From assembly GCA_004321805.1 (NCBI GenBank), contig SGZV01000002.1, positions 25,629-89,628 of the forward strand: a DNA stretch of 64,000 nucleotides, given 5' to 3'. The notes beneath the pieces were generated by a model, which saw only the letters and a list, made by a program, of their open reading frames with translations, made no database searches and was not told the DNA's origin. Positions 1 through 64,000 of this stretch are shown here, piece by piece. Positions within the stretch are counted from its first letter, which is position 1. The number at the start of each line of letters is the position of its first letter. The translations under genes were made by a program, and so were the position numbers. The DNA is from an alpha proteobacterium HIMB59 (GTDB taxonomy: Bacteria; Pseudomonadota; Alphaproteobacteria; HIMB59).

Positions 1-261
1 ATGACAAAAAGCCTAGCAAGTGATTATGCTAGTCAAAATATTCGAGTAAATGCTATTGCCCCAGGTTATGTGAAAACAGATATTACAAATTTACCAAAAA
101 AATATGAGCACTGGTATCCTACGTGGAACAAGCAAACACCAATGAACAGAATGGCAGAACCTCATGAAATTGCCTCAGCAGCACTCTTCTTATGTAGTCC
201 TGCATCTAGCTATGTTACAGGTGAGGTCTTAGTGGTCGATGGCGGCTATACTACTCGATAA
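1..261 (+). CDS. SDR-family oxidoreductase (polyol dehydrogenase-like), 3' part only; 5' end lies outside the window
   Basis: C-terminal SDR motifs IRVNAIAPG and YVTGEVLVVDGG; 76/86 aa identical to the SDR at 5928-6692. Confidence 0.9.
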   Translation: MTKSLASDYASQNIRVNAIAPGYVKTDITNLPKKYEHWYPTWNKQTPMNRMAEPHEIASAALFLCSPASSYVTGEVLVVDGGYTTR

Positions 262-312
262 CTAAAATAATAATTTAAACCTCAATATTGTTGTCTATTT
301 AATTTTTTAATA

Positions 313-344
313 TGAAATATATTTCAATTTAGAAATATATTTCA
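313..344. promoter_or_regulatory. Tandem palindromic operator candidate upstream of the SorC-family regulator
   Basis: Perfect palindrome TGAAATATATTTCA at 313-326 and AGAAATATATTTCA at 331-344, 18 bp apart; the same motif recurs at 1370-1402. Confidence 0.7.
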
Positions 345-367
345 TTGAATTATTTTTGTTTATATGA

Positions 368-1324
368 TTGATTACCTTCATGAAAAGTGATGATCCGAAA
401 GCGTCTGATGAAATCTTTATTTCTAAAAAATGCGCATGGCTTTATTATGTTGGAAGGCTAAATCAAAATCAGATAGCAAAGAAAGTAGGCCTAAGCAAAA
501 TGCGTGTACATAGGTTAATTGCTTTTGCTGAAAAAAAAGGTTTTGTTAAAACTTTTGTTGAGGGTGGTTTTGATGAAACTTCAAAATATGAAAATATTTT
601 AAAAGAAAAATATCATTTAAAAATTAGTGAAGTTATTCCGATTGAAGATTTAAATAATGATCCAAATGAAATGATAGGTGCTGCTGGCGCAAGATTTATA
701 ATGAATCAAATTAATGAAAATAACATAAGTGAATTTGGAATTGGAACAGGAAATACTGTTAACACAATAGCTAAATGGCTACCTAAGATAAATAAAAAAG
801 TCGATTTTATAACAGTAAATGGATCTTTGACTTCTCATAATTCAATACAAACTGAAACTGGCATTAATCAAATAGCCCATAAAACAAATGGAGAATGTTA
901 TAACGTTGGTATTCCTTTGATGGTTGAGTCGATTGATCAAAAAAAGGTTCTAGAAAAAATTAAATTTATTAAAGAAATCATGAATAGAGCAAAAAACACA
1001 AAAATAAAAATATTAGGTGTTGGCGGATTATTTGACACTTCCCAAATTGTTAAGTCTAAAATTTTTAGTAAAGACTCAATAGAAAAACTTAAAAAAGCAG
1101 GAGCTGTCGGAGAAGTAGCTGGTAATTTTTTCGACAAAAATGGAAAATATATCTCAATTAAAGAAACGCAAAAAATAACTAGTGCAGATATTGATTCTTT
1201 TAAGATATCAACAACAGTGCTAGTTGCTGGTGGCAAGCAAAAATTTTCACAAATAAAATCTGTATTAAAAAGTGGCTTATTTACTGGTTTAATTACAGAT
1301 GAAGAGACAGCGAAATATCTTTAA
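368..1324 (+). CDS. SorC/DeoR(Bs)-family sugar-binding transcriptional regulator (start may be ATG 380)
   Basis: N-terminal HTH AWLYYVGRLNQNQIAKKVGLSKMRVHRLI; C-terminal GAVGEVAG..FFD, VAGG..K and LITDE sugar-binding-domain motifs. Confidence 0.9.
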   Translation: MITFMKSDDPKASDEIFISKKCAWLYYVGRLNQNQIAKKVGLSKMRVHRLIAFAEKKGFVKTFVEGGFDETSKYENILKEKYHLKISEVIPIEDLNNDPNEMIGAAGARFIMNQINENNISEFGIGTGNTVNTIAKWLPKINKKVDFITVNGSLTSHNSIQTETGINQIAHKTNGECYNVGIPLMVESIDQKKVLEKIKFIKEIMNRAKNTKIKILGVGGLFDTSQIVKSKIFSKDSIEKLKKAGAVGEVAGNFFDKNGKYISIKETQKITSADIDSFKISTTVLVAGGKQKFSQIKSVLKSGLFTGLITDEETAKYL

Positions 1325-1351
1325 AATAAAAAAAATACAAGTTTCCTTTTG

Positions 1352-1403
1352 TAAAATATTTGTCTAAAATGAAATAAGTTTAACGTATTGAAATTTATTT
1401 CAA
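1352..1403. promoter_or_regulatory. Operator array upstream of the ABC solute-binding gene
   Basis: TGAAATTTATTTCA at 1389-1402 (13/14 match), TGAAATAAGTTTAA at 1370-1383 (11/14), TAAAATATTTGTCT at 1352-1365 (10/14); 18-19 bp period. Confidence 0.6.
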
Positions 1404-1433
1404 GGTTAAGCATATCTTAACAGGAGGATAATA

Positions 1434-2858
1434 ATGAGAAAACTACTATTTGCCGTAATTGCATCTACTTTTTCTTTTTCAGCAATGGCTGGCGGTCATG
1501 CTGATTGGTTTAAAGAAGCTGGTGCTCCTTACAAAGGCACAGTTCTACAGGGTGTAGCTGAAAATACACCTCCAGGACAGTTTGCTGGTGAAGTTTTAGC
1601 TAAAGAATTTGAAGAGCTAACCGGCATTAAAGTCCAACTTGAAAATACATCATGGGATCAGATGTATGATAAAGCAATCAAGGACATGGAAGCAAATTCA
1701 GGTATTTATGACTTTGTCTACATTGAACAAGACATTGTCTACGATTACCTAAACAGAGACTTCTTAGTTAATATCACAGAAGGCCTAGCTAATAACCCAG
1801 ACCTTCAAGCACCTGGTGTAAGTCTTGATGACTTCACAACATTTATTGATTACTTCAAAGATGGATCAGGTGATGTATTTGGTGTGCCTATGGAAGCATT
1901 CATCAAGGTATATCTATACAGAAAAGATCTATTCGAGAGAGCTGATGCTAAAGCAGCATTTAGAGCTCAATACGGATATGGTCTTTCTCCAGCAACTTCT
2001 TTTGATCAATACAGAGACAATGCTGAGTTCTTTACTGGCTTCTGTGCTGAGCAAGGAATGGAATGTTGGGGAACAACAGTTCAAGGCCACACTGGTCACC
2101 CAGCATCAACATATGAGTTCTTAGAGTCAATTGCTCCTTCATTTGGTTTATACAATTGGGGTGTAAATATGGACTCTTATCAGTCTTGTGTTGAAAATGG
2201 TGGACAGTTAAACGGTGGTAGAGCAAAAGCTGCTCTTAACTTCTGGACACAATTATTACCATTTGCGCCACCTGAAGCACTTCAAAGTACTTGGAGTGAG
2301 GTTGGATCATCTTTTGCTGCAGGAAGAGCTGCACAAGGATGGGTCTATGGTGAGAACGCTGCTTGGATTGCAACAGATGCCGAGAGATCAGCTGTTGTAG
2401 GCAATGTTGGTGTTATGTTACCTCCTACTGCACCAGGTGTTATGACTCAAGCGGCTTCAGGCAACGGTTACATTGGTTACTATGATGGAGGTGCTTATGG
2501 TATTCCTCACTCATCTAAAAACAAAGAGGCAACTATGCTTTGGTTGCAGTTTGTTGCTTTGAATGAACATCAAGCTGATTGGGCGATTGCTGGCGGACGT
2601 ATCACACACAAAGGTACTTACTCTGATCCAAAAGTGATTGCTGTTGATGAACAGGCAGATGGTTACTTTACTTTAATGAGAGATACTGGCTTCTTATACG
2701 CTGGTGCTCCTCCATTCCCATTCCACGGAGCGGGAAGAGGTGCTATCGATCCATTCATTTATAGTGCTTTAGCAGGTGAAATGACTCCTGAAGAAGCTCT
2801 GGATGGTGCATGTGCAGCTCTCGACCAAGTAATGGCTGACCTTGGTTACCAGAACTAA
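1434..2858 (+). CDS. Carbohydrate/polyol ABC transporter periplasmic solute-binding protein
   Basis: Signal peptide, FEELTGIKV and YRKDLF family-1 SBP motifs, strong SD CAGGAGG, followed by two permeases. Confidence 0.9.
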
Positions 2859-2872
2859 TTAAATAACTCTTT

Positions 2873-2899
2873 AAAGGGAGGTGAAAGCACCTCCCTTTT
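2873..2899 (+). terminator. Intra-operon stem-loop/terminator after the SBP gene
   Basis: AAAGGGAGGTG-AAAG-CACCTCCCTTT(T), perfect 11-bp stem. Confidence 0.8.
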
Positions 2900-2905
2900 A
2901 ACTTT

Positions 2906-3787
2906 ATGCTATCTAAAAACAAAACCGGCTGGCTTCTTTTATCTCCTACAATAATTATTTTAGTTTTAGTAGGCTTGGTTCCTTTCTTTTATGTTTTGTA
3001 TGTTGGTTTTTTCAAATGGAATCCTCTTGCTGTTGATCCATCAATGCAGTTTGAAGGTTTTGGTTTTAACTATAGACGATTAATTTTTGATCAAGTTTTT
3101 TTAGAGTCTATTTGGCGGTCTATAAAATTTGCTTTTGTTACTCTATTCTTTGAATTAACCTTAGGGTTTTTGCTCGCTTTATCTTTGCTGAGCTCTTTTC
3201 CATTAAAGTCTTTTTTTAGAGGCGTTCATACTCTTCCCCTTGTAATAGCCCCAATTGTTGTAGGTTCAATTTTTAAATTATTTACAGTACAAGGCTTAGG
3301 ACCATTACCTCATATTCTAAAAGATTACTTTGGCTATACTTTAAATTATGGATTAAATGCTGATCAAGCATTTTGGATGATAGTTATTATGGACATATGG
3401 CATTGGACTCCATTTGTTACACTTACGCTACTTGCGGGACTGAGTGCCCTTCCTCAAGATCCATATGAGTCTGCTAAAATTGATGGGGCAAATAATTTTC
3501 AAATTTTTTTTTATATAACGATACCGATGATGATTCCTGTCTTGATAGTTGTAATTTTTATCAGGTTAATGGACTCTTTAAAAATTGTTGATGAAATATG
3601 GATGCTTACTGGAGGAGGCCCAGGTTATGCTACAAGATTTACAGGAATTCATATCTGGAAAGAAGTATTTGAAAAAAGGTTTTATGGATTAGGTTCAGCT
3701 ATGTCAATTCTATATTTATATATTACGATAGTAATTTGTTGGATTTTATACAGTGTCATGGCTTCTAGGGGTAAAGATGAAGATTAA
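2906..3787 (+). CDS. Sugar ABC transporter permease (MalF-type)
   Basis: Multiple TM segments, DIWHWTPF and EAA loop YESAKIDGA. Confidence 0.92.
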
Positions 3788-4631
3788 AAAAACTTTAGGT
3801 AAAATTTCAACAACAATTCTATGGAGTTTACTAACTATAATTACACTTCTTCCAATATATTGGATGGTTTTGGTTTCTACTAGAACGCCAGTTGAATTAT
3901 TTGGTAAGCCAGATTTAAGTCCAACATTTTTAGAAAAAGTTCATTGGAAAAATTTCACTAAACCTTTTATAGACGGCATTTATTCAGACTATCTAATGAA
4001 TTCAATTATTGTAGCTACTTCAAATGCAGCTTTGGTTACTATTATGGCTTTAATGGCTACTTATGCTCTTTCAAGATTTAAACTTCCTGGATCCGAAAGC
4101 ATATTCTTTTGGACAATGACAAATAGAATGGCCCCTCCAGCAGCATTTCTGCTTCCTTTGTTTTTATTATTTTCAACTGTGTTTAAATTTGGTGATGCTA
4201 CTTTGTTTGACACTAAAATTGGTTTAATTTTATTATACTGTGTTTTTAATCTGCCTTTTGCAATTTGGCTTCTAAAAGGCATCATAGATGGAATTCCCAG
4301 AGAATTAGATGAGGCTATGATTGTAGATGGTGCAAATTTATTCACAATTTTTAGAAAATTAATCATACCTTTGGCCGCCCCAGGAATTGCAGTAACTTCT
4401 CTATTAAGTTTTTTATTTGCATGGAATGAGTATTTATTGGCCTCCACACTTACAAGTGTATATGCAAGAACGATACCCACTGGACTATCAGAATTTGTTA
4501 CAACGACTGGTACAAATTGGGGAACTATGGCAGCAGTTGCTTTAGTTTCAATGCTACCAGCTTTATTATTTTTATTTTTAGTACAAAGGCACATAGTTGC
4601 AGGATTAACTTTTGGAGCAGTGAAAGGATAG
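3777..4631 (+). CDS. Sugar ABC transporter permease (MalG-type)
   Basis: AYALSR-like motif, EAA loop [25 protein letters not shown]; start moved to ATG 3777, preceded by AGGGGT. Confidence 0.92.
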
Positions 4632-4632
4632 T

Positions 4633-4812
4633 ATGAAAAAAAAAGGTTTTATTCCTCTGAATACAAATTGGTTTGATAGACTATTTATTGGAGTGATAAG
4701 TTACGTAGCATTACAATTATTCTGGATGAGATTTATTGAGAGTTTTGCATCAATAAATTTTAGTATCGGAATTGGTATAGTTTGGATTGCATTTGTAATT
4801 TGGAAGGGATAA
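4633..4812 (+). CDS. Small integral membrane protein, DUF2160-like (59 aa, absent from the ORF track)
   Basis: Manual translation MKKKGFIPLNTNWFDRLFIGVISYVALQLFWMRFIESFASINFSIGIGIVWIAFVIWKG; GF.P..T...DRLFI motif and two TM segments; starts 1 bp after the permease stop. Confidence 0.8.
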   Translation: MKKKGFIPLNTNWFDRLFIGVISYVALQLFWMRFIESFASINFSIGIGIVWIAFVIWKG

Positions 4813-4845
4813 GTGGAAAAGGGACAAGAGCAGAAAGGATAGGTT

Positions 4846-5889
4846 ATGAAGGCATTAGTATTAGAAAAACAACTTGAATTAAAATTACGTGATATTGATT
4901 TACCAACCGAGGTAGGGGCTGATGATGTAAAAATTAAAATGCATACAGTTGGTATCTGTGGATCTGATATTCATTATTATGAACATGGAAAGATTGGACA
5001 ATGGCATGTTAATGCCCCAATGGTTTTAGGACATGAGGGATCAGGTACGGTAATTGAAGTTGGGGATAACGAAAAAGTTTTAAAAGTAGGCGATAGGGTC
5101 TGCATTGAACCTCAAGTTGTAAGTAAAAAATCTAAAGAATATAAATTGGGAATGTACAACTATGATCAACAGGTAAAGTTTTGGGCTACACCACCAATTC
5201 ATGGTTGCCTAGCACCAGAAGTAGTATTTCCAGGGGATATGGTTTTCAAAATTCCTGATAATCTATCTTATGCTGAGGGAGCTATGGTAGAGCCGTTAGC
5301 AGTAGGAATGCAAGGAGTAACAAAAGCTAAAATTAAACCAGGACAAATAGGCTTGGTAATGGGTTGCGGACCTATTGGTTTGGTTACTGGTCTTGCTGCA
5401 TTAGCTGGAGGATGCTCTAAAGTATATATTGCAGATGTTTTAGCCGAAAAATTAAAAATGTGTGAACATTATCCTGATTTGATTCCGGTAGACTTAACTA
5501 AAGAAAGCTTATCTGAAAGAATTATGGATGATACTGGTGGATGGGGAGTAGATCGTTTTTTTGAATGCAGTGGAGCAGTCAAGGCTTATGAATCTATTTT
5601 TTCATGTTGCTCTCCGGGTGCTCATGTTGTGCTTATTGGTAATAATGCAGAGCCTGTCCCAATGAATTGGGCAATTCTATTCGCTAAAGGTTTAGAATAT
5701 CAAACTGTTCATAGGTATTCTCATCAATATGAGCCTTCAATAAGATTACTTGGTAGTGGAAAAATTGATGTCAAGCCTATGATTACTCACACATTTAAAT
5801 TTGAAGAAAGTGTTGAGGCTTTTGAGAGAGCAGCAGAACACAGGCCAACTGATGTAAAACTTCAAATTAAAGTTGATGAAGATAATTGA
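4846..5889 (+). CDS. Zn-dependent NAD(P) polyol dehydrogenase (xylitol/sorbitol dehydrogenase, D-xylulose reductase-like)
   Basis: [39 protein letters not shown]. Confidence 0.88.
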
Positions 5890-5927
5890 TATTAAATTGA
5901 AAATTGTATACTAGGGTTTAATAAAAT

Positions 5928-6692
5928 CTATCTAGTAGTATAGCCACCATCGACTACTAAGACTTCACCTGTAACATAGCTAGATGCAGGACTACATAAG
6001 AAGAGAGCAGCTGAAGCGACTTCATGAGGCTCTGCCATTCTATTCATTGGCGTTAGCTCATTCCAAGTAGGGTACCAATGCTCATTTTCCTTAGGTAAGT
6101 TAGTCATTTCTGTTCTTATATATCCGGGTGCGATAGCATTTACTCGAATATTTTGGTTAGCATAATCACTTGCCAGACTTTTTGTCATCATATGCACTGC
6201 AGCCTTAGAAGCATTATAAGCCGTTTGGGGCTGGGGAATATTAGATACCAATCCAGAAATAGAGCCAATATTTAAAATTACACCTTCACCTTGCTTTTTC
6301 ATAGGGGGAATAGCAGAGCGACACATGCGAAAAACTGCGTCTACGTTCAGGTCCATAATCTTATCTAATAAATCATCGTTAAACTTTTCAGTATCACCAT
6401 GCTGAGCAACACCAGCATTATTCACAAGAATATCGACTCTCCCATGTTTTTCTAAAGTAAAATCAACAGTTTTCTGTGGAACTGAGCGGTCAAGAAGGTC
6501 TCCTTCAAAAAAAGAAACATCGTATCCAGCATCTCTTAGCTCTTGTACTCCCCCAACTGGGTCTGTTCTGTTAACTAAAATTAATTTTGCACCAGCCTCG
6601 CCAAGAGCATGCGCAATTGAAAGACCTATGCCCCTCGTACCACCGGTGACAAGAGCAGTCTTACCGTCCAATTTAAATTTATCTAAAAACAT
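5928..6692 (-). CDS. SDR-family oxidoreductase (polyol 2-dehydrogenase-like)
   Basis: TGGTRGIG, NNAG, catalytic YNASK, N.PQPQTAY motif typical of polyol SDRs; SD GGAGG. Confidence 0.9.
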   Translation of the reverse strand: MFLDKFKLDGKTALVTGGTRGIGLSIAHALGEAGAKLILVNRTDPVGGVQELRDAGYDVSFFEGDLLDRSVPQKTVDFTLEKHGRVDILVNNAGVAQHGDTEKFNDDLLDKIMDLNVDAVFRMCRSAIPPMKKQGEGVILNIGSISGLVSNIPQPQTAYNASKAAVHMMTKSLASDYANQNIRVNAIAPGYIRTEMTNLPKENEHWYPTWNELTPMNRMAEPHEVASAALFLCSPASSYVTGEVLVVDGGYTTR

Positions 6693-6725
6693 CGCATACC
6701 TCCATTGATTAATAATACATTTAAA

Positions 6726-7805
6726 TTATTTAAAGGCATTATTAGAGCTGTCAAAAATATGACATCGGGATGATGAGAAACCAACTTTAACAGTATCTCC
6801 TACTTTAATTTGAGAGTCACCCTCAGTTTGAACTACTAAAGGCTCTCCTTCCTTTTCAAGATAAAGAAAAGTTCCAGATCCTAGTTTTTCTACAACAAAG
6901 ACTTTACTCTCCCAACTCCCATCACTTTCCTCATTGATAGTAAGATGCTCAGGCCTTATACCTAGCATTACAGAATCCCCATCAGATGCTGTTGCAGAAG
7001 TTTTAGGTACACTAATCTTTGATGAGCCCATTAAGTCTAATTCAGTTTTATCGTTACTCTTACCAATTATCTTTGAAGGTATGAAATTCATTTTTGGAGA
7101 ACCTATAAATCCTCCTACAAATAAATTATCAGGGTTGTTATAAAGATCCAAAGGTGACCCTTTTTGTGAGATAACACCGCTATTTAGAACAACAATATCA
7201 TCTGCCATTGTCATAGCTTCTGTTTGATCATGGGTTACATAGATCATAGTAGCATTCAGCTTGTCATGAAGTTTAGCCAACTCAACTCTCATTTGAACAC
7301 GAAGAGCAGCGTCTAGATTTGATAATGGCTCATCAAATAAAAACACTTGAGGTTTTCTTGTAATTGCTCTGCCAATAGCAACTCTTTGTCTTTGACCACC
7401 AGATAGCTGTTTAGGTTTTCTTGTTAAGTAATCTTCAATTTGTAGAATTTTTGCTGCTTCTTGAACACGTTCATCGATCTCTTCTTTGGATCTTTTTTCT
7501 AATTTTAATCCAAAAGCCATATTATCAAATACAGTCATGTGGGGATATAAAGCATAGGATTGAAATACCATTGCAATATTTCTCTCTTTTGGTGGTAGGT
7601 CATTGACAACAGTGCCGTCTATTGAAATTGTACCTGTATTTATATCTTCTAATCCTGCAATCATTCTTAGCATTGTAGATTTACCACACCCTGATGGTCC
7701 TACTAATACTGTAAATGACTGACTTTTTATTTCTAATGAAACATCTTTGATAACTTGAACGCTACCATAGAACTTATTTAGTTTATCAATTTTTATATCT
7801 GCCAC
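6726..7805 (-). CDS. Sugar ABC transporter ATP-binding subunit (MalK/UgpC-like)
   Basis: Walker A GPSGCGKS, LSGGQRQR, FLFDEPLSNLD, C-terminal TOBE domain; GTG start with SD AAGGAGG. Confidence 0.95.
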   Translation of the reverse strand: MADIKIDKLNKFYGSVQVIKDVSLEIKSQSFTVLVGPSGCGKSTMLRMIAGLEDINTGTISIDGTVVNDLPPKERNIAMVFQSYALYPHMTVFDNMAFGLKLEKRSKEEIDERVQEAAKILQIEDYLTRKPKQLSGGQRQRVAIGRAITRKPQVFLFDEPLSNLDAALRVQMRVELAKLHDKLNATMIYVTHDQTEAMTMADDIVVLNSGVISQKGSPLDLYNNPDNLFVGGFIGSPKMNFIPSKIIGKSNDKTELDLMGSSKISVPKTSATASDGDSVMLGIRPEHLTINEESDGSWESKVFVVEKLGSGTFLYLEKEGEPLVVQTEGDSQIKVGDTVKVGFSSSRCHIFDSSNNAFK

Positions 7806-7979
7806 TTCATCCTCCTTTGAGCGATCTTACAAGTGAAGGGTTTATTATACTTTAATTAGTAAAATTTTAAATCAAATATTCATCTTAATAATTTTATCGA
7901 CGAAATTTTATAAACAACTTTTTTATAGTTCGTAAAGTTCTCTGTAGAATATGGGTCTGTACATATAATATAATTTTAT

Positions 7980-8192
7980 ATGGGTTGGTGGAATGGCAAG
8001 GATGAAGAAATAAAAGAGCCTAAAATTCCTTATTTAAAATGCTCCGACTGTGGAGAAACTCATGAGGTTTCAACTAAATATATAAATTCACTGACTCAGG
8101 AAATAGTTAATATTTGCTATAATTGTCATAAAAAAAAATATATTGAGGGTTTGGCAGTAATGTCTGCTATTGATGGATTTACAGATTTATAG
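7980..8192 (+). CDS. Hypothetical 4-Cys (zinc-ribbon-like) microprotein
   Basis: CSDC-x21-CYNC; TATAAT at 7969-7974 just upstream; next ORF starts 3 bp after the stop. Confidence 0.6.
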   Translation: MGWWNGKDEEIKEPKIPYLKCSDCGETHEVSTKYINSLTQEIVNICYNCHKKKYIEGLAVMSAIDGFTDL

Positions 8193-8195
8193 TCA

Positions 8196-8375
8196 ATGAG
8201 ACCAGAAATTATCTTTCCAATAATTTATTTAGGCTGCTTATTAATATTAGTTGGACCGAGGTTTTTAAACACAAATTCATCATTAAAACAATTTTTGAGT
8301 AACTTAGGAATATGGGCAATAATTGTTTTAGCTATAAGTGTTGCTTATCAGGCATATCATTACTTTTTACCATAA
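8196..8375 (+). CDS. Hypothetical 59-aa two-TM membrane protein (absent from the ORF track)
   Basis: Manual translation MRPEIIFPIIYLGCLLILVGPRFLNTNSSLKQFLSNLGIWAIIVLAISVAYQAYHYFLP; fills the gap between two same-strand ORFs. Confidence 0.7.
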   Translation: MRPEIIFPIIYLGCLLILVGPRFLNTNSSLKQFLSNLGIWAIIVLAISVAYQAYHYFLP

Positions 8376-8391
8376 TAAATATTTTTAAGAT

Positions 8392-9297
8392 TTGAATAAA
8401 TTAAACATTACTTATCACCCAGATTACGACATACCTGTGTCTCCAAAACATCGATTTGTGGGAACTAAATTTTCAGATTTGTTTTATTACCTTAAAGGAC
8501 AAAAGTTTTTTTCAAAATGTAATGTTACAAATCCCCAAAATGCTCCTAAAGAAAGACTTCTTCGTGCACACTCTTCAATTTACATCGATAAAATTCATGA
8601 AAATAAACTTAGTGATAGTGAATTACGAAAAATTAACCTTCCTTGGTCACAGCGTCTTAGTGATCGTTCATTTTTGGCAATAGAAGGCACATATCAAGCT
8701 GCCAAACTCTCCTTGGAATATGGTATTGCTTGTCATGTAGGTGGAGGAACACATCATGCTCATCGTGAGTATGGATTTGGATTTTGTGTCTTTAATGATT
8801 TAGCATACACCGCATTAAATTTAATTGAGGAAAATTATGTAAAGAGTGTTCTTATATTAGACGCTGATGTGCACCAAGGTGATGGAACAATAGATATTTG
8901 CCAGAAACACCCCTCAATTTATACTTGCTCTATTCATAGTGAAAGTAATTTCCCTTTTGAAAAAAAACAGGGATGGTTAGATGTTTCTATTCCAGCTAGA
9001 TCAAGTGATGAATATTATTTATCTCAAATTATCCAAACCCTAAAAGAAATTGATAATCGAATTTCCCCAGATATTGTTTTATACGATGGTGGTGTAGATA
9101 TTTTTAAAGATGATGGATTAGGTAATTTGAATATTTCCCGTGAGGGAATTATTCAAAGGGACAGAATAATCCTTGAAAATTTTAGGAAAAAAAGAGTTCC
9201 TGTAACAACAGTTATTGGAGGCGGTTATAGCGTTGATAAAAGTGAGCTAGCTTCAAGGCATGCAATTATATTTGAAGTGGCGCTAGAAATGATTTAA
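8392..9297 (+). CDS. Histone-deacetylase-family Zn-dependent amidohydrolase
   Basis: GGGTHHA, GFCVFND, ILDADVHQGDGT, GGGY; TTG start. Confidence 0.92.
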   Translation: MNKLNITYHPDYDIPVSPKHRFVGTKFSDLFYYLKGQKFFSKCNVTNPQNAPKERLLRAHSSIYIDKIHENKLSDSELRKINLPWSQRLSDRSFLAIEGTYQAAKLSLEYGIACHVGGGTHHAHREYGFGFCVFNDLAYTALNLIEENYVKSVLILDADVHQGDGTIDICQKHPSIYTCSIHSESNFPFEKKQGWLDVSIPARSSDEYYLSQIIQTLKEIDNRISPDIVLYDGGVDIFKDDGLGNLNISREGIIQRDRIILENFRKKRVPVTTVIGGGYSVDKSELASRHAIIFEVALEMI

Positions 9298-9334
9298 TGG
9301 ATTTTTGGGGAGTTTTTACCCCCCCTATATCCAA
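9298..9334. terminator. Imperfect hairpin between convergent genes, possible bidirectional terminator
   Basis: TGGAT-TTTTGGGGAG-TTTTTA-CCCCCCC-TAT-ATCCA. Confidence 0.4.
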
Positions 9335-9340
9335 GTTAAA

Positions 9341-9478
9341 TTATAATGATATTCTCTTACTCTGATTAACAGGTTTACTGTTTGCCGCAAATACAATTTT
9401 TTGCGAGTTAAGTGAAGAGAAACGAAAGCTCGATGATGCTTTTGAGTTTTTGAGTATATTTAGTCTAATTTTGCTCAT
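9341..9478 (-). CDS. Putative 45-aa basic Ser/Lys-rich microprotein (absent from the ORF track)
   Basis: MSKIRLNILKNSKASSSFRFSSLNSQKIVFAANSKPVNQSKRISL; SD AAGGAG 6 nt before ATG; hairpin after the stop. Confidence 0.55.
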   Translation of the reverse strand: MSKIRLNILKNSKASSSFRFSSLNSQKIVFAANSKPVNQSKRISL

Positions 9479-9674
9479 TCTTTTCTCCTTATATTTCAAT
9501 AATTACTTTTCTTTGTTATTTTTGGATTTGTAATAGACATCTGATGTACAATTTAAGCAAAGCTATCAAAATTTGTTGATTTTATTGTATTTTTCAGTCA
9601 AATGTATGCCCAGATTTTTTCGGGAATGTGATTAACTTGATGTTTTTATTTGTTATTATCGCGTCCTTAATTAT

Positions 9675-12014
9675 ATGAGCAGGTTTAATAAAATTGTAGT
9701 GATCGGTGCTGGTACCATGGGTTCAGGCATAGCTGCACATCTAGCTAACTCTGAAAGAGAAGTCGTGTTGTTAGATCTTAGAGGCAATGACTCACCTAAT
9801 CAAATTTCAGAAAAAGCGATTAACCTTATTAAAAAATCTGATCCTCCTTTATTGGTTGAAAAGTCTAGGTTAAGTCATATTAAGCCAGGCAACCTATCTG
9901 ATGATTTTAATCAAATTAAAGATGCAGATTGGATAATTGAAGCTGTTGTAGAGCGGATAGATATTAAACATCAACTTTACTCTCAAATTGATAAAATCAG
10001 AAATCCTAATTCAATAGTATCCTCTAATACGTCAACAATTCCTTTATCAGTTTTAACTGAGGAAATGTCAGACTCTATGAAATCAGACTTTTGTATAACT
10101 CACTTTTTTAATCCTGTAAGATTTATGCGATTATTAGAAATCGTAGAGACTCCTCAAATTAATGTTAAAAAAATCATTGCTCTTAGAGATTTTTGTCAAA
10201 ATGAATTAGGTAAAGGCATTGTTAATTGTAATGATACACCAGGTTTTATAGGGAACCGAATTGGAGTCTATGCAATGCAAGTGGCGATGTATGAAGCTTT
10301 AGAGCGTGGTCTTCCTGTAGAAATTGCTGATGCTTTATTTGGTCGTCCTTTAGGTATTCCCAAAACTGGAGTTTTTGGATTATATGATTTAATTGGAATT
10401 GATCTTATGAAAGATGTTTTAGCTTCTTTTAAGAAAGAATTACAAGAAGATGATCCTTTTATGGAAGTTGTTAAACCTCATCCTATTGTAGAAAAATTAT
10501 TGGAGAAGGGATACACTGGAAATAAAGGACCTGGTGGTTTTTATGAAAATAAAGTAGTCGATGGAGACGAAATTACTAAAGCATTAAATACTTCAGATAT
10601 GAGTTATTATGATTTTGACAAAGTTGACTTGCCTATTGCTCGTCGAGTTGAAAAGGAAGGTATCAAAGCATTACTGAATAATGATAGTGAATATGGAAAA
10701 TATGTATTTGCCGTTATTTCTAAAATCATTAATTATAGCGCTTTTTGTATCCCTGAAGTATCTTCTAAAGTAACTGATATAGACGATGCCCTTCGTATGG
10801 GCTTCAATTGGCATGAAGGGCCTTTTGAGCTCTTGAATGAATATGGTTTAGAAAATTATATTCACAGACTTCAAGACGAAGGGTCAGATGTACCTGAGCT
10901 ATTGGCTACTATGACTCGTCTCAAACAAGAGCCTTATGACTCTACATCCTCTCGCTCTTATAACCATGAGTCTGGAATGAAATTTATTAATAGAGGTGAT
11001 GGTATTCGTCGATTAGGCGACCATAAAAAATATGCTAATCATGTTGCACGGAATTATGCCTCTACTATTTGGCAATTCACAGATGACATAAGAAAACAAC
11101 GTTTACTAGTATGTGAATTCCATACTAAAGCTAATGCTTTAAATGGTGATGCTATGAAAATTTTAGAAGAAGCATTAGATCGAGTGGAGTCCGATGATTA
11201 TCAAGGACTTGTTGTCTACAATGAAGCGATGAATTTCTCTGCAGGCGCAGATTTAAACACAATGATTGACCTAGCAGATAAATCAGATTGGAACGGGATT
11301 GATAGATATTTATCTCACTTCCAACAAGTTTGTAAAAAAATGAAGTATGCCTCAAAACCTACTATAAGTGCTGTTGCTGGTTTGGCTATAGGTGGTGGAT
11401 TTGAAGTTGCATGTCAAACATCACGTATGGTAGCTCACATGAATAGCACATTAGGATTAGTAGAAACAGGTGTTGGACTTGTTCCTGGTGGTGGTGGATG
11501 TAAAGAATTACTTTGGAGATGGGTTCAAGATCCTGAATATATCAAAGACCATGATGAAGCAGCACTTCGTGTTTTTGATATAATTGGATATGGTTTAATG
11601 GCCCATTCACCCCTTCAAGCAAAAAAACATAAATTCTTTTTAAACAATGATGTAATAGTTTTGAATAGAGATAATTTGTTGGTCGAAGCATTTAAACAAG
11701 TTGATGAGTTAAAAAATGGATACAAAAATCCTTTAAAACCTCAATTCTGCCTTAGCGGACCAGAAGTCAAAGAGAAAATGCATCAACATTTATTAGATTT
11801 AGAGAAAAAAAATATAATTTTTGGATATGACGTTGAAATAGGTCTTCATTTAGCAACTGTTTTAAGTGGAGGGGATACAGATAAATCTAAAACTTTAACT
11901 GAACAAGACCTTTATAATTTAGAGCGACAGTCCCTTATAAATTTAATACAATCACAAAAAACACGCGATAGGATCCATGCGATGCTATTAAATGGAAGAA
12001 GACTAAAAAACTAA
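9675..12014 (+). CDS. 3-hydroxyacyl-CoA dehydrogenase / enoyl-CoA hydratase fusion (FadN-type domain order)
   Basis: GAGTMGSGIA, IIEAVVE, SNTST, HFFNP, PGFIGNR; C-terminal crotonase motifs FSAGADL, GGGFE, GLVPGGGG. Confidence 0.92.
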   Translation: MSRFNKIVVIGAGTMGSGIAAHLANSEREVVLLDLRGNDSPNQISEKAINLIKKSDPPLLVEKSRLSHIKPGNLSDDFNQIKDADWIIEAVVERIDIKHQLYSQIDKIRNPNSIVSSNTSTIPLSVLTEEMSDSMKSDFCITHFFNPVRFMRLLEIVETPQINVKKIIALRDFCQNELGKGIVNCNDTPGFIGNRIGVYAMQVAMYEALERGLPVEIADALFGRPLGIPKTGVFGLYDLIGIDLMKDVLASFKKELQEDDPFMEVVKPHPIVEKLLEKGYTGNKGPGGFYENKVVDGDEITKALNTSDMSYYDFDKVDLPIARRVEKEGIKALLNNDSEYGKYVFAVISKIINYSAFCIPEVSSKVTDIDDALRMGFNWHEGPFELLNEYGLENYIHRLQDEGSDVPELLATMTRLKQEPYDSTSSRSYNHESGMKFINRGDGIRRLGDHKKYANHVARNYASTIWQFTDDIRKQRLLVCEFHTKANALNGDAMKILEEALDRVESDDYQGLVVYNEAMNFSAGADLNTMIDLADKSDWNGIDRYLSHFQQVCKKMKYASKPTISAVAGLAIGGGFEVACQTSRMVAHMNSTLGLVETGVGLVPGGGGCKELLWRWVQDPEYIKDHDEAALRVFDIIGYGLMAHSPLQAKKHKFFLNNDVIVLNRDNLLVEAFKQVDELKNGYKNPLKPQFCLSGPEVKEKMHQHLLDLEKKNIIFGYDVEIGLHLATVLSGGDTDKSKTLTEQDLYNLERQSLINLIQSQKTRDRIHAMLLNGRRLKN

Positions 12015-13639
12015 TGAATAATTTTGAACAAGGAATGCAAAGAAATGATGCAAACTTTGTTCCTCTTACGCCTCTGAGTTTCCTCGATAGAATTAAAGAT
12101 GTCTATCCAGACTATGAAGCATTAATTTATCAAGACAGAAAATATACATGGAAACAGGTTTATGATCGTTGTATTCAGTTTGCTAGCGCTCTAAATAAAA
12201 TAGGAATAGCAGAGGGGGATGTAGTTTCCATCATGGCTGCAAATACCCCAGAGCTTTTTGAGGCCCATTACTCTGTTCCCATGACTGGTGGAGTAATTAA
12301 TACTATTAACACTCGTTTGGATGTTCGCACAGTTGCTTACATTCTTGATCATAGTGATTGTAAAGTATTTATTGTAGATCGTCAGTTTCAAAAAGTAGCC
12401 AGTGAAGCTTTAGCTCAAGTTGATCGAGAAATTACAGTTATTGATATTGATGATCAGCATGCAGGTTTAGGTGAAATACCTTCACTTGGTAAACTAGAAT
12501 ATGAAAGTTTTTTATTATCAGGAGATAAAGATTTTGAATGGGTAAGGCCAAAAGATGAATGGCAAGCTATATCACTTAGTTATACTTCTGGAACAACAGG
12601 AAATCCTAAAGGAGTTGTATATCATCATCGTGGCTCTTATCTGATGTCTATGGGTAGTGTGAGTGCCTGGAATATGCCAAACCGCCTTACTTATTTATAT
12701 ACAGTTCCTATGTTTCATTGTAACGGTTGGGGATATCCATGGACACTAGCAATGTTACATGCAAGGGTTGTTTTTGTTAGAAATATTATTGTTAAAGACA
12801 TTTTTGATTTAATTGATAAATATGAAGTCACTCACTTTGGAGGGGCCCCTATAGTATTAAATATAATCGCTAATGCCCCACCAGAAGATCAAAAATTATT
12901 GAAAAATAAGATTTATGTTATGACAGCAGGTGCGCCTCCTCCTTCATCAATTTTACAGAAAATGGAATCATTAGGATTTGAGGTAATGCATGTCTATGGC
13001 TTAACAGAAACATATGGTCATGTTACACATTGCGCTTGGAATGAGGATTGGAATAATCTTTCAGAGGAAGATCGCTTTGAACGAAAATCTTTTCAGGGTG
13101 TAAGGTATCCTCACACTGAAGTTGTCACTGTTTTAAATCCTGATACTTTTGAGCCAGTTCCCTTTGATGGTGAGACTATGGGAGAGATTATGATACGGGG
13201 TAATACAGTGATGAAGGGATACTATAAAAATGAAGAAGCAACAAAACTATCTTTGAAAAATGGATGGTTTCACTCTGGAGATTTAGCTGTCATTCATCCT
13301 AATGGTTATATTCAAGTTAAGGATCGTTCAAAGGATATTATTATTAGTGGTGGTGAAAATATTTCATCAGTTGAAATAGAAAATATTATAATAAAACACC
13401 CTACGGTATCTCTAGCAGCTGTTGTAGCTCGACCAGATGAGAAGTGGGGAGAGACACCATGTGCTTTCATTGAACTAGCAGAAGGTCAAGATGTTACAGA
13501 AGAGGAATTAAAAACTTTTTGTCGTCAACACTTAGCTGGTTTTAAAATGCCAAAAACATTTATATTTCAAACACTACCTAAGACATCTACAGGTAAGATT
13601 CAAAAATTTGAATTACGTAATATCGTAAAAAAACTTTAA
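12014..13639 (+). CDS. Acyl-CoA synthetase (AMP-forming; short/medium-chain, DmdB-like family)
   Basis: LTPLSFL, YTSGTTGNPKG, YGLTE, GWFHSGD, SGGENI, LPKTSTGKIQK. Confidence 0.9.
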   Translation: MNNFEQGMQRNDANFVPLTPLSFLDRIKDVYPDYEALIYQDRKYTWKQVYDRCIQFASALNKIGIAEGDVVSIMAANTPELFEAHYSVPMTGGVINTINTRLDVRTVAYILDHSDCKVFIVDRQFQKVASEALAQVDREITVIDIDDQHAGLGEIPSLGKLEYESFLLSGDKDFEWVRPKDEWQAISLSYTSGTTGNPKGVVYHHRGSYLMSMGSVSAWNMPNRLTYLYTVPMFHCNGWGYPWTLAMLHARVVFVRNIIVKDIFDLIDKYEVTHFGGAPIVLNIIANAPPEDQKLLKNKIYVMTAGAPPPSSILQKMESLGFEVMHVYGLTETYGHVTHCAWNEDWNNLSEEDRFERKSFQGVRYPHTEVVTVLNPDTFEPVPFDGETMGEIMIRGNTVMKGYYKNEEATKLSLKNGWFHSGDLAVIHPNGYIQVKDRSKDIIISGGENISSVEIENIIIKHPTVSLAAVVARPDEKWGETPCAFIELAEGQDVTEEELKTFCRQHLAGFKMPKTFIFQTLPKTSTGKIQKFELRNIVKKL

Positions 13640-13836
13640 TTACTTTTTTCTTTTTGATTAGGTTTAGGAATAATCCTCATATTTTTTAATTTTTTAAAAC
13701 AATTATAACAAACCATATTGTGATAAGATGATATCAAATTTTGTATTTTTTGAGGAGAGCTATGGATCTCAGACTCGATATAAAGAGCATCCATTGTAGA
13801 GAGCTCACTCTCGCAGTATTTACACGACTCGCTCAT
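13636..13836 (-). CDS. Hypothetical 4-Cys microprotein, third gene of the photolyase operon
   Basis: CKYC-x34-CYNC; in frame with the upstream ORF and separated from it by TAA TAG. Confidence 0.6.
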   Translation of the reverse strand: MSESCKYCESELSTMDALYIESEIHSSPQKIQNLISSYHNMVCYNCFKKLKNMRIIPKPNQKEKSN

Positions 13837-13839
13837 CTA

Positions 13840-14235
13840 TTAATATTTTAGAGATTTCTTAATTTTGTTCCAATACTGAAAAAATCTTTTTGCTGGTTGT
13901 AGATATTTATCTGTTGATAAAAAATAGTCGGGTAAAAGGTCTAGAACATATATCTCTTGAATTTGTAGAAATAAATTTTGGTATTCGGGTATAAAGGTTT
14001 TTTTAGAGATTATTGAGGAAATAGGGTTTTTTTGGTTAATTTCATTTATCACTCTTGAGGTATTTCCTTTATAGATAATGGCCCCAGCTTGTTCTGCCAA
14101 AAAATACCTATATTCAACGACTTTATCACTAATTTGATAGTTTTTTTGAAGATCTTGATCAAAAATATAAATGGGCTGCCCTTCAACATTATTTGGAACT
14201 CTCATGAACTCTTCGTATAGATAAATGATTTTCAT
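13840..14235 (-). CDS. Photolyase-associated protein, probable stand-alone antenna/alpha-beta domain
   Basis: ATGA overlap with the FAD-domain gene; IIYLYEE..R, PIYIFD, IS.K...Y, IYKG and RFFQYW resemble photolyase alpha/beta-domain motifs. Confidence 0.6.
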   Translation of the reverse strand: MKIIYLYEEFMRVPNNVEGQPIYIFDQDLQKNYQISDKVVEYRYFLAEQAGAIIYKGNTSRVINEINQKNPISSIISKKTFIPEYQNLFLQIQEIYVLDLLPDYFLSTDKYLQPAKRFFQYWNKIKKSLKY

Positions 14236-14969
14236 AAGTTGGGGAAAAGCCTCTTGCTAATGTCTTCATAACTTCCATCAATTTCTAAATTTTCAGAGGG
14301 GTTGATAGCAATTTTCTTTCCAGAATATTTAATAACATTGTCTAAGTTGAATATATAAGGTTTACCAGCAAAGGTACTTGCTATCCATTGCCAGGAGAAA
14401 TTATTACTAGCTAAGTCACCGTCAAGTAAATGCTCCAAAAAAAACTTCGCACCAGCTTGCCATTTTATTTTTCGGAAATGAACAATATAGGAAGCAAGAT
14501 ACATTCTTGCATGATTATGTATAAATCCTGTTTCGATTAGCTCTCGGATAAAGTGGTTTATAATTGCAGTTGGCGTTTGCCCTGTGAGAATATCATTTGG
14601 TAATTCATCTCTATAATCATGAGATTTAAATCCTGTTTTATATTCTTCGACATCCTTCCAAAGATAATCGGGATTTTGATAAGCATAGCTTCTCCAAAAA
14701 TCTCGCCAAGCTAATTCTTGGATAAACTTTTCACTTTCGATGTAGGAATATTTCTGTTTGTTTAAATTAAAAATCTCTTGGTTTGTAACAATACCATGTT
14801 TAATAGCAATAGATAAACGGGAGATATGACCATCCAAATAGTTTCTAGTTTTAGCATATTTTTCTGGGTTAAAATTTTCAAATAAAGAGAGTATTTCTGA
14901 TTTAACACAAGATGGAAGGTTTTGTTCAGTTGTGTTAGAAATTAAGTCAGTAATTTTTTTAATTTGCAC
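14232..14969 (-). CDS. Short DNA photolyase, FAD-binding catalytic domain only
   Basis: YAKTRN, SRLS..IKHG, FIQELAWRDFW, TGFIHNHARMYLAS, LLDGDLASNNFSWQW; GTG start. Confidence 0.88.
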   Translation of the reverse strand: MQIKKITDLISNTTEQNLPSCVKSEILSLFENFNPEKYAKTRNYLDGHISRLSIAIKHGIVTNQEIFNLNKQKYSYIESEKFIQELAWRDFWRSYAYQNPDYLWKDVEEYKTGFKSHDYRDELPNDILTGQTPTAIINHFIRELIETGFIHNHARMYLASYIVHFRKIKWQAGAKFFLEHLLDGDLASNNFSWQWIASTFAGKPYIFNLDNVIKYSGKKIAINPSENLEIDGSYEDISKRLFPNL

Positions 14970-15005
14970 TTCAATTTATACTAACGCTTAGAAATGTTAG
15001 ATTGA

Positions 15006-15872
15006 CTAAAATCTAAATGTGACTGAACTTCCAGGGGGTAGTTGGGCAATTTTAGAAACATCATCACTAGCTAATAACGCAATTTTGGGATAACCGCCAG
15101 TACAGGGAATATCTCTAAGTAAAACAATTGGCTGGCCGTTGCTAGGAATTTGAATGCTTCCAGGCAATATACCCTCCGATAAAATATCATGAGATCTTTG
15201 ACTGATTACAGGCTCTCCCTTGAGCCTTAGTCCCATTCGATCACTTTGAGACGTAATAGTATAGGGAGTTGATGCAAATTGCTGGATAGTTTCATCACTA
15301 AAAAAATTCAGTTGAGGGCCCGCAAATACTTTAAAATCTAACTGTTTTTCAATATTGATCTCATCATTAAAAGCTAAATCCCAGGACCTTACTTTTTCTT
15401 TAATATGAAAACTATCACCTATTTGAAGAGGGCGTGGAATACTTCCGATTTGAGACTTTGTATCCGTTGCATAGCTATCAAGACATGGCTTAAGTCCTAA
15501 TCCATTCTCGAAAGCTATATAGCCATAAACTGAGTCAATTGTATTATGGATATTTAACTCATCTCCTTCAAAGAGATTAATGCTTGTATAGGGTTTGTGC
15601 TCTATCTGAGTGTTATTTTGCTTTTGAACGAATATTTTACAATCTCCCCCTACACAGGCTTTTATTGCCCCTTGAGTAATTTTTAATGATGGTCCAACAT
15701 ACGCAAATTCCAAAAATTGATTTCCATGATGGTTTATAATTGACTCTAATGCTATCAAAATTCTATGATCCATTGCACCACTCGGAGAGATGCCAAGATG
15801 TTGGTAGCGAAATCTTCCAAAATCCTGAACAGTAAGATATGTACCAGTTCTTGATATTAATAAACTGTTCAT
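15006..15872 (-). CDS. pxpC: 5-oxoprolinase subunit C (AHS2 family)
   Basis: TVQDFGR, GAMD, SDRMGLRL, GSIQIP.NGQPIVL, TGGYPKI. Confidence 0.9.
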   Translation of the reverse strand: MNSLLISRTGTYLTVQDFGRFRYQHLGISPSGAMDHRILIALESIINHHGNQFLEFAYVGPSLKITQGAIKACVGGDCKIFVQKQNNTQIEHKPYTSINLFEGDELNIHNTIDSVYGYIAFENGLGLKPCLDSYATDTKSQIGSIPRPLQIGDSFHIKEKVRSWDLAFNDEINIEKQLDFKVFAGPQLNFFSDETIQQFASTPYTITSQSDRMGLRLKGEPVISQRSHDILSEGILPGSIQIPSNGQPIVLLRDIPCTGGYPKIALLASDDVSKIAQLPPGSSVTFRF

Positions 15873-16588
15873 TGTGAGTATTCCTTTATTAAATCCTGAA
15901 AAGGTAACTTACATTTTTGAATATCTTCAAATTCAGAAAGTGTTATAGAATAAAATTGCACTCTATCTCCCGGAAGAAATAATGAGGCTCTTGGATGACT
16001 CAAATCAAATATGTCGAAAGGGACTTGGGCAATTATATTCCACCCCCCAGGTGAAACTTTAGGATAAACGCAAGTATGTTTTTTTGCTATACCAACAGAT
16101 CTTGCTGGGATTTGAACTCTTGGAGATTCTAGTCGTGGAGTGATCAACGATGAAGGTACCTCACCTAAGTAAGGAAAGCCCGGCATAAAACCAATATAGT
16201 AGGTATAGTAAATTTTATTAGTGTGCAGATTAATAACATCTTGTTTTGAAATATTGTGAAGTTTTTGAATATTTTCGATATCAAGGGCGAAGGAGTTATC
16301 ATAGCAGGCAGGAATTTTCCATATTTTTTGGTAAGAGGACTTTTTAGAGGGTTTAAAATTATGAATTTGACTTTTAAGCAAATCCAAAGATTTATCTTTA
16401 TTTTCAATAGTATTAAAGTGTAAAACAATTTTATTGAATGAGGGAGTGATATTTAAAACAGGAAGATTTAACCCTTTAAGAAAAGAGAAAAGAAGATTTA
16501 TTTCTTGAGATATTTCTTGAGAGCTTTCATTACCAAAATCAATTATAAGACCCCTGTCTCCATAGTGATTTATCTCTTTGAAAAACAT
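15869..16588 (-). CDS. pxpB: 5-oxoprolinase subunit B (AHS1/KipI family)
   Basis: YGDRG, IGFMPGFPYL, PRLESPR, SVGIA, YP..SPGGWNII. Confidence 0.9.
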   Translation of the reverse strand: MFFKEINHYGDRGLIIDFGNESSQEISQEINLLFSFLKGLNLPVLNITPSFNKIVLHFNTIENKDKSLDLLKSQIHNFKPSKKSSYQKIWKIPACYDNSFALDIENIQKLHNISKQDVINLHTNKIYYTYYIGFMPGFPYLGEVPSSLITPRLESPRVQIPARSVGIAKKHTCVYPKVSPGGWNIIAQVPFDIFDLSHPRASLFLPGDRVQFYSITLSEFEDIQKCKLPFQDLIKEYSQ

Positions 16589-16611
16589 AAGATTATTTTA
16601 ATGTAATATCT

Positions 16612-17385
16612 ATGACTGTGAATAAAATTAATTTTAATTCGGATTTAGGTGAGCAAGATGAATTTTTTTTTAATAAAGTTGATAAGCCTCTCTTAAAACA
16701 AATTAATTCAGCTAATGTAAGTTGTCTTTTTCATGGAGGCTATCATGATGTTGTAAAAAAAGCAGTTCATGAATGTCAAAAACAAGGAGTAAGTATTGGT
16801 GCTCACGTATCTTTTAATGATAAGGAAAATTTTGGAAGGAAAATTCATTCTTGGAATAAGCAATCACTCCACGATCTACTTAGCAAGCAAATTCAATTTA
16901 TGATTGATATTACAAAAGATTTTCATATATCAATATCGCATTTAAAACCCCATGGTGCCCTTAATACACTAGCCTGTCGAGATGAGGATTTAGCATATGA
17001 AATAACTTCATTTATAAATGAATTCTATCCGAATTTGATTATCCTGGCTCCCTCTTTAAGTTTGTTAGCAGATGCTAGTCAAAATGAAGGTCTTCAAACC
17101 GCCCTTGAGGTTTTTGTTGACCGGACCTATGAAGACGATGGTTCCTTATCCCCTCGCTCTATTCAAGGTGCAGTAATACAAGATCCAATTCTATCTCAAA
17201 GACATATAAAAAAAATGATTACCGAGAGGGCTATTATAAGTCGAAATGGCTTAATATTAAAAACACCTTTTCATTCTATTTGTCTCCACAGCGATACACC
17301 AAATAGTGTTGAAATTTCGAAACAAATTTGCATACTTCTCCAATCAATGAATATCGAACAAAAGACCCTACCAGAATTATTTTAA
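16612..17385 (+). CDS. pxpA: 5-oxoprolinase subunit A (LamB/YcsF family)
   Basis: NSDLGE, SANVSC.FH.G, GAHVS..D..NFGR, HLKPHGAL, EVFVDRTY, SICLHSDTP. Confidence 0.9.
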   Translation: MTVNKINFNSDLGEQDEFFFNKVDKPLLKQINSANVSCLFHGGYHDVVKKAVHECQKQGVSIGAHVSFNDKENFGRKIHSWNKQSLHDLLSKQIQFMIDITKDFHISISHLKPHGALNTLACRDEDLAYEITSFINEFYPNLIILAPSLSLLADASQNEGLQTALEVFVDRTYEDDGSLSPRSIQGAVIQDPILSQRHIKKMITERAIISRNGLILKTPFHSICLHSDTPNSVEISKQICILLQSMNIEQKTLPELF

Positions 17386-17390
17386 TTATA

Positions 17391-17888
17391 ATGGATCACT
17401 ATTTTTTTTACGGAACTCTGCGATCTCTATTTGTCCTTGAAGCTGTGATCGGCAGGTCTTCTTCAGATTTGATATTTCAAGAAGCATTTGTCCCTGACAG
17501 CGAACTCCGAATAGTTGTTAATGAGTCGTTTCCCGTCATAATATTCGATTCTTTATATAAAGGAGTCAATGGCACTCTTGTTCAAGGATTAAACAGTGAA
17601 GACATATCTAGAATATTATTTTTTGAAGATGTGGAGTTTACTCCTCAAAAATTATTAGCAAGAGTTGGTCAAAAAAATATCCAAGCTAAGTACTTCTCTC
17701 AACATGGGGTCAGACCCTCTGATGATCCTTGGTCATTTGAAGAGTGGAAAAAAAAGGATGAAAAATTATCTACGATAACAGCTAAGCTGTGGATGGAGCT
17801 ATATGGGAAATACACAGCAGTAGAAGCTGAACAATTTTGGAGTGAAATTAAAACAAAAGCCATATCTAAATTTAATCTTAATGATTAA
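17391..17888 (+). CDS. Gamma-glutamylcyclotransferase-family protein
   Basis: YFFYGTL signature, V.G.LV and LFFE; start moved to ATG 17391. Confidence 0.8.
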   Translation: MDHYFFYGTLRSLFVLEAVIGRSSSDLIFQEAFVPDSELRIVVNESFPVIIFDSLYKGVNGTLVQGLNSEDISRILFFEDVEFTPQKLLARVGQKNIQAKYFSQHGVRPSDDPWSFEEWKKKDEKLSTITAKLWMELYGKYTAVEAEQFWSEIKTKAISKFNLND

Positions 17889-18438
17889 GCTAATTACATT
17901 ATTACTTACTTTTAATGTTATTTTTCAATCAACTTTAATTGCTAAAGATAAAGAAATTGAGCTTCTACAGGAGGGTGGAAAAGTTGTTTTTATTAGACAT
18001 GCATATGCCCCTGGTGGAGGAGATCCCATAAATTTTATAATTGATGATTGTAATACTCAAAGAAATTTAAACGAACAAGGTATTAATCAATCATATACAA
18101 TTGGTGCAATTTTTCACAATAACCAAATTCCAATAGATAGGGTTTTATCTAGTCAGTGGTGTAGATGTTTAGATACTGCAAAGTTTGCTTTTGAGAATTT
18201 TGAAATATGGAATACTTTAAATTCAACATTTTCAGAAACTTTCAGAAAAAACCATGCTGAACAGATATCAGAATTAAGAGAATTTTTAAAACATTGGGAC
18301 GATAGCAAAGGTAATCTTATACTTGTTACCCACTATGTCATTATCGAAGGTGCTTTAAATTATTACTCAAGTTCAGGTGAGATAGTAATTGCTAATAAAT
18401 ATCTTGAGGTTCTGGGTAATATTAAAACTAAGTACTAA
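17881..18438 (+). CDS. Exported histidine phosphatase-family protein
   Basis: Signal peptide, IRHA, QRNL...G..Q, SS.WCRC.DTA, LVTH; start moved to ATG 17881. Confidence 0.85.
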   Translation: MIKLITLLLTFNVIFQSTLIAKDKEIELLQEGGKVVFIRHAYAPGGGDPINFIIDDCNTQRNLNEQGINQSYTIGAIFHNNQIPIDRVLSSQWCRCLDTAKFAFENFEIWNTLNSTFSETFRKNHAEQISELREFLKHWDDSKGNLILVTHYVIIEGALNYYSSSGEIVIANKYLEVLGNIKTKY

Positions 18439-19550
18439 AAGAAAACTCTTTCAATAAACCAATATAAACCAATTAGGCCAATAATTCCTGAGATAGGAAA
18501 TTGGATATAAAGTGAATACCAAGGTTGTCTTGATGGTACAATCATCAGTATAAATAATAAAATTATAATTCCAATTTGTGCGACTTCTACTCCTAGATTA
18601 AATGATAACAAACTTAGTATAAGCTGGCTTGTGTTTAGTCCAATATCGCCTAAAACAAAAGCAAAACCCAACCCATGAATTAATCCAAATATAAAAATAA
18701 TTATATATCGAGATAGTGCAGAATTTAATGATAATTTTTTTTGTAAAATATTTTCAAAGGCAATATAGCTAATTGATAAAGCTATCAATGGTTCAATAAT
18801 AAAAGCAGGTATATATACAAGATTAAGACTTGCCAAAATTAAAGTTAAAGAATGAGCTATAGTAAACATTGTTATTTGCCCAATTAATGATTTTAATCTT
18901 AATGAATAAAAGAAGATGCCAATAACAAATAAAATATGATCTAAGCCCTTGGGTACAATATGTTCAATTCCTAATACTAAGTAGTCTACTGCGGTTTGTA
19001 AAAAAGAAGAAGGAAGAGTCTTTGATAATGGCTCTGATACTTCAGCTGGTTTTAAATAACTGGCATATATTACAGTTTGTTTTGAGGTATCGCTAAATTG
19101 CCTTATTACCACATCTCCTATAAATTTATCAAATTGAAGAGTTAGACTATCACTATCAATTAAACTCATAAACTTTAATTTAGTCTCACGAGGTAATTCT
19201 AAATTTTCCTCAGGGATAATATCAATCTTTTCTAACCGAGGACTTAGTGACCCTGATTCATCAACAACTTTTATTTTATTTATAAACTTTATACTTTGAT
19301 CATTAATGATTTTAGCCAACTCCATATCTGAAAGAGCGCGAAATTGGTCATAGATTAAAGACTCAGGGGATTTATTGGTATCTTGATAAGTAGATGCATC
19401 AACATCAGCAAGAACAGTTTCCGCATTAATAGATAATTCTATTGATAGACTTCCATCAAAGATGATAATATCAACAACAGCGGGTTTTATTTCATGAGAA
19501 TTAGTTTGAAAACTAATAAAAACAAAAAATAATATAAAAAACTTTTTCAT
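18435..19550 (-). CDS. HupE/UreJ-family (type 2) membrane protein with N-terminal periplasmic domain, putative Ni/Co uptake
   Basis: Signal peptide then HE; GIEHI..GLDHILF, FTIAHSLTL, FGLIHGLGFA, FNLGVEVAQ. Confidence 0.88.
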   Translation of the reverse strand: MKKFFILFFVFISFQTNSHEIKPAVVDIIIFDGSLSIELSINAETVLADVDASTYQDTNKSPESLIYDQFRALSDMELAKIINDQSIKFINKIKVVDESGSLSPRLEKIDIIPEENLELPRETKLKFMSLIDSDSLTLQFDKFIGDVVIRQFSDTSKQTVIYASYLKPAEVSEPLSKTLPSSFLQTAVDYLVLGIEHIVPKGLDHILFVIGIFFYSLRLKSLIGQITMFTIAHSLTLILASLNLVYIPAFIIEPLIALSISYIAFENILQKKLSLNSALSRYIIIFIFGLIHGLGFAFVLGDIGLNTSQLILSLLSFNLGVEVAQIGIIILLFILMIVPSRQPWYSLYIQFPISGIIGLIGLYWFIERVFF

Positions 19551-19551
19551 T

Positions 19552-20397
19552 ATGAAAACTTATATCAAATTTCTAAACAATAACCTCATTCTTTTAGTCT
19601 TCTTTTTAGTAAATATTTCTATAGTTGAAGCTCATGAATTTTGGATTGAACCTTCAGAATATTTTTTTGAAAACAAGAAATTAGAAGCACATTTGAAAGT
19701 CGGACAAGAATTTCAAGGAATGCGATTAATGTATGATCCACAGAGATTTAAAACCTTTAAAATATTATCAGGATCAAAAAATAAGAAAATAGATGTAGAG
19801 GGAACTTTAGGAGATGTTCCTGCTATAAATTTTAAACCTGACCTTAAAGGATTATTAATCATTTATCATGAAACTGTAGATCAATTAGTTGATTATAAAA
19901 AATTCTCAAAATTTAAATCTTTTGTTACTGAAAAAGGATATAAAAAATTGATAAATGTTCACAAAGAAAAAAAATATCCTTTAGAAAATTTTATAGAAAG
20001 TTATAGACGATATGCTAAATCATTAGTTGCTTATAATGGAATAGAGGGAAAAGATAAAAAAACAGGTTTATTATTTGAATTTGTTTTATCTAACAATCCT
20101 TATAGTCAATTAGAAGATAATCTTATTGAGGCAACCCTTTTCTACAAGAAAAGACCGCTTAAAGAAAATCTTGTAACAATCTTCATAAAAAATGAAAAAG
20201 ATGAAATTATTTTAAAACAAGTTTTCACTGATGATAAAGGTCGTTTTTCTTTCTCCATAAAGCCCGGACAGACATATCTTCTTGATTCTGTAATAATTCT
20301 TCCAAAAAAAGGTAATCCATCAAAGAAAGAGCCTATCTGGCATAGTATTTGGGCTTCTACAACATTTGCCGTTCCAAAAACTTATCTCGAAAAATAA
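19552..20397 (+). CDS. DUF4198-family periplasmic protein (metal-uptake associated)
   Basis: Signal peptide then AHEFWIEP; ESYRRYAKSL, TDDKG, W.S.WASTTF. Confidence 0.8.
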   Translation: MKTYIKFLNNNLILLVFFLVNISIVEAHEFWIEPSEYFFENKKLEAHLKVGQEFQGMRLMYDPQRFKTFKILSGSKNKKIDVEGTLGDVPAINFKPDLKGLLIIYHETVDQLVDYKKFSKFKSFVTEKGYKKLINVHKEKKYPLENFIESYRRYAKSLVAYNGIEGKDKKTGLLFEFVLSNNPYSQLEDNLIEATLFYKKRPLKENLVTIFIKNEKDEIILKQVFTDDKGRFSFSIKPGQTYLLDSVIILPKKGNPSKKEPIWHSIWASTTFAVPKTYLEK

Positions 20398-20427
20398 CTC
20401 GTAAAATTGTAAAATTTTAATATAAAA

Positions 20428-20763
20428 ATGATCTTTTTAAGCAAAGTATTCTTAGCCGCTCTAGTTATAGCATTTGCCAGTTGGCTATCAGGCAAAAAAC
20501 CAGAGCTTTCAGGTTTCATAATTGCTCTCCCGATTGCTAGCATCATCGCAATTGCTTTTTCTTACTTAGAACATAAAAATACTGATAATTCTGTAATTTT
20601 TGCAAAAAGTATTCTGTTAGGGGTTCCGATATCATACTTATTTTTTGTTCCCTTCTTCTTTGCAAAGAGTTTAAATATGAACTTTTGGTTAATTTATGGA
20701 TCAGGCTTGATTTTATTAATAATCGGTTATTTCTTACATAAATATATTACAAATCTTATTTAA
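20428..20763 (+). CDS. Small four-TM membrane protein (DUF3147-like)
   Basis: IAFASWLS.KKP.LSGFIIALP pattern, hydrophobic throughout. Confidence 0.65.
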   Translation: MIFLSKVFLAALVIAFASWLSGKKPELSGFIIALPIASIIAIAFSYLEHKNTDNSVIFAKSILLGVPISYLFFVPFFFAKSLNMNFWLIYGSGLILLIIGYFLHKYITNLI

Positions 20764-21383
20764 TGTTTGAACTTTTTGCTAATGCCACACCCAACGCTAG
20801 AAAAATTTCTATTATGTTAGAGGAAATTCAAAAACCATTTAAGGTAAATTATATTAACTTAGAAAAAGGTGATCAATTTAAAGATGATTTTAAAAAAATT
20901 TCACCATTTTCTAAAATACCAGTTTTAAAAAATACAATTACTAATCAAACTTATTTTGAGTCAGGAGCTATTTTAATTTATCTTGCTGACTTAAGTGGGA
21001 AATTTTATGGCCATAATAAAGATTTAACTAATCAATGGTTAATGGCTCAAATGGCATACGTTGGCCCTATGCTTGGTCAACATCATCAATTTCATTATTA
21101 TAATCATGGGAGAAGTAAATTTGGAGAAGATCGTTTTTTTGAGATTGCAAAATTTATTTATAAGATATTAGATGATCATCTTTCCAAAAATGAATTTTTA
21201 GCACAAGAATATTCCATAGCTGATATAGCTACATTCCCGTGGATTGCAAGACATACTATTCATGATATTGGTCTTGCTAATTATATTCACTTATCTCGCT
21301 GGTATGAAGTGTTAAAAGAAAGACCAGCAGTTATAAAAGGTTATGATTTATTTCTAGATAAATCCTATCCACCAGAAATATAA
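20763..21383 (+). CDS. Glutathione S-transferase (YfcG/YghU-like)
   Basis: TPNARKISIMLEE, SKIP, FESGAILIYLA, YSIADIA. Confidence 0.92.
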   Translation: MFELFANATPNARKISIMLEEIQKPFKVNYINLEKGDQFKDDFKKISPFSKIPVLKNTITNQTYFESGAILIYLADLSGKFYGHNKDLTNQWLMAQMAYVGPMLGQHHQFHYYNHGRSKFGEDRFFEIAKFIYKILDDHLSKNEFLAQEYSIADIATFPWIARHTIHDIGLANYIHLSRWYEVLKERPAVIKGYDLFLDKSYPPEI

Positions 21384-21384
21384 A

Positions 21385-21720
21385 ATGAAAGTTTATTATA
21401 ATGGTTCATGTAATATATGTAATGCTGAGATCTCACATTATAAAAAGATTAAAAAAAATATTAATTATATCGATATATCAAAATCTATGGATAAAGATAT
21501 AAGCCATCTTAGTAAAAAAAATCTTTTTAGAAGAATGCACGTTTATGACCAGGGTAAATTATTTATTGGATCTGAGTCTTTTTTAGTTTTGTGGGAAAAA
21601 ATGCCAAAGCTAAGATATTTGGCTATGTTTCTAAAATTGCCTATATTTAGACAGCTATGGAATGTTATCTATGAACTGGCAGCTATCATATTATATTTGA
21701 AAAACAAATCGAAATTGTAG
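21385..21720 (+). CDS. DCC-family (DUF393) thiol-disulfide oxidoreductase
   Basis: VYYNGSCNIC, RMHV, G.E.F..LW. Confidence 0.85.
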   Translation: MKVYYNGSCNICNAEISHYKKIKKNINYIDISKSMDKDISHLSKKNLFRRMHVYDQGKLFIGSESFLVLWEKMPKLRYLAMFLKLPIFRQLWNVIYELAAIILYLKNKSKL

Positions 21721-21728
21721 GTTTGGAG

Positions 21729-21787
21729 AACCATTCTTGCAGTAAAACCACAAGAATGGTTTTTTTGGAGGATTAAGGTTAATCCTC
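21729..21787 (+). terminator. Two tandem perfect hairpins; the first is followed by a U-run and is the probable terminator of the GST/DCC operon
   Basis: AACCATTCTTG/CAAGAATGGTT (11 bp) plus TTTTT, then GAGGATTA/TAATCCTC (8 bp). Confidence 0.65.
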
Positions 21788-21925
21788 TATTTCTACCTAT
21801 ACAAAATTATATTGGATCAAAAAAAAATCTTTAAAAAATCCAATAAAATCGGTACTTTTAAGATAATTAATTCTTTTTTTAAGATTTTCATTTACATTTT
21901 ATCATTAAAAGTTCACCAACTTTAT

Positions 21926-22636
21926 ATGAAATATAATTGTACCAATTGGGATAAAAATTCATGGCTCTCTTCCGATATATACTTCAATGATTTAAATGAT
22001 CTCTTAATAACAAAACTGAAAATTGACGATAAATGTAAAATTTTAGATATTGGTTGTGGAAGAGGCTATTTACTAAATAATTTATCTACAAAAATTAATT
22101 TTAAAAAAAAACTATATGGTGTTGAGCCGGTTAAACACAAAAAAAATACCAACAAAAAAATAAGTATTTTTAATAAGTCTATTCAAGAATTTCTAAAAGA
22201 AAATACTAACAATTATAATATTATTATTATGAAGCAGGTTCTTCATTTAATACCTAGTGACGAAAGAGAAGCGCTTCTTCATGAACTAAAAAAAATTATT
22301 CCAGTTGATGGAAAACTAGTCATTATGCAAATGAATGAAAAATTTCAACTACCTTGCTTTCCAGCAATGAAAAAATTACTTACCAAAACTTTATCACATC
22401 ATCAAATCATAGAGAATGAATTAAAAAATCTATTCAATATTATCCAAAAAGAGGAATATTCTTTTAAAGTTAATCTTCCTAGAAGTACTTATATAGGTAT
22501 GATTGAAGATAAATTTATATCTGTTCTTGATTATTTATCTAAAGAAGAAATAAAAGAGGGATGCGAATATATTCAAAGTCGATATCCTTCAAATATTTCA
22601 TTTATTGATAAATTAAAAATTAATATATTTGGCTAA
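21926..22636 (+). CDS. Class I SAM-dependent methyltransferase
   Basis: ILDIGCGRG, GVEP, KQVLH; ATG 21926 preferred over the upstream TTG 21812. Confidence 0.85.
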   Translation: MKYNCTNWDKNSWLSSDIYFNDLNDLLITKLKIDDKCKILDIGCGRGYLLNNLSTKINFKKKLYGVEPVKHKKNTNKKISIFNKSIQEFLKENTNNYNIIIMKQVLHLIPSDEREALLHELKKIIPVDGKLVIMQMNEKFQLPCFPAMKKLLTKTLSHHQIIENELKNLFNIIQKEEYSFKVNLPRSTYIGMIEDKFISVLDYLSKEEIKEGCEYIQSRYPSNISFIDKLKINIFG

Positions 22637-23494
22637 TTATTTTACTTTTTGTAGATAAAAATTACCTAATATTACAATAGTACTTCCTATGATTATTAAA
22701 AAAGAGATTTTTTCATTTAATAATAAAATTGTTAGAAGTATTCCAAACACTGGAAATAGACTATAAAAAGGTAATACTGTTTTGACCTGATAATGTTTAT
22801 ATAACCACAACATCAATATTTGTGCTAAACAGGAAACAACAATTCCAGAATACAATGCAGGTGTGTAAGCTATCCAATTATGATTAAAAATATTTTTTAA
22901 TTCATTGTTTTCAAAAATTAAAACTAATGAAATCATTAAAGGAAACGAAAATATTGCCATCCAGCTATTTACTTCAATAGAACTAAATTCATTTAGTTTT
23001 TTCGATATCATTGATGCTGATCCATATGCAAAAGCAGCTAAAATTCCATAAATTAAACTTAATCTTGATTGAAAAACTATAGGATCAAAGCAAATCAGCG
23101 TTAAACCTAAAAGCACTATTCCAATAAAAAACCATCTACGCCCAGTTACTCTTTCTCTTAAATATACAGAACTTAAAACAACTCCTATAGGTATTGATAA
23201 CTGCATTATCAAAATCATTGATGATGTAGATAGCGTATTTTCTAGTGATAAATACATAAATGGATAAAGACCGAGTCCCATCAATAATCCATATCCAACA
23301 ATATATTTAAAATTTTTGTGATGAGTTGTTTTCCATTTTAGGAAGGGTAAAAGTAATATAAACATTGGAAGTATTCTTAATAAAGAAAATATTAAAGGAG
23401 ATATATTTTCATTTAATCCAATCTTACCAATTGGATAAGAGCTACCAAAGAGAATCATCACAAGTAAAGTGATGAGTAGATGGGGAATAGTCAC
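22637..23494 (-). CDS. DMT/EamA-family transporter
   Basis: About 10 TM segments in two repeats, YLRER and LLNEKIS motifs; GTGA overlap with the folC stop. Confidence 0.88.
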   Translation of the reverse strand: MTIPHLLITLLVMILFGSSYPIGKIGLNENISPLIFSLLRILPMFILLLPFLKWKTTHHKNFKYIVGYGLLMGLGLYPFMYLSLENTLSTSSMILIMQLSIPIGVVLSSVYLRERVTGRRWFFIGIVLLGLTLICFDPIVFQSRLSLIYGILAAFAYGSASMISKKLNEFSSIEVNSWMAIFSFPLMISLVLIFENNELKNIFNHNWIAYTPALYSGIVVSCLAQILMLWLYKHYQVKTVLPFYSLFPVFGILLTILLLNEKISFLIIIGSTIVILGNFYLQKVK

Positions 23495-24735
23495 TTGGAT
23501 TTATTCAATTTTAATACTTCTCCAATAAAATAAAGAGAACCACCAAAATAAATAGATGTTTTTGATGAAGTATATTTGTTAATTAATGAAAAACTTTGTT
23601 TTAAAGATTGAGAAAATAAATTATGAAACTTTTTAGGTATATCATCTTTATTGATAGAATTTTCTTCATTCATTTTAACTACAATAATTTTATTAAAATG
23701 TTTAGATAATTCACTGAGCATATATGAATACTTTTTATTATTTAAAAATGAACAAATAAGAATTTTTCTATTTTTTTCTAATGATTTAATTAATACTTTC
23801 ATTCCATCAATATTATGAAAGCCATCTAAATAAATATTTTTATATTTATGAACATATTTCAATAATTTACCTTGAGAAATTAATTGTAATCGACCATCCC
23901 AATGACATTTGCTAAGAGCTTTTTCAGTAGATTTAATTTCAAAATTATTTTTTAATAAGTTTCGTGATATGTGTATTGCTAATCCGGCATTACTTTTTTG
24001 ATGATCACCGATAAGATTTAAATTTGATATATCAATTTTTACATCATCAGAAATATAAAAATTGGATTTTATTTTCCATTCTTGGTTATAAACACTTGCA
24101 ATTATTTTTCTTCTTTCAAGTTCTGATAAAATAAATTTCATCACAGATGGCTTTTGCTTATTAATAAAATTGATACTTTTTTTATTAAAAATTCCTAATT
24201 TTTCAAAAGCTATTTTGGATAAAGAATTTCCTAAGTAGTCTTGATGATCAAGTGAAATTGGAGTAATTGCTGCATATTTCCTACCATTAATTATATTAGT
24301 TGCATCAAATCTACCACCTAACCCAACTTCTAATATCAAAAAATCAGCTGTATGATCTTGAAAGGCTTTAAAGGCTGCGGCAGTAGTAATTTCGAAAAAT
24401 GTAATTAATCTTCCATTATTCACCTTTTCGCAAACACTTAAATATTCTAGAAGCTTTGATTTACTAATATTTTTGGAATTTAGTTGGATACGTTCATTAA
24501 AACTAACTAAGTGTGGAGTTGTGTAAATGTGTGTTGAGTAACCATGTTCATTCAATATAAATTTTAAAATAGAGGCAGTAGACCCTTTACCATTCGTTCC
24601 CCCAATGTGAATAATTTCTGGTAATTTTTTTTCATCAAATTTAATATCTTTTAATAGTTTTTCGATACGCCCAAGTGAAAGATCAGAAAATTTTGGATGA
24701 AGCTTTAATAGCCTTTTAAAAATAGGGTCTTCCAA
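23491..24735 (-). CDS. folC: Folylpolyglutamate synthase/dihydrofolate synthase
   Basis: HIGGTNGKGS, TPHL..FNERI, LEVGLGGRFDATN, DH..YLG. Confidence 0.95.
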   Translation of the reverse strand: MEDPIFKRLLKLHPKFSDLSLGRIEKLLKDIKFDEKKLPEIIHIGGTNGKGSTASILKFILNEHGYSTHIYTTPHLVSFNERIQLNSKNISKSKLLEYLSVCEKVNNGRLITFFEITTAAAFKAFQDHTADFLILEVGLGGRFDATNIINGRKYAAITPISLDHQDYLGNSLSKIAFEKLGIFNKKSINFINKQKPSVMKFILSELERRKIIASVYNQEWKIKSNFYISDDVKIDISNLNLIGDHQKSNAGLAIHISRNLLKNNFEIKSTEKALSKCHWDGRLQLISQGKLLKYVHKYKNIYLDGFHNIDGMKVLIKSLEKNRKILICSFLNNKKYSYMLSELSKHFNKIIVVKMNEENSINKDDIPKKFHNLFSQSLKQSFSLINKYTSSKTSIYFGGSLYFIGEVLKLNKSK

Positions 24736-24740
24736 AGAAT

Positions 24741-25586
24741 TTATTTTTTAAGAAACGATAGAACACGTGAAAGAGATTCACGCAATTCTTTTCGATGGAC
24801 TACCATATCAATCATTCCGTGTTCTAGAAGATATTCTGCAGTTTGGAAGTCTTCAGGAAGTTGTTCATTGATCGTTTTTTCAATTACTCTCTTCCCGGCA
24901 AAGCCAATCATGCTTCCTTTTTCAGCAATGATAATATCACCAAGCATTGCAAACGACGCACTTACCCCTCCAGTAGTAGGGTGTGTTAGGACACTAATAA
25001 AAGGTATTTTTTTTTGATCTAACAAATTGACTGCAGCAACTGTTTTTGGAAGTTGCATTAAGCTAACTATGCCTTCTTGCATTCTAGCGCCACCAGAAGA
25101 TGCAATAGAAATAAAAGGGCATTGAAGCTCAACCGATTTTTGGCAAGCAATCTTAAATGCTTCTCCTACATACTGCCCCATAGAGCCGCCCATAAAACTA
25201 AAGTCTAATAAAAATATACAAACTTTTTGACCACCAATATTTCCTGTTGCAACAATAGCAGCATCTTTTTGATTAGTTTTTTGTTGTGCTGCTTTTAGTC
25301 GATCGGTGTATTTTTTCAAATCCTTAAATTGAAGGGGGTCATTATTATCAAATGGTATATCTATTAATTCATAAACTTGATCATCAAATAATTGTTTAAA
25401 GCGATTATCGAAATTAATATACATATGTTGATCACAATAAGAACAAACATGTAAATTTTCCTTGAGATCACTAACATAAAGCATTCTTTCGCCACATCCA
25501 CATTTTGTCCATAAATCAGAAGGAGGATCTTTTCGATTAACTAGAGAACTTAACTTCGGTTTTACAAAATCTGTTAACCAATTCAT
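24741..25586 (-). CDS. accD: Acetyl-CoA carboxylase carboxyltransferase beta subunit
   Basis: FMGGSMG, SGGARMQEG, PTTGGVSASFA, FQTAEYLLEHG. Confidence 0.97.
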   Translation of the reverse strand: MNWLTDFVKPKLSSLVNRKDPPSDLWTKCGCGERMLYVSDLKENLHVCSYCDQHMYINFDNRFKQLFDDQVYELIDIPFDNNDPLQFKDLKKYTDRLKAAQQKTNQKDAAIVATGNIGGQKVCIFLLDFSFMGGSMGQYVGEAFKIACQKSVELQCPFISIASSGGARMQEGIVSLMQLPKTVAAVNLLDQKKIPFISVLTHPTTGGVSASFAMLGDIIIAEKGSMIGFAGKRVIEKTINEQLPEDFQTAEYLLEHGMIDMVVHRKELRESLSRVLSFLKK

Positions 25587-25588
25587 AA

Positions 25589-26365
25589 TTAAATTTTAAC
25601 CTCGTTAATAAACTTTCTCAAAGAGATAATGTACTTATTAAAATTCATCTTAGCGTCAAAATATTTTTGAATTAATGCGGATCCAATAATAATTCCATCA
25701 GCATTAGTTTTTTTAGAGATAGCAAGAGCATCTTTTTTAGATTTAATACCAAAACCAACAAGAACAGGGGTTTTAGTGAGTTTTTTGAGGGAGGATACAT
25801 TTTTACTGATTTCTGAATAGTCGAGTTTATTTGAGCCTGTAATGCCTGTGGCAGATATATAGTAAATAAAACCTTTTGCTTCTTTAAGAAGACGTTTTGA
25901 TCTGATTTTATCTGTCATAGGTGAGATAAGCTTAATTAAATGAACATTACTCTTGTCTAGAAGTTTTTTGGTTTCCGCTTCTTCTTCAAAAGGTAAATCA
26001 ACTAATATAATTCCATCAACAATTCCTTTAATATCAGATATAAATTTTTTAATCCCATATTTTTGTACGGTATTTAAATAACACATAATTACAAAAGATG
26101 TTTGGTTGCTATCTTTTCGCAGTTGCTTAATAAGATTTAAAGATTGCTTCGTGGTAATTTTAGACTTTAACGCTATTTTACTAGACTCTTGAATAATAGG
26201 GCCGTCAGCCATAGGATCTGAAAAAGGAAGACCAAACTCAATAATATTAGGTTGATGAGATAAAATCTCCTGAAAGATTTTTTTACTATGGGTAAGATTT
26301 GGAAAACCACAAGTCATAAATAAAGATAGAATTTTTTTTGAGGGGAGGTTGTCTAGCCTATTCAT
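25589..26365 (-). CDS. trpA: Tryptophan synthase alpha chain
   Basis: [32 protein letters not shown]; start moved to ATG 26365 (MNRLD). Confidence 0.95.
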
Positions 26366-27563
26366 CTGCGTCAAACCCAATTGCTTTAGCGGCAGTAAAT
26401 AAATCTTTATCTCCTCTACCACATAAATTTAAAATAACTGTTTTGCCTTTATGTTTGTTTTTAAAAGCTTTTATCAGATAGGCAAGCGCATGAGAAGGCT
26501 CAAGAGCTGGAATGATACCCTCAAGCTTAGAGCAAAGCTGAAAAGCACTTAATGCCTCTTTATCTGTAACACCAAAATATTGAGCTCTTTTTATATCTTT
26601 TAAGTAAGAATGCTCTGGTCCTACGCCCGGGTAATCAAGTCCAGCTGAAATTGAATGTGCTTCTTTAATTTGACCATCGTTATCTTGAAGAACATAGCTA
26701 TAGCTTCCATGAAGAATACCAGGAGTACCAGAAGTCATTGTTGCAGCAGTTTGATTAGTTTTAGGACCTTTTCCAGCTGCCTCAACTCCAATAATTTTTA
26801 CATTTTTGTCATTAAGGAAGGGGTAAAATAAACCCATCGCATTAGATCCACCACCTACACAGGCAATCAGATAGTCAGGTAATTTTTTTTCAACTTTTAA
26901 AATTTGTTCGCGAGCTTCTTTTCCAATAACTGATTGAAAATCACGAACCATTTTAGGATAGGGGTGTGGTCCTGCAGTTGACCCTATGATATAAAAAGTG
27001 TCTCTTACATTTTTAATCCAATCACGCAGAGCTTCATTCATTGCATCTTTAAGAGACTTACTTCCGGATTCAACTGGAATGATATTAGCCCCTAATAGCT
27101 TCATTCTAAAAACATTAGGCTTTTGTCGTTCAATATCTTTTGATCCCATGTAGATATTACATGGAAGCCCAAATAAAGCACAAACAGTTGCTGTTGCTAC
27201 ACCATGTTGACCAGCACCAGTTTCAGCAATAATTCTTGTTTTACCCATTTTCTTAGCAAGTAGTATCTGCCCAAGACAATTATTAATTTTATGAGCTCCA
27301 GTATGATTGAGCTCATCTCTTTTAAAGTAGACTTTTGGACCATTAATATATGATGATAAATTTTTTGCATGATGAAGTGAGGATGGGCGCCCAACATAAT
27401 TTTTAAACAAGTCAGATAGCTCTTTTTGAAATTTTTTATCTTTTTGGATTTTTTGGTATGAGGTATCTAGATCAAGAAGTAAAGGCATTAATGTTTCTGA
27501 GACATACATTCCTCCGTATTCGCCAAAGCGACCTAAGGTATTTGGTTCATTATATTTATTCAT
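26358..27563 (-). CDS. trpB: Tryptophan synthase beta chain
   Basis: [39 protein letters not shown]. Confidence 0.98.
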
Positions 27564-28182
27564 TTTTTAATGATGAAATTAAACTATCAATTAATGAAAG
27601 GTTTTTTTCACCCTTTATTTCCTCTACGCCTGAATTTATATCAACAAAATTAGCACCTGTTAAGTTAATTGCCTGAGATAAATTATCTTGATTTAAGCCT
27701 CCAGATAAAATAAATGGTAATTTTTTTGGATTATTAAAATCATTCCAATTCCAAGTTCTATTATTACCTCCAGGTTGGTCATTTATAGAAGGATCACCTT
27801 CAATTAAAAATCTTGTAACATTTTTGAGAGCAGTATCTTGGAAGTTTTTGGGAGAAATTGATTTATAAATATCTTTTTTAAAATAATCTTTTATCCCGTT
27901 TATATCATCTTGATTTTCATTTCCATGTAATTGGATAGTATCAAAGTCAAATATATTCAACTTTTCTTCAATATCTTTCATTGTAGGATTAACGAAGACT
28001 CCTACAAATTTGTCTTTATAACTATGAAAATATTGATTGATTATTTGAAGAGTACCATATTCTAAATTTCTTGGACTTTTTTCATAAAAAATTAAACCTT
28101 GTTGATCAACTCCCATATTTAAACAATGTTCAATTATTGCTGGATTAGTTTGTCCACAAATTTTGATTTTGATATTTTTCAT
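27556..28182 (-). CDS. trpF: Phosphoribosylanthranilate isomerase
   Basis: [34 protein letters not shown]. Confidence 0.95.
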
Positions 28183-28852
28183 AATATTTTTGGAGCATAG
28201 ACTTTGGATCTTTGCTATTGATTAATTCTCTACCAATTACAACAAAATTAGCACCTAAGTTGAGAGCATCATGGACATATGTAACTCTTTTTTGATCATC
28301 TTTTCTATTAAACATTTTAACCCCTGGTGTGATTTTGAGTAAACTTTTAAATCTTTTAATCTCTGATAGATCGCTGCCTGCGCAAATTATTCCATTTATC
28401 TCTGACTTCTTCGCTAATGATGCAAACTTCTTAACTAGTTTAGCGGTGTCGTGTTCATTATAAATGTCTCGGCTATCTTTACTATCGAGGCTTGTTAAGA
28501 GAGTGACGCCCAATAGCTTTGTTTTCATTTTTTTTTGTTTGATTGTTGATAATGCATATTTCATCATTGTACTACCACCCGAGATGTGGATTGTTAAATA
28601 ATCGGGATTTATTTTAGATAGAGACTCTAAAGCACTTCCTACTGTATTAGGAATATCATGAAGTTTTAAATCAAGAAATAGTTTTGATTTATTTTTTTTT
28701 ATTTCTTTGATTAGCCTATCTGAGTTGATATTATAAAATGATCGATAACCAACTTTAAATCCATAAACATAGGGGTGTAGTTTTTTTACAACTTTTAAAT
28801 TCTCGTGATTAGTTTTGCTATCGAGTGCTATAAATGCTCTAAATTTTTTCAT
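28145..28852 (-). CDS. pyrF: Orotidine-5'-phosphate decarboxylase
   Basis: IALD, FLDLKLHDIPNTV, VTLLTS, TPG, DDQKR. Confidence 0.96.
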   Translation of the reverse strand: MKKFRAFIALDSKTNHENLKVVKKLHPYVYGFKVGYRSFYNINSDRLIKEIKKNKSKLFLDLKLHDIPNTVGSALESLSKINPDYLTIHISGGSTMMKYALSTIKQKKMKTKLLGVTLLTSLDSKDSRDIYNEHDTAKLVKKFASLAKKSEINGIICAGSDLSEIKRFKSLLKITPGVKMFNRKDDQKRVTYVHDALNLGANFVVIGRELINSKDPKSMLQKYYEKYQNQNLWTN

Positions 28853-29144
28853 TCAATCTTCTATTTAAATTCTCACTTATTTTAAAAGATACTTTCCACT
28901 TCGAAGGTATATAGATCTTTTTTTTATTTCTTGGGTCCGAACCAAATCGTGATGGCATTAATTTTGACCGGAACACTCCAAAATTTCTCAGTTCAATTGT
29001 CTGGTGTTTTATTAATGACTCCTCCAATAGATCAAAGAACCTATTAAATATAGCTTCATTAATCTGAGGAGTTAAATCATTTTCAGATTGTAAAAAGGAC
29101 TTTAAAAGGTCAGATTTATTCTGCTTTGGTGTCCTTGTCTTCAT
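28839..29144 (-). CDS. ihfB: Integration host factor beta / HU-family protein
   Basis: IELRNFGVF, G.DPR; directly downstream of rpsA. Confidence 0.85.
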   Translation of the reverse strand: MKTRTPKQNKSDLLKSFLQSENDLTPQINEAIFNRFFDLLEESLIKHQTIELRNFGVFRSKLMPSRFGSDPRNKKKIYIPSKWKVSFKISENLNRRLNEKI

Positions 29145-30813
29145 CCAAAGCCTTACCTAAGATATCACCTAAAACTGACCCTGAAGATTTTGACCCATAT
29201 TTTTCTAACAGACTTTGTTCTTCATCAATTTCTAATTGTCGAATTGATAAAGCAAATTTTCTATTAGTTAAATCAATAGAGCTAATTTTAGCATCAATTT
29301 TTTGACCTTCATTGTAGCGGGAAATATTTTGCTCTTCTTTATTTTTTGAGAGCTCTTTCCTTCTAATTGTAGTTTCAATAAAATTCGCAACCTCTACATC
29401 AATACCATTATTATTAATTTTTGTGATAGTAGCAGAGACAATATCTCCTTTATTTTTATCTTTAAAAAATTCATGAAAAGGATCGGGCGATAATTGTTTG
29501 ATACCAAAACTAATTTTTTCTTTTTCAGGATCTATTTCAAGAATTTTAACCTGAATATTTTGACCTTTTTGATATTTTTTAAGAGTTCTATCACCATTAG
29601 AGTCGGTCCACGATAGGTCGTTTTTATGGATTAAACCGTCAATATTTTCGTTTAGTTTCGCAAAGATACCAAACTCTGTGATATTTTTAATTTCTGTATC
29701 GATCGTTTGATCTTTTTTATATTCGTTAAGAATATTTTCCCATGGGTTGGGCTCTGTTTGCTTAATACCCAAGCTGATACGTTTCTTTTCTTTATCGATT
29801 TCAAGAACTTTGACACGAATGTTAAATCCGACTTCAAGAATTTTATTTGGATGAATGTTCTTTTTTGTCCAACTGATATCATTTGAGTGAACTAGTCCTT
29901 CTAAATCTTTCTCAGTTAATTGAACAAAAGCACCGTAATCAGTAATGTGTGTAATCTTACCATCATAAATTTCATTAAGAGTTATTTTATCTTCAATTTT
30001 AGCCCAAGGATCATCTTTAAGCTGCTTATATCCAAGACTAATTTTCTCTGAGTCATCTGATACTTTTAGAATTTTAAAATCATAATTCTTGCCAACCTCT
30101 AAAACATCTGATGGATGACCAATTCTACTCCAAGATATATCACTCAAATGCACTAGACCATCAATGCCTCCAAGATCTACGAATGCACCATAGTCTGTAA
30201 AAGTTTTAACTCTTCCATTTACAACAGAGTCAGACTTTGATTTATCCAAAATTTCATTTTTAATAACCTTTTGTTTTTCTTCTAGTATCGCTTTTCGTGA
30301 CACAACAATGTTTCCTTTTGAGTAATCCATCTTTAAAATCTCAAAAGTTTCTTCCGTTTTAATTAGGTGGCTAACATCTCTTACAGGCCTGACATCAATT
30401 TGACTCAAAGGAAGAAATGCATTAGTTCCCATTATTTTGACATATAAACCCGCTTTTGCCTTACCAACAATAAAGCCTTTTACTCTCTCTTTGTTGTCAT
30501 AAAGTTTTTGTAATTTCTCCCATGATTTCATCTTAATCGCTTTTTCATGAGAAAGTCTTACGTTTCCTTCTCTATCTTCTAATTTTTCAATAAAGACTTC
30601 AATTGATTGCCCTTCTTTTAAGTCATCAGAGGATCCAGTATTTAAAAATTCTTCTTTAGGGATTTGCCCTTCGCTTTTGTATCCAATATCAACGGTCACG
30701 AATTGATCGCTGACTTTTAAAATTGTTCCAGAAATTATTTTATTTGCAGAAATATTAGTTTTAGTTTCGAATTGTTGGTCTAGCAGTTTGCTATAATCGT
30801 CATTAGATATCAT
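29116..30813 (-). CDS. rpsA: 30S ribosomal protein S1
   Basis: Six S1 repeats, VDIGYKSEG, YGAFVDLGGIDGLVH. Confidence 0.98.
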   Translation of the reverse strand: MISNDDYSKLLDQQFETKTNISANKIISGTILKVSDQFVTVDIGYKSEGQIPKEEFLNTGSSDDLKEGQSIEVFIEKLEDREGNVRLSHEKAIKMKSWEKLQKLYDNKERVKGFIVGKAKAGLYVKIMGTNAFLPLSQIDVRPVRDVSHLIKTEETFEILKMDYSKGNIVVSRKAILEEKQKVIKNEILDKSKSDSVVNGRVKTFTDYGAFVDLGGIDGLVHLSDISWSRIGHPSDVLEVGKNYDFKILKVSDDSEKISLGYKQLKDDPWAKIEDKITLNEIYDGKITHITDYGAFVQLTEKDLEGLVHSNDISWTKKNIHPNKILEVGFNIRVKVLEIDKEKKRISLGIKQTEPNPWENILNEYKKDQTIDTEIKNITEFGIFAKLNENIDGLIHKNDLSWTDSNGDRTLKKYQKGQNIQVKILEIDPEKEKISFGIKQLSPDPFHEFFKDKNKGDIVSATITKINNNGIDVEVANFIETTIRRKELSKNKEEQNISRYNEGQKIDAKISSIDLTNRKFALSIRQLEIDEEQSLLEKYGSKSSGSVLGDILGKALDEDKDTKAE

Positions 30814-30880
30814 ATGTCATTGTTTACCTTTCAAAGTAGTCAGGTTTTTTTAAAGTTTTATAGGTCTTTTTCAAGGAAAA

Positions 30881-32179
30881 TTAATGAAAATATTTAGCAG
30901 TATCCTTGAAAAAAGACGGATAACTTGTTTTTACACTCGATTTATCCTTAATAATGTTATTTTTTATACATATTAAGTTAGCTATATAAAATGACATCAC
31001 TATGCGATGATCGTGATGATGAATGATTTTTGCACCACCTTTTTTTAAATCAGTGCTGCCATATATATGAAGATCAAATCCTTTTATTTCTGATTTAACA
31101 CCCATGTTTTTTAGATTTTGATGAACTAGTTGAAGCCTGTTGCTTTCTTTGACAGTTAATTCTTTAAGACCTTTAAAAATACTTTTTCCATTAGCAAAGG
31201 ATGCAGCAACAGATAAAATTGGTATTTCATCAACTTGCAAAGGAACATCTTTAGCTTCCAAAATAGTTGGCTTTAAGTATTTTTTTTGATCAACTTTTAA
31301 GTCGGCTATAGTTTCAAAATTAACTTTTCTTTTATTAATAATCTCAATCATGGCTCCCATTTGCTTTAAAGTTTTAATGAAACCTATTCGAGTTTTATTA
31401 AATAACATATTTTTGATAATTAACTTTGACCCAGGTTTTAAACATGCAGCTGTTATAAAAAAGGCAGCCGAAGAGGGATCACCAGGAACATTATATTTGA
31501 TATTTTTTAAATCTATATCATTTCTCATTTTGATATATCGATAATTTGAATCTTCTTTTACTCGAATATTATAACCCATTGCCTTTAGCATATTTTCAGT
31601 ATGGTCTCTTGTTGATTTATATTCTTTTATTTCTACTAAGCCTTTTGTATTTAGGGCGGACAACATAATTGCACTTTTAATTTGTGCTGAGGGAATAAGA
31701 ATATCATATTTAAAAGGAACCGCATCACCAACTCCTTGAATATTTATTGGTGGAAAAGAATTTTTTCTTAGCTTTATGATAGCTCCAATTTTTTTTAGGT
31801 GATCAGTAACCCTTCTCATTGGACGAGCGCTAAGTGATTTATCTCCAATTAATTTTGCTTTTATATTATTGGATGCGATAATACCTGATAAAAGTCTTAT
31901 TCCTGTTCCAGAATTACCAAAGTCAAGAGATTTGGTAGGTTGAAATAATGCACCAGGGGGAATTCCAAAGACGATATATTTTCCATTATTTTTTTTTATA
32001 TTAGCTCCAAGTATTTTCATGACTTTGAGTGTGTTTAAAACATCTTCACCTTCTAAGAGGTTTGAAATTTGGGATTTTCCAACAGCTTGTCCAGTAAGTA
32101 TTAAAATTCGATGACTAATTGATTTGTCCCCAGGGGGAAAATAGGTTCCTTTAGTTCTTTTTTTGGAGTTAATAGACAT
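30881..32179 (-). CDS. aroA: EPSP synthase
   Basis: PGDKSISHR, GNSGT, SAQIKSA, RDHTE, KESNR, DHRI. Confidence 0.97.
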   Translation of the reverse strand: MSINSKKRTKGTYFPPGDKSISHRILILTGQAVGKSQISNLLEGEDVLNTLKVMKILGANIKKNNGKYIVFGIPPGALFQPTKSLDFGNSGTGIRLLSGIIASNNIKAKLIGDKSLSARPMRRVTDHLKKIGAIIKLRKNSFPPINIQGVGDAVPFKYDILIPSAQIKSAIMLSALNTKGLVEIKEYKSTRDHTENMLKAMGYNIRVKEDSNYRYIKMRNDIDLKNIKYNVPGDPSSAAFFITAACLKPGSKLIIKNMLFNKTRIGFIKTLKQMGAMIEIINKRKVNFETIADLKVDQKKYLKPTILEAKDVPLQVDEIPILSVAASFANGKSIFKGLKELTVKESNRLQLVHQNLKNMGVKSEIKGFDLHIYGSTDLKKGGAKIIHHHDHRIVMSFYIANLICIKNNIIKDKSSVKTSYPSFFKDTAKYFH

Positions 32180-32187
32180 ATGTTTAG

Positions 32188-32904
32188 TTATTGATAATTA
32201 TGGCCTAGGTATATTTTTTTTACAAATTTATCAGAAGTTATCTCTTTTGGACTACCAGATTTAATGATTTCGCCATTATAGATAATATAACCAAAGTCCA
32301 CAATACTAAGAGCCTCTTTAACATTATGGTCAGTAATAATAATTCCAATGTTCAGTTTTTTTAAGAGAGCGATAGTTTTTTTTACTTCTTCAATTGCTAT
32401 TGGGTCTATTCCTGCAAAAGGTTCATCAAGAAGCAAAAATTTAGGATTACTAGCAAGAGCTCTCGCAATTTCTGTTCTTCTTCTCTCACCTCCAGATAAG
32501 AGCTTACCTTTAGTTTTTTGGAATCCCTGAAGAGAAAATTGTTTGATTAAATTATTGGTAATTTCAATAGACTTTTTTTTTTCGTGGAATAATTCTGCAA
32601 TACAATGAATATTATCATAAACATTCATATCCCTAAAAATTGATGCCTCTTGAGGAAGGTAAGAAATACCAAGTTTCGACCTCATACTTAAACTAAGAGA
32701 GGTTAAATCTTTTCCATCTAATATAATTTTTCCATCATTGGGTGATAGAAATCCTGCAATAATATTAAAAAGTGTAGTTTTACCACTTCCATTAGGTCCT
32801 AAGAGACCATTGACTTTGTCATTACTAAACTCAATATTAATATCTCTTAGGGCCTGCTTGGATTTAAAACTTTTACTAACTTGATGAAGTTTAATTTTTT
32901 GCAT
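32188..32904 (-). CDS. lptB: LPS export ABC ATPase
   Basis: GPNGSGKT, YLPQEASIF, LSGGERRRTEIARALA, ITDHNV. Confidence 0.96.
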   Translation of the reverse strand: MQKIKLHQVSKSFKSKQALRDINIEFSNDKVNGLLGPNGSGKTTLFNIIAGFLSPNDGKIILDGKDLTSLSLSMRSKLGISYLPQEASIFRDMNVYDNIHCIAELFHEKKKSIEITNNLIKQFSLQGFQKTKGKLLSGGERRRTEIARALASNPKFLLLDEPFAGIDPIAIEEVKKTIALLKKLNIGIIITDHNVKEALSIVDFGYIIYNGEIIKSGSPKEITSDKFVKKIYLGHNYQ

Positions 32905-33352
32905 TGTTGTCTAAAAGAACCTCTACAAGCGATTCATCATTTGCAGAGTTTAAAATCCTTTTATTATTATCAATGTCTGCAATTAGCTCGTAGCCAGTAA
33001 GTAATCTCGTTGGAGACTCAATAGAGACATCACCCGTAAGTTTAATAATATTGTCATCACGAGTGTAGATTGCATGATTTCCTCTAAAAACCTCTTCTTC
33101 AAATTCTATTTTAACATTTTCAAAAAGTTCAACGGTAGTAAATATTTCTTTATTTTGTTTTTCTATGTATTTAGCAATCATTTTATCAGCATAAGCAGTA
33201 AATTTATCATTTTTAAATTCTACATCACCATTGGCCGTATAAGATTGATTTTCAGAGTCCCATATTAAACTTTTTCCAGCTTTAACGGAGCTTTCAGAAT
33301 AAGCAAAACTTACATATAGCAAAGTAAAAATAATGTAAAAAAATTTAATCAT
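32891..33352 (-). CDS. lptA: LptA/OstA-family periplasmic protein
   Basis: Signal peptide, beta-jellyroll-like repeats (A.GDV, LTGDV), located before lptB. Confidence 0.75.
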   Translation of the reverse strand: MIKFFYIIFTLLYVSFAYSESSVKAGKSLIWDSENQSYTANGDVEFKNDKFTAYADKMIAKYIEKQNKEIFTTVELFENVKIEFEEEVFRGNHAIYTRDDNIIKLTGDVSIESPTRLLTGYELIADIDNNKRILNSANDESLVEVLLDNNAKN

Positions 33353-33770
33353 GGCTTTTAAAAGTTACCTCTCCTTCAAAAATAATTTTTCCTTTTGAGT
33401 CAAAATTTTTAAAACCCTGTGCATTTAATGTTCCCATTGAATTTATTACCTCGACACTTTTATTACTAATTGATACTTCCTCTTCCATATTAATAGATAT
33501 ATCACTGCCGTAAATCTTATATTCTTTATTCTCAAGATATGAAGATCCTTGTAAATAAATATTGTTATCATCAATCTTATTTAATTTTTCAGAGCCGATT
33601 TTTGTTATTCCTGATTTAGATAAGACAATGCTGGAGAAATTTTCTACTGAGATACTTTTTTGAGTGAATACTTTACCGGATGGCTTTGTATTGTGGTAAT
33701 AGATTAGTGCTTGAAAGCCAAGGGCTATAAAAATCAATACATTAATAACTTTAGGAATAATTTTACTCAT
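33345..33770 (-). CDS. lptC: LptC-like protein (short, divergent)
   Basis: Single N-terminal TM, C-terminal G.L.A.GF...IIFEG.V, located between kdsD and lptA. Confidence 0.65.
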   Translation of the reverse strand: MSKIIPKVINVLIFIALGFQALIYYHNTKPSGKVFTQKSISVENFSSIVLSKSGITKIGSEKLNKIDDNNIYLQGSSYLENKEYKIYGSDISINMEEEVSISNKSVEVINSMGTLNAQGFKNFDSKGKIIFEGEVTFKSHD

Positions 33771-34710
33771 TATCAATACATTGTTTTAAATTGACAATCC
33801 CAATTGGTACATTTTTTTCAGCTACGATAAGACTAGTAATGGCATTTTTATTCATTAAGGCAACCGCAGAAGAAATTAAGTAATTTTTTTTTGCAGTAAT
33901 AGGTTTACTTTTGATTATTAATTTAACATTGTCATTCAAATTTATTTGATTAATTGCTCTTCTTAAATCGCCATCAGTTAATATTCCTTTAATTTTTTTA
34001 TTCCTATCTATCATAACAGCACAACCATATTTTTTTTCTGTCATTATCAAAACCGCCTCTTTGATGGATGCTTTATTGTCAATTATAGGGATATCTTTAT
34101 CCATAATTTCATTAAGAGTTTTTAATTTTTTACCAATTTTTCCACCTGGATGAAGTTCTTTAAAAGATTTTTTATCAAAATTCCTGATATCTAAAACTGA
34201 ACAACACAATGCATCTCCCAACGATAAGCATAGAGTTGTTGAAGTTGTAGGAATCGTATTGAGCTTATCGGCCTCTTTATGTGTTGGTAGCAAAAGAGTG
34301 ATATCTGAATTTTTTGATAAAAGACTGTTCTTATTAGATGTTATGGAGATTATTTTAATTTGTTTTTTTTTTGAAAAGTCTAAAAGATCAGATAGTTCAT
34401 GAGACTCCCCAGAGTTTGATAAAGCTATTAAAATATCTTCTTTACTAACTATTCCCATATCTCCGTGGCTTGCATCAACTGGATTAAGAAAAATTGCAGG
34501 TACACCAGTAGATGTAAAAGAAGCAGCTAACTTTGCAGCTATATTCCCACTTTTACCTACACCTGAAATAATTAATTTTCCTTTGAGGTTAACTATTGAA
34601 GCTACAGCTTTATAAAATTCATTATCTAAATTTTTAGACAATTTATTAATTGCGTTTGCTTCAATATTTAAAACAGATTGTCCTGTTTTTATTATTCTTG
34701 ATTTGTTCAT
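33763..34710 (-). CDS. kdsD: Arabinose-5-phosphate isomerase (KpsF/GutQ; SIS plus CBS domains)
   Basis: GVGKSG, STG.PA, HGDMG, SNSGE, PTTST, HPGG, TDGDLRR; start ATG 34710. Confidence 0.95.
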   Translation of the reverse strand: MNKSRIIKTGQSVLNIEANAINKLSKNLDNEFYKAVASIVNLKGKLIISGVGKSGNIAAKLAASFTSTGVPAIFLNPVDASHGDMGIVSKEDILIALSNSGESHELSDLLDFSKKKQIKIISITSNKNSLLSKNSDITLLLPTHKEADKLNTIPTTSTTLCLSLGDALCCSVLDIRNFDKKSFKELHPGGKIGKKLKTLNEIMDKDIPIIDNKASIKEAVLIMTEKKYGCAVMIDRNKKIKGILTDGDLRRAINQINLNDNVKLIIKSKPITAKKNYLISSAVALMNKNAITSLIVAEKNVPIGIVNLKQCIDNE

Positions 34711-34714
34711 AAAC

Positions 34715-35347
34715 TTATTTATGGGCAAAAATATCTGAATTTTCCCATCCCATTAAATCTAATTCTACCCTTGTGTCCATAAATTTCATAATAGAGTTAA
34801 AAGTTTTAAATCTTTTAAGATCTAATAGTTTATCTTCCATATTTTTTTTTAACTCTGCTAAATAAACAATATCATTTATCGCATATTGAATTTGTTGTTT
34901 TGATAATTTTTTTTTACCCCAGTCAGAGGTTTGTTCATTTTTATCTAGCTCAATGTTAAGTATCTCTTTAACAAGATCTTTTAATCCATGTTTTGATGAG
35001 TAGGTTCTCGTAAGTTTAGAGGCGACTTTCGTACAAAAAATATTTTTAACATTAATATTTAAATTTTCTTTTAAAATTGCAACATCAAACCTCGCATAGT
35101 GAAAGATTTTTGTGAGCGATTTATTTTCCATTAGAATTTTTAAATTCTTAGAATTTTTTGCCAATGGCTTAGAGTCAAATTTAATTAAATAAATTTTTTT
35201 ATTAGATTCATTTCTCATCTGTACCAAGCATAAGCGATCCCTTTTAATATTTAAGCCAAGCGTTTCAGTATCAATGGAAATGTCGCCTTTAAATGATTTT
35301 AAGACTTGAGTAGGTAGGTCATTATGGAATAATTGATAATTTGACAT
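34715..35347 (-). CDS. rnd: Ribonuclease D (short alphaproteobacterial form)
   Basis: IDTETLGL...RDRLCLVQ, KIFHYARFD, SDW, YA..D, DIFAH. Confidence 0.93.
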   Translation of the reverse strand: MSNYQLFHNDLPTQVLKSFKGDISIDTETLGLNIKRDRLCLVQMRNESNKKIYLIKFDSKPLAKNSKNLKILMENKSLTKIFHYARFDVAILKENLNINVKNIFCTKVASKLTRTYSSKHGLKDLVKEILNIELDKNEQTSDWGKKKLSKQQIQYAINDIVYLAELKKNMEDKLLDLKRFKTFNSIMKFMDTRVELDLMGWENSDIFAHK

Positions 35348-35370
35348 CGTAGGACTTATATTTATATAAG
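35341..35370 (+). promoter_or_regulatory. Candidate sigma70 promoter for the NDUFA9-like gene
   Basis: TTGACA at 35341-35346, 18-bp spacer, TATAAG at 35365-35370. Confidence 0.5.
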
Positions 35371-35382
35371 ATAGATATTACA

Positions 35383-36312
35383 ATGAGAAATAAAAACATA
35401 CTTATATTTGGCTCAACAGGATTCATTGGCAGAAGCGTGGTAAAAAGACTTCTATCTGAAGGAAATCGAATAGTTTGTCCTGCCAGAAACGCCTCAAGAG
35501 TTAAGAGAAATATCCTTTCTGGTGATATTGGGCAAATTGAAGTAGTTGATTTTGAATTGAGTAATTTATCCAATTTAGAGGATTTAATCAAAAAAAGTGA
35601 TTTTATTATTAATCTTATCGGTCTCTTATTTGAAAAATCAAATATGTCATTTGAACTAGCCCATTATCTTTTACCTAAGAAAATTTCATTTTATGCAGAA
35701 AAATATAATAAACCTTTTCTTCACATATCTAGTTTAGGCTCAACATTTAATACAAAATCTAATTATTTAATGTCAAAAAAAATGGGTGAAGAGTTCATTG
35801 AAAACAATAACACTAACCATATCATTCTTCGACCAAGTATAGTTTATGGCGAGGAGGATAATTTTATTAATCAATTTGGTAAGATGGCTAAACTATTACC
35901 TTTTCTTCCTTTGTTTAAAAAAGGTGAAACAAAATTTCAACCTATTTATGTCAATGACTTATCATTGATGATTTTTAAACTCATTAAGAATTTTGATAAA
36001 TATAAAAACATCAACATTCCTGCTGTAGGTAATGAGGTTTTTTCTTTCAAAGAAATTCTTACTCATATTTTAGAAACATTAAATAAGCCTATACGTTTAA
36101 TTAATATCCCTTCTTTTTTTGCAATTATTCAGGGCAAGTTAATGGAAAAATTACCTAAACCTTTATTTACATATGATCAATTTTTATCTTTATCTCATGA
36201 TAGCATTTCTGTTGGAGGTGAAAAGTTGGTTGCTGAAATTATTGAAAAAGATTTATCTAATATGAAGACAGTAACTTCTATATATTTGGATAAATTTATT
36301 GATAGAGTCTAA
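35383..36312 (+). CDS. Complex I NDUFA9-family NAD(P)-binding SDR/epimerase
   Basis: FGSTGFIG, GDIGQI, INLIGLL.E, LRPSIVYG.ED.F, FQPIYV.D. Confidence 0.9.
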   Translation: MRNKNILIFGSTGFIGRSVVKRLLSEGNRIVCPARNASRVKRNILSGDIGQIEVVDFELSNLSNLEDLIKKSDFIINLIGLLFEKSNMSFELAHYLLPKKISFYAEKYNKPFLHISSLGSTFNTKSNYLMSKKMGEEFIENNNTNHIILRPSIVYGEEDNFINQFGKMAKLLPFLPLFKKGETKFQPIYVNDLSLMIFKLIKNFDKYKNINIPAVGNEVFSFKEILTHILETLNKPIRLINIPSFFAIIQGKLMEKLPKPLFTYDQFLSLSHDSISVGGEKLVAEIIEKDLSNMKTVTSIYLDKFIDRV

Positions 36313-37062
36313 TTAAAATACAATTAAGATTATTAAACCTAAAATAATTCTATAGATAACAAAAGGTTTAAAACCAATTTTATTAATAAAATTTATAAAA
36401 AAGATTAATGTTAGATATGCTGTAACAAAGGTTATAAAAAAAATCATTAATAGGTTAAGGTCATACGTAATTTTTTCTAAATTTCTAATATTAGAAATAA
36501 AAGATAGGAGAATGATTGGGACACCAAGATATAAACTTTTTATTGATGATGATTTCCTCGTTTCTCCTAATAGCCTAAATGCAATGATGCAGCTTCCAGA
36601 TCTGCTAAACCCTGGAAGGAAAGCAAGGCATTGAAAAAGACCTGCAATAAAAAACTTAATTATAGGATTGTCGATTTTTATTTTATGAAAAATTTTAATA
36701 TCAGAAATATACAATAAAATAGCACCCACAATAGAGGTTATGCCTATTAATCTAATATTCACAAAATCTATTTGTAAAAGTATAAGGCCTAGCCCAACAA
36801 TTATTGCTGGAATGGTTGCGAGTGAAATTGGTATGAAATTTGAGGAGACGTTGTTTTTGCTAAAATGATCATTTTTATATAAGTATAATAAAAGAGCCAA
36901 TAATGAGCCCATATGAGCTGTAGTTTCATAAAGTAAATTTCTTGAATAGTTTCTATTGACGATTATTTCTAAAATATTTAGATGACCACTTGAGCTGACA
37001 GGTATAAATTCAGTTACTCCCTGAAATACCGAATAAATTGAATAAAATATATAATTAGTCAT
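36313..37062 (-). CDS. uppP: Undecaprenyl-diphosphate phosphatase
   Basis: QGVTEFIPVSSSGHL, ATIPA, PGFSRSG, PFVIYRI. Confidence 0.95.
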   Translation of the reverse strand: MTNYIFYSIYSVFQGVTEFIPVSSSGHLNILEIIVNRNYSRNLLYETTAHMGSLLALLLYLYKNDHFSKNNVSSNFIPISLATIPAIIVGLGLILLQIDFVNIRLIGITSIVGAILLYISDIKIFHKIKIDNPIIKFFIAGLFQCLAFLPGFSRSGSCIIAFRLLGETRKSSSIKSLYLGVPIILLSFISNIRNLEKITYDLNLLMIFFITFVTAYLTLIFFINFINKIGFKPFVIYRIILGLIILIVF

Positions 37063-37157
37063 AATTTATTATCATTTTAAAATTTACAAACATTTAAACA
37101 ACAGTTATAAAATCAATCCAATTTGATATAATGAGTTTATAGTAATATTTTATTATC

Positions 37158-38570
37158 ATGTTAGAGTTTCATAAAAAAAATCCCAAGAATCCAGACAAAA
37201 CTGAACCTGAAAAAAGAATAAAGGATTTTCAAGAAATATATAGTCAGTTTGATTCTAAAACATCAGTAGAACAATCCTCTAGATGTTCTCAATGTGGCGT
37301 ACCCTTTTGCCAAATTCACTGCCCCTTAAATAATAACATTCCTGATTGGCTGAAATATATTGCTGAGGGAAGACTTGAGGAGGCTTATCAAATTTCTTCC
37401 TCAACAAATGTCTTTCCTGAGGTTTGTGGACGCGTATGCCCCCAAGACCGACTTTGTGAAGGAAATTGTGTAGTTGAACAGGCTGGTTTTGGAGCAATTA
37501 CCATTGGAAATTTGGAAAAATATTTAACTGAAGTGGCATTTGAAAAAGGATGGGTAAAAAATTTACAAAAAAATAATTCATCGAATCAAAAAATAGCCAT
37601 CATTGGCTCTGGACCTGCTGGCATGGCTGCCTCCTCTTACTTAGTTCAAAATGGCTATCAAGTTGATGTTTTTGAAAAGCACGACCGTGTTGGCGGACTT
37701 ATGATTTATGGTATTCCTAACTTCAAATTAGATAAAAGTATTGTTGAGAGAAGAACGCAGTGGTTAATAGATAGCGGCGTTAAATTTCATGTTAATAAAG
37801 AAATTGGGAAAGAAATTTCATTCCAAGATTTAGAAAAAGATTATGATGCTATTTTAGTTGCAACAGGTGTTTATAAAGCAAGAAAACTTGATATCGAAAC
37901 ATCGAATATTGAAAATTCTTTACCCGCATTAGACTTCTTAATAGAAAGTAATAAAGTTGGCTTAGGTGATAGCCCTTCCTCTAATAAAAATTTAAATGCA
38001 AAAGATAAACATGTTGTTGTCATTGGTGGTGGTGATACAGCAATGGATTGTGTTCGTACTGCAATTCGTCAGAATGCGAAAGAAGTAACATGTTTGTATA
38101 GAAGGAATAAAGAAAATATGCCTGGCTCTGCTCGGGAAGTCTTAAATGCTGAACAAGAGGGTGTTAAATTTAATTGGCTATCTGTTCCTTCGAAGTTAAT
38201 TACAAAAGATAAACTTGCATCAACTTTAAGCTATAAAATAGCGACCCTTGGTGAGGCAGATGAAACGGGTAGAAGAAAGCCAATAGATACGGGTTTAGAG
38301 AAACAAATCAAAAGTGATCTTATTATACAAGCCCTAGGTTTTGAACCAGAAGATTTAAATTCGCAATTTAATACGAACTTAGATCTTACTAGTTGGAACA
38401 CAATTAAAGTGGATTATAAAAAATTTCAAACAAGTAACCCCAAAATATTTGCTGCTGGAGATATTGTAAGAGGAGCCTCACTAGTAGTATGGGCAATTCA
38501 TGATGGGAGAGAAGTAGCAAAATCTATTCATCAATATTTACAAAATTCACAAATAAAAAAGGCGTCATGA
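37158..38570 (+). CDS. gltD: Glutamate synthase small subunit
   Basis: RCSQCGVPFCQIHCP, CGRVCPQ..LCEG.C, GSGPAG, GGGDTAMDC. Confidence 0.97.
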   Translation: MLEFHKKNPKNPDKTEPEKRIKDFQEIYSQFDSKTSVEQSSRCSQCGVPFCQIHCPLNNNIPDWLKYIAEGRLEEAYQISSSTNVFPEVCGRVCPQDRLCEGNCVVEQAGFGAITIGNLEKYLTEVAFEKGWVKNLQKNNSSNQKIAIIGSGPAGMAASSYLVQNGYQVDVFEKHDRVGGLMIYGIPNFKLDKSIVERRTQWLIDSGVKFHVNKEIGKEISFQDLEKDYDAILVATGVYKARKLDIETSNIENSLPALDFLIESNKVGLGDSPSSNKNLNAKDKHVVVIGGGDTAMDCVRTAIRQNAKEVTCLYRRNKENMPGSAREVLNAEQEGVKFNWLSVPSKLITKDKLASTLSYKIATLGEADETGRRKPIDTGLEKQIKSDLIIQALGFEPEDLNSQFNTNLDLTSWNTIKVDYKKFQTSNPKIFAAGDIVRGASLVVWAIHDGREVAKSIHQYLQNSQIKKAS

Positions 38571-41500
38571 GTAACTTAGAAGTAGATACATATATAAAGA
38601 ATAGAGAAAAACTTAAAAAGAACCACGTTTACAAAGAAGAATTTGAACATGATAACTGCGGAGTTGGTTTAGTTGCTTCAATTGAAGGTGACTCTAGAAG
38701 AGATATAGTTGAAAAGGGCGTTGAGGCATTAAAGGCTGTTTTTCATCGAGGTGCAGTAGATGCAGATGGAAAGACGGGTGATGGTGCTGGTATTATGCTT
38801 GAAGTTTCAAATTCTTTTTTTAGAAAGCAAATACTTAAAACTGGCCACATGCCAAGCGAAGATAGCTTAATTGGAGTAGGAATGATTTTTCTTCCCAAAA
38901 GAGATTTTGGAGCACAAGAGAAATGCAGAGCTATTGTTGAATATGAAATTATAAAAGCTGGAATGAATTTATTCGGGTGGAGGCAGGTTCCAGTAAATAC
39001 AGAAATTATAGGAGAGAAAGCTAATTACACCAAACCTGAAATCGAGCAGATTATCTTTTCTCCTAAGGACTCTCAATCTGATCTTGAAAAACAACTATAT
39101 TTAACCCGTCGAAGAATTGAAAATAAAATTAAGGCCCTTAATATAAATGACTTTTATATCTGCTCTCTTTCTACTGAAACTATAGTTTACAAAGGGATGT
39201 TTCTTGCTGAGCAATTATCAGAATTCTATCCTGATCTTTTAGATGAAGATTTTAAATCAAAGTTTGCCATCTACCATCAACGTTACTCAACAAATACTTT
39301 TCCCACATGGTCTTTAGCACAACCATTCAGAGTTCTTGCTCATAATGGTGAAATCAACACACTTAAAGGAAACATTAATTGGATGAGTGCTCACGAGCCA
39401 AGAATCACACATCCATTTTTTAATGAAAGAATTAATGATCTTAAGCCCATACTTGACTCTGATGCATCTGACTCTGCTTCATTAGATGGAGCTTTTGAAC
39501 TTTTAGTTCAAACAGACAGAGATTTGCCAATGGCAAAATCTATGATCATTCCTGAGTCTTGGTCAAATAGATCAGATATGTCTGATGATTTAAAAAATAT
39601 GTATGCTTATTGCAATGCTGTCATTGAGCCATGGGATGGTCCAGCAGCTGTATGTGGAAATTTTGGAGATTGGATAATTTCTGGTATGGATCGAAACGGA
39701 CTTCGTCCTCTTCGCTACATTTTAACCAATGACGGATTATTGATTTCAGGCTCTGAAGTAGGAATGATTAATGTCGAAGAAAAAAATATTTTAAAAAAAG
39801 GTAGAGTGGGTCCTGGAGAATTAATTGCAATTAATTATCAAGAAAAAAAATTCTATCAAAGTGACGAGCTTAAAAAGCTATTAAGTCAAAGACAGAATTA
39901 TTCGGAGTGGAATAAGAAAACTATTGATTTAGACAGTATATTAGCTGATAAACAGATTTCTCATCCAAATAAAGCTATCGATCAAAAATTTTATCAATTA
40001 GCTAAATCCTTTAATCTATCTTTTGAGACATTAGATCTAATACTAGACCCAATGGTCAAAACAGGTCAAGAGGCAACTGGGTCAATGGGAGATGATACTC
40101 CTTTAAGTGTTTTAACTGAGCGATATCGTGGACTTCATAGTTTTTTTAAACAAAACTTTAGTCAGGTTACAAACCCACCAATCGATAGTTTAAGAGAGCA
40201 AGTTGTTATGAGTTTAAAAACACGATTAGGCAACTTGGGTAATATAGCTGAGGAAGACTCAGAACAATGTAATTTAGTTTTGCTTCAAAGTCCTGTTTTA
40301 TTAGATCATGAGCTTGAAACTTTAAAAGAGCATTTAGGCCAGCTCACTACTGAAATTGATTGCACATATGATAAAAATGAAGAAACAAATTTTTTAAACG
40401 AAATTCAACGAATATGTTCAGAAGCTGAACAGGCTGTTAGATCAGGCTCCCAGCATCTAATTATTTCTGACAAGAATGTTAACAAAGATAGAATTTCTTT
40501 GCCAATGATCTTAGCAACTAGTGCTGTTCATAGTTATCTTATAAAAAATAACTTAAGAACTTTTACTTCTTTAAATGTTTCTTCTCTTGAGTGTTTGGAT
40601 GTTCATTATTTCGCTGTTCTTATCGGAGTCGGTGCAACTACTGTAAATGCTGCGCTTATAGAAAAAATAGTTTGTGATAGATTAAATAAAAATATTTATC
40701 AAAATATTGAATATCAAACACTTTTAACCAACTATAAAAAAGCTATTGAAAAAGGCTTAAGAAAAATAATTAGTAAAATGGGCATTTCAATTATCAGCTC
40801 CTATAGAGGTGGAAGAAATTTAGAAATAATTGGATTAAGTCGAAGTATGGTAGAGAGTTTTTTCCCAGGTATGACTTCTAGAATTTCTGGTATTGGCCTT
40901 GAGGGATTAGAGAAAAGAGCAAGAAGACAACATGACAAAGCTTTTATATCAGAAAACTCAGTTTTAGATATTGGTGGTGAATTTAGGTTTAGAGCAAATA
41001 ACGAAGCCCATGCTTATGAAGGTGTTTCAATTCATATGCTTCAAGAAGCAGTTACAAGAGACTCATATAATTTATATAAAAACTATACTCAAAGAATTTA
41101 TAATATGAAGCCTATTCATATTCGTGATCTTTTAAAATTTAATGACTTTGATCAAGCTTTAAAACTTGACTCTGTTCAGAGCATATCAGAAATCAGAAAG
41201 AGTTTTGTCTCTCCAGGTATCTCACTGGGTGCGCTTAGTCCAGAAGCTCATGAGACTTTGGCTATAGCAATGAACCGAATTGGCTCTAAATCTGATAGTG
41301 GTGAAGGTGGTGAAGATTCTAATAGATATAAAAAATTAGAAAATGGAGATAACCCTAGCTCCTCTATTAAACAAGTAGCAAGTGGAAGATTTGGAGTCAC
41401 TGCTGAGTATTTGAATAATTGTCATGAAATTGAAATTAAAATAGCACAGGGTGCAAAACCTGGTGAAGGTGGTCAACTCCCAGGCTTTAAAGTGACTGAT

Positions 41501-43081
41501 TTAATTGCAAAATTAAGACATAGCACTAAAGGAGTGACTTTAATTAGTCCGCCTCCACATCATGATATTTATTCAATTGAGGATTTAGCTCAACTTATTT
41601 ACGATTTGAAACAGATTAATCCAATTGCAAAAGTTTGTGTAAAGCTTGTAGCTCAATCTGGCATTGGAACAGTTGCTGCAGGAGTTGCTAAGGCCAAAGC
41701 TGACGTCATTTTAGTTTCAGGTCATTCAGGAGGAACTGGTGCTAGCCCACAATCTAGTATCAAGTATGCTGGATTGCCTTGGGAACTTGGCATTAGTGAA
41801 GTTCATCAGATTTTATCTTTAAATGGGCTTAGGGATAAAGTCATACTTAGAACAGATGGTGGATTAAAAACTGGCCAAGATATTGTTAAAGCTGCAATTC
41901 TTGGTGCTGAAGAATATGGAATTGGGACTGCTTCATTAGTTGCTATGGGATGTATTATGGTACGACAATGTCATTCAAATACATGCCCTGTAGGTGTATG
42001 CACACAAGATGAAAAATTAAGAGAAAAATTTGGTGGGACGCCAGAAAAAGTTATTAATTTATTCTCATTCATTGCTGAAGAGGTTCGAGAAATTTTAGCT
42101 TCTCTAGGATATTCTTCTTTACAAGATGTTATCGGTAAAACAGATCTTTTATCCCAGGCTCATTATGGCTCTAGTGATCTTGACAACTTAGATTTAAATC
42201 CAATCCTAACAAAAATAGACGATGGAAAAGTATATGACTATCACTCTGAGAAAAAAAGAAATGAAGTTCCAAAAACCCTAGATGATTTATTCGAAAAAGA
42301 TGGAAAAGACTTTATCCATTCAGGTCAAAAAATTGAATTAACTTACAATATTCAAAATACACTTAGAACGATTGGAACAAAGATCTCATCTTTCATTACG
42401 CGCCACTATGGAATGAATTCCTTATCCGAAGATCATGTAACTCTTAAATTAAGAGGCTCTGCTGGACAGTCTTTAGGAGCTTTTGCAGTTAAAGGTCTTA
42501 CTCTGAAGGTTTTTGGCGATGCAAATGATTATGTGGGCAAAGGTCTTTCTGGTGGAAAAATTATTGTTCAGCCAAGAAATTCATTTAATCAACCAAGTCA
42601 TGAAAATGTAATTATAGGTAATGTCACTTTATACGGGGCTACATCAGGTACTTTATATGCATCGGGTCAAGCAGGTGATCGATTTTGCGTAAGAAATTCT
42701 GGCGCCTTAGCAGTCGTAGAGGGTTGTGGTGCTAATGGCTGTGAGTATATGACAGGCGGAGAGGCGATGATATTAGGAAATATTGGCGATAACTTTGGTG
42801 CTGGTATGACTGGTGGATCAGCATTCATCTATTCAGATCAAAAAAATATTCTTGAAAGAATGAATAAGGAGACAATACAAGCTTATCAAATTAAAGATGA
42901 CAATTGGAAAAAGTATATTTTCAATCTATTGAACGATTTTGTTAAACAAACAAAATCAAAAAGAGCCGAATATATTGTTGAAAATTTTGATCAAGAAATA
43001 AATAAATTCATTCATATTGTTCCAGACGAAGTCATTAACAAATTAAGCTTTCCTGTAATCGAGCAACATAAGATAGCTTAA
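38567..43081 (+). CDS. gltB: Glutamate synthase large subunit
   Basis: CGVG after the propeptide, HQRYSTNT, HNGEINT, QGAKPGEGGQL, GCIMVRQCHSNTCP. Confidence 0.98.
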   Translation: MSNLEVDTYIKNREKLKKNHVYKEEFEHDNCGVGLVASIEGDSRRDIVEKGVEALKAVFHRGAVDADGKTGDGAGIMLEVSNSFFRKQILKTGHMPSEDSLIGVGMIFLPKRDFGAQEKCRAIVEYEIIKAGMNLFGWRQVPVNTEIIGEKANYTKPEIEQIIFSPKDSQSDLEKQLYLTRRRIENKIKALNINDFYICSLSTETIVYKGMFLAEQLSEFYPDLLDEDFKSKFAIYHQRYSTNTFPTWSLAQPFRVLAHNGEINTLKGNINWMSAHEPRITHPFFNERINDLKPILDSDASDSASLDGAFELLVQTDRDLPMAKSMIIPESWSNRSDMSDDLKNMYAYCNAVIEPWDGPAAVCGNFGDWIISGMDRNGLRPLRYILTNDGLLISGSEVGMINVEEKNILKKGRVGPGELIAINYQEKKFYQSDELKKLLSQRQNYSEWNKKTIDLDSILADKQISHPNKAIDQKFYQLAKSFNLSFETLDLILDPMVKTGQEATGSMGDDTPLSVLTERYRGLHSFFKQNFSQVTNPPIDSLREQVVMSLKTRLGNLGNIAEEDSEQCNLVLLQSPVLLDHELETLKEHLGQLTTEIDCTYDKNEETNFLNEIQRICSEAEQAVRSGSQHLIISDKNVNKDRISLPMILATSAVHSYLIKNNLRTFTSLNVSSLECLDVHYFAVLIGVGATTVNAALIEKIVCDRLNKNIYQNIEYQTLLTNYKKAIEKGLRKIISKMGISIISSYRGGRNLEIIGLSRSMVESFFPGMTSRISGIGLEGLEKRARRQHDKAFISENSVLDIGGEFRFRANNEAHAYEGVSIHMLQEAVTRDSYNLYKNYTQRIYNMKPIHIRDLLKFNDFDQALKLDSVQSISEIRKSFVSPGISLGALSPEAHETLAIAMNRIGSKSDSGEGGEDSNRYKKLENGDNPSSSIKQVASGRFGVTAEYLNNCHEIEIKIAQGAKPGEGGQLPGFKVTDLIAKLRHSTKGVTLISPPPHHDIYSIEDLAQLIYDLKQINPIAKVCVKLVAQSGIGTVAAGVAKAKADVILVSGHSGGTGASPQSSIKYAGLPWELGISEVHQILSLNGLRDKVILRTDGGLKTGQDIVKAAILGAEEYGIGTASLVAMGCIMVRQCHSNTCPVGVCTQDEKLREKFGGTPEKVINLFSFIAEEVREILASLGYSSLQDVIGKTDLLSQAHYGSSDLDNLDLNPILTKIDDGKVYDYHSEKKRNEVPKTLDDLFEKDGKDFIHSGQKIELTYNIQNTLRTIGTKISSFITRHYGMNSLSEDHVTLKLRGSAGQSLGAFAVKGLTLKVFGDANDYVGKGLSGGKIIVQPRNSFNQPSHENVIIGNVTLYGATSGTLYASGQAGDRFCVRNSGALAVVEGCGANGCEYMTGGEAMILGNIGDNFGAGMTGGSAFIYSDQKNILERMNKETIQAYQIKDDNWKKYIFNLLNDFVKQTKSKRAEYIVENFDQEINKFIHIVPDEVINKLSFPVIEQHKIA

Positions 43082-43803
43082 ATAAATTTAGAAATCGTAT
43101 TTAGACTGAAGTCATCTGACATGCTATGGTCTGCATTTTTAATAGTAACATTAATTAGTTTGGAAAAATTTGAATTTAAAAAAAATTTATCATTGTAGGA
43201 TTTCGGTACAGTAATATCTTTACTACCATGGAAAAGGATTACCTCTTTTGAAAATTTCTTTTTTATATCTTTAATAAAATATTTTTTACTATTTTGAAAT
43301 AATTTAGGTGAATATTGATAGGTGAAGTCATTGCTTATCTTTTTCTTAATGACTTTATTAGATCTAATTAAGTCTTTATTTTTATCACTAAGCTCTTTCC
43401 ACAAAAGATCCTTAGTAAAATCTGGAGCTGCAGCTATTCCAATGAGCCTATCCACATTTTTAGCAAAATTAAGAGCATAGAGCATAGCTACCCAACCTCC
43501 CATACTGCTGCCAATCAATGTGATATTTTTTAAATTTAAGTGACTAATTAAACTTTTTAAATCCTCGTACCAGTCCTTAATTCCAAATTCAATAAAATCC
43601 CCACTTGATTTTCCATGTCCTCTAAAATCAAAACACAGAAAGGAAAATTTTTTTTTTCTACAATAATTATTAAAAAAAATAGATTTTTGACCATTCATGT
43701 CAGACATAAGACCATGTACAAATACCAAATTTTTTTTACTTCTTTTGTAATATCTATAAGCTATCTTGTTGTTACCTTTTATAAAGTGTTGCAGTTTTGA
43801 CAT
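43078..43803 (-). CDS. Alpha/beta hydrolase (ABHD10-like)
   Basis: HGLMSDM.G.K, GHGKS.G, GSSMGGW, AAAPDFT, D..VP, DH. Confidence 0.9.
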   Translation of the reverse strand: MSKLQHFIKGNNKIAYRYYKRSKKNLVFVHGLMSDMNGQKSIFFNNYCRKKKFSFLCFDFRGHGKSSGDFIEFGIKDWYEDLKSLISHLNLKNITLIGSSMGGWVAMLYALNFAKNVDRLIGIAAAPDFTKDLLWKELSDKNKDLIRSNKVIKKKISNDFTYQYSPKLFQNSKKYFIKDIKKKFSKEVILFHGSKDITVPKSYNDKFFLNSNFSKLINVTIKNADHSMSDDFSLNTISKFI

Positions 43804-44888
43804 CTAATAAGAATATAAAAAAGCTAGTCTGTTTACAAATCATTCCTACATTGGGGATTGGTGGAGTTGAAACTGGCGTAAGAGATATTTCAAAATATTT
43901 AAAGAAAAAAAATATTAAAAACTATATCTTATGTGAAGAGAGCAATAATAATCTGAAAGAAAAGAATATAGATATTATTTATCTTAAAAATCTAAAATTT
44001 AAAAATATTTTTGATCAAATTAAAATAAGAAAATTTATTTCCAATCTTGTAGATAAGAGAAATATTAATTTAATTCATATATCCTCTAGGGCGCCAGCTT
44101 TTTTTTTAATTAATTTTTTGAGAAAAAAAAATATTAAGATCGTGACAAGCATTCATAATCGATACAAATCAGGTTCCTTTTTTAAAAATTGGTATAATTC
44201 TTTTCTTCAAAAAGGAGATGAAATTATATTCAACTCCAATTTTGTGAAGAATAGCTATATTTTTAACAGAAAGAAAAAATATCACGTTATACCTCGAGGA
44301 ATTGATATAGATTATTTCAAATCTTTAAAAAAAAATACAGTTCCAAAAATCAAAAAAATTTTTTTACCTTCAAGAATATCTAGTTGGAAAGGTCATGATA
44401 TTTTATTGGAATATTTTTCCAAATTATCGCCAAGCTATCAAAATGAATATAAGCTAGTTTTTATTTCGTCGCATCAATCTTCATATGAAAAAAAAATTGA
44501 TAGACGAGTAGAAAAATTATCATTAACGAATAAAGTTATTTTTATTAAACCAACACTAGATATTAAAGTTCATTATGAAGATTGTTATTTTGTTATAAAT
44601 ATATCTGTAAGACCTGAAGGTTTTGGTAGAACTATCTCTGAAGCTTTATCAATGTCTAAGCCTGTACTGGCTCCAAATCAAGGTGGCACCAAAGAACAAT
44701 TATCTAAATTTGATAAAAAATTAATGTTTAATGTGAATTCATTTAAAAGTTTCTATCAAGCCTTCAAATATATAACTAAAAATTACCATTATATCAAAAA
44801 ATCTAGTAGGAATTTTGTGATTGAAAATTATAGCTCTGAGATCATGTGTCAGAGAACAAAAGATATTTATTTAAATTTAATTAAATGA
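43797..44888 (+). CDS. Glycosyltransferase family 4
   Basis: GGVETG, H..SRAPA, IPRGID, R...WKG, PEGFGR...EA; TTG start. Confidence 0.9.
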   Translation: MTSNKNIKKLVCLQIIPTLGIGGVETGVRDISKYLKKKNIKNYILCEESNNNLKEKNIDIIYLKNLKFKNIFDQIKIRKFISNLVDKRNINLIHISSRAPAFFLINFLRKKNIKIVTSIHNRYKSGSFFKNWYNSFLQKGDEIIFNSNFVKNSYIFNRKKKYHVIPRGIDIDYFKSLKKNTVPKIKKIFLPSRISSWKGHDILLEYFSKLSPSYQNEYKLVFISSHQSSYEKKIDRRVEKLSLTNKVIFIKPTLDIKVHYEDCYFVINISVRPEGFGRTISEALSMSKPVLAPNQGGTKEQLSKFDKKLMFNVNSFKSFYQAFKYITKNYHYIKKSSRNFVIENYSSEIMCQRTKDIYLNLIK

Positions 44889-45793
44889 AAAAAATTTTAA
44901 TTATCAAGCACGGTTCTCTAGGAGATTTAATTTTATCTTTTGGTGCTATGAAAACAATTAAACATCAATTTCCTAATGCTGACTTATTTTTAGTTACCCA
45001 AACTAATTTTAAAGAAATTTTCAAAGATTTGCCCTATGTAGAACATATATTTGAAGATAATAGGAAAAAAAATTTATCATCGGTATTCAGTTATTTTAAA
45101 ATTATTAATAAATATAAAATTGATCTTGTAGTAGATCTTCAAAATTCCGGAAGAACTCAAATTTATCATTTTTTTACAAAGTTTTTTTCAAATGCTAAAG
45201 TTTTATCTGCTAGAAAATTCTCTTATTATAGATACCAACAACAACCCTTAGGTATTCAGCACATTACTCAAAACCATCAAGATCAACTGAAATTTCTTAA
45301 TATTGATAAATATTTTATTTCTGATCTAAGTTGGATGGCTAAATCAAATAGATTTAAAGAAAAATATATAGTAATCATCCCGGGTGCCTCAAAATCAGGT
45401 GAATATAAAAAATGGCCTATAGAAAAATATGCTCAGGTTTGTAATTATTTAATTAAGAAAAATTTTAAAGTTTTTCTTACAGGATCTATTTTAGATCGGT
45501 CAGATATTAACTCGATTATTCAACTCGCACCTCAAGCCAAAGATATGACTGAAGAGTCTAAAATTGATGTTTTTTATGATCTTTGTTTACATGCGAATTT
45601 GATTATATCAAATGATACTGGCCCAGCCCATATGGCGGGCTTGACTAATAAGGATTTAATTTGGTTGGCTAATGATAATAAAATTTCAAGATCTTGTCAT
45701 CCATTGGGCAATAAGGTTCATAAAATCTTATCTAAAAATGTTAAAGATATTGAAACCAAAGATGTAATAAAAAAAATTGATCAAATAATTTAA
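44885..45793 (+). CDS. Glycosyltransferase family 9 (LPS heptosyltransferase-like)
   Basis: ILIIKHGSLGD, DLQ.S.R, PGAS...KKWP, NDTGPAH. Confidence 0.92.
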   Translation: MKKILIIKHGSLGDLILSFGAMKTIKHQFPNADLFLVTQTNFKEIFKDLPYVEHIFEDNRKKNLSSVFSYFKIINKYKIDLVVDLQNSGRTQIYHFFTKFFSNAKVLSARKFSYYRYQQQPLGIQHITQNHQDQLKFLNIDKYFISDLSWMAKSNRFKEKYIVIIPGASKSGEYKKWPIEKYAQVCNYLIKKNFKVFLTGSILDRSDINSIIQLAPQAKDMTEESKIDVFYDLCLHANLIISNDTGPAHMAGLTNKDLIWLANDNKISRSCHPLGNKVHKILSKNVKDIETKDVIKKIDQII

Positions 45794-45908
45794 GTATTTT
45801 TATATTTACAATTGCCTCATGTTTGTTAATAATCCATCAATGTTAATAAATTCACACTTAGGCTATTTTCTTTGCTAAATTCCTTTTTATCCCTTTTACA
45901 ATAATATT

Positions 45909-46454
45909 TTGAATAGACCTTTTAATAGAAATAATAATTTTCGTGGAAAAAGAGATCTTCACAAAATAAATAATTTTATAACATCAGAAGATGTACGTGT
46001 AATATTAGATGATGGAGAGCAGTTAGGTGTAATGAAAAAGAATGAAGCAATTGATATTGCAAAAGGTAGAGGAATGGACTTAGTGGAAATAGCACCCAAT
46101 AATAAACCACCTGTCTGTAAAATAGTTGATTATGGAAAATTTAAATATCAAGAACAAAAGAAAAAAAATGAAGCTAAGAAAAAACAAAAAGTCATTGAGA
46201 CAAAAGAATTAAAAATTAGACCAGGAACTGGAGAGCATGATTATCAAGTTAAAATTAAAAATGCTCAAAAATTTTTGAAAGAAGGTAACAGAGTTAAGTT
46301 TAGTCTTCGCTTTAAGGGCCGTGAAATGGAACACTCTAATCTTGGTATTGATATGCTAAAAAGAGTAAAAACAGACCTTGAAGAGTTGATTAGAGTTGAA
46401 ATGGAGCCAAAAATTGAAGGAAGACAGGCTTTCCTCGTTGTTGCACCTAAATAA
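45909..46454 (+). CDS. infC: Translation initiation factor IF-3 (non-AUG start: TTG 45909 or ATT 45906)
   Basis: DLVEIAPN..PPVCKIVDYGKFKY, KELKIRP, FKGRE. Confidence 0.97.
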   Translation: MNRPFNRNNNFRGKRDLHKINNFITSEDVRVILDDGEQLGVMKKNEAIDIAKGRGMDLVEIAPNNKPPVCKIVDYGKFKYQEQKKKNEAKKKQKVIETKELKIRPGTGEHDYQVKIKNAQKFLKEGNRVKFSLRFKGREMEHSNLGIDMLKRVKTDLEELIRVEMEPKIEGRQAFLVVAPK

Positions 46455-46546
46455 AATATATGCTATCTAATTGACCTCATAAATCGAAGAGGCTCATAAG
46501 TGGGTATGCCTCAAGATTAAAAAATTAATTCTTTAAAGGAGATAAA

Positions 46547-46747
46547 ATGCCCAAATTAAAAACAAAAAGTAGCGTGAAAAAACGCTTTAAAATTACCTCT
46601 TCTGGTAAGTTGGTTGTGGGAAATGTTGGCAAGCGTCATGGAATGTCAAAGCGAACAAACTCATTCATTCGTAATTCAAAGGGAACTAGAGTTCTTTCAA
46701 AATCAGCATCAATTATAATCGACTCTATGATGCCTTATGGAAAATAA
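46547..46747 (+). CDS. rpmI: 50S ribosomal protein L35
   Basis: [21 protein letters not shown]; SD AGGGAG. Confidence 0.97.
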
Positions 46748-46767
46748 TTTAGGAGAGGATAGATAAA

Positions 46768-47127
46768 ATGCCAAGAGTAAAAAGAGGCGTAACAGCCAGA
46801 GCTAAACATAAAAAAGTTTTTGAATATACGAAAGGTCATCGGGGAAGAAGAAAAAATGTCTTCAGAGTAGCCACTCAAAGTATGGATAAGGCACTTCAGT
46901 ATGCTTACAGAGATCGTAGAAATAAGAAAAGAGATTTCAGAGGTCTTTGGATTCAAAGAATAAATGCAGGTGTCAGAGAACATGGCTTAACATATGCAAA
47001 ATTTATTGATGGATTAAAAAAAGCTAATATTGAAATTAATAGAAAAGTTTTATCTGAAATAGCTTTTCATGAACCTGCTGCATTTAAAACTATAGTTGAA
47101 AAGGCTAAATCGACTCTAGCTAGTTAA
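46768..47127 (+). CDS. rplT: 50S ribosomal protein L20
   Basis: MPRVKRG, YAYRDRR.KKR.FR.LWI.RINA. Confidence 0.98.
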
Positions 47128-47135
47128 ATTTAAGC

Positions 47136-48185
47136 ATGGACATCCAACAAGTCCTTAAAGAAGCCAAAAAAGCCATTGAGTCTTGTGAGTCACAACAACA
47201 ACTACAAGATGTCAAAGTTGCTTACTTAGGAAAAAAAGGAAAAGTTACTGGCCTTCTTAAACTCTTAAAGGATTTTACATTAGAAGAAAAAAAATCTAAA
47301 GGTGCAGAGATTAATTCTATTAAAGTTGAATTAGAAGAGTTAATCGAAAAAGAACAAGCTATTTTAAAAACCAAAGATATTAATAGTAAATTATCAAATG
47401 AATTCATAGATATTAGTTTTCCACCATCATCTCAATCTGAGGCAAAAGTACATCCAATTTCAAAAACGTTTGACGAGGTCATTTCAATTTTTGCCTCTAT
47501 GGGATATTCAGTTGCCGAAGGTCCAGATATTGAATCTGATTTCTATAATTTTACTGCATTAAATATTCCAGAGGATCACCCCGCAAGAGAAATGCAAGAT
47601 ACTTTTTATATTGAAGATAAAGATGACAATGATTTGCCTATGGTTTTAAGAACACATACTAGTCCTGTTCAAATTCGAACAATGATTAATCAAAAACCTC
47701 CAATAAAAATTATAGCCCCTGGAAGAACATATCGATGCGACTCAGATGCTACCCACTCTCCTATGTTTCATCAAGTTGAGGGACTATTTATAAATGAAAG
47801 TGCTAATATGAGTGATCTGAAGGGAACGTTAATAGAGTTTTGTGAAAAATTTTTTGAAGTGCAAAATTTAAAAGTACGATTCAGACCAAGCTATTTTCCT
47901 TTTACCGAGCCCTCCGCAGAAATGGATATAGCATACAGTATTATCAATAATGAGCTCCGAATAGGTGAGGGTGATAAATGGCTAGAAATCTTAGGTTGTG
48001 GAATGGTAAATCCAGTGGTTTTAGAAAATTGTAAAATTGATAGTAGTAACTTTCAAGGATTTGCATTTGGTGTTGGTCTTGACCGTATTACAATGCTCAA
48101 ACATGGCTTAAAAGATATTAGAGCTTTTTTTAGTGGCAGTATTAATTGGACCTCTAAAAATGGTTTTGGCCTAGGGAATTATTAA
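47136..48185 (+). CDS. pheS: Phenylalanine--tRNA ligase alpha subunit
   Basis: HPAREMQDTFY, LRTHTSPVQ, FRPSYFPFTEPS, GFAFG. Confidence 0.98.
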   Translation: MDIQQVLKEAKKAIESCESQQQLQDVKVAYLGKKGKVTGLLKLLKDFTLEEKKSKGAEINSIKVELEELIEKEQAILKTKDINSKLSNEFIDISFPPSSQSEAKVHPISKTFDEVISIFASMGYSVAEGPDIESDFYNFTALNIPEDHPAREMQDTFYIEDKDDNDLPMVLRTHTSPVQIRTMINQKPPIKIIAPGRTYRCDSDATHSPMFHQVEGLFINESANMSDLKGTLIEFCEKFFEVQNLKVRFRPSYFPFTEPSAEMDIAYSIINNELRIGEGDKWLEILGCGMVNPVVLENCKIDSSNFQGFAFGVGLDRITMLKHGLKDIRAFFSGSINWTSKNGFGLGNY

Positions 48186-50581
48186 TGAAATTTACATACC
48201 AATGGCTTCTTCAACATCTTGAGACAGAAAAATCTCCTGAACAAATTGGAGATGCTTTAACCAACCTAGGTTTAGAACTTGAGAATTTTACTGATTATTC
48301 TTCGTATTCAAAATTTGTTGTAGCTACAATAGTAGATTTTAAAAAGCATCCCAATGCAGACAGATTAAATATTTGTCAGGTCGATAATGGTGGAGAGAAG
48401 CAATTTCAAGTTATTTGTGGTGCTCCTAATGTAAAAAAAGGCCTAAAAGGTATTTTTGCTACGGATGGAATGTATATTCCAGGTACTGATATTACTTTGA
48501 AAAAGGGAAAAATCAGAGGAGAAATTTCAGAAGGTATGATGCTTTCTGAAAGAGAATTAGAGTTGAGTGATGATCATGATGGAATTATTGAAATAACAAA
48601 CGACTTTTCAAATGGCACTGATGCTGTTACAGCTCTTGGCTTAAATGATCCAATCTTTGAAATAGGCATTACCCCTAATAGAGGTGATTGTTTAGGAGTC
48701 AGAGGTATAGCTAGAGATCTTGCTGCAAAAAATATTGGCAAATTAAAAGCATTAGATTTTAATAAAATTAATGACCTTCAATTTGAAAGCCCAATTAATT
48801 GGTCTATAGCAAAAGATAACAATAATTGTGATTATGTGGTTAGTCGGTATTTTAAAAATGTATCAAATTCAAAATCTCCTGAATGGTTACAAAAAAGACT
48901 ATTAAGTATTGGGCTAAGGCCAATTAATGCACTTGTCGATATAACAAATTATATTACTGTTGATTTAGGTAGACCCCTTCATGTATTTGATGCGGATAAA
49001 GTTGGAAGTTCTTTGTCCATGAAATTAGCCTCTGCAAAAGATAAAATCCTTGCCTTAGACAATAAAGAATATCAATTAGATGCAACTACAACCATTATAG
49101 CTGATGAAAAAAACCCCTTGGCAATTGCAGGTGTGATTGGTGGTCTTGAAAGTGGATGTACAGAAACTACAAAAAATGTTTTTTTAGAAGTTGCATTATT
49201 TGAACCATCAAAGGTTGCAAAAGTAGGAAGAAAATTAGGAATTAACTCAGATGCTAGATATAGGTTTGAAAGAGGACTTGATAAAGCAATGGTTGAGGAA
49301 GGGCTTGAATACGCATCTTTTTTAATAAACCAGCTTTGTGGAGGAGAAGTAAGTAAAAATATTTCAGCTGGAAAATTAATATTTGAAAATATTAAAATAT
49401 TATATGAATTTAATTTCTTTCAAAAAATTATTGGTATTGAACTTTCTCAAGAAGATCAAATTAATATTTTGAATAAACTTTCTTTCAAAGTAGAAGACGT
49501 AAATGATGATAACTGCTTAGTAACTGTCCCATCATGGAGAAATGATATCCAAAAACCAATTGATCTTATTGAAGAAATTATACGTGTATTTGGTTATGAT
49601 AATATAAAAGTTTCTAAGCCCAAAGCAACTTCAGAGGAATTAAATAATGTTAAATCCTCTTTGAATAATAAAAAAAATCAAATAATTAAGAAATTAAAAA
49701 GATCTCTAATTGCTAATAATTACAACGAAATTATTACATTTTCATTTCACTCTTCTGATGCTCATAAATTTTTACAAGGAGATAAATCTTTGATGCTAAC
49801 AAATGGTATAAGTGAGGAGCATGCATTTATGAGAAACTCAATGCTTTACAATCACCTTGAAGCCTTAGAGGTTAATAGAAAAAAAGGTAATAAAAACCTT
49901 AATATTTTTGAAATTGGCCCAATCTACAACACTTCAACATCTCAAGAAAATATTCTATTTGGTCTTTCCTCAAGATTAGATCTTTTAAACAAAAAAACTC
50001 CATTGCCTAAATACGATTTTTATTCATTAACGAGAGAAGTTGCAATATTTCTAAATACTTTAAACTTTGATATTAAACAATTTAATATAAATCGTGCACA
50101 AAATAGTCATTATCATCCTGGTCAATCTGCAGAATTACATATGGGAAAAAAACTTATCGCTAGATACGGTAAGGTTCATCCAATAATTTTAGAAAATTTT
50201 CCAAAATTATCTAATTCATATTCTTTTGAAATATATTTTGAAAATTTACCAATTGATAGCATGATAAGAAAAAATAATATTAAAATTCAAGAGTCAGATT
50301 TTCAATATAGTGAAAAAGACTTTTCCTTTATTTTTGCAAAAGAACAAAATTTATATGAGGTTTATCGAGTTCTAACTGGAATTGACAAAAAACTAATTCG
50401 CCAAGTAGAGTTTTTTGATGAATATCTTTCTCCTGAAATAGGTGAAGAAAATAAAAGTATTACTTTTAAAATTACTATTCAATCTTCTGAAAAAACATTA
50501 GATGAAAAAGACCTAGAGCAATTACATCAAAACATTATCGACAAAATATCTAATAAATTCCAAGCAAAGTTAAGATCTTAA
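48185..50581 (+). CDS. pheT: Phenylalanine--tRNA ligase beta subunit
   Basis: [32 protein letters not shown]; ends ..LRS. Confidence 0.98.
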
Positions 50582-52380
50582 TGGGAATTTCTAATATTAG
50601 AAATTTCTCTATAATTGCCCACATTGACCATGGCAAATCCACATTAGCTGATAGGATTATTGAAATTTGTGGAGGAATGGATGATCGTACTAAAAAAGAT
50701 CAGGTCTTAGACTCTATGGATATTGAAAGAGAAAGAGGAATTACAATTAAAGCACAAACTGTCAGACTAGATTATAAGAATGACTCAGGTGAAACATATC
50801 AGCTCAACATTCTAGACACACCTGGTCATGTTGATTTTTCTTATGAGGTTTCAAGATCACTATCTGCTTGTGAGGGCTCTTTATTAGTTGTTGACAGTAC
50901 ACAAGGAGTTGAGGCACAAACATTAGCTAATGCCTACCAAGCAATTGATGTAAATCATGAAATTTTACCTGTTCTAAATAAAGCAGATTTACCTGCATCT
51001 GAGCCAGATAGAGTAAAAGAAGATATTGAGCAAACCATTGGAATTGATACTTCTGAGGCATTATTAGTTTCTGCAAAAACAGGCCAAGGAGTTAAAGAGT
51101 TAATTGATCAGTTAATTATAAAACTTCCTTCTCCCTCTACTGAAGGTCAAGATTTAAAAGCTCTACTAGTTGACAGTTGGTACGATAATTATCTTGGAGT
51201 AACTGTTTTAGTTAGAATTCTTGATGGTGTTATGAAAAAAGGTATGAAAGTAAAATTTCTGTCAAATAACCAACAATATAATATTGACCGTATTGGATAT
51301 TTTACTCCTGAAATTAATTATTGTAATGAATTAAAAGCTGGAGAAATAGGTTTTATCAATGCAAGTATTAAATCTGTAGCTGATTGTAAAGTCGGAGATA
51401 CTATAGCAGAATTAAATAATAAAACTGTTACGCCATTACCTGGTTTTAAACCATCCCTTCCTGTTGTTTTTTGTGGAATTTATCCTATAGACACTTCAGA
51501 TTATGAGCACTTAAAAGAAAGTTTTGAGAAACTCGCCCTCAATGACTCAAGTTTTACATATGAGAACGAAACTAGTGCAGCTTTAGGCTATGGATTTCGA
51601 TGCGGATGTTTAGGTTTATTACATCTGGAGGTAATTACAGAACGTTTAAGGAGAGAATTTGATTTAGATTTAATTACAACAGCACCAGGTGTGGTTTACA
51701 AGGTTATTGATAGAAATAAAAATGAATTAATTATTAGAAATCCTTCCGAGCTTCCAGACCCAGCGGAGATTGATCAGATTTTAGAGCCATGGGTTAAGTC
51801 TACAATAATTGTTCCTCAAGACTTCCTAGGCACAGTAATCAACCTTTGTATAGAAAAAAGAGGTAAACAAAAAAATTTAACAATTCAAAATAATAGAGCT
51901 ATTTTAGAAATGGAACTACCATTAAATGAAATAGTTATTGATTTTTATGATAAGCTAAAATCTTATTCAAAAGGTTATGCAAGCTTTGACTACCAACTAT
52001 ATGACTACTTACAAGGAGATTTAGTAAAACTAAATATCCTTGTTAATTCTGAGACAGTAGACGCATTTTCAAACATTGTGCATAAAACTAGAGCAGAGAC
52101 TATAGGCAGAAGAATTTGTAACAAGTTAAAGGATTTGATACCTCGTCAAAATTTTCAAATTCCAATTCAGGCAGCAATTTATGGTAAAATAATTGCAAGG
52201 GAGACTATTAAAGCATTTAGAAAAGATGTTACTGCAAAGTTATACGGTGGTGATGTAAGTCGTAAAAAAAAATTGCTTGAAAAACAAAAAAAAGGAAAGA
52301 AAAGAATGAAGCAATTTGGTAGTGTTGAGATACCACAAACAGCTTTTTTTGAAGCTTTAAAAATAGGTGACACTGAGTAA
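50581..52380 (+). CDS. lepA: Elongation factor 4
   Basis: [42 protein letters not shown]. Confidence 0.98.
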
Positions 52381-52389
52381 AAAAAATTC

Positions 52390-52479
52390 GGAGAGATGGC
52401 AGAGTGGTCGATCGCGCTACCTTGGAAAGGTAGTGTAGGGGCAACCCTACCGTGGGTTCGAATCCCACTCTCTCCGCCA
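52390..52479 (+). tRNA. tRNA-Ser(GGA), CCA encoded
   Basis: Acceptor stem GGAGAGA/TCTCTCC plus G-CCA; anticodon arm CTACC-TTGGAAA-GGTAG; long variable arm GTAGGG-GCAA-CCCTAC; T arm GTGGG-TTCGAAT-CCCAC. Confidence 0.97.
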
Positions 52480-53303
52480 TGACAATGCAGGAAAGTTCTT
52501 TTTATAAAATTAAAAAAAATATAAGAAAACTAACTGAGTTTCCTTTAGTAAAAATTGAAGACAAGATCGTTAATGAGTCTGATGATAGTTTAATACCCAA
52601 TAACGTTTATCAAACATGGGAGACAAGATATTTAGGAAAAACCCACGCTAGATCTCTAAATGATTTTAGAAATAAAAATCCCACTATGTCTTTTCATCTT
52701 TACGACAAAGACAGAAGAGACCATTATTTAACGCAAAATTGGTCCCACCATCCTATTTATAAAGTTTACTCTAACTCTCTATTTGGGCCTATGAAGGCTG
52801 ATATTTTTAGATACTGCATACTGTATGATTTAGGGGGATATTATTTTGATATAGCTAAATCATGTTCATTGCCATTAAATCAATTACATAACAAAAATCA
52901 TAAAGGAGTTATTACTTATGAAGATACAGAATGTTTTTATCCACCAAATGATGAAAAATTATTTAAATTAAAGAGACCATTTAATCATTTTCTTCAGTGG
53001 GGTCTGGCATTTAGTAAGAAACATGTATTTTTAAAAAATTTAATCGATGAAATATCTGATAATTATAAATTTTATAAAAATATTAAGTTTGAAAATCCAA
53101 AGTTAGCCATTTTAAATTTTACTGGTCCTGGTGTTTATACTAAAGTTATGAGAAACTTTTTATCTAATAATGTAAATCATTCATTTAATGAATTAGATAT
53201 AAAATTTAATAACTACGGGGTTTTTAAATTAAAAGGATCTCCAATAAGGCATTATATAGTTCCGAGTTATTCTTATATGGCTAACTGTAAAATATGCACT
53301 TAG
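52479..53303 (+). CDS. GT32/Och1-like DxD glycosyltransferase (start ATG 52479 or 52485)
   Basis: IP..VYQTW, NP, KADIFRYCILY..GGYYFD, FTGPG. Confidence 0.85.
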   Translation: MTMQESSFYKIKKNIRKLTEFPLVKIEDKIVNESDDSLIPNNVYQTWETRYLGKTHARSLNDFRNKNPTMSFHLYDKDRRDHYLTQNWSHHPIYKVYSNSLFGPMKADIFRYCILYDLGGYYFDIAKSCSLPLNQLHNKNHKGVITYEDTECFYPPNDEKLFKLKRPFNHFLQWGLAFSKKHVFLKNLIDEISDNYKFYKNIKFENPKLAILNFTGPGVYTKVMRNFLSNNVNHSFNELDIKFNNYGVFKLKGSPIRHYIVPSYSYMANCKICT

Positions 53304-54271
53304 TCTTTCTCTAAAAACTTATCCAGAATTTCTTTATATTTGGTTACTGGAAAATCTTTAATTTCTGAATAGCCATAATCTTGAACTTGAATAGTTTCCG
53401 AATACCCTGGTCTAGCAAATTTTTTTGCATTAGTAATGCCAAATATCTTAAATGTTTTTACGCCTGCAAACTCAAACATCCAAGAAGTTCCTCCATCATT
53501 GCATAGAAGAAGCTTGATATTTTTTGCAAGACTCATTGTAAAAGTAATATCATTTGAAATCATTTTATTATTTTCCCATTCAGGGCATATAAAGTCATTA
53601 TTAACACATACATCCAAATATCTTTTTTCCTCCGGTCCAAGAAAAAAATAAATATTAAAACCTTTTTGCCGTAAATATTTACCAACTGCTAAATATTTAT
53701 CAAAATCCCACTGTCTCAACTCACTTCCAGCACCAGGTGCTATGCCTATATTTTTATTGAGCTCAGTAGTTATTCTTTTTTTTGAAATTAGATTATTGGG
53801 AATGTTAATATGAGGTATTTCATTAATATATTTATTTGAAATAATATTAAGAATATTAAAATATAATTTTTCAATATATATATTTTTAAATAAATATTGA
53901 TTATCATTTTTAAAATCAGAAAATAAAAAATTTGCTGTCGAGCTAAAAAATTTATTATGTGGTATTTTCTTTAAATTAAGTGTTCTCAAAACAACTTTTT
54001 GAAGATCAATAATTAAATCATATCTTTTATTTATAAAATTTTTATTTTTTTTGAATAAATCAAAGAAAGATGATCTTACATCATTAAATTCAATAAATTC
54101 TTCAATACAATTTACTATCAATGAATTAAGTGTTGTTTTAAGAGAAGTTGATTTGGTAGTTGTATATGTAATATGTGATTCAGGATAAATACTTTTTAAT
54201 TTTTGTATAAAAGTAATTTTTTGAAGACCGTCTCCTATTTTATCATTATAGCTATATATCAGAATTTTCAT
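53300..54271 (-). CDS. Glycosyltransferase family 9
   Basis: D.IGDG, YDLIIDLQ, IGIAPGAG...RQW, LGP.E, CNDGG. Confidence 0.8.
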   Translation of the reverse strand: MKILIYSYNDKIGDGLQKITFIQKLKSIYPESHITYTTTKSTSLKTTLNSLIVNCIEEFIEFNDVRSSFFDLFKKNKNFINKRYDLIIDLQKVVLRTLNLKKIPHNKFFSSTANFLFSDFKNDNQYLFKNIYIEKLYFNILNIISNKYINEIPHINIPNNLISKKRITTELNKNIGIAPGAGSELRQWDFDKYLAVGKYLRQKGFNIYFFLGPEEKRYLDVCVNNDFICPEWENNKMISNDITFTMSLAKNIKLLLCNDGGTSWMFEFAGVKTFKIFGITNAKKFARPGYSETIQVQDYGYSEIKDFPVTKYKEILDKFLEKD

Positions 54272-55230
54272 TCAAAAGAGTCTATTTTAGTCTTTGTATT
54301 TGCTCCAAGCTCTCTCATTTTATTTGCCTTACTAAATAGACTGCCTCTACCTTCTTTTATATAGTTTTTTGATTGAGTGATTGACTCAAGTGATTTTTGT
54401 ATACTACTTTCTGTTTTATCTAGTAAATTTATACTTTTTGCAATTTGATCAAACATTCCGCCTGCAATTTCTGCAATTTCTTTTGAGTTTTTATTTTGCT
54501 TTTCAAGCTTCCAAATACTTTCAACAAGCTTCATGCACATAATCAATGTTGTGGGCCCAACAATAATAATTTGCTTCTGTTGAGCAAATGTTAAGAGTGT
54601 ATTATCGTATTTTTGTGCTGTAATTAATGAAAACTCATGCGGCATAAAAATAAAAACATACTCTGGTGAATTAATATTTAGTAATTTTGTATAATCTTTT
54701 TTATTGATTGAACTAATATGATTTTTCAATGAATTTATGAAATTTTTTATATGTAATTCTTTTTCTTGATTATCATCAGTATTTTGAAATTCATACCAGT
54801 CTTTTAAAGGAACTTTAGAGTCAATAATTATATTTCTATTTTCAGGTAAAAAAATTACGACATCAGGTCTAAATTGTTGCCCTTCGTCATTTTTATCTGT
54901 GTATTGTGTTTTATAATCTCTATCTTTTGTCATTCCACAATCTTGAAGAATGTTTTCAAGAATAACCTCACCCATTTGACCCATATCAGATATATTTGTT
55001 GTCATTGCATTGGTCATTTTTTTTGTTAAACGACCGATTTCATCAATTTTGGAATTAACATAACCACTTTGCTCTAGTGTTTTGTTAAATAAAGATTCAA
55101 TTTTAAAATTGATTTGGGTGAGATCTATATCTTTAGCTGACTTCTCTTTTTTATTTGAATTTAATATTACTATGGTTAATAAAATTATGACTATACACAA
55201 TAGTAAAATAATAAAATATTCTAAGTTCAT
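54268..55230 (-). CDS. rmuC: DNA recombination protein RmuC
   Basis: G..GE..LE.IL, RPDVVI.LP, IIDSKVPL, VGPTTL. Confidence 0.93.
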   Translation of the reverse strand: MNLEYFIILLLCIVIILLTIVILNSNKKEKSAKDIDLTQINFKIESLFNKTLEQSGYVNSKIDEIGRLTKKMTNAMTTNISDMGQMGEVILENILQDCGMTKDRDYKTQYTDKNDEGQQFRPDVVIFLPENRNIIIDSKVPLKDWYEFQNTDDNQEKELHIKNFINSLKNHISSINKKDYTKLLNINSPEYVFIFMPHEFSLITAQKYDNTLLTFAQQKQIIIVGPTTLIMCMKLVESIWKLEKQNKNSKEIAEIAGGMFDQIAKSINLLDKTESSIQKSLESITQSKNYIKEGRGSLFSKANKMRELGANTKTKIDSFE

Positions 55231-55279
55231 ATTATTATATTATAGATCTTAATGTTTATAGGAAATGAACAATCTTAAG

Positions 55280-55642
55280 TTAAATTAATTTTTTCAAATT
55301 AAATTCAAATTGTTTTTTTAATTCCTTTATCATTTTTTGATCAAATACTTTATGATCTAGCAAATTATTAAAATTATTTTTGATTTCTTCAGATATTTTC
55401 TCTAATTGATGTAATTCTTCAGGAAAGTGGTTCTTTAAATTTTGAATTTCATTTGTAAATTCAATCAAAGCTGACTTAAAATGCTTATCAGAAAAAGTTT
55501 CTAGTTTATTTTTAATTGAATCAATTGAGAAGTTTGTATCAATTCTGGATTCAAAATCGTAAATTGTCAAATTGAAATAATCAAATATTTGATCACAAAG
55601 ATCACTCAATTTTGAGTAGTTATCTTTAATAGATAAGTTCAT
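55280..55642 (-). CDS. Hypothetical helical protein
   Basis: 120-aa ORF filling the gap between ribA and rmuC on the same strand; no motif recognised. Confidence 0.6.
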   Translation of the reverse strand: MNLSIKDNYSKLSDLCDQIFDYFNLTIYDFESRIDTNFSIDSIKNKLETFSDKHFKSALIEFTNEIQNLKNHFPEELHQLEKISEEIKNNFNNLLDHKVFDQKMIKELKKQFEFNLKKLI

Positions 55643-55674
55643 TTAATGATAATACTACAAAATAAAAAATATTG

Positions 55675-56712
55675 TCAAAGATTCAGTAGATGTTTGCCAA
55701 TATTTTTTTTAGTTTTCATATATTCTTTATTAAACTTATTAACACCAGGCTTAATTTTGATTACTTGAGAAACCTTGATTCCACGTTTATTTAGAGAATT
55801 TATTTTTTCTGGGTTATTTGTAATCAAATTAATATTATTAATCTTTAAGTGCTTTAAAATTTTAATTGCAGATTTGTAATTTCGTTCATCTCCACTGAAA
55901 CCCAAAATATTATCAGCGGCATATGTATCCCAGCCTGTTTCTTGAATATTATAACTAATGATCTTATTATGAATTCCTAGGCCTCGTCCCTCTTGATTTA
56001 AATATATTATTATACCTTTGCCAGAATTATTGTTCATGAAATCAATAGCAGTGTTTAATTGATAACCACAATCACATCTCTGACTGCCCATTAAATCCCC
56101 AGTAAGACATGAAGAGTGAATGCGAACATTTATTTTCTTTGATTTACTTTTTTCATTAAAGACTAAAGCATAATGTGTTGATTTAAGAATGATATCATCA
56201 AACAATAAAATTTTAACATCATGATTATTCTTTAAAGGTAGAGATGTAGAATTTCTATAAACTATTTTTGAGACATTTAAAGACTTTGAAATTTGATCAA
56301 TACGAAAAGTGAATTTTGAGTTTTTTCTGCTTTTACTATCATTTAAAAAAACAGGGAAAGGCAGAACATTTAATTTTTTAAAAATTTTGATTATTTTTTT
56401 TTCATTTATATCTAAATTTTTTGGGGAATTTATATCAATAAGTTTTTTAATATTTTGTTGAGTTGAAAAAAAATTTTGAATTTTCTTTGGGGTTTTAAGT
56501 AATTTAAATTTTAAAAAAGTCTGGGAGGTTTTAATTTCAATTTTATGAAACTTTAATAAAAAAACTGGTAATGCAATTTCAGCGTTCTTATATAGCTTCT
56601 CATATTTTTTAAAGTTTTCATCGGAGGGCCTTAAGATATTATATTTACTATCAAATTTAATTATCTGACCATATTCCAAATTTAGCTGTAATATATCGAG
56701 ATCGTTTTTCAT
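55675..56712 (-). CDS. ribA: GTP cyclohydrolase II with divergent N-terminal extension
   Basis: VRIHSSCLTGDLMGSQRCDCG, QEGRGLG..NK, D.R, LITNNP.K. Confidence 0.93.
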   Translation of the reverse strand: MKNDLDILQLNLEYGQIIKFDSKYNILRPSDENFKKYEKLYKNAEIALPVFLLKFHKIEIKTSQTFLKFKLLKTPKKIQNFFSTQQNIKKLIDINSPKNLDINEKKIIKIFKKLNVLPFPVFLNDSKSRKNSKFTFRIDQISKSLNVSKIVYRNSTSLPLKNNHDVKILLFDDIILKSTHYALVFNEKSKSKKINVRIHSSCLTGDLMGSQRCDCGYQLNTAIDFMNNNSGKGIIIYLNQEGRGLGIHNKIISYNIQETGWDTYAADNILGFSGDERNYKSAIKILKHLKINNINLITNNPEKINSLNKRGIKVSQVIKIKPGVNKFNKEYMKTKKNIGKHLLNL

Positions 56713-56751
56713 CTGAAAAATTAATTTATTTATTTAAGGGAATTACACAAT

Positions 56752-56783
56752 AAAAAAAGCCCAGTTTCATAAACCGGGCTTTT
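56752..56783 (-). terminator. Rho-independent terminator of the GcvT-family gene
   Basis: Minus strand GCCCGGTTT-ATG-AAACTGGGC followed by T7. Confidence 0.85.
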
Positions 56784-56796
56784 AATTAAAAATAAT

Positions 56797-58101
56797 TTAA
56801 AAAGCTGTGTCTCTTCCGTCAGCTTTTGCTATTTCTCTTGCATTTGGATTAACAGAAGGTCTGAATGGCATTTCAACTATTTCTCCATCTACTGGTTGAC
56901 CTGGTGTATCACAGTATTCATCAGGTAGATGAAACTTAAATTTATTACCAATGTCTTTTTTTTCATAAGGCACATATCCCATTGCAATATTCGTCTCTAG
57001 CTCTGGTGAATACCAAGGTGAAGTTAGATAACCTATAGGCGTTGAGCCATCTTCTGATATCAACCAGAAATCAGGGGCATATTCTTCAATTGGTTTTCCA
57101 CCTAATTTAAATCCAACAAGTTGATTTGAATAGGGCTTGTCACCAGCTTCCATTTTTGCTCTCATCGTTTCAAGGGCTTCTTTACCAATGTAATCAGCTG
57201 TTTTCTTTCTTGGTACTTGGTACCCCAAATTACATTGAAATGGATATGTTTCTGCATCTAGGTCTTGCCCCCATGATAAAATGCCTGCTGCTATTCTTCT
57301 ATGGTGTGCTGGGGCAATAACTCTTAGGTTATGTTTTTTTCCAGCTTCTAAAACAGCATTCCACATATCGTCAGCATATAAAGTGGCATTTCTGAGATAG
57401 ATTTCATATCCTTTTTCACCGGTAAAACCTGTTTGTGAAATGATACAGTCTCTGCCACCAACTTTTGCTTCCATTAAGCCATAATAAGGAATATCTCTAA
57501 CAGCATCTCCAACTAAATCAGCCATTAGGTCAACTGACTTAGGTCCTTGAATTTGAACAGGAGCTACATCGATTTCATCTATGGTCACATCAAATTTTTT
57601 GTCGTGGTTTACACCTTGTAAAAAAAACATAATGTCAGAGTCAGAAAGAGAAAACCAAAATTCATCTTCAGCTACTCGTAAAAGAATAGGATCATTAAGA
57701 ACACCACCTTTACTATTACAAAGTATAACATATTTTCCATGCATAACTTCAATTCTTGAAGCATCTCTTGTAATAACATAGTTAGTAAATTTTAAAGCAT
57801 CAGGTCCTTTGACTCGAATTTGTCTTTCGACAGCCACGTTCCACATTGTAACATGATTGACTAAAGAGTCGTATTCAACCATTGCTCCACCATCTTCAGG
57901 TTTTACATATCCTCTTGGGTGGTACATACGATTATATACAGTGCATCTCCAACATCCTGCTTCTACAGCTAGATGCCAATAGGCTGATTTTCTTACACGA
58001 GTAGAAATCAGCATTTGTTGTGGAGTGGGTCCAGATTGTCTTAGGTTGTAGGGAACAAGTCTATCTGACTGGTCCACGGTGCTTGGTTGTGTTAGCTTCA
58101 T
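56797..58101 (-). CDS. GcvT/DmdA-family THF-dependent aminomethyltransferase/demethylase of unknown substrate
   Basis: VKGPDA, GGVLNDP, IQGPKS, TGFTGEKGYEI, SP...TNIAMG; SD AGGAGG before ATG 58101. Confidence 0.88.
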   Translation of the reverse strand: MKLTQPSTVDQSDRLVPYNLRQSGPTPQQMLISTRVRKSAYWHLAVEAGCWRCTVYNRMYHPRGYVKPEDGGAMVEYDSLVNHVTMWNVAVERQIRVKGPDALKFTNYVITRDASRIEVMHGKYVILCNSKGGVLNDPILLRVAEDEFWFSLSDSDIMFFLQGVNHDKKFDVTIDEIDVAPVQIQGPKSVDLMADLVGDAVRDIPYYGLMEAKVGGRDCIISQTGFTGEKGYEIYLRNATLYADDMWNAVLEAGKKHNLRVIAPAHHRRIAAGILSWGQDLDAETYPFQCNLGYQVPRKKTADYIGKEALETMRAKMEAGDKPYSNQLVGFKLGGKPIEEYAPDFWLISEDGSTPIGYLTSPWYSPELETNIAMGYVPYEKKDIGNKFKFHLPDEYCDTPGQPVDGEIVEMPFRPSVNPNAREIAKADGRDTAF

Positions 58102-58179
58102 GTATCCTCCTGAAAAGCTATTTAGCAATTTTTGAAAAGTAATTTTTTTTTATAATTGTTGCAATCAAAAACTACTGGA

Positions 58180-59061
58180 TTAAAAAATTTTCTTGTGGAG
58201 CTTTAATTGTTGATTTTCAATAGTAAATTCACCTTTTTGAAGTTCATTGAGCCATAAACAAGTCTTTTCAAATCCTCCAAATGGAAAACAGTGAAAGGAT
58301 TTTAAAGGACTGTTTTTGTTGGCAAATTCAGCTAATGAAATAAGCATCTCATCGTTAGAAGTTTTTGTCAAAAGGTCAGATACTTTTGATGAGTTTTTCT
58401 TTAAAAAATTTATTGAATTACCAACTCCACTCATAAGTCCAAAATTTAAAAGAGTTTTAAAAGAGGCAGGGCCTGGAAAACCCACTCTTACAGGTATTGT
58501 AATTTTCTTTTTAGTAAGTTCTTCACACCAATTTATAAATGGCGCTGCATTAAAAAAAAATTGAGTGACTAATTCAAGATTCAATCCTTTTGTTTTAGTC
58601 AATTCAAATTTATCATTTAAAAAATTATCTATTGTTTCTTGGCTAATATCGGGCGATCCTTCTGGATGTCCTGCTATTCCTATTTCGTTAAAATTATTCT
58701 CTTCTAATAAACCTGAATTTAAAATTTCTAAAGAAGAAGTAATTTGTCCTAATTGATTTCCCCCACCTCCAATAACTAAAATCTTTTTACTATCAGTTCT
58801 TTCTCTTACTTGAGATAAAAATTGACGAACATGATCTAAGTTCTTCATTGTTCTTGCAGGTAGGTGAGTTATTGGTGTTAAATTATTTTTAGATACAAAT
58901 TCAATAGTCTCTAGGATGTCATTTTCAGATGCATCTGGCAAATAGGTAATATAAACATTATTTTTTTTTTCTAATGGTATTGTATTAATCTTATGCCTTA
59001 CTTTAGGATTCAACTCGATTGTAAAACCATCAATTAGTGAAATAATTTTTTCTTTAATCAT
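58180..59061 (-). CDS. metF: Methylenetetrahydrofolate reductase-family protein (short type)
   Basis: HLPAR, VIGG, IAGHPEG.P, VTQFFF, RVG.PGP, H.FPFGG. Confidence 0.8.
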   Translation of the reverse strand: MIKEKIISLIDGFTIELNPKVRHKINTIPLEKKNNVYITYLPDASENDILETIEFVSKNNLTPITHLPARTMKNLDHVRQFLSQVRERTDSKKILVIGGGGNQLGQITSSLEILNSGLLEENNFNEIGIAGHPEGSPDISQETIDNFLNDKFELTKTKGLNLELVTQFFFNAAPFINWCEELTKKKITIPVRVGFPGPASFKTLLNFGLMSGVGNSINFLKKNSSKVSDLLTKTSNDEMLISLAEFANKNSPLKSFHCFPFGGFEKTCLWLNELQKGEFTIENQQLKLHKKIF

Positions 59062-59079
59062 TACTTAAAAATACAAATG

Positions 59080-61554
59080 TTAAGACTTTAATCTAGTGTT
59101 ATTAGGATCTAAAAGTGGCTCATTGGTCACTATCAATGGATATCTTTTTCCAAAATATTCTAATTCTAGCTTAGTACCATAGTCAGACAATTCTTTAGGT
59201 AAATAACCATAGACAATATGTTTATCAACGAAATAGCCATAATTAGTACTTGTGACATAACCAACATTTTTTCCTTGGCTGTAAATTGGCTCTGTGCCTA
59301 AAGCCATTCCCTCAGGGTCATCCAATATCATACAAGCTAATTTCTTTTGAATAGGCTGTTCTTTAATTTTTAACAATGCTTCTTTTCCAATAAAATCAGC
59401 ATCTTTTTTAAGTTTTACTGTAAAACCTAAGCCAGATTCATAAGGATTTGCATTAGAGTGAATATCTGATCCAAGTGAGCGGTAACCTTTTTCTAATCTA
59501 AGCGACTCAAATGCTCCTGCTCCAGAACAAATCATATTGAATTCTCGAGAAACCTCTCTCAACTCATCCCATAAAGATAAGCCATATTCAGTGGGTGTAT
59601 AAATTTCCCATCCTAGTTCCCCTATATATGAAATCCTTACTGCAATACAAGGTATATTGCTGATTGAAATTCTTTTAATTGTAAAAAATGGAAAAGCCTC
59701 ATTTGAGACATCATCATCTTCACATAATTTTTCGAGAGCTAAACGAGAATTAGGTCCCCATAGACCAATACCTGCTAAAGCAGAAGTCCAATCAATTATT
59801 TGTACGCTGCCATCATCGGGTGCATTTCTTTTTAACCAATCTAAATCAATCATTCCATTTCCAGCACCAGCTAGAATCCAAAATTTATTTTCTTCTAGTC
59901 TTGAAATTGTAAGATCGCTTTTGATACCACCATAGATATTTGAAATAACACTGTAGACAACTTTCCCAACGGGAACATTGATATTATTTGTGCATACTTT
60001 TTGTAATAAATCTAAAGCACCTTTTCCACTTACTTCGATTTTAACAAAACCAGTAATATCAAAAAGTGCACCTGTTTGACGAGTAACTAAGTGTTCTGCA
60101 GCTTGAATAGGTGACCAGTACTTCGATGCCCATCCCTCGCGGTTAGGAAAATTTTTACCTTTAATTAATTCAGCATTTGATTCATACCACTGAGGTCTTT
60201 CCCATCCCATTGTTTCAAAGAATTGTGCTTTTTGACCCTCTAAGCGTGAATAAAAAGGACTTCTTCTTAAAGGTCGTGGCTGTTCCATTTGTTGAAGAGG
60301 ATGAATAATGTCATAAACCTCTCTATAATTTTGTTTGCCTCTTGCTCTTAAATATTTTCTTACATGATGGTGCTGATGAAAACGATTAATATCTCCTTGG
60401 CGAACATCTAATTCAGGCTCACCATTAGCTATCCATTCAGCCATAGCTTTGCCAACACCACCACTATGAGTGATCCATACAGCATTAGCAGTCCAAAGGC
60501 CTTTAATTGATGTTTCACCCATTAGAGGGTTTCCATCAGTAGTAAAAGAGAAAAGACCATTAATTTTTTTGGTTAATTTTTTTTCAGCAAATTTAGGAAA
60601 TAGCCAATTTGACTCTTTATGAGCACCCTCAAAATCACCTGGTCTAAAGTCCACTAAAGAAGGCATTTCTTCGGCATCTTCAGGTTTTTTTAACTCTTCA
60701 GATTCTAGTATTCTTGGTTCATGACGATAATTACCAATAACATAAGTATCATTCCATTGTCTGAAATATAAACTGTAATCTTGATGGCGCATTAATGCAT
60801 GTTCTACTTGGGCTTCTTTATGATCTGCTTGAAATTCTTTTAATTCTTCAAATGGCTCTAGCCATGCCATTTGATGTTCGCATGGAACTAAAGGCAAAGA
60901 TATATTAGCCAGTCTTCCCATTTTAGGTGCCCATATACCAGTTGAGACTAGAACAATGTCAGCCTCATAGTCACCCCTAGGAGTTTCTAAACCTCTAATT
61001 TGATTATTAGAAACTTTAAAACCTGTAACTGGAGTATCACCAATAAACTCACCTGCATTCATATCTGTTACATACTTTGCCATAGCACGAACAGCTCTTA
61101 CAGGGGCAGCTAAACCATCAGTTGGTACATAGTATCCACCATGAATTTTTTCAGGATCAATAAATGGACTTAGTTTTAAAATCTCATCTGGAGAAATAAT
61201 TTTTGCATCTGTAAGACCATAGCTATGCGCTATACCCATTTTTCTGTATAGGTCTTCATGCCTTTTTTTTGTTTTAGAAACTTCTATCCCTCCAACAGTA
61301 TGGTAGCAGGGTTTACCTTCATAAGATAAAGATCTTAAAAGGTCTACCGTGTATTGTGCAAATTTACACATCATTCTTGAAGGATTTGTCTGAAATACAC
61401 CACCTGGTGCATGGCTTGTGGAGCCCCCAGTTTCAAAAAGAGGACCTTGATCTAAGATTGTCATATCTTTCCAACCTAATTGCGCTAGGTGATAAGCAGT
61501 ACTTGCTCCTACAATTCCACTTCCAACGATTATAATTCTAGACTTTTGAGACAT
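59080..61554 (-). CDS. FAD-dependent dimethylglycine oxidase/dehydrogenase with C-terminal GcvT (THF-binding) domain
   Basis: GSGIVG, GGSTSHAPG (covalent-FAD His), RHQD..LY.R, GWERP.W, SYIGELGWEIY, LRLEKGY. Confidence 0.88.
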   Translation of the reverse strand: MSQKSRIIIVGSGIVGASTAYHLAQLGWKDMTILDQGPLFETGGSTSHAPGGVFQTNPSRMMCKFAQYTVDLLRSLSYEGKPCYHTVGGIEVSKTKKRHEDLYRKMGIAHSYGLTDAKIISPDEILKLSPFIDPEKIHGGYYVPTDGLAAPVRAVRAMAKYVTDMNAGEFIGDTPVTGFKVSNNQIRGLETPRGDYEADIVLVSTGIWAPKMGRLANISLPLVPCEHQMAWLEPFEELKEFQADHKEAQVEHALMRHQDYSLYFRQWNDTYVIGNYRHEPRILESEELKKPEDAEEMPSLVDFRPGDFEGAHKESNWLFPKFAEKKLTKKINGLFSFTTDGNPLMGETSIKGLWTANAVWITHSGGVGKAMAEWIANGEPELDVRQGDINRFHQHHHVRKYLRARGKQNYREVYDIIHPLQQMEQPRPLRRSPFYSRLEGQKAQFFETMGWERPQWYESNAELIKGKNFPNREGWASKYWSPIQAAEHLVTRQTGALFDITGFVKIEVSGKGALDLLQKVCTNNINVPVGKVVYSVISNIYGGIKSDLTISRLEENKFWILAGAGNGMIDLDWLKRNAPDDGSVQIIDWTSALAGIGLWGPNSRLALEKLCEDDDVSNEAFPFFTIKRISISNIPCIAVRISYIGELGWEIYTPTEYGLSLWDELREVSREFNMICSGAGAFESLRLEKGYRSLGSDIHSNANPYESGLGFTVKLKKDADFIGKEALLKIKEQPIQKKLACMILDDPEGMALGTEPIYSQGKNVGYVTSTNYGYFVDKHIVYGYLPKELSDYGTKLELEYFGKRYPLIVTNEPLLDPNNTRLKS

Positions 61555-61576
61555 CACTCCTCCTAAATATCATCTA

Positions 61577-61606
61577 AAGCTAACCAGTTCCAAAAATTGA
61601 TGTCAA
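61577..61606 (-). promoter_or_regulatory. Candidate sigma70 promoter for the dimethylglycine oxidase-like gene
   Basis: Minus strand TTGACA, 18-bp spacer, TAGCTT, then SD AGGAGG. Confidence 0.55.
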
Positions 61607-61619
61607 TATGAAAAGATTA

Positions 61620-62141
61620 TTAGAAATTAACTGCGTCGATGAGTCGATCTTCAAGATAATCACTAAATGAGCGATTACAGCTTAATAATAAATGGTCCTC
61701 AAATTTAAATATCGTACAATCAATTCTTGCAAGCAATGTCTGAGCAGCTGTCATGCTTTTGAATGATTTTTCTCTAAAATCAAAATGAGTTAGTTTATTG
61801 AGGGTTTTAAATGTATTTTGCCCTCGAATTTCAAAAAAAACTTGAGCATCAGAATAATTAGTAGCTAATATTGCAGCAGTTTTATTTAGTTTTTCAATAT
61901 ATTGAGTAATCTTTAAATCTGAAGTTTCTTTGTAAAATAGCAGATTCCATTGATCATATGATAACTTTGATAAGATATTGTGATCATTAGAGACTATTCT
62001 TAAATTATCTATTGGGGGTAATAATTTAAATAATTTATTAATAGTATTATTGAATTCAGAGTCGCCATTCCCTCTAATAATTATTTGTTGAAAAAGGGAG
62101 GACTTTATTTCAACGTCATTTGATCGGATTACATCTCTCAT
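61620..62141 (-). CDS. soxG: Sarcosine oxidase gamma subunit
   Basis: IIIRG, DQW, SDA....EIRG, AQT.LAR, RSFSDYL...L.DA; ATGA overlap with soxA. Confidence 0.85.
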   Translation of the reverse strand: MRDVIRSNDVEIKSSLFQQIIIRGNGDSEFNNTINKLFKLLPPIDNLRIVSNDHNILSKLSYDQWNLLFYKETSDLKITQYIEKLNKTAAILATNYSDAQVFFEIRGQNTFKTLNKLTHFDFREKSFKSMTAAQTLLARIDCTIFKFEDHLLLSCNRSFSDYLEDRLIDAVNF

Positions 62142-64000
62142 GATACTAATTTTTTATTATTTTCATCATAAAAAATTGGTTTTACAATTTCTATAGCTAT
62201 AGTTTTTTGATCTGAGGTAGAGGCATATGCTTTTTTTCCAATCAAAGAATGTCCATCTTTAATAACCGCTAGTCCAAAACTATGCCTTAAAGTTGGACTA
62301 TGATAGCTAGAAGTAATGTGACCTAACATAGGTATTGGAGTTGTAATAGTTTGATTTAAAATGATATGTTGACCTTCTTCTAAGGAGTCTTTTCTATCTA
62401 AAGGAATAATCCCTACAAGTTGTTTTCGATCGGTTCTTTTAGTATCTGACCTTGATAGAGACCTTTTACCTAAAAAATCTTTTTTATTTTTTCCTATCAT
62501 CCAAGTCAATCCTAAGTCAATTGGAGTAATGGAGCCATCAGTATCTTGACCAACAATGATATATCCTTTCTCAGCTCTCAGAAGATGCATCGTTTCAGTA
62601 CCGTAAGGGATTAGATTAAATTCCTTACCATAATTATGAATTTGTTCCCAAACTTGAAGAGATTTATTTGCAGGTACATAAATTTCATAGCCCAACTCAC
62701 CTGTAAAACTAGCTCTTAATATTCTAATTTGTGTTTCTTGATGATCATGAAATTGAAAAGTCATGAAAGGAAACGCTTCATTGCTAAAATCTATTTTCGG
62801 AAAGACCTTATTCATTATTTCTTTAGTTTTTGGTCCACTAATATTAAAAGTTGCGTATTGTTCAGTGATTGAATTCATAAAAACATTTAAATCAGGCCAT
62901 TCTGTTTGAGCATATTCTTCCATGCAGCCTAAAACATTTGCAGCCCCACCGGTTGTTGTTGTGGCTATAAAATGCTCATCAGATATCTTACAAATTATAC
63001 CATCGTCTTTTACCATTCCATCTTCACCAAGCATCAAAGCATATCTTGCTGATCCAGGTTTCATTTTAGTAAAGCTATTAGTGTAAATTAAATTCATGAA
63101 AGAGAGGGCATCTTTTCCTTTAATTTCAATCTTACCAAGAGTGCTTCCATCAAGTATTCCAGCAAATTCCCTGACATGTTTGCTTTCTCGTTGAACTGCT
63201 TCATCCAATGTTTCAGTTGAATTATTTGGAAAAAACCATGGTCTTTTCCATTGTCCTACATCCTCAAAAACAGCACCTTTCTTCAAATGCCATTGATGAA
63301 TTGGAGATTTTCTCTCTGGGTCATAAAATTCATATGAGTTTCTTCCAGCAATTGCTGCAAAACTTAAAGGAGCATATGGAGGGCGATAAATTGTCGTTCC
63401 TACTTCATTAACTTTTTTATCTAATAAATCAGATACAATTCCTAAAGCATTTATGCTACTAATCTTTCCCTGATCAGTTCCCATGCTATTGGTTGTAAAT
63501 CTTTTTAGATGTTCAATTCTGTCAAAACCCTCTGCAATAGCTTGACGGATATCTTTCGTAGTGACGTCATTTTGTAAATCAATAAAAGACTTGGACCATA
63601 TAGAAGATTTAGAAGCAGGTACTTCCCATAATTTTTCAATATGGTAAGAAGAGTTGGTATTAAGTTTTATATTGATATCGATTTTTTTAATTTTAAAAAT
63701 TTTTAATTTAGAATTAATTTCATCATTAATATCTTTAAAACTAAACTGTCCACTTGCTGATCCCAATGTTATTGTAGGTTGAAAAGCTTCAGCGGGTTTA
63801 TATGTTAAATCTTTTTCATCCCAATCTAATAATCCTTTTGACTGAGTAAACAAATGAACATCAGGATTTATGCCACCTGATACACATAAGAAATCAACTT
63901 TAATTTCACTTAGCCCACCATTGCTATCAGCTATAACAATTTTTTCAATTTTATTACTACCAGAAACACTTTTGATTTGAGAATTTGTATAAAGAGGAAT
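62138..64000 (-). CDS. soxA: Sarcosine oxidase alpha subunit, 3' part; frame stays open to the window edge
   Basis: FIDLQNDVT, EHLKRFTT.SMGTDQGK, GTT.YRPPY.P, DGSTLGKIEIKG.DA, SFTGELGYEI; translation upstream of 63853 (..LCVSGGINPDVHL) has no stop. Confidence 0.93.
   Translation of the reverse strand: MPLYTNSQIKSVSGSNKIEKIVIADSNGGLSEIKVDFLCVSGGINPDVHLFTQSKGLLDWDEKDLTYKPAEAFQPTITLGSASGQFSFKDINDEINSKLKIFKIKKIDINIKLNTNSSYHIEKLWEVPASKSSIWSKSFIDLQNDVTTKDIRQAIAEGFDRIEHLKRFTTNSMGTDQGKISSINALGIVSDLLDKKVNEVGTTIYRPPYAPLSFAAIAGRNSYEFYDPERKSPIHQWHLKKGAVFEDVGQWKRPWFFPNNSTETLDEAVQRESKHVREFAGILDGSTLGKIEIKGKDALSFMNLIYTNSFTKMKPGSARYALMLGEDGMVKDDGIICKISDEHFIATTTTGGAANVLGCMEEYAQTEWPDLNVFMNSITEQYATFNISGPKTKEIMNKVFPKIDFSNEAFPFMTFQFHDHQETQIRILRASFTGELGYEIYVPANKSLQVWEQIHNYGKEFNLIPYGTETMHLLRAEKGYIIVGQDTDGSITPIDLGLTWMIGKNKKDFLGKRSLSRSDTKRTDRKQLVGIIPLDRKDSLEEGQHIILNQTITTPIPMLGHITSSYHSPTLRHSFGLAVIKDGHSLIGKKAYASTSDQKTIAIEIVKPIFYDENNKKLVS

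Follow-up and report, generated by a model that had tools for sequence, protein, structure and literature searches.

Three genes were located head to tail on the minus strand of the window, which is the whole stretch of 64,000 nucleotides of alpha proteobacterium HIMB59 DNA that was analysed, by combining the list of open reading frames with a direct reading of the sequence. The genes, their junctions and the spacer preceding them are as follows:

14232 to 14969, minus strand: gene 1, 245 aa with a GTG start, predicted FAD-binding helical/catalytic domain of a NewPHL/SPL-type photolyase
13840 to 14235, minus strand: gene 2, 131 aa with an ATG start, predicted stand-alone photolyase alpha/beta (Rossmann-like) domain and putative cap subunit
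13636 to 13836, minus strand: gene 3, a four-cysteine microprotein of 66 aa with a Lys-rich tail, presumed to bind zinc
14232 to 14235, minus strand: ATGA overlap of the gene 1 TGA with the gene 2 ATG, read in the sequence, a probable site of translational coupling
13834 to 13842, minus strand: TAA-TAG-ATG junction between gene 2 and gene 3 with a 3-nt spacer, read in the sequence
14970 to 15005, minus strand: spacer of 36 nt between gene 1 and a pxpC-like gene that lies upstream on the same strand

A consensus scan of the 36-nt spacer at 14970 to 15005 returned no promoter-like site. The pxpC-like gene upstream and a convergent gene encoding an acyl-CoA synthetase downstream were syntenic across the genus of the window. 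All 24 loci of the clade (the window's own counted, and some of them possibly one genome reached through two collections) carried these three genes in unchanged order and with the 4-nt overlap, at protein identities of approximately 58–75%, an arrangement far beyond chance. Median dN/dS values, calculated only from pairs with unsaturated dS, were 0.08 for gene 1, 0.14 for gene 2, and 0.115 for gene 3, indicating purifying selection on all three. The spacer between genes 2 and 3 measured 2–3 nt in all 24 loci and varied in sequence. As the first-pass annotation of this DNA had pointed out, gene 3 of the window follows TAA TAG in the same frame as gene 2; in relatives, however, the TAG is replaced by TCA, CTG, TC, or AG, which places gene 3 in a different frame in many of them, and the TAG is, to judge from these replacements, a mere spacer. 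Among the same-genus genomes lacking the trio that were examined, a flanking gene reached the contig end in one (G010), while in another (G015) the region was differently arranged and pxpC was missing as well.

Gene 1 matched the family PF03441 (FAD_binding_7) with an E-value of 4e-27 and 95.4 bits against a cut-off of 27. No N-terminal alpha/beta domain was found, the helical domain beginning approximately 30 residues after the start of the gene, which agrees with the earlier description of this chain as the FAD/catalytic domain only. Its solved relatives comprised 46 photolyases or cryptochromes at E-values up to 0.001, the best being the class I CPD photolyase 1TEZ (E 1e-20), and in the alignment with 1TEZ the residues E85, W88, N152, M156, N189, W193, and W195 corresponded to repair and FAD residues. 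When aligned with the residues discussed in PMC7736829, E85 and N152 were the counterparts of EcCPDI E274 and N341, a Glu and an Asn named there as essential for repair. By its sequence, gene 1 is the FAD/catalytic helical domain of a photolyase with the CPD-repair residues intact. A total of 5410 relatives of 134–429 aa were retrieved, and nearly all of the best 120 measured 226–289 aa.

The first reading of the locus had also suggested that the photoreduction chain of gene 1 might be altered, a suggestion that goes too far. Gene 1 reads RMY where the fused and Phr4-like forms read RMW, and GAKFF where most split relatives read GAKWF. We know of no role for these two positions in the electron-transfer chain. 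In contrast, the proximal and medial members of the Trp triad are kept (W193 and W170), and only the distal one is missing, its position aligning to H117, a combination known as a trait of NewPHLs (PMC7736829). The single cysteine noted previously is at position 21; none was found at the sites of the Fe-S cysteines, nor was there an invariant cysteine in alignment A2, and its sequence places this copy in a branch that lacks the four Fe-S cysteines present in Synechococcus Phr4. In a quick tree built without bootstrap, the split family and the fused NewPHLs of a sister family formed one clade against the canonical photolyases, with an SH-aLRT support of 95.

The window's own gene 2 gave no significant Pfam or PDB sequence match, and its identity is derived from its family and its predicted structure. 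Matches to PF00875 were obtained for 28 of 61 members of the gene 2 family (E up to 1; best 2.4e-7), and the gene 2-like part of a fused relative (locus L092) scored 21.1 bits against PF00875, under the cut-off of 26.6. The AF2 model of gene 2 (pLDDT 87.9) showed an alpha/beta fold with five parallel strands, which could be superposed on the photolyase N-terminal domain. Compared by VIA-align with solved photolyases and cryptochromes, the predicted model gave Z-scores of 8–10.2 over 102–131 aligned residues, with model residues 1–131 lying on chain residues of approximately 2–165, i.e., the N-terminal domains, and this protein family accounted for 46 of the 50 top structural matches. On this basis, gene 2 is a photolyase alpha/beta domain, and the PF00875 matches of the family together with the superposition of the model support the proposal of a domain-inverted photolyase whose halves are encoded separately, by genes 1 and 2. 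The gene ends with the conserved motif KRFFxYWNKxKK. The comparison with photolyase N-terminal domains had been advised in the first-pass annotation, which likened gene 2 to an antenna domain: the fold of the canonical N-terminal domain stands, but "antenna" is a doubtful label; no antenna cofactor is present in the NewPHLs that have been characterised, and the role proposed for their second domain is closure of the FAD site (PMC7736829, PMC8476157). When searched alone by phmmer against 1.8 billion representatives, gene 2 retrieved just 22 proteins, none of them fused, farther relatives being reached only with the family profile. Neither an HMM nor an hhalign match was obtained between gene 2 and the Z-domain of the sister family's fused NewPHLs, whose comparison relied on a very shallow and compositionally biased profile.

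In 90 of 92 loci from Alpha- and Gammaproteobacteria, Acidobacteriota, Cyanobacteriota, Chlamydiota, Chloroflexota, and others, the next gene downstream of the gene 1 homolog was a gene 2 homolog. Most junctions were overlaps of 4, 1, or 8 nt, with extremes ranging from an 8-nt overlap to a 60-nt gap, and the 4-nt overlap was also found in most loci outside the 24-locus clade. In one locus (L110) the two genes were 1.4 kb apart, while in L092 they were fused, with PF03441 followed by PF00875. Fused versions, which the earlier annotation had proposed to look for, were found by the gene 2 profile search in 59 single-chain proteins or clusters of 331–692 aa (most of them 412–510 aa), in all of which the FAD domain came first. 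Across phyla, the pair is conserved in the form of two genes, and a minority of relatives have them joined without a change of order; the split reversed-order form prevails in this photolyase family among the collections searched.

The existence of single-chain relatives does lend some weight to the view that genes 1 and 2 are truly one gene, interrupted by a sequencing or assembly frameshift or read through by programmed ribosomal frameshifting to yield a single NewPHL-like chain. The same question of one chain or two, including a frameshift, was considered and left open by Haney et al. for the Synechococcus genes phr4 and phr5, which are separated by a fixed 7-bp G-C spacer (PMC9426592). However, the break recurs in the 90 loci from independent assemblies and phyla, and the gene 2 homologs always open with their own start codon where the alpha/beta domain begins. 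The frame offset between the two genes was 2 in 66 loci and 1 in 21, while the remaining 3 had both in one frame (offset 0), separated by a stop. Since the frame relation varies among loci, no single recoding event, slippery site, or direction of slippage could join them; no canonical X-XXY-YYZ heptamer was seen by eye before the gene 1 TGA. A frameshift error at 14232 to 14235, which the first reading had asked to be checked, is excluded by the conservation across loci, and recoding is ruled out along with it by the varying offsets, so that a single gene at this locus is extremely improbable. The varied junctions and frame relations also bear on the question of one chain or two for Synechococcus Phr4/Phr5, where they favour two polypeptides.

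The split form itself is already known. A homologous two-gene form, Phr4/Phr5 of marine Synechococcus, was first noted by Mella-Flores et al. in 2012 (PMC3441193) and described by Haney et al. in 2022 (PMC9426592), together with its single-gene form, Phr6 of Cyanobium, and single-chain members are known as NewPHL (Emmerich et al. 2020, PMC7736829), which is the same class as the short photolyase-like proteins, SPL (Xu et al. 2021, PMC8476157). The window pair is a NewPHL/SPL photolyase divided into two genes, an arrangement already described as Phr4/Phr5. In both cases the genes are adjacent, with the FAD domain encoded first and the photolyase alpha/beta domain second. Cyanobacterial loci with four cysteines in Phr4-like spacing (Cys at 155, 240, 243, and 250) showed the same two-gene layout, with a gene 2 homolog next to the Phr4-like gene, and fell in the same clade as gene 1; fused relatives also exist. 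The differences concern the four cysteines themselves, which in Phr4 serve an Fe-S cluster in a predicted (6-4) photolyase, whereas gene 1 has one cysteine; the junction, which is the fixed spacer in Synechococcus and an ATGA overlap in the window; and the third small gene, which has not been reported for Synechococcus Phr4/Phr5 and is present in the window as gene 3.

Like the NewPHL/SPL proteins, gene 1 has no N-terminal alpha/beta domain, keeps the CPD-repair residues, and bears only the proximal and medial Trp, and in having no Fe-S cysteines it resembles SPL subgroup A. The characterised NewPHL/SPL proteins, however, are single chains of approximately 400 aa with a C-terminal Z-domain, while the second domain is a separate gene in the window, and the sister family's fused NewPHLs are approximately 33–39% identical to gene 1 and form a separate clade. 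NewPHL/SPL proteins are found alongside class I and bacterial (6-4) type photolyases. The same is true of the source genome, which carries three further photolyase-family genes besides the split pair in approximately 1.3 Mb; being kept beside these in a genome of that size, the pair presumably provides a benefit under UV. Canonical class I CPD photolyases (e.g., 1TEZ and 1DNP) share both domains and the active-site residues with the window pair. They differ in being one chain of approximately 470 aa that opens with the alpha/beta domain, in having all three Trp of the triad, and in usually binding an antenna chromophore.

Two further readings of the pair concern its function. A light-sensing role as a cryptochrome-like signalling protein, in place of DNA repair, might be considered since Xu et al. 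discuss SPLs that bear C-terminal extensions as possible cryptochromes, and since the rescue of E. coli by phr4/phr5 showed no significant dependence on light after UV-C, survival in the light not differing from that in the dark (PMC9426592). Nevertheless, phr4/phr5 contribute to the UV survival of Synechococcus and raise that of E. coli lacking phr (PMC9426592), the characterised members of the class repair CPDs (PMC7736829, PMC8476157), and genes 1 and 2 have neither an extension nor an output domain. The non-repairing NewCRY group is defined by the loss of a Glu and an Asn; gene 1 retains both (E85 and N152), and likewise the lesion-binding Trp pair. We regard a light sensor as very improbable. 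It is similarly hard to credit that gene 1 is a self-sufficient minimal photolyase and that gene 2 functions independently despite its ancestry. Prochlorococcus has been reported to carry a gene for the FAD domain only, with the other half absent (PMC3441193), and the distance of 1.4 kb between the genes in L110 would also fit such independence; yet against it stand the adjacency of the pair in nearly all loci, usually with overlapping stop and start codons, its fusion in the 59 single-chain clusters, and the covariation analysis of NewPHLs, according to which the second domain sits at the rim, adjacent to the flavin.

The product of this gene pair is likely, in our view, to be a heterodimeric photolyase of the NewPHL/SPL class with reversed domain order, each gene encoding one of its subunits. 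The two chains would be made by coupled translation at the ATGA overlap, with gene 3 presumably translated right after gene 2. On assembly, the alpha/beta domain would cover the open edge of the flavin, a task that falls to the second domain in single-chain photolyases. The flavin, photoreduced via W193 and W170 to FADH-, would give an electron to a cyclobutane pyrimidine dimer and thereby split it. The substrate would probably be single-stranded or unwound DNA, by analogy with the characterised NewPHLs, which repair CPDs in ssDNA (PMC7736829). The split reversed-order photolyase is real and common, and it also occurs in abundant, genome-streamlined bacteria of the surface ocean.

Gene 3 encodes Cys5, Cys8, Cys43, and Cys46 in the spacing C-x2-C-x34-C-x2-C, the four cysteines being invariant in its relatives. 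It was present in 52 of 70 genomes of the window's genus, one copy each, and no credible match was found in the sister family. Only 73 clusters were retrieved among 5.8 billion proteins, all at least 57% identical, and the matches in the protein atlas were unnamed small-protein clusters only. Searching Pfam member by member gave scattered sub-threshold zinc-finger matches and no consistent family, while the model (pLDDT 73.6, a moderate value; three helices) had no match in the PDB better than E 2.7. These data characterise gene 3 as a real Cys4, presumably zinc-binding, microprotein of an unnamed, genus-restricted family. Its co-occurrence with the pair, a question raised by the first reading, was followed in 24 same-genus genomes: it was found in 15 of 16 genomes with gene 1, the exception having gene 1 at a contig end, and in none of the 8 without it.

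That gene 3 works with the photolyase, e.g., by contacting DNA with its basic tail or by aiding assembly, is a reading we lean towards slightly. The competing view, that it is a lineage-specific orphan or a small regulator that ends the transcription unit by chance, is nearly as plausible, if somewhat short of even. The first reading had proposed that gene 3 might supply a metal site in trans. Gene 3 is found in one genus only and so cannot be a general part of the enzyme, thousands of split photolyases doing without it; the whole neighbourhood is syntenic in the genus, so that the adjacency counts as one inherited event, perhaps a purely historical linkage, and not as repeated evidence. Against a chance neighbour, gene 3 starts 2–3 nt past the gene 2 stop in every locus, is under purifying selection as strong as that on gene 2, and was never found in a genome without the pair. 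Moreover, another small Cys4 protein has been independently recruited beside the same photolyase family elsewhere, although gene 3 shows no detectable homology to it.

This second protein is DUF2256 (PF10013), a basic, four-cysteine family of approximately 47 aa annotated as function unknown, which adjoins the split pair in 20 of 68 loci of other lineages. Its gene lies downstream overlapping gene 2, upstream overlapping gene 1, or convergent with the pair, and being directly next to the split photolyase genes it occupies the position of gene 3, where it may act in a comparable way. The DUF2256 gene of the source genome is at another locus and not beside a photolyase. The cysteine spacing is C-x2-C-x22-C-x3-C in DUF2256, whose signature reads C-x2-C ... 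YCS-x2-C, compared with C-x2-C-x34-C-x2-C in gene 3, and descent of gene 3 from DUF2256 by divergence was rejected, as the hhalign probability was 0.65% and gene 3 had no Pfam match, i.e., no detectable homology. It is conceivable, though rather doubtful, that a small Cys4 zinc protein is a common third partner of NewPHL/SPL photolyases, namely DUF2256 in many lineages and, independently recruited, the gene 3 product in this genus. If so, such a protein might help to find, hold, or open damaged DNA or to assemble the halves, and the functional unit here would be a three-protein photolyase not yet described. Apart from this point and the question of Phr4/Phr5, the locus extends known biology in an orderly way. 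The small Cys4 protein that recurs beside the pair, whether gene 3 or DUF2256, offers a cheap lead to a candidate helper of light-driven DNA repair.

The gene layout given by the first-pass annotation is confirmed: the locus comprises three head-to-tail ORFs, all on the minus strand, in an assembly of 1.07 Mb with a completeness of 80%, and a pxpC-like gene on the same strand ends 36 nt upstream of gene 1. Its features are as follows:

14232-14969, minus strand: gene 1, FAD-domain chain of 245 aa, GTG start
13840-14235, minus strand: gene 2, alpha/beta-domain chain of 131 aa, its ATG overlapping the gene 1 TGA as ATGA
13636-13836, minus strand: gene 3, Cys4 microprotein of 66 aa, following TAA-TAG in the frame of gene 2
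13636-13639: TTAA, where the gene 3 stop overlaps the stop of a convergent acyl-CoA synthetase gene

Gene 1 matched PF03441 (E 4e-27) as well as the C-terminal two thirds of the class I, 8-HDF, and DASH photolyase models, and it has no alpha/beta domain. Its relatives within 134-429 aa numbered 5410, the best 120 of which were nearly all 226-289 aa long and carried PF03441 only. The closest solved relative was the class I CPD photolyase 1TEZ. Residues W88, M156, and W195 occupy lesion-pocket positions of class I enzymes, and N189 that of the Asn adjoining flavin N5. In the 1TEZ alignment, the proximal and medial Trp of the electron-transfer triad corresponded to W193 and W170, and the distal position to H117. 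Through 1TEZ, E85 and N152 also aligned with E274 (Glu) and N341 (Asn) of EcCPDI, both essential to repair according to Emmerich et al. (PMC7736829). The first-pass annotation had suggested that the photoreduction chain may differ. The distal Trp is indeed replaced, but W193 and W170 are kept, and since the NewPHLs, which place the FAD domain first, show the identical pattern (proximal and medial Trp kept, distal missing), the altered chain is a known trait of this class.

Gene 2 alone had no match in Pfam, NCBIfam, or PDB sequences, and phmmer against 1.8 billion representatives returned only 22 proteins. At the family level, PF00875, the photolyase N-terminal domain, was matched by 28 of 61 gene 2 homologs from the loci (best E 2.4e-7). 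The AlphaFold2 model built on the homolog alignment (pLDDT 87.9) had a beta-alpha-beta fold; photolyases and cryptochromes dominated the Foldseek list, with weak E-values, and accounted for 46 of the top 50 VIA-align entries, where model residues 1-131 superposed on residues ~2-165 of these proteins with Z of 8-10.2. The family matches and the modelled fold thus bear out the earlier assignment of the 131-aa protein to the photolyase alpha/beta domain; an antenna role for it, and a metal site supplied in trans by gene 3, are unsupported. The conserved C-terminal motif of the gene 2 family, KRFFxYWNKxKK, recalls, by resemblance only, the Z-domain of NewPHLs, for which a conserved Trp and a GFF motif have been reported (PMC7736829). 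In the window's clade, gene 2 is ~12 residues shorter than most and gene 1 ~18 N-terminal residues short of its ~263-aa relatives (window 14232-14969 against A2, the alignment of gene 1 relatives), which is in keeping with genome streamlining.

Ninety-two loci were examined, namely the window's own, 11 in other genomes of the genus, and 80 in a species-representative genome collection. In 90 of these, the gene 1 homolog was immediately followed by a gene 2 homolog; of the other two, L092 (Anaerolineae) was fused and L029 had only a degraded match. Hosts included Alpha- and Gammaproteobacteria, Acidobacteriota, Cyanobacteriota, Melainabacteria, Chlamydiota, and Chloroflexota, among others, and within the collections searched this photolyase family is encoded predominantly as two genes across many phyla. 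Most junctions were 4-nt overlaps; others overlapped by 1 or 8 nt or left a gap of 3, 12, or 60 nt between the genes. A frame offset of 2 between the two genes was found in 66 loci, one of 1 in 21, and one of 0 in 3. This variety across several phyla excludes the assembly frameshift error that had been flagged as a concern, and it also makes it unlikely that a programmed ribosomal frameshift joins the two genes as one general mechanism, as a single such device would have to serve diverse junctions and three frame offsets. Two chains made by coupled translation would be the simpler reading, and the junction variety favours two polypeptides. Fused versions, whose existence had been left to be checked, were also found: L092 is a 456-aa single chain with PF03441 followed by PF00875, and a gene 2 profile run against longer proteins recovered 59 fused clusters of 331-692 aa (most 412-510), and in all 59 the gene 1 domain precedes the gene 2 domain, with a linker of a few to ~80 residues (mostly 25-40) between them. 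Fusions of this kind, in the order of the genes, provide good evidence for the joint action of both products as one enzyme. Together, the domains, the conserved pair, and the same-order fusions give good support to a split, domain-inverted photolyase, probably heterodimeric.

The split arrangement is already published in a two-gene form: phr4 (FAD domain, four Fe-S cysteines) and phr5 (photolyase domain) are adjacent in all marine Synechococcus, as described by Mella-Flores et al. 2012 (PMC3441193) and later by Haney et al. 2022 (PMC9426592). Both genes contribute to UV survival, phr6 is their fused form, and the authors left undecided whether the product is a single polypeptide or two (PMC9426592). 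FAD is the sole cofactor of the NewPHLs of Emmerich et al. 2020, which repair CPDs in single-stranded DNA (PMC7736829); the SPLs of Xu et al. 2021, of ~250-400 residues, are the same class, with some subgroups carrying four Fe-S cysteines and subgroup A lacking them (PMC8476157). Cyanobacterial loci bearing four Cys spaced as in Phr4 (positions 155/240/243/250) were also retrieved, and in every one a gene 2 homolog follows. A quick maximum-likelihood tree, with SH-aLRT support only, placed these as a clade inside the split family (support 100); the window's clade (support 99) was nested in a large Cys-less branch made up mainly of Proteobacteria, and the NewPHL fusions of the sister family formed a separate clade (support 99). 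Judged by this position and by the missing Fe-S cysteines (gene 1 has a single Cys, in contrast to the four of Synechococcus Phr4), the window's pair is a Cys-less relative of Phr4/Phr5. L092 looks like a secondary fusion, as it was placed among split forms. Among individual loci, cyanobacterial L111 (G420:C1:2564500-2568400) had its Phr4-like gene in pieces of 189 and 139 aa beside an intact gene 2 homolog, in cyanobacterial L110 (G436:C43) the two genes lay 1.4 kb apart, and a sister-family fused NewPHL (L098:1411-2634) carried a ~20-Asn run inserted in its N-terminal region.

Gene 3 is a real gene, with a dN/dS of 0.115 and, across 13 distinct orthologs, invariance of its four cysteines (C5, C8, C43, C46) and 24 other positions. 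Its start codon and the stop of gene 2 were 2-3 nt apart in 24/24 clade loci; the spacer sequence and the frame of gene 3 varied, so the TAG in the window has no special meaning. Of the 70 genomes of the genus, 52 carried it in single copy, no credible match was found among 116 sister-family genomes, and 5.8 billion proteins yielded only 73 clusters, all at least 57% identical and unnamed. Co-occurrence with the pair was observed among the 24 genomes of the genus in which gene 1 was searched for: gene 3 was present in 15 of 16 bearing gene 1 (in the remaining one, gene 1 sits 414 nt from a contig end) and was not found in any of the eight lacking it. Since the whole region is syntenic within the genus, this shows co-inheritance and not independent association. 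No Pfam family matched; the model, of moderate confidence (pLDDT 73.6), combined two Cys knuckles and three helices with a disordered tail rich in Lys, and no structural match to it was found.

Outside the window's clade, a gene for DUF2256 (PF10013, ~47 aa, C-x2-C ... YCS-x2-C) adjoined the pair in 20 of 68 loci, from several phyla, as follows:

Downstream, overlapping the gene 2 end (11 loci): L026, L027, L035, L038, L041, L044, L050, L052, L056, L066, L074
Upstream, overlapping the gene 1 start (6 loci): L042, L087, L088, L090, L091, L092
Convergent, ~1 kb away (3 loci): L057, L081, L089

That a gene occurring about once per genome lies within 3 kb of the pair at 29% of the loci, and does so in three arrangements, suggests a functional link between DUF2256 and the split photolyase, for which no precedent was found in the literature searched. 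A weak DUF2256-like match also lay beside a sister-family fused NewPHL (L093). Gene 3 had no detectable relationship to DUF2256, and the DUF2256 gene of the window's genome (G000:C8:13722-13820; L112:1501-1599) is not beside any photolyase, so gene 3 would play a DUF2256-like part only by analogy of position and chemistry. That DUF2256 gene is flanked by a 159-aa ORF without Pfam match, with an Alph_Pro_TM gene upstream of it, and on the other side by a phosphoribosyltransferase-like gene. The new points, all of them modest, are the predominance of the two-gene form across phyla, the junction variety in favour of two polypeptides, and the genus-restricted Cys4 microprotein co-inherited with the pair, with DUF2256 as a parallel elsewhere.

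The window's genome bears three further photolyase-family genes (G000:C2:17860-19038, G000:C28:38725-40158, G000:C3:5016-6503), two with PF00875 and PF03441 and one, of the bacterial (6-4)/PhrB type, with PF04244 and PF03441; none of the three reached the DASH model cut-off. This set fits the published co-occurrence of NewPHLs with class I and (6-4) photolyases and rarely with DASH proteins (PMC7736829), and three more such genes in a ~1.3 Mb genome represent a heavy photorepair investment for a streamlined cell. Regarding neighbours elsewhere, many Alphaproteobacteria, Caulobacterales among them, had an ORF of ~320-345 aa starting within a few bases of the gene 2 end (L031, L039, L040, L043, L057, L068, L071, L073, L076, L079, L081, L089), the one in L040 being flavin amine-oxidase-like (PF01593, PF13450), and an Mrp/NBP35-type Fe-S carrier ATPase lay downstream instead in Anaerolineae L088, L090, and L092. 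Finally, a full-length canonical-type photolyase gene was situated just upstream of the pair at L036:828-2408, L044:985-2505, and L066:3-1187, so that photolyases are clustered there.
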